Of a DNA stretch of 22,888 bases, positions 1 to 22,888 are shown piece after piece. Position 1 is the first letter of the stretch, and each line of letters opens with the position of its first letter. The stretch lies in assembly GCA_016711485.1 (NCBI GenBank), contig JADJSX010000013.1:1-22888 (forward strand). The letters run 5' to 3'. This DNA is from Leptospiraceae bacterium (GTDB taxonomy: Bacteria > Spirochaetota > Leptospiria > Leptospirales > Leptospiraceae). Both the position numbers and the translations under genes were made by a program. Under the pieces are notes generated by a model. That model did no database searches. It was not told the origin of the DNA and worked only from the letters and a program-made list of their open reading frames with translations.

Positions 1-487
1 GTGTTTTCGCATGAATGGGAAATATTTTGCCTTCCACCTCCTGTGGCTTATATCTTTCTTCTGTAAATACGTATTTTGCAGTTCAAACAATTTCCACCGG
101 ATTGAATGAATGGCTTAATTAATTTTATTAAAATTTGCTTGTAGACTCATATTAGCCTTCCTCAATTCTAGAACTGCCTTTGCGATTTCTAGTTTCTCTG
201 GATCATCTGAATACTTCGATAGAATTCTTCTTCGGTAATAGAATCTTGCCAGTCTTTGATAATTCTAAGGTATTAGTATCCGTAAGAGCGTTTTTTTACT
301 TCCATACTCAAAATCTTCTTGCGCTAAATCTTTGTTTAGCTATCTCTGTATTGGATTTTTTGGACTAGATGTCTTCGTCCATCGCCCTTAATGACCTCGA
401 TGCTACTTTGTCCTTGAAAGAAATTTTTCACGCTGCCTCCTACCATCTCACGATAGTCGATAGCTTCAAAAAATAATTCTCTGAGTC

Positions 488-1015
488 ATTTCGCATAATC
501 GTGAGTAAATGCGATTTTCGAAAACTCCTTTAAAGATTCCATTGGTTTGTTAGATGTAACAATTGTTAGTCGTCGGTTTTCGTAACGAGTATCAATCAAA
601 TCGTAAATCTTTTCCATCGCCCATGCTGTTTCTTTCTGGACTCCGAAATCATCTAATACTAGCACGGGAACTTTCTGGAATTCGTTTTCGATTGCTTTGC
701 TCGTAGATTCTACTTCACCCCAAAATTTATCTTTGTTCGTAAAGTTGCTTTGATTGCCTCAAGAAATCTTTTGATACTTTACAGTATCTAGCTTCGATTC
801 CTTTCTTGAAAATTAGATGGTTTAGGATTGCACAGGCTACATGTGTTTTCCGCTACCTGTCCCCACAGATAAAATCCTCTGTGGGAAATTTCTTTTCCTC
901 TAGAAATTCTCTGACTAAATCTGTATTCAGGAATAACCAAGCTGTCTTGTCATGTGTAGTTTCGATATTTAGATTTGCAAGCCTGTATCGGCTTGGAATA
1001 TTGGATTTGTCGTAG
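488..1015 (-). pseudogene. DnaC/IstB-like AAA+ ATPase (helicase loader / IS21 helper-like), inactivated
   Basis: Minus-strand translation gives ...EFLEEKKFPTEDFICGDR*RKTHVACAILNHL... with a stop codon inside the Walker A motif (G-x-x-G-K-T-H). After a frame change it gives ...KVPVLVLDDFGVQKETAWAMEKIYDLIDTRYENRRLTIVTSNKPMESLKEF..., which matches the Walker B and RYE/TSN motifs typical of IstB/DnaC. There is no continuous ORF on either strand. Confidence 0.45.
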
Positions 1016-1106
1016 AGTTTTTAATTCTAGAAAATTCTAATGAAAAGGCATACATTTACAATTATCTAACTTGGTGGTTGTGGCATTGTAAATGTATCGC
1101 CTCTTC

Positions 1107-1271
1107 TTACTCATGCTCTTCGCTACCACACGTATTGCATAAATCATTTACACATTCGCATAATTGCAATTCGCCGTTTGTCCTTGCTTGGTAGTATCCG
1201 AGTCCTGAACATGCGTAACATGTATTAGGTTTGCTTGCAGATACTAGTTCTAGTTTTGGCATTGCTGTCAT
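1107..1271 (-). CDS. Small cysteine-rich (zinc-ribbon-like) protein, 54 aa
   Basis: ORF MTAMPKLELVSASKPNTCYACSGLGYYQARTNGELQLCECVNDLCNTCGSEEHE has CxxC, CxC and CxxC spacing. AGGAGA lies 9 nt upstream of the ATG (caaggagaataagaacaaATG). It falls below the 60-aa cutoff of the ORF track. Confidence 0.35.
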   Translation of the reverse strand: MTAMPKLELVSASKPNTCYACSGLGYYQARTNGELQLCECVNDLCNTCGSEEHE

Positions 1272-1277
1272 TTGTTC

Positions 1278-1584
1278 TTATTCTCCTTGTATTTTTCTGA
1301 ATTCTTCTAGTGAATTACTGCGAATAGCCTCAATTGCCCGTTCTAGATTACTTTTGTTTTCGTCAATACCTATGAATTCGTAAAGCGACATACGTTCAAC
1401 GTTATCGCGTTTTTTCGTTATACAGGAAGATGACCACAGCTACAGATGACGAATGATGCTTCCGATTCATCATAAACTCTATATCAGTAATCGCTTCCAG
1501 TTTTGCTAACTCTTCTATCGCTTGCTTGCCGAGTTCGATTAACTCTGCTTTCGTTGTGGTTGTTCGTTTTAGTGTTTGTTCCAT
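1278..1584 (-). pseudogene. Hypothetical phage protein split by a +/-1 frameshift at an A6/T6 run (N-part 1402-1584, C-part 1278-1400)
   Basis: The 60-aa ORF MEQTLKRTTTTKAELIELGKQAIEELAKLEAITDIEF... stops at 1402. The adjacent frame continues directly as VERMSLYEFIGIDENKSNLERAIEAIRSNSLEEFRKIQGE*. The homopolymer tttttt at 1410-1415 is the likely slip site. Confidence 0.3.
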
Positions 1585-1599
1585 AGTTTTCTCCTTTTC

Positions 1600-1998
1600 T
1601 TAATTAAGTTTTGAAAAATCAGCCTTATCAGCCTTATCAGCCTTAAAATATTCAAAAGCTTCTCTACTTTTAAATCCAATAAGATGACTTCTATACGTAT
1701 TGTTTTTGTTTTTACTGAACCCTGCTTTTGATAATGCTCTGCCAATTCCATTGATATTAAAAGATAATTTCGGGTGATTGGTTGATAAAAATTCTAGAAC
1801 TTTAGAGGCTGTTAGCCATTTTGCGCTTTCAGATTCTTTTCCTGCCGGTTCAAAGTGTCTGCCTATTACATCGTATTCGTTATGATTGCGTTCGTATTGT
1901 CTTGCGTTATCTATGATCTCATTTTCTTCTTTTGGGGATAAAAGAATTTCGTTTCCTTCGAGTTCAAGGTATTCGTTATATACCTGTGCTAATACCAT
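1600..1998 (-). CDS. C-terminal fragment of a phage/plasmid primase-type replication protein (fragment 3 of 3)
   Basis: The 132-aa ORF overlaps the end of the P-loop ORF by 10 nt in another frame, so it looks like a downstream continuation after a frameshift. No independent RBS is evident. Confidence 0.35.
   Translation of the reverse strand: MVLAQVYNEYLELEGNEILLSPKEENEIIDNARQYERNHNEYDVIGRHFEPAGKESESAKWLTASKVLEFLSTNHPKLSFNINGIGRALSKAGFSKNKNNTYRSHLIGFKSREAFEYFKADKADKADFSKLN
1618..1654. repeat. 9-bp tandem repeat (atcagcctt) x about 4, in-frame, encoding (KAD)n at the C-terminus of the 1600-1998 ORF
   Basis: Direct reading: agccttatc agccttatc agccttatc agcctta. The translated ORF ends ...FKADKADKADFSKLN. 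Confidence 0.8.
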
Positions 1999-2552
1999 TC
2001 CTTATTGATTCTAAGGAATTTATCGAATTTTAATTTTTCCTCTACGGTAACTACTATGAATCTACGATTTTCGGTATCCCATAAAGGCTCTTCTACGTTG
2101 CATGAGCCAAGAAACGATACTGTTCTGTTGAATCGCTCTGGGTCTTTTCCGTAAGCCCTTCTTGCGATTGCTCCCGTATTTGAAATGAATCCTCTCAGTT
2201 GATCTGCTTCAAAACGATTGCTTGCGATTCCTTCCAATTCGTCTAAGTCCCAAAACATACATGTTGAGGCTAATTGTAAGCTGTCTTTAGATTTGAATTC
2301 GACATACCTTGCCGAATTCTGATATTTCGCTCTGATAAATGCCGGAGCAAAGTTTGTGCAAAATATTGTTTTGCCCTTACCGCCTCTATCTGACTGAATA
2401 AGGAAGCAATATTCGTTAATGAAATTTGGAACGAATACAGAATGAATCGCCATCGTATACCATTTTTTGAAATAATGTGCAACATCTATTTTATTGGTAT
2501 ATTTGAAACAGTTGACCATTTCACTCAAATAATCCTTATCCCCTTTTTCCAT
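1989..2552 (-). CDS. P4/D5-family primase C-terminal NTPase domain (SF3-helicase-like P-loop) fragment, also called VirE-like
   Basis: Walker A DRGGKGKT and Walker B-like FWDLDEL are present. The stretch GAIARRAYGKDPERFNRTVSFLGSCNVEEPLWDTENRRFIVVTV matches the conserved TGGD-x-ar-x-y...tN-x-P...wRR...i-x-F block of the phage/plasmid primase P4-family C-terminal domain. It is flanked by a stop and a frame change relative to the upstream N-terminal ORF. Confidence 0.55.
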   Translation of the reverse strand: MEKGDKDYLSEMVNCFKYTNKIDVAHYFKKWYTMAIHSVFVPNFINEYCFLIQSDRGGKGKTIFCTNFAPAFIRAKYQNSARYVEFKSKDSLQLASTCMFWDLDELEGIASNRFEADQLRGFISNTGAIARRAYGKDPERFNRTVSFLGSCNVEEPLWDTENRRFIVVTVEEKLKFDKFLRINKEWY

Positions 2553-2649
2553 TTGCCGTTAAATGATTGAATGTATTCGATGAGTGGGTTATAATTTCTG
2601 ACAAAAGAAGAATTGAGGCTAATACGAATTGTCGACGGATGAACATCTT

Positions 2650-3108
2650 TTAATTTTGGATTAGTAAGGAGTTCTTTGTAAACGTCGTTGAATATAATTT
2701 CACTCCATTGCCTGAATTCTGTTTCGTTTTTCTTTTGTATTCGATGAGTCCTGAAATAGTATCTCTTCTGAAATCGTATTTAGCGGATAACGCCGATTCG
2801 AGAATAGTAAACTCTGTAGTTTCGTTTACGGAAAAATTTACAAAATCTTTTTTCTCTTTTTTCTTTTCGGTTACTGGTTGATAGGCGACTTGGAATTTGG
2901 CTTTCAATTCCGCATTTGTAATTTCTTTTATTCTACTTTCGATAAATCCCTTATAGGATTTTTCGACTTTGTTCATGATCGAAATGGAAGGACATTCTAA
3001 AATAATTTCCTTATCAGTATTTTTAACTACTGTCAACGGATGAATGAATAGAGTGTATTCCCCTAGTGCCACATCAGACTTCAATAAATTTAAAACTTCT
3101 TGCCACAT
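2650..3108 (-). CDS. N-terminal fragment of a replication initiator with a DnaA-N-like start (fragment 1 of 3)
   Basis: MWQEVLNLLKSDVALGEYTLFIHPLTVVKNTDKEIILECPSISIMNKVEKSY resembles the DnaA N-terminal domain pattern lWqq-x-L...f-x-Wi-x-pL...l-x-l-x-pn-x-f...v. A TAA stop is followed in-frame by more ORF, then a +1 shift into the P-loop ORF. Confidence 0.4.
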   Translation of the reverse strand: MWQEVLNLLKSDVALGEYTLFIHPLTVVKNTDKEIILECPSISIMNKVEKSYKGFIESRIKEITNAELKAKFQVAYQPVTEKKKEKKDFVNFSVNETTEFTILESALSAKYDFRRDTISGLIEYKRKTKQNSGNGVKLYSTTFTKNSLLIQN

Positions 3109-3109
3109 A

Positions 3110-3394
3110 CTACGCCGCTTTCCTTTTTGTTATTTTTTTATTTTGTGTAATGGAGATATTTTTATAAGCCAATTTATTATCTAGTATAGAGCGTTCGCCT
3201 ACTAGTTGTTTGCCTGTGAGATGAACAAGATTTTTTAGCAGTAGAGCCAAGTCTTCTATCGTGGAATTTTGAATAATGTCAGATGGAATTGCAGGTAGAA
3301 AGAATTCTATATAGAATTTATCTATCTTGAGTGTATTTTGTAACTCTAAGGATTTCTTTCGTGGCTCTATGATTTGCTTTCTGTCGTTGTTCAT
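3110..3394 (-). CDS. Hypothetical phage protein, 94 aa
   Basis: ORF is tightly packed with its neighbours (a 3-nt gap to the next start). It lies in the same orientation as the integrase module. Confidence 0.4.
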   Translation of the reverse strand: MNNDRKQIIEPRKKSLELQNTLKIDKFYIEFFLPAIPSDIIQNSTIEDLALLLKNLVHLTGKQLVGERSILDNKLAYKNISITQNKKITKRKAA

Positions 3395-3404
3395 AATTAT
3401 AAAC

Positions 3405-3617
3405 CTAGTCCTGATTTGTAATTCGATACGGAATATTTAGCTGATCTGCGATAGCGAAAAGATTCTCTTTCTCGATATGCTTTACTAAGCCCTTATGGTA
3501 ATTTCTTGCCGTGCTTGCAGAGATTTTAAGAAAATTCTGCAATTCTCCAGCATCAGAAAATCTTATTTGCATTTGACTAAATGCCTCCTGTTCTAGTTCT
3601 TCTACTGTAGTAATCAT
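3405..3617 (-). CDS. Small HTH DNA-binding protein, excisionase/AlpA-like
   Basis: 70 aa. The segment LKISASTARNYHKGLV looks like a helix-turn-helix. The gene overlaps the integrase stop by 4 nt (ATGA-type coupling) and sits immediately downstream of int. Confidence 0.5.
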   Translation of the reverse strand: MITTVEELEQEAFSQMQIRFSDAGELQNFLKISASTARNYHKGLVKHIEKENLFAIADQLNIPYRITNQD

Positions 3618-4501
3618 TTGGATTCCCTTTCTAAGTTTTTATAATTCTCGAAATGTTGTTTGTTGATTGCGGTTACATCTACGTTAGCCTTAACTAGATA
3701 GTATTTTTTTACTGTAGCTTCTGAGTTTCCGAAAGCGTCTTCGCAAAGTTCATGTAAAGGAATTTGCGGATTTTCCTTGATGACTTCGTTAATTGATTTG
3801 TGTCTGATTAAGTGCGGTCGAATAGGTCTAGTCGTAAATTTACTGGCATCCCTCATCCACTTCTGAACGGTTCCTACTGCAATATGTTTTTTGGTAGAGA
3901 CGGGACTTTGGAATAACCAGATAGTAGAGCCAAATTCGATGACTATATTTTCATATAGCTCTTTAGGTATCCAAGTTTCGAATTCATATCCGCCTTTTCG
4001 TAAAAACCGGATAGAGTAGCCTTGGCTGATTTTTTCAAATCTGCAATTGCTTAACTTTATCTTAATTGTTTCCGTTACCCTCAGAGATGTTGTATTAATG
4101 AAGTCAATGAGTAGAGCTAATCGGATATCTGAATTCTCTTTTGCTAGTCGTAAGTCTTCTGGCGTTGGAATATCATTCGACATGACTGTTTTCGTAACTA
4201 ATCTTATCTTGAATAACTTAAGGGCTTCTCTGTAATATATTTCCTGTTCTTGTATTCTTGCTCTGAATAGAGTTAGTCGAACGATATGTATAATTGCCTT
4301 GCGTAAATTGCTTTTACTCGACATTCCTATCGTGCGTGTTTCTGAATAATTTTGTAGAAACCGAAGCGCATTATTCGGTGTTAGCCCGTCTTTTTTTTGG
4401 TCTAAGAATTTCTGGAAATGGATCCCGTAATATTTGTAGTTTCTCGAAAGTGGGGGTTCTAATATTTTTAATGTTTTTTTTAGGTTTGGAGGCTTTTTCA
4501 T
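3614..4501 (-). CDS. int: Tyrosine-type site-specific integrase/recombinase
   Basis: 295 aa. Box I is LRVTETI (catalytic Arg). Box II is RPHLIRHKSI (H-x-x-R-H). The C-terminal KKYYLVKA supplies the catalytic Tyr. A SAM-like N-terminal region is present. Confidence 0.8.
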   Translation of the reverse strand: MKKPPNLKKTLKILEPPLSRNYKYYGIHFQKFLDQKKDGLTPNNALRFLQNYSETRTIGMSSKSNLRKAIIHIVRLTLFRARIQEQEIYYREALKLFKIRLVTKTVMSNDIPTPEDLRLAKENSDIRLALLIDFINTTSLRVTETIKIKLSNCRFEKISQGYSIRFLRKGGYEFETWIPKELYENIVIEFGSTIWLFQSPVSTKKHIAVGTVQKWMRDASKFTTRPIRPHLIRHKSINEVIKENPQIPLHELCEDAFGNSEATVKKYYLVKANVDVTAINKQHFENYKNLERESK

Positions 4502-4581
4502 AGTTTTTTATCGACTAGGGAAAACCGGAACTTTAAGCTAGTTTTGCTTTTGTTTAGTATCTGTATAGTAGAGTGTCAGTC

Positions 4582-4589
4582 CTGCTGGT
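4582..4589. repeat. 8-bp direct repeat ctgctggt, left copy (putative target-site duplication)
   Basis: An identical 8-mer is present at 4733-4740, immediately outside the inverted repeats. Confidence 0.6.
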
Positions 4590-4732
4590 CAATGTCATTA
4601 AGTTAAGGATTTCTAACCACGAAGAGCACGAAGTTCACGAAGGATTTTCAATGTAATCTTCTCTTTTCTTCGTGTTCTTCGCGCCCTTCGTGGTTAATTT
4701 TTTTTCTGTTTTCTTAACTTAATGACATTGGG
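4590..4732. mobile_element. MITE-like miniature inverted-repeat element (143 bp), or alternatively an att-site palindrome
   Basis: A 19-nt terminal inverted repeat caatgtcattaagttaagg (4590-4608) pairs with tcttaacttaatgacattg (4712-4730), matching at 18 of 19 positions. The element is flanked by the 8-bp direct repeats ctgctggt and contains an internal long hairpin plus a T-run. It has no coding capacity. Confidence 0.55.
4615..4707 (+). terminator. Long imperfect hairpin followed by T8. A rho-independent terminator-like structure inside the MITE-like element.
   Basis: aaccacgaagagcacgaag (4615-4633) pairs with cttcgtgttcttcgcgcccttcgtggtt (4669-4696), using the repeated cacgaag/cttcgtg units. 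The run taatttttttt follows at 4697-4707. Confidence 0.5.
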
Positions 4733-4740
4733 CTGCTGGT
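4733..4740. repeat. 8-bp direct repeat ctgctggt, right copy
   Basis: Pairs with 4582-4589. Confidence 0.6.
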
Positions 4741-4801
4741 GAACAATGTATGGACTACTGCATAAAAAGTAAACACTTTGTTCGAAAATACTTAGTGCGA
4801 C

Positions 4802-4828
4802 TTGACAAAACTGGTATAAGCGTAAAAT
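4802..4828 (+). promoter_or_regulatory. Candidate sigma70-type promoter for the cyclase gene (TTGACA-15-TAAAAT), giving a near-leaderless start
   Basis: ttgaca lies at 4802-4807 and taaaat at 4823-4828. The ATG is at 4836. The spacer is short, at 15 nt. Confidence 0.2.
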
Positions 4829-4835
4829 CGAATCT

Positions 4836-6044
4836 ATGCTTCGTAGACAAATTTCGATTACACTCGCAAGATATTTTAGATTACATCTAAAAGAAGAATT
4901 AAATAAAAGTGAAGATTTATTAAATCTAATTACTCTCGAAGGAATTCCCTTTCGAGAATTGACCGCAACCATGTGCGCCAATTTAGAAATTGATTTTCCC
5001 GAATTACGAACATTAGCCGATCCTGAATTTAATTTATTTCGGAAATGGAATTCAAAATGGAAAACCAACGAATCAAAAGTTTTGGATTATGAAAAATCAA
5101 CTTACAAACTTTACAATCAAATTTATTACGAAAGAATTTTAGACCTTTCAAAAGGAACAAAAGAAAGTCGTCTCAAATTGGAAGAAAAATTAAAATCTCA
5201 GCTAAGTAAATCTAGTTTTTTTGGGCATCGTGTTACGTTTGGACTTTTTTTTCAAGGTGAAAGTTATATGCGTGAGTCTATTCGTGAAATTTTTTCTCTT
5301 CAAAATGAATTTTCATCTGAAGAAGCATACCAAATTCTTTTAGAACAAAGTGATTTTATCGCTAAATGCGGTTACGATTATTTTGATTCTATCGTTCAAG
5401 AAGCCTACGAAAAAAGTGACTCTCTTTTGAAAAATATTTTGCCAAATTCAGTTGCGGAAGAGCTAAAAGCAAATGGAAAAGTAACTCCGATTCATGTAGA
5501 TGCTGCGACTGTTTTATTTACAGATTTTTCTGGATTTACAAAAATTTCAACGCGAATGAGTCCGCAAGAATTAATCCGCGAACTAGACATTTGTTTTTCC
5601 GCCTTCGATTCCATTATAGGAAAATACAATTTGGAAAAAATTAAAACCATCGGCGATGCTTACCTTTGTGTGGGAGGACTTTTTGGAAATGACCCACTTC
5701 ATGCAGCAAACTCTTGTTATGCGGCATTAGAAATTTCTGAATTTATTCGAAAACGAAAATTAGAGAAAGAAAAATCAGGTTTAGAATATTGGGATATTCG
5801 AATAGGACTTCATACCGGCGAATTAGTAGCAGGTGTCATTGGTGATAAAAAATTTGCATTTGATATTTGGGGGGATACAGTCAACACCGCAAGCAGAATG
5901 GAATCGAGTGGAGAAATTGGGAAAATCAATGTATCAGAACAACTTTATCAGGCAACTAAAGACAAATTTCATTTTGTTCCTCGATGCGAATTTGATGTAA
6001 AAGGCAAAGGTAAAATGAAACTATTTCTATTAACGTCAGGTTAA
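4836..6044 (+). CDS. Class III adenylate/guanylate cyclase with an uncharacterised ~200-aa N-terminal domain
   Basis: The C-terminal CYC domain is clear: VLFTDFSGFTKIS...KTIGDAYLCVGG...RIGLHTGELVAGVIG...FDIWGDTVNTASRMES...G-x-I-x-VS. This gives the metal-binding Asp, transition-state Asn/Arg and the dimer-interface motifs. Confidence 0.85.
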   Translation: MLRRQISITLARYFRLHLKEELNKSEDLLNLITLEGIPFRELTATMCANLEIDFPELRTLADPEFNLFRKWNSKWKTNESKVLDYEKSTYKLYNQIYYERILDLSKGTKESRLKLEEKLKSQLSKSSFFGHRVTFGLFFQGESYMRESIREIFSLQNEFSSEEAYQILLEQSDFIAKCGYDYFDSIVQEAYEKSDSLLKNILPNSVAEELKANGKVTPIHVDAATVLFTDFSGFTKISTRMSPQELIRELDICFSAFDSIIGKYNLEKIKTIGDAYLCVGGLFGNDPLHAANSCYAALEISEFIRKRKLEKEKSGLEYWDIRIGLHTGELVAGVIGDKKFAFDIWGDTVNTASRMESSGEIGKINVSEQLYQATKDKFHFVPRCEFDVKGKGKMKLFLLTSG

Positions 6045-6167
6045 TTTAAGAAAAGTTTTTTAAAGGTGAACACGGATAGCCCAGAAAAAATAAGTGGTGA
6101 TGCTCTATAATTCACATGCTCATTTTAAGCATATTTTGAAATGGAAAAAATAAATATTCTGAATAAC

Positions 6168-6917
6168 TTACAATATCCCAAATTCCGCACAATATTTTTT
6201 AAAAAGTGCAAAACCGGAGAGGTCATTTGGTGTTATCCGGTAGTGCAATTCGTTTTTTAGATAGGTGTTTAACATTATCTGCGTAAATCTTTTTTCGGAA
6301 AGTATAATTTCATCTATATGTAAAAGTCCATATTCCAGAGATTCTAGAAAAAAAGAGTCAGGGTATATTTTGGTTTTAGGAAAAGCCCAAAATGCAAATA
6401 CAAAAGAAAATCCTGTCTCTTCATTCCACCATTGTGCTAAATCTCTGACTTCGTAAACCGAAGAATCCCATTCTGCCAGAAGTGCATTATCTCCAAATAA
6501 CAAATGGGAACTTTTTCCAGTTTGAATTTTTTCCAATATTTGGTTTGGCTCTGTTGGAATAACGTTAATCAATCTTCCAGTTTGTTTTTTAAGTAGAGTT
6601 TGTATTAGTGCTACACTACTACGAGATCCAGAATCTGTATAAATTTCTTCAGGTGGAAAATTTTCATTTTTATTTTTAAAAAACAATATAGAACGAACTT
6701 TGTCTTTAGCACAAACTCCGCATACTCTGGCATACGAAAGAACGGATTCATTTCGAATACATTCCACAGAAGAAATGAGCGCAGTATCCAAATCTCCTCG
6801 TAACAATAAATCTTTTAGAACAGATGGATTTTCATATACCAATTCATGATTTCCTAATTTTTCGAATCCATACGTGAGTGGGCGTGCATTCAAGTGTTTT
6901 ACAATTCCGATTTTCAT
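6168..6917 (-). CDS. mqnA: Menaquinone biosynthesis (futalosine pathway) protein of the MqnA/MqnD family, a chorismate dehydratase-like enzyme
   Basis: The N-terminus MKIGIVKHLNARPLTYGFEKL...GDLDTALISSVE matches the riG-x-i-x-yLN-x-x-PL...G-x-lD-x-al-x-S signature of the MqnA/MqnD (VitK2 biosynthesis) fold. The length is 249 aa. Confidence 0.7.
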   Translation of the reverse strand: MKIGIVKHLNARPLTYGFEKLGNHELVYENPSVLKDLLLRGDLDTALISSVECIRNESVLSYARVCGVCAKDKVRSILFFKNKNENFPPEEIYTDSGSRSSVALIQTLLKKQTGRLINVIPTEPNQILEKIQTGKSSHLLFGDNALLAEWDSSVYEVRDLAQWWNEETGFSFVFAFWAFPKTKIYPDSFFLESLEYGLLHIDEIILSEKRFTQIMLNTYLKNELHYRITPNDLSGFALFKKYCAEFGIL

Positions 6918-7033
6918 ATTAATGCTAGATTTATGGAATAGACTTTTTTGGAAATTAGGAATTTAGTAACACAAATCGAAATTAGCCGCTATAGATAAAA
7001 TATCTCTATTCAAAGTGTTAGCGATCAACTGGA

Positions 7034-7062
7034 TGAATCGAACAGTTGTATCGTTCGATTCA
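7034..7062. promoter_or_regulatory. 10-bp-stem hairpin (tgaatcgaac / gttcgattca) in the mqnA-helicase divergent intergenic region
   Basis: Perfect inverted repeat at 7034-7043 and 7053-7062 with a 9-nt loop. There is no T-run on either side. Confidence 0.4.
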
Positions 7063-7076
7063 GGAAGGCGAGCGCG

Positions 7077-7126
7077 GCGCTAATTTCGGATGCTTTAAAA
7101 ACTTTTCGCGCATCCGAAATTAGCGC
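7077..7126. promoter_or_regulatory. Perfect 17-bp inverted repeat (gcgctaatttcggatgc - N16 - gcatccgaaattagcgc). Candidate operator or structured element upstream of the XPB-like helicase.
   Basis: The arms are 7077-7093 and 7110-7126 and are exact reverse complements. A third copy of the 10-mer cgaaattagc occurs at 6977-6986. There is no flanking T-run, so it is unlikely to be a simple terminator. Confidence 0.5.
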
Positions 7127-7222
7127 AACACCCAAATCCTTTATCGAAAAAATACCCATATTTTATGCTTGACAGATAGGCTCAAATTTTCACGCTGTAG
7201 GTGCCTTTTTAAGGAGAAGTTT

Positions 7223-8968
7223 ATGAGTAAACCATTGATTATACAGAGCGATAAAACCCTTTTACTAGAGGTTGATAACCCTGAATTTGAAGAGTGTAGA
7301 GCGATCATTTCTCGCTTTGCAGAATTAGAAAAAAGTCCAGAATACTTACATACCTATCGGATTTCCCCTCTTTCTTTATGGAATGCGGCGTCGTCTGCTA
7401 TGTCAGCAGATTTGATTGTAGAAGGTCTTGAGAAATACGCGCGTTATTCGATTCCTAAAAATGTTGTGAATGATATCCGTGAACAAATCAGCCGTTACGG
7501 CAAAGTGAAATTAGTCAAAGAAGAAAACGGAGAACTTGTCATTATATCTAACGAGAAAGGATTCTTACAAGAAATTGCAAACCATCGCGCGGTGCAACCT
7601 TTCATCCAAGAAAGACTTTCGAACGAAAAAATTGTAGTAAAAAAAGAATACCGAGGTCATATCAAACAGGCTCTTATCAAAATTGGATTTCCTGTGGAAG
7701 ACTTAGCTGGTTATGATGAAGGAAATAAATACGGTTTCAACCTACGCCCTCTTACCCGCGATGGTAGAAAATTCGGAATGCGTGATTATCAACGTGCATC
7801 GATTGAAGTATTTCATGCCGGTGGACGAAACGAAGGCGGCTCTGGTGTAGTAGTGCTCCCTTGCGGTGCAGGAAAAACTATCGTCGGAATGGGTGTGATG
7901 CAAATCATCGGTGCGGAAACTTTGATCTTAGTTACAAACACACTTTCGATTCGTCAGTGGAAAAATGAAATTCTGGATAAGACCGATATACCTGAGTCCG
8001 ATATTGGCGAATACTCCGGTGAAACCAAAGAAATTAAACCAATCACAATTGCGACTTACAATATTTTGACTCACCGCAAACGAAAAGGATCTGATTTTAC
8101 TCACTTCCATATATTCAGTGCGAACAACTGGGGACTGATTGTATATGATGAGGTTCACTTACTTCCTGCTCCTGTATTTCGCATGACGTCTGAGTTACAA
8201 GCGAAACGTCGTTTGGGACTAACGGCTACTTTAGTTCGAGAAGATGGTCTAGAGGAAGATGTATTTAGTTTGATTGGTCCTAAGAAATACGACGTACCTT
8301 GGAAAGAACTAGAAAATAAATCTTGGATTGCGGAAGCTAAATGTGTCGAAATTCGTGTTCCGATGGACGAGGATTTAAGACTACGTTATTCTATCTCCGA
8401 TGACCGCGAAAAATTCAGATTAGCCTCCGAGAATCCTGAAAAAATGACTGCGATTCAACTAATCCTAGATCGTTACAAAGAATCTCATATTCTTATCATT
8501 GGTCAATATATCAATCAGTTGGAAACAATTGCAGAGAGATTTAAAATTCCTTTAATTACTGGTAAAACTCCGTTAGGCGAAAGGCAAGAACTTTACACCG
8601 CATTTCGATCTGGTGCAATTAAGACTTTAGTAGTAAGTAAGGTTGCCAACTTTTCTATTGACTTACCCGATGCAAACATTGCGATCCAAGTTTCTGGAAC
8701 ATTTGGTTCTAGACAAGAAGAAGCACAGCGGTTAGGTCGTATTTTGCGCCCGAAAGAAAGCAATAACACGGCTACTTTCTTTTCTCTTATTTCTCGTGAT
8801 ACAAGCGAAGAGAGATTTGGACAAAATCGCCAATTGTTCCTGACTGAGCAGGGTTATGAGTATGAAATTTATACTCTAGATCAGTTTCAAGAGACAGGAT
8901 TACTGAGTGAAGGAAACCGATTTCCGGCTCAGTCCATTTCGGAGCCTGAAGTAACAGGAGTTTCTTAA
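7223..8968 (+). CDS. XPB/ERCC3-family SF2 DNA repair helicase (bacterial XPB homologue)
   Basis: The N-terminal ~150 aa resemble the XPB damage-recognition domain. Helicase motif I is VVVLPCGAGKTIVG, motif II is YDEVHLL and motif III is LGLTATLVRED. Motif VI is QRLGRILRP, and the C-terminal RecA2 domain is present. A strong RBS aaggagaagttt precedes the ATG at 7223 (the ORF track starts at an upstream in-frame ATG at 7169). Confidence 0.85.
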   Translation: MSKPLIIQSDKTLLLEVDNPEFEECRAIISRFAELEKSPEYLHTYRISPLSLWNAASSAMSADLIVEGLEKYARYSIPKNVVNDIREQISRYGKVKLVKEENGELVIISNEKGFLQEIANHRAVQPFIQERLSNEKIVVKKEYRGHIKQALIKIGFPVEDLAGYDEGNKYGFNLRPLTRDGRKFGMRDYQRASIEVFHAGGRNEGGSGVVVLPCGAGKTIVGMGVMQIIGAETLILVTNTLSIRQWKNEILDKTDIPESDIGEYSGETKEIKPITIATYNILTHRKRKGSDFTHFHIFSANNWGLIVYDEVHLLPAPVFRMTSELQAKRRLGLTATLVREDGLEEDVFSLIGPKKYDVPWKELENKSWIAEAKCVEIRVPMDEDLRLRYSISDDREKFRLASENPEKMTAIQLILDRYKESHILIIGQYINQLETIAERFKIPLITGKTPLGERQELYTAFRSGAIKTLVVSKVANFSIDLPDANIAIQVSGTFGSRQEEAQRLGRILRPKESNNTATFFSLISRDTSEERFGQNRQLFLTEQGYEYEIYTLDQFQETGLLSEGNRFPAQSISEPEVTGVS

Positions 8969-8974
8969 AAAGGG

Positions 8975-9027
8975 TAGAATTTATTTACACAAAATGCGAA
9001 TAAATTCTAACCCATTTCCATTTTTGT
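8975..9027 (+). terminator. AT-rich hairpin (tagaatttatt / aataaattcta, 11-bp stem) followed by a T-rich tract. Putative terminator after the helicase gene.
   Basis: Stem 8975-8985 pairs with 9000-9010 around a 14-nt loop. The tract ccatttttgttt follows. Confidence 0.35.
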
Positions 9028-9060
9028 TTAACATTGTATTTACAGTTTAAGGAGAAGCCT

Positions 9061-10110
9061 ATGAAAAAGTTTTTTTTAATTCTATTTTTATTACAGATTC
9101 CTAGGTTTCTCCAAAGTGATACAATGCAATTTCAAGATGGAAAGGTTATTGATAATGTAAAAATTAACTTTCAGAAAGATACAATTGAAATTCTCTACGA
9201 GAATGGAAAAAAAGTAGTTAAAAAAAAAACTGACTTAAAAAAAGTAAGGATAAAGTTAAATGAAGTAACTTGGAATTCTGAGAAAACTCGAAAAGATAAG
9301 AATAAAAAAGAGTTAGTACAACTATTAAAAGAGAAAGTAAAAAGAAAAAAAATAGAAGAAGAAAAAAAGGCAAAAGAGAAAGAAAAGGAAAAAGAATCAG
9401 AAGAAGAAAACGTAGAGTCAAACAAACCAATTCCTCAAAATATTGAAGGCGAGTTAGCACTTTTGGAAGAATTACGAGAATTAAACTTTCCAATGTCACC
9501 TAAGATTGTAGAAGAAAGAAAATTGCATGATGTTCTTATGAAGGAAAGAGTCCGACTACAATATACAGAAGGACTTCTTTCTTACTCCGGCGGACAATTA
9601 CTGTATACTGAAATTATGGAAAAGAATTCCGACCGTTATTATGTGAAAAACCAATTCGGCTTATTTTATTTTACTTCCAAAGATTTTGGAGAGGAAATTA
9701 TCATTGAGACAGACAATGGTAAAGAAGAAATTCCAATTTCCAAGGTATTAGCAGTAAAAGATGAAATTTACCTAAAGGGATTTATTTATTTGGTAAGTGG
9801 AGAAAAATTTCGAGGGAAAATTTTAAAAATTTTGGGCGACCAAATAATTATAGAAAAAAATTCACAAGAGGTTCGGATATCCGCAAGTGATATACTATTC
9901 CCCAAAATTCCAAAAGAAAATCCAACACCGATAAAAATAAATATAGCGGAAGGGGAAAATGGAATTTATGTGCTCGCAAATGGGCAATCAATTGACGGAA
10001 AATTGATTAAAATTACAAAAAATTATTTAATCATAGAAACATCCTACGGTACATTAGAAGTTGAATTGTCCAATTTATTATCTGTAAATAAATCTGAGGG
10101 AAAAAAATGA
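9061..10110 (+). CDS. Secreted / lipoprotein-like hypothetical protein with a Lys/Glu-rich linker and four copies of a ~40-aa beta-module
   Basis: Signal peptide MKKFFLILFLLQIPRFLQS with RBS aaggagaagcct. KE-rich low complexity covers residues ~80-130. The repeated motif occurs at approximately 9124-9249, 9646-9753, 9781-9903 and 9964-10086 (see findings). Confidence 0.7.
   Translation: MKKFFLILFLLQIPRFLQSDTMQFQDGKVIDNVKINFQKDTIEILYENGKKVVKKKTDLKKVRIKLNEVTWNSEKTRKDKNKKELVQLLKEKVKRKKIEEEKKAKEKEKEKESEEENVESNKPIPQNIEGELALLEELRELNFPMSPKIVEERKLHDVLMKERVRLQYTEGLLSYSGGQLLYTEIMEKNSDRYYVKNQFGLFYFTSKDFGEEIIIETDNGKEEIPISKVLAVKDEIYLKGFIYLVSGEKFRGKILKILGDQIIIEKNSQEVRISASDILFPKIPKENPTPIKINIAEGENGIYVLANGQSIDGKLIKITKNYLIIETSYGTLEVELSNLLSVNKSEGKK
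9220..9229 (+). repeat. A10 homopolymer inside the coding region of the secreted protein
   Basis: gttaaaaaaaaaactg encodes KKK and is in-frame as sequenced. Confidence 0.8.
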
Positions 10111-11126
10111 AATACAAATACGAAATAAAAACTTACTTTTTAATTTTGATTTTATTTTTTCCTTATAAAACTATATATACTCAATCTAAAGAAGACGTTG
10201 ATACAATAGCGAAATCAAAAATTCAGTCCTTAAATTTTATAGGAAAAAAAGACGTTAGTGAAACTCTTCCCGATTTAAGTTCTTATCCTAACTTAATAAG
10301 CCTTGATTTAAGCGGCTCATTGATTCAGAATAATGATCTTGTACATATCAAAAATCCTAAGTTAAATTATCTATCATTAGCAAATACTGTAATCAATAAT
10401 GATGGAATAACATTTCTAACAAACTTAAAACAAATAAGAAGTTTAAATCTTGAAGGGACTGCAATAAACGATTCATCTATGCCTATAATATCTCGTTTAT
10501 ATTGGTTAGATCGATTAGATATTGGTCGTACGAATGTTACGGATAATGGAATTAAGTCTCTCCAAAATTTAAAACTTTCTAGATTAGACCTTACCTCGTT
10601 AAAAATAACAGATGAAAGTATGGTATATGTAAGCACCTTAGAAAATCTAAAAGAATTACATTTATGGAACACCAGTATAACTTCGACAGGACTCAATGAA
10701 CTTCAAAAATTATCCAATCTGCAAGTTTTAACTCTTGGTGGATCCGGCATTGGAGATGATGGTTTAAAAAACATTGCGAAACTCAAAAAACTTAAGTCTT
10801 TAAATCTATCTTGGACGAGGATAACGGATAATGGACTTGAATATCTCATGGCGAACCCATCGATTGAAGTATTAAATTTGAGTGGGACTAAAGTGACAAG
10901 TAATGGACTAAAGAAGATAACTACATTAAAAAAACTAAAAATTCTCACTTTGGAGGATACTCGTTTGGAGAATAACGTTGAAAGTATACTTTCAAGTATC
11001 CCCAAACTGAAAGTGTTGTATATTAATAGTTTCTCAATGAATAAAAAATCAAGTGAATCCTTAGCTAAAAAAATACCTTGGTCTGCTATTTATTTCGAAA
11101 AAAATTTAGTTTCAATTATAGAATAA
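10107..11126 (+). CDS. Leucine-rich repeat (RI-like LRR) secreted protein
   Basis: N-terminal hydrophobic signal. About 10 tandem 24-25-aa repeats of the form L-x-x-L-x-L-x-x-T-x-ITD-x-G/L-x-x-L (for example LNLSGTKVTSNGLKKITTLKKLKILTL). It overlaps the upstream gene by 4 nt. Confidence 0.85.
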   Translation: MKYKYEIKTYFLILILFFPYKTIYTQSKEDVDTIAKSKIQSLNFIGKKDVSETLPDLSSYPNLISLDLSGSLIQNNDLVHIKNPKLNYLSLANTVINNDGITFLTNLKQIRSLNLEGTAINDSSMPIISRLYWLDRLDIGRTNVTDNGIKSLQNLKLSRLDLTSLKITDESMVYVSTLENLKELHLWNTSITSTGLNELQKLSNLQVLTLGGSGIGDDGLKNIAKLKKLKSLNLSWTRITDNGLEYLMANPSIEVLNLSGTKVTSNGLKKITTLKKLKILTLEDTRLENNVESILSSIPKLKVLYINSFSMNKKSSESLAKKIPWSAIYFEKNLVSIIE

Positions 11127-11127
11127 T

Positions 11128-11967
11128 TTAAAATCGAGAAACAGTGCCAAACAATCCACCATCCATAGTAGGAAATGCATAAAAAATAGTTTGGACTCCA
11201 TTGTGTTCTGTTTTTAGAACACCAGGAGTTTTTTCACTATTCAAGATAAAATAGGCTGTGATGGCACTCGCAGCGGAAACAGCTAGATAATTTTGAAGTA
11301 AACTTCTTCTTTTATTCAGGTATTCATCTTCCGTCATCGTAACACCCATTACTATTCTGTCTGGGCTTTTGTTGTATATGTAGGATCTAAAGTTTATATA
11401 TAAAGAAAGGTTTAATCCATAATCAGGCAACCTATCAGGAATTGGCTCTATAAAATTCGATAAGTTGTAGATAGTAGACGGACCATAACTAACATTTAAA
11501 ATTAGCATAATCGGATTTTTCATCTCAACTGAGTTCATAAATCCTACTGCCCTCGAGTTCGTTTGAAATTCCATAAAACGATAAAAATAATATAATCCGC
11601 CCATAGCAAAAGGAAGACCAAATTCAGGGCGTTCTTTTGAAATATAAGTTGGGGAATAACCAGGAATAAGACTTAATCCAACTATTTTTAATAGACTTGG
11701 ATTTTCTTCGATCGGAGGTTTTGCGATAGTCTCTTTAGAGTCCGGACGTTCCATTTCCAAAATATCAGTTTTTTTAATTGTAAAGGTTCCTTTGGACGTT
11801 TGAATAATAATGACTTTTTCGGATTCGCTTAATATGCGTCCGTCCAGTACCTGCCCACTTGTTAACCGAATAGATTCTGCAAATAACTGATTATCTGCAG
11901 TAAATACTGCTACAGAGAAAATAATAAATAAACATAAAATCCGTAAAGACTTGTGTAAAGTTTGCAT
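11128..11967 (-). CDS. Secreted hypothetical protein with an N-terminal copy of the shared ~40-aa module. The C-terminal Phe suggests an outer-membrane beta-barrel.
   Basis: The ATG at 11967 gives MQTLHKSLRILCLFIIFSVAVFTADNQLFA (signal peptide). The ORF track's TTG at 12003 is a less likely start. The module IRLTSGQVLDGRILSESEKVIIIQTSKGTFTIKKTDILEME is at about 11749-11871. The protein ends ...GGLFGTVSRF. Confidence 0.65.
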   Translation of the reverse strand: MQTLHKSLRILCLFIIFSVAVFTADNQLFAESIRLTSGQVLDGRILSESEKVIIIQTSKGTFTIKKTDILEMERPDSKETIAKPPIEENPSLLKIVGLSLIPGYSPTYISKERPEFGLPFAMGGLYYFYRFMEFQTNSRAVGFMNSVEMKNPIMLILNVSYGPSTIYNLSNFIEPIPDRLPDYGLNLSLYINFRSYIYNKSPDRIVMGVTMTEDEYLNKRRSLLQNYLAVSAASAITAYFILNSEKTPGVLKTEHNGVQTIFYAFPTMDGGLFGTVSRF

Positions 11968-12223
11968 GACATATCCATAAATAGGATTTGAATGAATAGT
12001 CAATAGATTATTTTTACAAAATTTACAGTTTTATTGTTTTTAATTGTTAGTGACAATTCATGTATATTGCATTTAAATGACTTAAGGGTTAAGCGCAAAT
12101 TAGCCTTATAATATTTAATACAATTCGTTAAAATTTTTTTATGTTTATAGAAGTAGAAATTATTTCGAATAATCTATTTCATACGTACGTAACGAATCAA
12201 TCTAACCTTGGAGAAAATAAATA

Positions 12224-12676
12224 ATGTTCATAAAGTTAATTAGAGCAACTTTATTAATTCTTACAATCTTGCTTACAGAAGGGTGCTCAGCATTTGTCAT
12301 TAAACATGTCGACGCTAGTGGAAAAAGTCAAACATATATAACCAATACTGTATTTGTAGGTACGGGGACTTTTTTAGATTGTTTTATTTCCCCTTTTCAC
12401 TGGTTTGCAGGAATTTTCTATAAACAGCCATATGTTCATGTGCAAGGAGGTAATTTATCTTATCCTTCTTTCGGTGCATCTGGATGTTTCGCAAGTAGTT
12501 ATACACATGGAAATGGAATTTTGGGTGGCTTAGGAATAATAAACTTAGGTTACTTCAAAGAAAACCCTTCTAATGCAATTTTTTTTACTGATATAGAGTC
12601 GAAAGAAAGGGCGATTATTGGTGGAAATTTTGAAGCAGCAAGAGTTACAAAAAATATAAATTTTAACGTTAGGTAA
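12224..12676 (+). CDS. Small lipoprotein, hypothetical (150 aa)
   Basis: Signal peptide plus lipobox LLTEGC. RBS ggagaaaataaataATG. Confidence 0.65.
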   Translation: MFIKLIRATLLILTILLTEGCSAFVIKHVDASGKSQTYITNTVFVGTGTFLDCFISPFHWFAGIFYKQPYVHVQGGNLSYPSFGASGCFASSYTHGNGILGGLGIINLGYFKENPSNAIFFTDIESKERAIIGGNFEAARVTKNINFNVR

Positions 12677-12699
12677 ATTGAACATCACAGGAGAAAAAC

Positions 12700-13848
12700 A
12701 TGTGCTCAGTAAATAAAAATAAATTGGGAATAGGAATCATAATTTTATGTTTCCTACTCATTACTTGTAAAAAGGGAGATAATGGTTCAGTAAATAACCA
12801 AAGTCAGGGAAATAAATCATCATTAAACGCCGTTGTATTATTTGCTGTTGGGGATGTTCGCGTTGGAGATAGAAAAGTAAAAACTGGAGATATAATTTCT
12901 GAAAACGAATCAGTTATCACAGGTAAAAAATCTACTTGCGACGTTCAAATAAAAGAATCGGATGCAGGAATCGTAATTCGATTAAAAGCCAGCTCTATGT
13001 TCGAATTAAAAATGACAAACATGGATGGGAAACTCGTTCCTAGTACTATTGTAAACATTGGAAATGCAATGGTGAATGTTTCCGGAAAATTGAAAAACGA
13101 TGAGAACTTTCAAGTTGTAACCCCAACTCAAACTGCCGGTGTTAGAGGTACCAAATTCGAAGTAAATGTTACAGAAGATGGTTCAACTACAGTCAGTGTA
13201 TCAGAAGGAAAAGTAGCAACTCGTATTAGAATTTCGGAAGTAGATGCTCTACCAATCGAAATCCAAGAGAAGAGCCGAGTTATTTCTTCTATTAAAACAT
13301 CCTTAGGAAGTGAAGAGCAAATCATAGAAGCAGGTTACAAAAATGAAGTAACAAAAGCTCAGACCAATGGAATATTGAAATCATCTGGCTTAGAAAAATC
13401 TATAGACTTAGTAAATATAGACACACAAGCAAGACTTAGTCCAGAGCAAGTTCAAAATGCAGTGAATTCTATTGATGCTACAACACCACAAGATAAGGAC
13501 AAAACTAAGTCTTTAAAAGAAGTATCCAACCAGAAAGTAGAAAAAATATCCCCAAAAGAACTTCAGTCAAAACTGGATGAATTTGCGGAATTAATTGCAG
13601 TTGAAAAAAATAAACTTGAGTCAGTTGACTCTAGCAGTGTAGTGATAGTAGAAAGAAATCAAAAAAATGAAGCAGCTCTGATTAAGAGAATGGAAGAAAT
13701 TACAGGAAAACCTGTACAGACTATCAATTTAAAATCAGGGAAAAAACTGAAAGGAATTGTATTCCAAGAAGGTGACAATTATTATATCCTCACTCTAAGT
13801 GGAAAAGAAACCTACAAAAGTAGTGATATTGAAGATATTGAACTGTAA
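12700..13848 (+). CDS. FecR-domain lipoprotein (LipL45-like family) with a C-terminal copy of the shared ~40-aa module
   Basis: Lipobox LLITC. The FecR-like core is VVLFAVGDVRVGDRKVKTGDII...QVVTPTQTAGVRGTKFEVNVTEDGSTTVSVSEGKVA. The C-terminal module is INLKSGKKLKGIVFQEGDNYYILTLSGKETYKSSDIEDIEL. Confidence 0.7.
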   Translation: MCSVNKNKLGIGIIILCFLLITCKKGDNGSVNNQSQGNKSSLNAVVLFAVGDVRVGDRKVKTGDIISENESVITGKKSTCDVQIKESDAGIVIRLKASSMFELKMTNMDGKLVPSTIVNIGNAMVNVSGKLKNDENFQVVTPTQTAGVRGTKFEVNVTEDGSTTVSVSEGKVATRIRISEVDALPIEIQEKSRVISSIKTSLGSEEQIIEAGYKNEVTKAQTNGILKSSGLEKSIDLVNIDTQARLSPEQVQNAVNSIDATTPQDKDKTKSLKEVSNQKVEKISPKELQSKLDEFAELIAVEKNKLESVDSSSVVIVERNQKNEAALIKRMEEITGKPVQTINLKSGKKLKGIVFQEGDNYYILTLSGKETYKSSDIEDIEL

Positions 13849-13877
13849 AGTTTAATTAAATTAAATAATTTATAATA

Positions 13878-13915
13878 AAGGTAAACTAACTTCCAAGTTC
13901 AGTTTACCTTTTTTT
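13878..13915. terminator. Bidirectional rho-independent terminator between convergent genes
   Basis: Stem aaaggtaaact (13878-13888) pairs with agtttaccttt (13901-13911). A T7 run follows on the plus strand. Confidence 0.6.
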
Positions 13916-14864
13916 ATAAATCTAATACCAAACCTTCTCTAGCTAGTATTATCTCCAACGGACTCCCTTCCAAATACGTTTTATGAAGTTTGGCATCTTC
14001 GTAAATTTCATAGATTTTTTTATCATTATAAGCAGGCTCATGGTGTGTAAGTACTAAAGTTTTAATATTCCATATCGTAGCACAATTTACTGCCATCGTA
14101 TAAGAAGTATGACCCCAATCAAACTTTGCAAATGACTCATCTAAAGTATATTGAGAATCTAAAACGAGGACATCTACACCATTAAAAAATGGAGCCATGG
14201 AACGAATTAAGTCCATGTCATCCCCTGTAAATTCTGCATCTGTCGCAAAAATAAAGGATTTACCATTTTCGATAAACTTATAAGCGTAAGAGCCGCCTGG
14301 ATGTTTTAATGGATAAAAGTCTATCGTCATCGTATCATAAGTGATTGGCTCACCACGACGAATGGTAGTAAAGTTTTTAGTAGAAGCGGTTCCATGAAAA
14401 GGCATTGGAAAAAATTCTTTTACTTGCTGCTGGATAAGTCTGGCTTCTAGATCTGCATAGGGGGAATGAAAATTAATTAGGTTTCCAGGAACATATACAG
14501 GTTTGAAAAAAGGTAATCCTTGAATATGATCCCAATGAGTATGTGTAAAAAAAATGTCTAGGACACCTTTTCCTTTTCCGAACTCAGTACGGATAAGTTC
14601 ATCACCCATTACTCGGCCACCCGTTCCACAATCTACCATAAATACTTTTCCAGCATCTGAGGTCACGGATATACACGTAGTGTCCCCTCCACCAGTATAC
14701 TTCAAATATTCTGGGAGAGATTCAAAAAAATTAGACGCATCTTCTTGCGACTTAATTTGTTTGTCACCAAGTAGTCCAAGAATTTCTAATACTTTTTCTT
14801 GGTAAGCATTGTTACTGAGCGGTGAGGCAATTGAGCCTCTTGTTCCATAAAGTTTTATTTTCAC
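13914..14864 (-). CDS. Metallo-beta-lactamase-fold hydrolase
   Basis: The HxHxDH motif is present as FFTHTHWDHIQG, with additional downstream His/Asp ligands (LVLTHHEP). The length is 316 aa. Confidence 0.8.
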   Translation of the reverse strand: MKIKLYGTRGSIASPLSNNAYQEKVLEILGLLGDKQIKSQEDASNFFESLPEYLKYTGGGDTTCISVTSDAGKVFMVDCGTGGRVMGDELIRTEFGKGKGVLDIFFTHTHWDHIQGLPFFKPVYVPGNLINFHSPYADLEARLIQQQVKEFFPMPFHGTASTKNFTTIRRGEPITYDTMTIDFYPLKHPGGSYAYKFIENGKSFIFATDAEFTGDDMDLIRSMAPFFNGVDVLVLDSQYTLDESFAKFDWGHTSYTMAVNCATIWNIKTLVLTHHEPAYNDKKIYEIYEDAKLHKTYLEGSPLEIILAREGLVLDL

Positions 14865-14946
14865 GATAGTCGGTCTTATTAAATTTTATAGTTAAACCAA
14901 TATAAATACCAATTTAGTTTTTACAAGTTATATATGCTTAGAACCT

Positions 14947-15765
14947 ATGGTATCTATGGGAAATTCTCGCAATTATGAAATAAGACTGGGCCCGGATTGG
15001 ACGCCTACCGTCAAAATTCTAATAATAAGTAACGTTGTAGTTTTTATTCTACAAACTGCCACTTATCTATTATTAAATGCTAAAATCTTGGAAGGTATAT
15101 TTGCACTTAATCCAAATATGGTCAACCATTTCTATGTTTTTCAGTTAGTTTCTTACGGTTTTTTACACGGTAATTTTTGGCATATTTTTTTTAATATGCT
15201 TAACCTTTGGTTTTTTGGGGCTGAAATTGAAAACTTATGGGGACAAAAAAGGTTCCTCATTCTATATTTCCTTTCCGTTTTTGGCGGGGGATTTTTAACT
15301 TGGGTAATTCATAACCTAGGATTCAATCAAGGTATTGTTCTTGGAGCATCAGGTGGAGTGTTTGGAGTAATGACAGCATTTGCCCTTCTCTGGCCAAACC
15401 GAGAAGCTTTAATTTGGGGAATTTTCCCAATCAAAATGAAATACATTGTACCACTTTCCATGATGTTGCTAATGTTTGCAGGTGGGGGAAATATTGCACA
15501 TATGGCGCATATCGGTGGAATATTAGGCGGAGTAGGATTTTTCTTTGCAGTGGTTAAATATAAGTATAATTTTAACTTTTCTCTTAGCCGCTATTTACAA
15601 AAACGAAAAATGTTACAATACCAAGAAGAAATGTATCGCCGACAAAATGTAAAAGAATCAGTAGACGAATTACTCGATAAAATTTCTAAAAAAGGAATGA
15701 GTTCCCTTTCCAGAAAAGAGAAACAGTTTTTAAAAGATGCGTCTACTAAGTATTATACAGAGTGA
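14947..15765 (+). CDS. Rhomboid-family intramembrane serine protease
   Basis: Multiple TM helices. The catalytic GASGGVFGVM (GxSG) motif and a downstream AHIGGILGG His motif are present, followed by a cytoplasmic C-terminal extension. Confidence 0.8.
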   Translation: MVSMGNSRNYEIRLGPDWTPTVKILIISNVVVFILQTATYLLLNAKILEGIFALNPNMVNHFYVFQLVSYGFLHGNFWHIFFNMLNLWFFGAEIENLWGQKRFLILYFLSVFGGGFLTWVIHNLGFNQGIVLGASGGVFGVMTAFALLWPNREALIWGIFPIKMKYIVPLSMMLLMFAGGGNIAHMAHIGGILGGVGFFFAVVKYKYNFNFSLSRYLQKRKMLQYQEEMYRRQNVKESVDELLDKISKKGMSSLSRKEKQFLKDASTKYYTE

Positions 15766-16595
15766 ATTCTAATTTATTTTACTTTGACCAGCTAACCAAA
15801 TATAGCCCCTATTTTAATTTGGCACTGGAGGAAGCGATCGCAATCAATTTGTTTGAATTTGGTTACGGCGGAGCAATTCGATTTTGGACAAACCACAATA
15901 CAATAGTACTTGGAATATCTGATAGTGTATCCAAAAATATTCCAATAGAAAAAATTTCTACGTTTAATAATGATTTCCCGCACTTACAAAATTCCAGAAA
16001 ATTTCAAAATAATTCTATGTACATTTCAAGAAGAGCGTCAGGCGGTGGTACGGTTTTCCATGATGAAGCGTTTAATTTAAATTATTCTCTATTTGCATCA
16101 ACCAAAGAAAAAAAAGAATTATACCCAGTTAAAGAATCCTATAACTTATTATTGGGACTTATTACAAATGCATTAGCCAAACAGAATATTTCCGCAAATT
16201 CCGCCGGAAAATCCGATATTGCTATAAAGAATGAAGGCGGATTTAAAAAAATTTCTGGCAATGCTCAATTTAGAAAACGCGACTGTATCGTCCAACATGG
16301 GACTTTGATTTTAGATTTAAAAATTATTGATAGTGTATTAGAAAATCTCTCGCATCCTCCGGAAGAACCTGAATATAGAAAGAACCGAAAACATTCAGAT
16401 TTTTTGACTTCTCTACCGAAAGAGTTTTCTGTTCCAAAGTTTAAACTAGAATTGACCAAAATTTTTCAAGAATTCTTAGGTTTAAAACAGGAACAAAGAC
16501 AAGATAGAAAGTTTTTACGACAGGTTTTTAGAGATGCAAAAAGACTAATGTCCGAAAAATATGCAAATATAGAATTTATTTTTAGTAAACCTTGA
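15762..16595 (+). CDS. Lipoate-protein ligase / octanoyltransferase family protein (BPL/LPL catalytic domain only, LplA/LipM-like)
   Basis: Contains [22 protein letters not shown] and [24 protein letters not shown] (the lipoyl-AMP binding lysine motif). The GTG start overlaps the upstream stop (GTGA). At 277 aa it has no C-terminal accessory domain. Confidence 0.75.
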
Positions 16596-16605
16596 AGGAA
16601 ATGAA

Positions 16606-17847
16606 ATGTATCTAGAAAAACAAGACCCCGATGTATTTGCGGCACTTACACAAGAAGACAAGAGACAAGAAGAATCTCTTGAAATGATTGCTTCGGAAAA
16701 CTTTGTTTCACAAGCAGTACTCGAAGCCTACCACTCCACTCTTACCAATAAATATGCGGAGGGTTATCCAGGAAAACGTTACTATAACGGCTGTGAAAAT
16801 GCAGACCGCGTGGAAGAACTTGCCATTGAACGAGCCAAAAAAATGTTCAAGGCAGAATATGTAAACGTTCAACCTCATTCAGGAGCTCAAGCAAACATGG
16901 CAGTATTTTTAGCAGCGCTTAGTGCTGGGGATACTTTCATGGGAATGAATCTAGCACACGGTGGTCACCTCACACATGGATCCGCTGTAAATTTCAGTGG
17001 AAGAAATTACCATGTAGTTCCTTACGGTGTTACTAAAGATACAAGTCTAATCGATTACGATGAAGTAGCTCGATTGGCAAAAGAACATAAACCTAAACTA
17101 ATCGTTGTAGGTGCGTCTGCTTATCCAAGAGAAATTGATTTTGGAAAATTTGCAGAAATCGCAAAATCAGTAGATGCAAAAATCATGGCGGATATTGCTC
17201 ATATATCTGGACTTGTGGTAACTGGTCATCATCCGTCCCCTGTAGGAGTTTGTGATTATGTAACAACTACTACTCACAAAACCTTAAGAGGACCTAGAGG
17301 CGGATTAATTATTTCATCCTCTGAACATGAAAAGATTTTAAACTCACGCGTATTTCCAGGTATACAAGGTGGACCACTTATGCATGTCATCGCAGCAAAA
17401 GCAGTAGCATTTGGCGAAGCACTAAAACCAGAATTCAAAACCTATATACAAAATGTTGTGGATAATGCTCGTATACTTGCAGAAGTCTTTGTAAAACGAG
17501 GATTTAGAATTATCAGCGGTGGAACTGATAATCACCTTATACTGGTAGATGTTTCTGTAAAAGGTCTCACTGGACTCGATGCAGCAAACGAACTTGATAA
17601 AGCAGGAATCACGGTAAATAAAAATGGAATTCCATTTGATGAAAAACCACCAGCGGTTACTTCCGGTATCCGCCTTGGTTCCCCTGCCCTAACCACTCGT
17701 GGATTAGGAAAAACCGAATTCGAAAAAGTAGGAAACTTAATCTGTGATTTACTTGAAAACATGACAGACGACAAAAAGAAATCAGCAGTAAAGGCAGGCG
17801 TTGCAGAAATCACAAAACAATTCCCAATGGACAAGTTTAGATTGTGA
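16606..17847 (+). CDS. glyA: Serine hydroxymethyltransferase
   Basis: The N-terminus [54 protein letters not shown] and the PLP-lysine motif [14 protein letters not shown] are canonical SHMT. The length is 413 aa. Confidence 0.95.
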
Positions 17848-17932
17848 AATTCGATAAGGACATAAAGCTGCATTTTTCTATGCCTATATGTCTCTGTATC
17901 AAATTTATTATGCAGTCTAAGGAATCGGGCCT

Positions 17933-18880
17933 GTGATTGTATACTTCTTTATAGATGGTGTCGGTTTCGGTGAGAACGATATAGAAAAAAATCCTTTTGC
18001 AAAGTTTGCAAAAGGATTTTTTCTTCCTCTCGCCAATAAACCTCTTCCGACAAATAGTAAATTAACCGAAGGAGCATATATAAAAACAGATGCTTCCATG
18101 GGAATTAAAGGACTTCCGCAAAGTGCAACTGGACAAACTGCGATTTGGACAGGTATAAATGCTCCTCAAGTTCTAAAACGCCATATTAGCGGTTATCCAA
18201 CATTTACCCTTCGCAAAATAATTGATGAATTTTCTATTTTAAAGGTGTTAGAAGATAGAGGGAAAAAGGCAGCATTCCTAAATTGTTACAGCCCAATTTA
18301 TTTTGAAAATGTAAAGAAAAAACCCAAACATGTTTCTGCTTCCACAATGATTCAACAGGCTTCAAAGATTCCTTTTCGGAACATGGAAGATTTACGAAAT
18401 AACAATGGAGTATTTATGGATATTTCCCATGAATTTTTCCGAGAATTTGCCAAAGACTTTTTACCACCCGGTGATAGTCTTTTAAACTTACGTGATCCAT
18501 ATGAAGTCGGTAAAAATGTAGTAAATATAGCCCAAAATTATGACTTAGTATTATTCGAATACTTCCTTACGGATAAAATAGGTCATGACCAAAATTGGGA
18601 AATGGCAGAAAAAGTTATTCATACAGTTGAGAGGTTTATCGATGGTATCCACGAAGCAATGGATAAAAAAAATCACCAACTCATTATTACTTCTGACCAC
18701 GGAAACCTTGAAGACTTAACTGTAAGCACACATTCAGTAAATCCTGTCCCTACATACCTTTACGGAAATCTGACAGAATTTTTAAAAAACAAAATATCAT
18801 CACTTAGTGATATCGTTCCTGCTCTTTATGAAAAGTTAGGAATCGAAATAGAACTCAAATGGGATGCTGTAAAGGAATAA
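17933..18880 (+). CDS. Metalloenzyme-superfamily protein, similar to cofactor-independent phosphoglycerate mutase or phosphopentomutase (alkaline-phosphatase-like core)
   Basis: The N-terminus has the DGVGFG metal-site motif. The C-terminus has IITSDHGNLED, which matches the SDHGN motif of this superfamily. GTG start. At 315 aa it is shorter than canonical iPGM or DeoB, so the exact activity is uncertain. Confidence 0.55.
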   Translation: MIVYFFIDGVGFGENDIEKNPFAKFAKGFFLPLANKPLPTNSKLTEGAYIKTDASMGIKGLPQSATGQTAIWTGINAPQVLKRHISGYPTFTLRKIIDEFSILKVLEDRGKKAAFLNCYSPIYFENVKKKPKHVSASTMIQQASKIPFRNMEDLRNNNGVFMDISHEFFREFAKDFLPPGDSLLNLRDPYEVGKNVVNIAQNYDLVLFEYFLTDKIGHDQNWEMAEKVIHTVERFIDGIHEAMDKKNHQLIITSDHGNLEDLTVSTHSVNPVPTYLYGNLTEFLKNKISSLSDIVPALYEKLGIEIELKWDAVKE

Positions 18881-18882
18881 TA

Positions 18883-20229
18883 TTAGTATAAAAATACTAT
18901 ATCCACTCTTCTGGAGAATTTTTTCCCAAATTTACTTTCATTGGTTTCACCCCATAACCCACCAGAAAAAGAGAGAAGTATATTTTCATTCGGGATTTTT
19001 TTTTCTAATAAATATTTGCGTACAGCTTCTGCGCGAAGCTGTGATAAAGTAAGTTTAGCCCCTTTCCCTTTTGACCACTCTGAATGACCAATTAAAAGAA
19101 TTTTACTAGTTGCGTAACTTGCTAAATATTCATTCGCAAATGCATTCAATTTTTTCTCTTCCGCTGAGCTAATGACAAATCCATTTTTCTGAAATAAAAT
19201 TGTGAAAGGTTTTACGTCTTTATTCACTCTATTCGTAATAGAATTTTTATAATTCCAAATGATAGGTAAAGTCCCATCCTGTTTGTAAATTTCCGGATTA
19301 AATTCCTCCTGCGTTTCTTCTTGTTTTGCATCTTCTGACTCATCCGTAATTACAGCCGAATCCCATACAGCTTCTGGAGATAAATCAGTTTTGGATTGCG
19401 TCTCCTTAGAGGAAACTTCTACAGCGTTATTCTTATTTCTATTTTCTTTGCCGGCATCTAAATTATTTGCGAAAACGGGATTTTTTTCTTTTAAATATCT
19501 TTTAGTTGTTTCTTCGATAGATTCATTTTTGATTTCTTTTATTTCCGGTTTTTCATTTGAATCATCTACCGTTTGATTATCGGTTTCTACTATATTCTCT
19601 TCTTCTACTGACTGGATACTTTTTTTAACTGGACGTTTTTTGGATCCCTTTTCTTGTCCTTTATCTTGATCGAGAAAAGCAATATTTTCATCCTTTTTAG
19701 TGTTTTTTTTGTTATTTTTTAAGGCTTCTAAGTAGAGCGGATCACGTCTCGTAACCGCAACCATTCCAGTATTACAAGTCTCAACCTCAATAGAATATGT
19801 TACCATCGTGACTGGTAGTAAAAATAAAGTCCAAGCGAAATCTCCTAATCGCATAATGTTTTTATACCGTATCATTTTTTGTTGGGAGATTTCTTGGAGT
19901 TCCTCTTTTGAAAAACTATTCAAAGGAAAAAAGAAGAAAAAATTATGAATTCTTTTATGTCGAAGTAAATGACAATCATCCCCTTCATGACCTAAAAATA
20001 TGTATTTATTCGGAGATCTATTTTCATACTTTACCATCGTCATAGAGAGAGGATCAGAGCGAAATGATAGTTCGCTACAATTAGTAAAAATTGTTAAACA
20101 AAGAATAACAGTTACTATTTGTATGGATAAAAATATATTCTCATTTTTCACTACAGAAAAAATTCTATAGGTTCTTTTTTTAAAGTATTCAATTATACTT
20201 ATTGGTTGACTTTTTAAATTTTTATACAT
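18883..20229 (-). CDS. OmpA-family (peptidoglycan-associated C-terminal domain) membrane protein with an acidic, Lys-rich low-complexity central region
   Basis: An N-terminal hydrophobic anchor is present. The C-terminal ~100 aa (ILLIGHSEWSKGKGAKLTLSQLRAEAVRKYLLEKKIPNENILLSFSGGLWGETNESKFGKKFSRRVDIVFL) match the OmpA/MotB-like domain pattern. It is convergent with the upstream operon, with only 2 nt between the stops. Confidence 0.7.
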   Translation of the reverse strand: MYKNLKSQPISIIEYFKKRTYRIFSVVKNENIFLSIQIVTVILCLTIFTNCSELSFRSDPLSMTMVKYENRSPNKYIFLGHEGDDCHLLRHKRIHNFFFFFPLNSFSKEELQEISQQKMIRYKNIMRLGDFAWTLFLLPVTMVTYSIEVETCNTGMVAVTRRDPLYLEALKNNKKNTKKDENIAFLDQDKGQEKGSKKRPVKKSIQSVEEENIVETDNQTVDDSNEKPEIKEIKNESIEETTKRYLKEKNPVFANNLDAGKENRNKNNAVEVSSKETQSKTDLSPEAVWDSAVITDESEDAKQEETQEEFNPEIYKQDGTLPIIWNYKNSITNRVNKDVKPFTILFQKNGFVISSAEEKKLNAFANEYLASYATSKILLIGHSEWSKGKGAKLTLSQLRAEAVRKYLLEKKIPNENILLSFSGGLWGETNESKFGKKFSRRVDIVFLY

Positions 20230-20242
20230 TGGTTAATACCTA

Positions 20243-22888
20243 TTAGTCAATATAAAGCAACATAGAAAACATGGAAAGTACACCGCCGCTTGCATTGTTG
20301 ATCGCAACAAACCTAAGCTTTTTATTTATAGTATCTATAAATGGATTTGCCATTGCACTTCCTATATTCATTCCAAAACTACTAGTTAAATTCTTTTGTA
20401 CACATCCTGTACCTGTTAGACTACATCTATTCAATACAACAGAAAAACTTTGAGTGGAATCGTAGCCGAGAATTAATAATTTATTATTAAAATTGTCAAC
20501 TGCAATTTTAGTTTTAATTCCACTTCTATGGGCTGGATTTATAGTCTGTGCGGAACAACCTGTCATATTTGGGTTACAGATGATCAATTTAGGAAAAGTA
20601 TTTGCCCCACCTTCCGTATTTCCCATCGAAGTAATCAGATAAAACTTATTCGTAGTCGCATCGTAAAGTCCTTGCGAATGTTTAATCCAAAGTGGAAGCC
20701 CGTCAGCCATATTTCCAATCAAACTAGAAAATGTTGCCGGTGCGGTACAACCAGTAAGATCAAGATTACATTGGACAAAAGCCAGTGAATACTGCCCCGG
20801 AACAGGCTGGTATTGGAAGGTTACGGTTACTTTTGAATTTATTGTATCCGTGACAGTTTCGATCATAATTCCTGGATCTACGCTCGCAGCCGGAATATTG
20901 ACTGGAGTATTTAAATTATTCCCAGCATTGTCAAAGGAATAAAGATAAATACCTGCTCCGTAACTTGCAGCGACTATTACCTTACTATTTGTCGAATCCC
21001 AAGCTGCTCTTGGGGAAATGGAAGTGCTATTTGCGAGATTAAATTTTGCGACACCCGACATATCATAGTGTGTCCAAGTACCTAAAGGTCCGGTAAAAAA
21101 ATTCATCCGTCCATTTGATTTGTTCTCAGAAATAATCATTGCTTGCCCGCCCGTATAAAGAGACGTTAAACTCCTCGCATTATTATCTCCGCCAGTATCG
21201 AGCACAGAATCATTTATATCCAAACAAAAAGAAAAGTTAGATTCACAGCTAAATGCTTTTACACGATTAAAAGTTCCTCCGTTGGAACACTGTGCGGCTA
21301 CTAACATTTTAACTCCATCATAAGAACTAGAAACATCGTTACAAGACGGCCCCATTCCATCATCGACTAACATTTGTGTTACAGGGTCATTGTCTATAAC
21401 CGTGATCGAATAATTCTTAGTGGTAACACCAGCCCCAGAAAAACTGAGAGTACTAGTCTTATTATCCGCATAAAAATTTTCGGGAGCATTTATAGTCACT
21501 GTTTGCGGAGTTGCATAATTTAAATTAGTAAAAGTAAGAGTCGTAGAACCAACACCTGAGTTTGCAGGATCAATTACATAAGTCGGAGTAAGCACATATC
21601 CCGGAACAATGGGAGATGTTTGTGGTGAACTAATTGTCACAGTATACGGAGATGCCGCCGGTTGGTAGTTTAGATAAACACTAAATGTAAGAGAACTTCC
21701 TTCTGTGACATTAGTAGTTCCACTTACGTTAGTTACCATTATATCAAATGTATTAGCATCGACTGTATTTACATTTCCTGTCCCGGTAACAATCCCAGTT
21801 CCAGTCGCCGTTATGGTAATTGTTTCGCCTATTGCATTTACATCTGTAACTCCTGTAACTTCTACTGTCTGTGGAGTATTCCAATTGGTAGGATTAAATG
21901 TAATAGTTGGTGGGAAAATTATAAGCGCAGATGTATCGCTTGACGTTAATGTAATGGTCCTATCTGTTCCGGGATCCCCCGTAAGGGCAACTGTAATATA
22001 TGCAGTTCCACCTTCATTCACAGAAACCGCTCCTCCTAGAACCACGCTAGTATCATTTTCAATTGTCGTAAAATTAAGAGAATCCCCCGTTGCCGCTGGA
22101 GCAGAGGCAGAAATGGCTACGACTTCCGAACTTTGATTTCCATCTTCTACTCCTGTTAAAGTTACAGATTGATTGGAACTCCAACAATTTACACTCGGGC
22201 ATACATTTGTAAAAGTAAGTGTTGTAGTAGAGAGAGCAACAGATGCGGAATTACTCGTTGCAAGTGTAACGATTAAAGAAGGAGATGGCTCTGCAGTTAA
22301 TTTTACATTCAAAGTAGCCGTTGAACCTTCCGTGATAGAATTCGAACTGGCAGTGAGAATAATACCCATAGAACTTGTATCGACTGTATTAATGATTTGA
22401 GTATCTGTTCCTAAATCAGCACCACTGCCCGTAATCGTTACAGCCTCTGAAATGGCATTCGCATCACTTACGCCAGTTAAAAGTATAGACTGCGGTATAT
22501 TCCAATTTGCCGCATTAAAATTTAAAGTAGACGGAGCTACTGTGATGGCAGATGTATTACTAGAAACTAAATTTAAAGTTCTTGCCATTCCTGGATTTCC
22601 AGATAAAGAAACAGAAATAAGAGTTGTCCCTCCTTCATTCACAGAGGTCGCTCCAGTAAAAACCGGTTTAGAGTCGTTATCCGTTGTAGTAAAATCCAAA
22701 GTCGAATTTGTTACTGCCAAAGCAGATGCAGTTACCGTAACTGTATCTGCAGTTTCATTTCCATCCTCTTCTCCATTTATTGTAATTGTTTTTGGAACAC
22801 TCCAACAATCAATTCCCGGACAAACATTATCAAAAGTTACAGATGCAGTTGATACAGTCAGCGAAGCTACATTCCCTGAAGCAAAACT
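20243..22888 (-). CDS. Very large Ser/Thr-rich surface protein (partial, N-terminus outside the window). It has at least 5 tandem Calx-beta-like beta-sandwich domains followed by a ~370-aa repeat region containing cysteine pairs.
   Basis: The reading frame is open to the window edge; the M at 22720 in the ORF track is an internal TTG. The ~100-aa repeats show V-x-EGG...i-x-V-x-L-x-G-x-P...L-x-F...NW-x-x-PQ-x-v...GV-x-D...E-x-i-x-I, and the last repeat ends ITVIDNDP. The C-terminal half has 6-7 repeats of D-x-T/N-N-K-hydrophobic stretches with C-x(5-7)-G-C pairs. Confidence 0.7.
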   Translation of the reverse strand, partial: SFASGNVASLTVSTASVTFDNVCPGIDCWSVPKTITINGEEDGNETADTVTVTASALAVTNSTLDFTTTDNDSKPVFTGATSVNEGGTTLISVSLSGNPGMARTLNLVSSNTSAITVAPSTLNFNAANWNIPQSILLTGVSDANAISEAVTITGSGADLGTDTQIINTVDTSSMGIILTASSNSITEGSTATLNVKLTAEPSPSLIVTLATSNSASVALSTTTLTFTNVCPSVNCWSSNQSVTLTGVEDGNQSSEVVAISASAPAATGDSLNFTTIENDTSVVLGGAVSVNEGGTAYITVALTGDPGTDRTITLTSSDTSALIIFPPTITFNPTNWNTPQTVEVTGVTDVNAIGETITITATGTGIVTGTGNVNTVDANTFDIMVTNVSGTTNVTEGSSLTFSVYLNYQPAASPYTVTISSPQTSPIVPGYVLTPTYVIDPANSGVGSTTLTFTNLNYATPQTVTINAPENFYADNKTSTLSFSGAGVTTKNYSITVIDNDPVTQMLVDDGMGPSCNDVSSSYDGVKMLVAAQCSNGGTFNRVKAFSCESNFSFCLDINDSVLDTGGDNNARSLTSLYTGGQAMIISENKSNGRMNFFTGPLGTWTHYDMSGVAKFNLANSTSISPRAAWDSTNSKVIVAASYGAGIYLYSFDNAGNNLNTPVNIPAASVDPGIMIETVTDTINSKVTVTFQYQPVPGQYSLAFVQCNLDLTGCTAPATFSSLIGNMADGLPLWIKHSQGLYDATTNKFYLITSMGNTEGGANTFPKLIICNPNMTGCSAQTINPAHRSGIKTKIAVDNFNNKLLILGYDSTQSFSVVLNRCSLTGTGCVQKNLTSSFGMNIGSAMANPFIDTINKKLRFVAINNASGGVLSMFSMLLYID

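Follow-up and report, generated by a model that had tools for sequence, protein, structure and literature searches.

The 22.9-kb stretch of DNA analyzed here, which we call the window, belongs to an uncultured Leptospiraceae genome and contains an integrase-bearing island. Within the end of this island, between the integrase gene and a class III cyclase gene, lies a compact set of nested repeats that is very probably a non-autonomous transposon (MITE). The repeats and their surroundings comprise the following features, in which TIR denotes a terminal inverted repeat and TSD a target-site duplication.

3614–4501, minus strand: tyrosine integrase gene of the island (Phage_integrase, E = 5e-4, below the Pfam cut-off; a weak, XerA-like match)
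4502–4589, minus strand: conserved island end upstream of the integrase, forming the context of the MITE insertion (83–85% identity over 75–82 nt to L253–L255 and L257/L258)
4565–4592, minus strand: putative promoter-like site TTGACC-16 nt-TACTAT facing the integrase, with the TTG of its -35 box coming from the MITE end
4580–4589, no strand: left TSD copy, TCCTGCTGGT, the last 8 bp of which are CTGCTGGT
4590–4607, plus strand: left TIR, CAATGTCATTAAGTTAAG
4614–4642, plus strand: left arm of the inner hairpin, TAACCACGAAG-AG-CACGAAG-TT-CACGAAG, three units with a 9-nt period
4643–4667, plus strand: loop of the inner hairpin, 25 nt, with no room for a gene
4668–4696, plus strand: right arm of the inner hairpin, CTTCGTG-TT-CTTCGCG-CC-CTTCGTGGTTA
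4698–4705, plus strand: T8 run right behind the hairpin, terminator-like for transcription coming from the left end
4701–4712, minus strand: subterminal stretch adjoining the right TIR, AAAACAGAAAAA, which still matches the IS1675 end past the TIR
4713–4730, minus strand: right TIR, CAATGTCATTAAGTTAAG on the minus strand
4731–4740, no strand: right TSD copy, GGCTGCTGGT
4836–6044, plus strand: class III adenylate/guanylate cyclase gene (Guanylate_cyc, E = 3.6e-52)

Homologues of the product of 3614–4501 are named integrase or tyrosine recombinase. The adjoining element is built in the order TIR, hairpin, T-run, short subterminal stretch, TIR, and the repeats that delimit it are rare in the window: the TIR 18-mer matches at these two sites only, even when up to three mismatches are allowed (0.08 matches expected by chance), and the 8-mer CTGCTGGT is confined to 4582–4589 and 4733–4740 (0.15 expected by chance). 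Perfect inverted repetition ends after 18 nt, the two ends differing at position 19 (left G, right A). The two arms of the inner hairpin are 29 nt each and 86% complementary, and the whole element folds with z-scores of -10.9 (plus strand) and -12.3 (minus strand) relative to shuffles. It has no coding capacity, with zero ORFs of 60 aa or more inside. The first-pass annotation had described a 143-bp MITE-like element with 19-bp TIRs, enclosing a long hairpin of cacgaag/cttcgtg units followed by T8. Both the non-autonomous layout and the hairpin with its T8 run are confirmed at the positions given above, whereas the TIRs measure 18 bp and the unit 141 bp, the larger figure having counted in the GG at 4731–4732.

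The ends assign this unit to a known transposon group. Both ends of IS1675, an element of Lactococcus plasmids annotated as 'IS4-like element IS1675 family transposase', carry the same 18-mer as the window TIR, letter for letter. At the right end the likeness extends about 12 nt into the subterminal region, and window positions 4701–4734 match IS1675 ends with 97% identity over 34–35 nt in 58 Lactococcus plasmids. IS1675 is 1604 bp long, its 27-nt inverted repeats begin with the TIR 18-mer, and its flanking 10-bp TSDs are perfect at each of two independent sites. Like the window element, it has a 10-bp duplication and a target that is palindromic in part or throughout. The two differ in that IS1675 encodes a 439-aa transposase, whereas the window element is 141 bp long and non-coding, has another interior, and is hosted by a spirochaete of the Leptospiraceae instead of a lactic acid bacterium. 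A more distant likeness links the element to IS4 of Escherichia coli K-12, the prototype of the IS4 subgroup: the IS4 end and the MITE end with its next three bases (GAT) agree at 15 of 21 positions (TAATGCCGATCAGTTAAGGAT against CAATGTCATTAAGTTAAGGAT), and both fit the subgroup consensus. IS4 also makes a long duplication (12 bp at the K-12 copy) but is autonomous and 1426 bp in size, and its transposase InsG shares about 20–22% identity with the IS1675-like transposases (E = 1e-7 to 1e-14). The IS4 subgroup has been defined by the end consensus -AATR--------WTW----, direct repeats of 10–13 bp, and a size of 1400–1650 bp (De Palmenaer et al. 2008, PMC2266710). In CAATGTCATTAAGTTAAG, AATG occupies positions 2–5 and TTA positions 14–16; the TSDs of the family, at 9–10 bp, lie at the lower edge of the range, and full-length partners span 1433–1697 bp. 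Taken together, there is a high likelihood that positions 4590–4730 represent a 141-bp non-autonomous transposon of the IS4 subgroup of the IS4 family, of the IS1675-like type.

A scan of our genome collection with the 18-mer returned at least 120 loci, compared to about 17 expected by uniform chance, and the matches listed fall in Bacteroidota, Bacillota, Chloroflexota, and Pseudomonadota. Among them, 54 inverted pairs were recognized, 44 spaced at 72–346 bp and 10 at 1.43–1.70 kb. The same 18-mer bounds, in addition to IS1675, about 12 other elements of 1.43–1.70 kb with IS4-family transposase ORFs, and these full-length partners match NF033592 (IS4 family transposase) above the cut-off as well as DDE_Tnp_1. 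The short forms, from Flavobacterium, Chitinophagaceae, Clostridia, Chloroflexota, and others, resemble the window MITE in being short and non-coding with a strongly folding interior, and share with it TIRs of the type of the resident IS family and TSDs of family length. Multiple copies are seen in other genomes at the level of the family: one 189-bp MITE occurs at locus L074 in two copies with different 10-bp TSDs, and locus L032 holds three MITE copies with family ends. Apart from their ends, the MITEs of this family are mutually unrelated. The interior of the window MITE lacks a counterpart among the 44 other MITEs recovered, has no match in the at least 120 genome loci listed, and the left-junction pattern specific to the composite gave 0 matches in viral contigs. 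The 22.9-kb window contains one copy, and related Leptospiraceae contigs totaling about 110 kb yielded one further such end (in the related island L256); tblastn with 12 family transposases detected no IS4-family transposase in the window. Our literature searches returned nothing on MITEs for IS1675 and no description of an IS4-type MITE from Leptospira.

The first-pass annotation had described 8-bp direct repeats around the element; the exact 8-mer is indeed present on both sides, yet the flush comparison of 4580–4589 with 4731–4740 is identical at 8 of 10 positions, and 10 bp is the register of the family. The two mismatches are adjacent and located at the outer end (TC versus GG), and the GG at 4731–4732 is more plausibly the opening dinucleotide of a 10-bp duplication. 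This register predicts the 2-bp offset that separates the exact 8-bp repeat from the right TIR. Strictly speaking, an 8-bp duplication with two extra bases retains a residual probability as an alternative reading. Of the 54 listed pairs, 29 had their best flush TSD at 10 bp, 13 at 9 bp, and three at 8 bp, one of these three being a perfect 8/8 match. The insertion target CCTGCTGG is partly self-complementary (score 3/5), and the TSDs of the family as a whole show a self-complementarity of 0.51 against 0.28 in shuffles.

Comparison with related islands locates the insertion more precisely. The integrases of L257/L258 and L253–L255 are 65–68% identical to that of the window, and these three related islands (L253/L254/L255 and L257/L258) can be aligned through window positions 4502–4589 and lack the element beside the integrase. 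The reverse complement of the left duplication copy, ACCAGCAGGA, is homologous to a CCAGCAG motif that is single in L257 and single at the corresponding position in L256, the latter island bearing an IS4-type end elsewhere. Removing the MITE together with one 10-bp copy from the window restores exactly the spacing of L256 and L257, and the MITE-less island ends can thus serve, at the level of sequence comparison, as a family-level empty site. A true orthologous empty site is missing because the element is present in all three same-species contigs (L001–L003). Samples that contain the locus are GCA_020051655.1, ERZ22161298, and ERR1352927. The junction expected at this locus in a MITE-less state reads GTGTCAGTCCTGCTGGTGAACAATG. 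Cyclase orthologues in the next relatives (66–74% amino acid identity) have other neighbors on both sides, lack the element, and are not syntenic. Homology to the island family runs 13 nt past the element (4733–4745), which places the MITE just inside the island end rather than making it the end; its earlier description as the right-hand boundary of the mobile region is thus correct for the approximate position only.

Other readings of the locus must be set against these data. The nested palindrome had alternatively been proposed to be the attachment or recombination site of the adjacent tyrosine integrase, with the CTGCTGGT repeats as copies of the core site. Its position abutting the integrase gene, the conservation of CCAGCAG (minus strand) at the integrase-proximal end of related islands, and the presence of an IS4-type end near the same motif in L256 all fit this view. 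Conservation of CCAGCAG in related island ends points to a possible role of the motif in the island, for example as a promoter or core site. The palindrome itself is a different matter: its 18-bp ends recur on IS4-family insertion sequences and MITEs at no fewer than 120 loci that have no link to an integrase, three related islands have an integrase and no element beside it, and L256 carries its end elsewhere. The repeats flank the 141-bp unit flush and in the 10-bp register of the family rather than bracketing the whole island, and no direct repeat of 11 nt or more shared between the integrase-proximal end and other parts of the island was found, whether in the island part of the window or in L254, L256, or L257. 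We consider an attachment site largely refuted and very unlikely. Still less credence is due to the idea that the structure serves host regulation, for instance as a terminator or insulator separating the divergent genes, and only looks like a transposon. Its appeal lies in the very stable fold (z about -11 to -12) and the T8 run behind the stem, but the boundaries of the structure are transposon ends, the cyclase orthologues of relatives stand next to different neighbors without any such element, and Rfam holds no matching family: Rfam 15 scans of the window at the gathering threshold, of 4450–4850 at permissive settings, and of 18 metagenome hairpin loci yielded, apart from two tRNAs, just sub-threshold, generic matches resembling miRNA-precursor noise.

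Least probable of all is a MITE of the IS6, IS256, ISL3, IS66, or IS21 type with a true 8-bp duplication, perhaps tied to the decayed IstB-like gene at about 488–1015, as had been suggested from the 8-bp length of the exact direct repeat and from the presence of this IstB/DnaC-like remnant. The ends fit elements of the IS4 subgroup, IS1675-like with duplications of about 10 bp, and none of these five families; 9–10 bp is the best register in 42 of the 54 listed pairs, against 3 of 54 for 8 bp. The supposed connection to the remnant lacks support as well, given that an IstB/DnaC-like ATPase gene is standard in this type of island, lying directly after a VapE-like gene in L254, L256, and L257 as part of the island's own replication module.

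The hairpin inside this MITE has relatives of a different kind. Region 4614–4696 is composed of the 9-mer CACGAAG-N-N, repeated in inverted arrays, and a search with the arm pattern AACCACGAAGNNCNCGAAGNNCACGAAG retrieved at least 120 metagenome loci from many unrelated genomes, with a flank GC content of 34–70%. We delimited a class whose arms start with AACC, repeat the CACGAAG heptamer three or more times every 9 nt, and have an inverted partner. Both arms at 4614–4696 fit this class and share with the metagenome hairpins the AACC start, the heptamer, the 9-nt period, and three units per arm. The metagenome hairpins differ from the window hairpin in their setting: they stand alone, with IS4 ends absent from all loci among the at least 120 matches listed, whereas the window hairpin lies between such ends. 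They can also differ in content, with genes for GxxExxY (PDDEXK_3) nucleases enclosed by 3 of 68 paired hairpins analyzed, in contrast to the gene-free 25-nt loop of the window hairpin. Heptamers are 87–100% conserved in both arms, while the NN spacers are complementary in 49% of cases, compared to 37% for shuffled partners. Purely structural conservation is rejected by this combination of conserved heptamers and poorly complementary spacers. Ordinary terminators are likewise rejected as an explanation of the class, in which a T-run occurs on one side in 9 of 68 hairpins and on both sides in none. No published name or description of the class was found in literature searches. One tentative interpretation, to which we assign a minor share of the probability, is that the inner hairpin belongs to a class of selfish or mobile DNA that spans phyla and has so far escaped description. 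Such a class would be built from inverted arrays of a conserved 9-mer (CACGAAG-R-W, with CGCAAAG and CGCAGAG among its sister variants), its long forms enclosing a small GxxExxY (TIGR04256)/PDDEXK_3 nuclease gene and its short forms being gene-less derivatives.

How the hairpin came to lie between IS4-type ends is a separate question. Full-length relatives (L093, L067, L103, and L019) contain a hairpin and T-run just inside their ends, and the layout of the MITE is what would be expected from an internal deletion in a full-length element bearing an inward-facing terminator inside its end. The competing possibility, which we regard as conceivable but the less favored account, is a composite formed by nesting, in which the CACGAAG hairpin invaded an IS4-type MITE later or was captured between two IS ends instead of being inherited from a parent IS. 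Consistent with such an event, the hairpin class stands alone at its at least 120 metagenome loci, with no IS4 ends among the matches listed; the Flavobacterium MITEs with the same ends at L035, L013, and L071 bear analogous hairpins of CGCAAAG units; stand-alone 9-mer hairpins occur elsewhere in same-end loci (L035, L096, L117, and L043); and MITE interiors of the family are otherwise unrelated to one another. Against it, we saw no duplication or scar around the hairpin inside the MITE, and the full-length relatives already have a hairpin and T-run at the same position. The window and about 110 kb of related Leptospiraceae sequence contain no other CACGAAG hairpin, which fits arrival of the hairpin together with the MITE.

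For the origin of the insertion we propose that a transposase acted in trans, encoded by a full-length copy at another place in this genome or in an earlier host, and that the MITE would be mobilizable solely by a DDE transposase of the IS1675-like IS4 subgroup. Cut-and-paste transposition would then have delivered it into the partly self-complementary CCTGCTGG, in the last ~15 bp of an integrase/VapE/DnaC-like island, at a point between the integrase and cyclase genes. If the layout was inherited from a terminator-bearing end, the hairpin and T8 would stop plus-strand transcription from the island side. This putative terminator combines a stem of 29-nt arms with a T8 run beginning 1 nt later, its 25-nt loop being far larger than canonical, and a simple terminator scan flags a 5-bp sub-stem only. 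Since the island-side genes lie on the minus strand, there may be little plus-strand transcription to stop. The -10 box of the promoter-like site falls in the motif GACACTCTACTATACA, which is conserved in related islands. The promoter scan gave this one site against 1.7 expected in shuffles, i.e., not above chance, and the site points away from the cyclase gene.

These results correct the annotation of the locus: the repeat beside the integrase is most probably the footprint of an IS4-type MITE and not an att site, and the IstB-like remnant belongs to the island. They also reveal how constant the end of this transposon family has been, with one 18-nt sequence kept unchanged in Lactococcus, Flavobacterium, Chloroflexota, and Leptospiraceae even as the transposases diverged to 25–47% identity. 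Many unrelated MITE families with a preference for palindromic targets have arisen from this single end. Should the hairpin class prove mobile, its nuclease-bearing forms would relate to the empty hairpins as insertion sequences do to MITEs, or as a homing-endonuclease cassette does to its target, and an IS4-type MITE would have carried one such hairpin into a Leptospiraceae genome seemingly without others. It would then offer a testable mechanism for a long-unexplained multi-copy gene family.

The 141-bp element at 4590-4730, which lies between the island integrase gene and the cyclase gene, is an IS1675-like MITE that belongs to the IS4 subgroup and is flanked by a 10-bp target-site duplication (TSD) in decay. 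Its terminal inverted repeats (TIRs), CAATGTCATTAAGTTAAG and the reverse complement, are the sole two matches in the 22.9-kb window when up to 3 mismatches are allowed (0.08 expected), and the 8-mer CTGCTGGT occurs in the window only at 4582-4589 and 4733-4740 (0.15 expected). The main features are:

3614-4501, - strand: island integrase gene
4590-4607 and 4713-4730: TIRs, perfect over 18 nt
4614-4642 and 4668-4696: inner hairpin arms, 29 nt each, with CACGAAG / CTTCGTG units at 9-nt spacing
4698-4705: T8 run, just 3' of the inner hairpin
4836-6044: cyclase gene downstream of the element (Guanylate_cyc, E = 3.6e-52)

Read from the left end, the layout is TIR, 6 nt, hairpin, T8, ca. 12 nt matching the right subterminal sequence of IS1675, and TIR. 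The whole element folds far more stably than shuffled versions (z = -10.9 on the + strand, -12.3 on the - strand). A MITE with TIRs, a flanking duplication and an inner hairpin followed by T8 had been proposed in the first-pass annotation and is borne out, each feature lying where it was placed. The dimensions needed correction: the TIR is 18 rather than 19 nt, the two sides differing at position 19 (G vs A), and the element measures 141 rather than 143 bp end to end.

The assignment to the IS4 subgroup is carried by the ends. In a distant BLASTN comparison of the element with plasmids, window 4701-4734, i.e., the right end with 12 subterminal bases, was 97% identical to sites in 58 Lactococcus plasmid records that adjoin genes annotated "IS4-like element IS1675 family transposase". 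Direct reading of these loci showed that IS1675 is 1604 bp long and that its inverted repeats begin with exactly the 18-mer of the MITE. This 18-mer conforms to the end consensus of the IS4 subgroup (-AATR--------WTW----), for which duplications of 10-13 bp and sizes of 1400-1650 bp are reported (PMC2266710), and the ends of E. coli IS4 (TAATGCCGATCAGTTAAGGAT) agree with the MITE end at 15/21 positions. An exact 18-mer scan of one genome per species (596 Gb) returned at least 120 loci, with ca. 17 expected by uniform chance. Hosts among the matches listed include Flavobacterium, Aquimarina, Chitinophagaceae and Prolixibacteraceae, along with many Clostridia and Erysipelotrichaceae, Lactobacillus, Streptococcus, Chloroflexota and Gammaproteobacteria. 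Inverted pairing of these listed ends yielded 54 elements, 44 of 72-346 bp and 10 of 1.43-1.70 kb, the latter each with a single ORF of ca. 390-445 aa. The ORFs of IS1675 and of an element from Prolixibacteraceae pass the models NF033592 (NCBIfam, IS4 family transposase) and DDE_Tnp_1 (Pfam), and E. coli InsG aligns weakly but significantly with transposases of the 18-mer elements. Among the matches listed, CAATGTCATTAAGTTAAG is identical in Bacillota, Bacteroidota, Chloroflexota, Pseudomonadota and the spirochaete of the window, and the transposases of elements sharing it are only 25-47% identical to that of IS1675.

The duplications follow the same pattern. Among the matches listed, the best flush duplication of the 54 pairs was 10 bp in 29, 9 bp in 13 and 8 bp in only 3. 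In the window, the left 10 bases (TCCTGCTGGT) and the right 10 bases (GGCTGCTGGT) are identical at 8/10 positions, and the exact 8-mer repeat starts 2 bases off the right end, precisely as a 10-bp register predicts. The direct repeat initially described as an 8-bp duplication with a GG spacer is real but better read in the 10-bp register, and the transposase of IS6, IS256, ISL3, IS66 or IS21 type deduced from 8 bp therefore gives way to family duplications of 9-10 bp and IS4-subgroup ends. IS1675 itself has perfect 10-bp duplications, GGGTATACCC and GAGTATACTC, at palindromic targets, and an IS1675 copy at locus L004 shows similar decay (GAGTATACTC vs GGCTATACTC). Self-complementarity of the family duplications is 0.51, with CCCTTCGGG, CCCTAAAGGG and AGCAATTGCT as typical cases, vs 0.28 ± 0.03 for shuffled sequences, which indicates that elements with CAATGTCATTAAGTTAAG ends insert into small palindromes; the window target, with core CCTGCTGG, scores 3/5.

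Integrase homologues 63-70% identical to that of the window sit in islands of the same gene order, a type conserved in Leptospiraceae: integrase, two small ORFs, a ca. 503-aa DnaA_N/VapE protein and an IstB/DnaC-like ATPase (window 1-4589; related Leptospiraceae loci L254, L256 and L257). As this ATPase is standard in the related islands, the decayed IstB-like gene at ca. 488-1015, suspected to be an IS relic, belongs to the replication module of the island and not to an IS21 remnant. The IstB-like region of the window contains stops and, compared with the same-species metagenome contig L001, single-base deletions at 1998, 2544 and 2733 break its VapE gene into three ORFs; both could reflect real decay or homopolymer sequencing errors. 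The named homologue of the integrase, like the closest named relatives of the cyclase, which are in MAGs, comes from Leptospiraceae, and the window is accordingly taken to derive from an uncultured member of this family.

The integrase-upstream ends of related islands align with window 4502-4589 and then with the 13 nt right of the element. Written on the integrase strand, these ends are:

Window: GTTC ACCAGCAGCC (MITE) ACCAGCAGGA CTGACACTCTACTATACA
L256 island end: GCTCACCAGCAGCATAGACACTCTACTATACA
L257 island end: GCTCTCCAGCAGGTGTGACACTCTACTATACA

L256 and L257 both carry a single CCAGCAG and no element at this position, and once the MITE and one of the 10-bp copies are taken out, the window has exactly their spacing. 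The element is also absent from the island ends of L253-L255. Judged from these alignments, this is what an insertion event would predict, and the empty site sought by the first-pass annotation appears to exist at the family level. Its alternative, that the palindrome is the attachment site of the adjacent integrase, has evidence against it: the palindrome is not constant at island ends, the repeats border the 141-bp unit alone, and a search of the window, L254, L256 and L257 for an island-flanking repeat of at least 11 nt found none. The MITE is near the right-hand boundary of the island without forming it; island homology runs 13 nt beyond, so the MITE lies just inside. Its insertion point falls within the final ~15 bp of an island of the integrase/VapE/DnaC type. 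In L256, whose integrase is 70% identical, another IS4-type end (CTTATCTTAATGACATTG, one mismatch) occupies 59-76, 15 nt further out than the conserved motif CACCAGCAG; IS4-type elements have therefore struck this island end more than once. The L256 contig stops 58 nt inside its IS4-type element and same-species contig L003 breaks inside the MITE, both consistent with a repeat interrupting assembly.

The element is present in 3/3 same-species metagenome contigs (99.4-100% identity). L001, otherwise 99.8% identical, has no alignment left of window position 1477 (window 1-1476 vs L001 1-392), so the island interior differs between the two assemblies. At 3605-3641, L001 carries 37 nt (TGAACTCAATATTGCTTCCTAAGGGTCGCAACATAAT) in place of CTTC at window 4686-4689, within the final unit of the right arm of the hairpin; this stretch matched none of the other sequences compared and stems from a small insertion or else from chimeric assembly. 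L002 lacks 73 bp of the window (6907-6979) at the 5' end of an MqnA-like gene, with AATT microhomology at the borders and a product of 241 vs 249 aa. Around the next cyclase relatives (66-74% aa identity), neighbouring genes differ from those of the window, so that neither these nor the same-species contigs supply an orthologous empty site in the strict sense.

A stable inward-facing hairpin with a T-run lies 50-80 nt inside an end in four full-length relatives (L093, L067, L103, L019) and, more weakly, in L008 and L092. The MITE may thus be an internal deletion product of such an element, its layout being exactly what this would leave behind. Hairpin and T8 are predicted to stop + strand transcription arriving from the island side; the island genes are on the - strand. 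The sole promoter-like site, TTGACC-16-TACTAT (- strand, 4592-4565), would read toward the integrase, one such site being not above chance. Its TTG comes from the MITE end and its -10 falls in a motif conserved among islands. With the MITE inserted, the -35-like hexamer 16 nt upstream of the conserved TACTAT reads TTGACC in place of TTCACC, which could strengthen a putative integrase promoter.

The arm pattern AACCACGAAGNNCNCGAAGNNCACGAAG, which fixes 23 bases (AACC plus three CACGAAG heptamers with 9-nt periodicity) and would be expected well under once by chance, gave at least 149 matches in at least 120 JGI metagenome loci, and an IS4-type end (up to 3 mismatches) was found in none of the loci listed. 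A clear partner arm in inverted orientation accompanied 68 of the matches listed. Most of these span 66-290 nt in total, their flank GC ranges from 34% to 70%, heptamers are 87-100% conserved in both arms, and complementarity of the two spacer bases is seen in only 49% vs 37% for shuffled partners. A T-run occurs on one side in only 9/68 and on both sides in none, and a terminator class was rejected on this basis. Together, these properties identify the hairpin as an inverted pair of short 9-mer (CACGAAG-R-W) arrays and not merely a stem. Three long hairpins of 431-507 nt (L158 460-890, - strand; L225 12964-13470, - strand; L230 7249-7704) enclose a ~125-aa gene matching Pfam PDDEXK_3 (PF13366; E = 1e-36 to 1e-41), and the L230 gene, the one scanned against NCBIfam, matches TIGR04256 "GxxExxY protein". 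On this evidence, the short hairpins may derive from a nuclease-carrying cassette and lack its gene. In Flavobacterium, MITEs that share the 18-nt ends contain comparable hairpins of CGCAAAG units with a 9-nt period (L035 2169-2320; L013 2872-3119; L071 5961-6234), and stand-alone variants with AACCGCAAAG, ACCGCAGAG or CCACGAATT units occur elsewhere in L035, L096, L117 and L043. No further CACGAAG hairpin occurs in the window or in ~110 kb from related Leptospiraceae, which mildly favours arrival together with the MITE over local invasion. Rfam holds no family matching the repeat, and we found no paper describing it.

As a MITE, the element is of a known type and one more example of it. What lifts the finding above routine is its cargo, a hairpin from a very widespread class of which we found no description and which sometimes encloses GxxExxY nuclease genes, and its 18-nt end, letter-perfect across phyla and the source of many unrelated MITEs.

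Follow-up and report, generated by a model that had tools for sequence, protein, structure and literature searches.

A eukaryote-type XPB helicase gene in a Leptospiraceae genome, strongly conserved with no p52/Tfb2-like gene encoded nearby

Features of the XPB Locus

The window, meaning the whole stretch of 22,888 nucleotides from a Leptospiraceae bacterium that was analysed here, carries an intact XPB reading frame of 581 amino acids, preceded by a Shine-Dalgarno (SD) sequence. The features of the locus are as follows.

1600-4501: remnant with integrase, VapE and DnaA_N, 2.7 kb upstream of XPB
6168-6917: mqnA (PF02621), divergent, upstream of XPB
7144-7222, forward strand: promoter-proximal block conserved with close relatives, containing TTGACA (7169-7174) and the SD sequence AAGGAG (7211-7216)
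7223-8968, forward strand: XPB coding sequence, 581 amino acids plus stop (NF045503, Pfam, PDB phmmer, AF2 model, Foldseek)
9034-10110: Leptospira-type secreted protein (Lepto_7_Nterm), downstream of XPB
10107-11126: LRR protein, downstream of XPB

The open reading frame listed for XPB spans 7169-8968 (forward strand) and opens at TTG. This TTG forms the first letters of the TTGACA hexamer, which is kept in relatives, while AAGGAG lies 6 nt ahead of the ATG at 7223 and the aligned homologues all start at MSKPL. Judged from the sequence, ATG 7223 is the better start; TTG 7169 was ruled out because it belongs to the conserved hexamer and the SD sequence precedes the ATG.

When the upstream region was aligned with those of two close relatives (L087 and L088, whose XPBs are 96.7% identical to that of the window), near-identity began at 7144, giving a conserved block of 79 nt, and sequences farther upstream were unrelated. 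XPB would be transcribed alone from this short block, and because a scan ahead of the ATG found no consensus sigma-70 site and no consensus -10, the promoter is a predicted one.

The preliminary description of this DNA had drawn attention to a strong palindrome ahead of XPB. The palindrome is real: it spans 7077-7126 and its arms are 24 nt long, 17 nt of them perfect. Its link to XPB does not hold: it is unique to the window, has no T-tract and falls outside the block shared with the 97%-identical relatives. As a strain-specific element beyond the conserved region, it was ruled out as an XPB operator. No copy of TTTGN5CAAA, the SOS box described for Leptospira, occurs in the conserved upstream block, and across the window its matches are at chance level (25 observed, 30.8 expected). 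LexA/SOS control of XPB was ruled out on these grounds, so damage induction of the gene is unsupported.

Family Identity and Domain Architecture

Profile searches place the protein in the XPB family, as had been proposed, and not in another SF2 family such as type III Res or a DEAD-box group, an alternative that had been raised alongside that proposal. The equivalog model NF045503 (repair_heli_XPB, 548 positions) matched amino acids 4-549 with 870.3 bits against a cutoff of 610, and TIGR00603 (rad25) scored 351.5 bits against 328.7. Pfam identified PF13625, PF04851 and PF16203 (166 bits for the last), and the Res, RecG, RadD and DEAD families were far under their cutoffs. Eukaryotic XPB was the top match across the full length in searches of both solved structures and folds: phmmer against the PDB (amino acids 2-552) gave E-values of 3e-83 for yeast Ssl2 and 9e-83 for human XPB, and Foldseek with the AF2 model (pLDDT 84.3, pTM 0.80) gave TM scores of 0.72-0.74 to human and yeast XPB in TFIIH. 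By both profile and fold, 7223-8968 encodes a true XPB orthologue.

The SF2 motifs Q, I, Ia, II (DEVH), III, V and VI are intact. All four motifs quoted in the preliminary description were located: GAGKT at amino acids 215-219 (7865-7879), DEVH at 309-312 (8147-8158), TAT at 334-336 (8222-8230) and QRLGRILR at 502-509 (8726-8749). To these can be added the Q motif RDYQ (amino acids 187-190) and the XPB-specific RED motif, R339-E340-D341 (8237-8245), directly after motif III. In an alignment of 19 XPBs with identities down to 34%, the positions of all these motifs are invariant or nearly so, with RED at least 90% conserved.

Some sub-threshold matches would fit a restriction or defence helicase of the type III Res, Dnd/Pbe or type IV restriction kind instead of XPB. 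Pfam ResIII matches amino acids 184-338, PADLOC reports PbeA (80 bits) and mREase_IV (24 bits), dnd_restrict_1 reaches 55.6 bits, and the integrase/VapE/DnaA_N remnant lies at 1600-4501. However, these matches, like those to RecG and RadD, are limited to the generic RecA core and lie far under their cutoffs (600 for dnd_restrict_1), whereas the XPB equivalog is well exceeded. No methylase, Mod, nuclease or defence partner is present among the nearby window ORFs, and the gene is conserved in single copy in every Leptospira-clade locus examined, covering several Leptospira groups. We regard a defence function of this kind as effectively ruled out.

The predicted domains are listed below, all on the forward strand.

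7223-7597: N-terminal domain (NTD), p52-clutch-type fold, amino acids 1-125 (PF13625, Ssl2 and human alignments, model)
7598-7771: compact DRD-like linker domain, about amino acids 126-183 (predicted beta-beta-alpha-beta unit, colinearity with human XPB)
7772-8302: RecA-like helicase domain 1 (RecA1), amino acids 184-360 (Q, Walker A GAGKT, Ia, DEVH, TAT, RED; PF04851 at 184-338)
8303-8878: RecA-like helicase domain 2 (RecA2), amino acids 361-552 (motifs V and VI, QRLGRILR; PF16203 ERCC3_RAD25_C at 363-552, E 1e-48)
8879-8965: disordered, lineage-variable C-terminal tail, amino acids 553-581 (model, alignment)

The N-terminus had previously been called damage-recognition-type. This needs correction, as amino acids 5-132 match PF13625 (E 1e-30), the eukaryote-type XPB NTD, which in TFIIH partners the "clutch" domain of p52 (Greber 2019), and not the archaeal DRD; the same point has been made for bacterial XPBs by Balasingham 2012. 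In alignments, the NTD corresponds to residues 129-254 of yeast Ssl2 and to N-terminal sequence of human XPB (8ebt_A, from chain residue 22 in construct numbering), and the model gives it a fold that mixes alpha and beta elements, with pLDDT 86-96. Amino acids 126-183 form a predicted beta-beta-alpha-beta unit (pLDDT 80-91) that is colinear, in full-length alignments, with the human XPB region between NTD and RecA1, termed DRD-like (Greber 2019). This segment has no sequence match to the DRD of archaeal AfXPB in the PDB alignment, since that alignment begins at amino acid 181; going by the model, a small DRD-like unit probably follows the NTD. For RecA2, the match is 4ern, the C-terminal domain of human XPB. 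Tail residues 560-581 have pLDDT below 50, and the tail, which other XPBs either lack or carry in another form, is not covered by the NF045503 model. The layout is four-domain and eukaryote-like: NTD, a putative small DRD-like unit, RecA1 with RED, and RecA2.

XPB has been known in bacteria since 1997. The NCBI name across Leptospira is "DNA repair helicase XPB", assigned automatically via the equivalog model, and a 2012 paper reported XPB in most spirochaetes; the window gene is therefore an already known, catalogued bacterial XPB, and alone adds nothing new.

Conservation and Inheritance

Within the block syntenic with L087 and L088, XPB ranks first in conservation: its 96.7% identity compares with 94.9% for SHMT, 91.5% for an MBL hydrolase and 45-82% for the other shared proteins. 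Identity is 84-87% to XPBs of Leptospira species and other Leptospiraceae (including L. venezuelensis, L. ryugenii, L. bourretii, L. ognonensis and a MULTISPECIES Leptospira cluster) and 52-61% to those of other phyla. By domain, RecA1 is 90-95% identical across Leptospirales, and the NTD, at 68-82% within the clade, is conserved to the same degree as RecA2.

The preliminary description had asked whether the gene was inherited vertically or acquired horizontally. In the XPB tree the window sequence nests within the Leptospirales clade, congruent with vertical descent. Three features would fit XPB being recent cargo at an insertion site for mobile elements: each close relative has a different upstream flank, the integrase-containing remnant is nearby, and the GC content of the gene (0.40) is above the window mean (0.35). 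Yet the conserved SHMT gene has the same GC content of 0.40, synteny with the relatives holds for XPB and the flank downstream of it, the rearrangement breakpoint being on the upstream side only, and XPB is found throughout Leptospiraceae with clade-congruent identities. With the GC excess shared by SHMT and the phylogeny congruent, we ruled out horizontal transfer as highly improbable; on its sequence, the gene is best described as the chromosomal, vertically inherited orthologue of an uncultured Leptospiraceae bacterium.

An accessory repair enzyme would not usually outrank SHMT in conservation; a different, more central role may lie behind this. A housekeeping function in DNA remodelling or opening, during transcription, replication restart or chromosome maintenance rather than lesion repair, would explain why XPB is more conserved than core metabolic enzymes. 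The ranking above SHMT, the 90-95% identity of RecA1 across Leptospirales, the identity retained with other phyla and the lack of an SOS box in the conserved upstream block are all consistent with such a role, as is the precedent of eukaryotic XPB, which serves both transcription and repair. Against it, bacterial transcription has no known requirement for XPB, gene context gives no support, and most bacterial lineages have no XPB (PMC3353954), so it cannot be universally essential. We consider this explanation improbable.

Genomic Neighbors and the p52/Tfb2-Like Partner

XPB is flanked by mqnA upstream and by the Lepto_7_Nterm secreted protein and the LRR protein downstream. These neighbors vary between Leptospiraceae lineages, so gene context offers no clue to a pathway. 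In four relatives (L004, L005, L011 and L014) a DUF4015 gene abuts XPB. Its product is BNR/beta-propeller and glycosyl-hydrolase-like, with no DNA-related domain; it was rejected as a substitute partner and treated as inherited synteny.

The preliminary description had singled out the lack of a Bax1-like nuclease. No window ORF of at least 100 amino acids matched nuclease or Bax1-type (DUF790-type) families, and the XPB neighborhoods of the 80 sampled genomes share no recurring nuclease family. The observation therefore stands, but not as a distinguishing trait: a Bax1 partner is not known for any bacterial XPB (PMC3353954), and its absence is to be expected in XPBs of this type.

What does recur is a p52/Tfb2-like gene, present beside XPB at 44 of the 65 informative genome loci, in many phyla and in archaea. 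Its product has 550-800 amino acids and combines PF27388 with PF13625, and its profile matches Tfb2/p52 structures with E-values of 4e-8 to 8e-6. In an actinomycete (L080) the adjoining gene also encodes a C-terminal WYL domain, and Paenibacillus (L076) is among the taxa in which the two genes are linked. Across the sampled genomes, XPB of this type is usually accompanied by a p52/Tfb2-like protein and in no case by a Bax1-type nuclease, which hints that the XPB-p52 submodule of TFIIH is older than eukaryotes. The literature searched held nothing relevant on Leptospira XPB/ERCC3/RAD25, Rv0862c, XPB combined with WYL, or prokaryotic p52.

The Leptospirales clade departs from this pattern. The window has no p52-like gene within 7-14 kb of XPB, nor have nine further loci (L001, L004, L005, L007, L011, L014, L087, L088 and L089) within 7-10 kb, a count of informative loci from which L008 was left out because its flank is too short. 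In the window and in L001-L007, XPB was the sole match of hidden Markov models built on the NTD and on the full-length partner, and PF13625 is absent from the precomputed Pfam annotation of the neighbors in L087-L089.

One explanation is that Leptospirales XPB still belongs to a two-protein XPB-p52-like module whose partner gene has moved elsewhere, the NTD docking the partner's clutch and the ATPase being regulated in this way. The frequent adjacency of the two genes and the structural matches of the partner profile argue for such a module; linkage is loose in some genomes, as in L041, where the partner is 6 kb upstream of XPB on the opposite strand; and the Leptospirales NTD is conserved as much as RecA2. 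Against a moved partner stand the window and the nine further loci with no p52-like gene nearby, and a search of 5.8 billion proteins in which single-sequence and iterated-profile queries returned the same 38 partner proteins, none labelled Leptospira, although the word index is too insensitive for a fast-evolving family for this to be a true negative. On balance we hold a relocated partner to be possible but rather doubtful.

Alternatively, Leptospirales XPB may be naturally "clutch-less", the ancestral p52/Tfb2-like partner having been lost even though the NTD and the whole enzyme are under stronger purifying selection than SHMT. We offer this tentatively, as an unlikely outcome; if it holds, the NTD would have a partner-independent role (self-regulation of RecA2, beta-sheet homodimerisation or contact with a new partner), and XPB function would be near-essential in these spirochaetes.

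Proposed Function

The analysis establishes the identity, architecture, motif integrity, conservation and gene context of the window XPB; its enzymatic activity, repair role and NTD function are ones that we infer. The XPB of Mycobacterium tuberculosis (Mtb) has 3'->5' helicase and DNA-dependent ATPase activity (PMC3353954), and by homology with such characterised XPBs the window protein most likely acts as a DNA-dependent ATPase. Duplex DNA would be clamped between its two RecA domains, and 3'->5' translocation or unwinding would open the DNA for a repair or processing reaction. It would work alongside the canonical UvrABC system, as Leptospira has separate nucleotide excision repair genes uvrA, uvrB, uvrC and uvrD (PMC3789691), and would do so with neither a nuclease nor a p52-like partner in cis. 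In TFIIH, p52 boosts the XPB ATPase via the NTD (Greber 2019); purifying selection on the NTD is strong here, so the domain probably retains a role in contacting another protein or in autoregulating RecA2. Activity of the protein on its own is not guaranteed, since eukaryotic XPB, when isolated from the TFIIH core, is not measurably active as a translocase. Overall, we are confident in describing a vertically inherited XPB of predicted four-domain layout with intact catalytic motifs that is a probable repair or processing ATPase acting without a partner in cis.

The value of the locus is as a data point on the in vivo job of bacterial XPB, a question that is sharpened by very strong constraint on the Leptospiraceae protein with no p52-like companion in cis. 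For this reason the genetically tractable Leptospira biflexa is a reasonable host in which to test partner-independent or essential XPB functions.

Comparison with Known Systems

Archaeal XPB-Bax1 systems (A. fulgidus, S. tokodaii) share a homologous RecA1/RecA2 core with RED (E 3e-47). However, archaeal XPBs have no PF13625 NTD, their alignment to the window protein begins at amino acids 176-181, and whole-chain TM scores are 0.3-0.5. They also carry a thumb insertion in RecA2 (ThM) that docks Bax1, whereas the window has no Bax1-like gene; bacterial XPBs have a shorter ThM or none at all (PMC3353954).

The literature searched did not describe the prokaryotic two-gene module of XPB plus a p52/Tfb2-like protein. 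Its XPB is an orthologue of the window protein (52-61% identity) with the same NTD, but neither the window nor any informative Leptospirales-clade locus has the second gene. The XPB of Mtb (Rv0861c; Biswas 2009, Balasingham 2012) belongs to the same NF045503 family and has the same NTD and helicase-core layout, motifs and RED; neither protein has the long N- and C-terminal extensions of eukaryotic XPB. They differ in sequence (about 40% identity or less; 44-62% per domain for actinomycete L080) and in context, as L080 has the adjoining p52-like gene and Leptospiraceae XPB has no such neighbor.

Compared with eukaryotic XPB/Ssl2 in TFIIH, the window XPB lacks the N-terminal extension of about 55 residues, the XPD-contacting DRD insertion of about 70 residues and the C-terminal extension, and no TFIIH partners are encoded nearby. 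The two are nevertheless colinear over their full length (TM 0.72-0.74, 30-32% identity), with the same predicted order of four domains and an NTD in the window protein that is homologous to the p52-binding domain.

Identity of the Gene and Its Product

The XPB gene occupies an unbroken forward-strand ORF ending at 8968. A mechanical ORF listing places its start at TTG 7169, but ATG 7223 is the better start, because it is preceded by AAGGAG (7211-7216), all aligned homologues share the N-terminus MSKPL, and the TTG opens a TTGACA hexamer that lies within a conserved 79-nt block. Each motif cited in the preliminary description was found in the product, as were a Q motif and the XPB-specific RED motif (aa 339-341). 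Motif positions are invariant or near-invariant across an alignment of 19 XPBs with identity down to 34%.

Features of the XPB gene and its product.
7144-7222: upstream conserved block, 79 nt, near-identical in two relatives, containing TTGACA
7223-8968, + strand: XPB gene, 581-aa product
aa 5-132: PF13625 (Pfam)
aa 184-338: ResIII (Pfam)
aa 363-552: ERCC3_RAD25_C (Pfam)
aa 215-219: GAGKT
aa 309-312: DEVH
aa 334-336: TAT
aa 502-509: QRLGRILR

The product matches the NCBIfam equivalog NF045503 (“DNA repair helicase XPB”) end to end, with 870 bits against a cutoff of 610, and also exceeds the cutoff of the rad25 subfamily model; RecG, RadD, Hef, Dnd-restriction, and Snf2 models gave 15-56 bits against cutoffs of 600-1100. 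Among solved structures, yeast Ssl2 and human XPB match best (E about 1e-83). Human XPB aligns in one stretch (aa 2-552), and archaeal XPBs align from residue 176-181 onward only. The AlphaFold2 model, computed with the alignment as input, is confident (pLDDT 84.3, pTM 0.80) and has disorder confined to the last 22 residues. Foldseek ranked XPB chains of TFIIH structures at the top (TM 0.72-0.74, ~580 columns, 30-32% identity), with archaeal XPBs lower (TM 0.3-0.5) and unrelated SF2 enzymes far behind. Because XPB profiles, structures, and folds rank first, placement in another SF2 family, which would have refuted the identification, was not obtained. The profile scores and gene context also exclude a defence or restriction helicase. 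The gene is an ordinary, already annotated XPB, correctly identified in the preliminary description.

Domain Architecture

In human XPB, a mixed alpha/beta N-terminal domain (NTD) is followed by a domain resembling the archaeal damage-recognition domain (DRD), RecA1, and RecA2, and the NTD and its p52 homologue, the “clutch” domain, dimerize pseudo-symmetrically (Greber et al., 2019). The modeled domain order of the window protein is the same:

aa 1-125: NTD
about aa 126-183: compact beta-beta-alpha-beta unit in the DRD-like position
aa 184-360: RecA1
aa 361-552: RecA2
aa 553-581: variable tail

Given this shared order, the N-terminus, which had been described as of damage-recognition type, is instead a p52-binding-type NTD (PF13625). 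The same point about the NTD has been made for bacterial XPBs, and the archaeal DRD and the bacterial/eukaryotic NTD were judged unrelated (Balasingham et al., 2012; PMC3353954). The DRD-like label for aa 126-183 is inferred from position in the model; the unit lacks a eukaryotic insertion of ~70 residues present in human XPB.

Distribution, Conservation, and Role

The gene was already known. Its nearest database proteins, at 95-97% identity, are encoded by Leptospiraceae MAGs, and Leptospira species genus-wide carry 84-87% identical orthologues under the NCBI name “DNA repair helicase XPB”. XPB has been reported “in most spirochaetes and actinobacteria” (Balasingham et al., 2012). Searching the 50%-identity representatives exhaustively gave 998 clusters at E ≤ 1e-30, and a species-level scan (one genome per species) gave at least 600 matches. 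The best 80 of these loci, used for our context survey, cover 15 or more bacterial phyla plus several archaea, with identities of 52-61%.

A neighbor-joining tree places the window protein within the Leptospirales clade, with two other spirochaete MAGs as sister, and the GC content of the gene (0.40) equals that of SHMT, a conserved gene in the same window. By tree position and GC, inheritance within the family is vertical. Together with synteny and identity in relatives, both oppose recent horizontal acquisition, which is disfavoured.

XPB is the most conserved protein of the downstream block, at 96.7% identity to the two relatives sharing that block, followed by SHMT (94.9%), an MBL-fold hydrolase (91.5%), a 150-aa hypothetical protein (82%), rhomboid (77%), lipoate ligase (70%), and surface proteins (45-56%). 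The gene is intact and strongly constrained, with a eukaryote-like domain order. By analogy with Mycobacterium tuberculosis XPB, TFIIH, and archaeal work, the product would be a DNA-dependent ATPase opening DNA by 3'->5' helicase or translocase action, and its NTD could mediate protein contacts or autoregulation. For the cellular role, the default reading is repair alongside UvrABC. A more central, non-repair housekeeping role, suggested by the degree of conservation, is a less likely alternative.

Upstream Region

The gene is predicted to be transcribed on its own. Two adjoining hairpins lie ahead of it, within 7020-7126:

7034-7062: hairpin, 10-bp stem
7077-7126: palindrome, 17-bp perfect stem within 24-nt arms

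Together they reach -50.2 kcal/mol (z = -6.2). Both are unique to the window, in a strain-specific segment just outside the upstream block kept in close relatives, so the palindrome was rejected as a conserved XPB element; a terminator was rejected as well, as there is no T-run. Lying at the boundary of similarity to relatives (7144), the hairpins could represent one end of a segment that was rearranged or inserted. The conserved upstream block has no match to the published Leptospira SOS box, whose frequency across the window is that expected by chance. In a Leptospira UV-C study, uvrA-D were present and not induced; XPB was not among the genes examined there (PMC3789691).

Gene Neighborhood

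The neighbors are as previously described, with a divergent mqnA upstream and Leptospira-type secreted and LRR proteins downstream. In the two closest relatives (L087 and L088), the downstream 10 kb is collinear with the window, and each upstream side differs: mqnA and adenylate cyclase in the window, two He_PIG/FG-GAP proteins in L087, and CsgG and PP2C in L088. This pattern places the upstream side of XPB at a rearrangement breakpoint (window 7144; L087:~9920; L088:~9920). A mobile-element remnant lies upstream of the variable flank (1600-4501, - strand):

3614-4501, -: tyrosine recombinase/integrase-like ORF
2650-3108, -: DnaA_N-domain ORF
1989-2552 and 1600-1998, -: split VapE-like primase/helicase fragment (DUF3874)

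The class III adenylate/guanylate cyclase at 4836-6044 gives sub-family matches to Pycsar PycC models of PADLOC (56 bits), most likely through generic cyclase-domain similarity, since there is no adjacent effector gene. The three genes after XPB (9034-12003) encode two Lepto_7_Nterm secreted proteins, one per strand, and an LRR protein, 45-55% identical to syntenic counterparts versus 96.7% for XPB, which indicates that surface proteins evolve very fast next to a gene that evolves very slowly.

XPB context varies between Leptospirales lineages. An aminotransferase gene follows XPB in L. ognonensis and at three multispecies Leptospira loci (L001-L003), and a DUF4015 gene follows it in deeper Leptospirales and the two spirochaete MAGs. 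The DUF4015 gene lies directly against the XPB stop codon or overlaps it (L004:9723-11936, L005:9768-12035, L011:11661-13616, L014:11649-13625). Its products, 29-42% identical mutually, combine an N-terminal BNR/beta-propeller-like region with a putative glycosyl-hydrolase TIM barrel. All four genomes lack the p52-like partner described below, and the adjacency is probably inherited operon synteny without functional link.

A p52/Tfb2-Like Gene Beside Prokaryotic XPB

We searched all ORFs of the 80 loci with an NTD HMM, counting as informative those with a partner or at least 4 kb of downstream sequence. At 44 of the 65 informative loci, another NTD-like domain occurs in an ORF of 550-800 aa, which usually lies directly downstream of XPB on the same strand and often overlaps its stop codon. 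These loci, among L009-L086, belong to many bacterial phyla and also to archaea (Thorarchaeota L071; uncultured archaea L056 and L073); examples of the gene are L021:4250-6337, L042:13768-15990, L067:11640-13745, L081:1722-3794, and L080:3035-5473. The proteins match PF13625 by Pfam, with sub-threshold Tfb2 matches; the family corresponds to PF27388 plus PF13625. An actinomycete copy has a C-terminal WYL domain, and Chloroflexota loci carry two tandem paralogues.

When ORFs within 4 kb of XPB were clustered all-against-all, this partner was the sole widely recurrent neighbor (46 loci), with no recurrent nuclease family across the 80 loci. XPBs of this type therefore as a rule lack the archaeal nuclease partner Bax1; the window itself has no nuclease-like ORF. 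The sole directly XPB-linked nuclease in the sample is an AddB-type helicase-nuclease (ADDB_N plus PD-(D/E)XK) starting just ahead of the XPB stop codon on a Hydrogenedentes chromosome without a p52-like neighbor (L015:11640-14855).

Within the 7-14 kb covered per locus, neither the window nor any informative member of the clade of Leptospirales plus L011 and L014 has the p52-like gene; other Spirochaetia (L067 and L081) have it. An unlinked copy elsewhere in the Leptospira genome is less likely than not. Searches with partners of the spirochaete type converged on one set of 38 proteins, none carrying a Leptospira label; they rely on shared 5-mers and have low sensitivity in a family whose members are only 23-31% identical to one another. 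Measured domain by domain against other Leptospirales, the NTD shares 68-82% identity, the DRD-like unit 61-79%, RecA1 90-95%, and RecA2 67-83%; the NTD is thus maintained although there is no partner in cis. This lineage-specific lack of a p52-like neighbor and the unusually strong XPB conservation give the window gene modest interest only. The widespread XPB plus p52/Tfb2-like pair, which lies outside the window, is the more interesting result, and no prior description of it in prokaryotes was found in the literature searched.

Against the PDB, a 22-sequence partner profile matched C. thermophilum Tfb2 (E 4e-8), yeast Tfb2 (1e-6), and human p52 (8e-6). The C. thermophilum alignment (profile 237-468, chain 90-328) extends well N-terminal of the clutch domain and into the p52 body. 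These findings suggest a prokaryotic origin for the XPB-p52 submodule of TFIIH.
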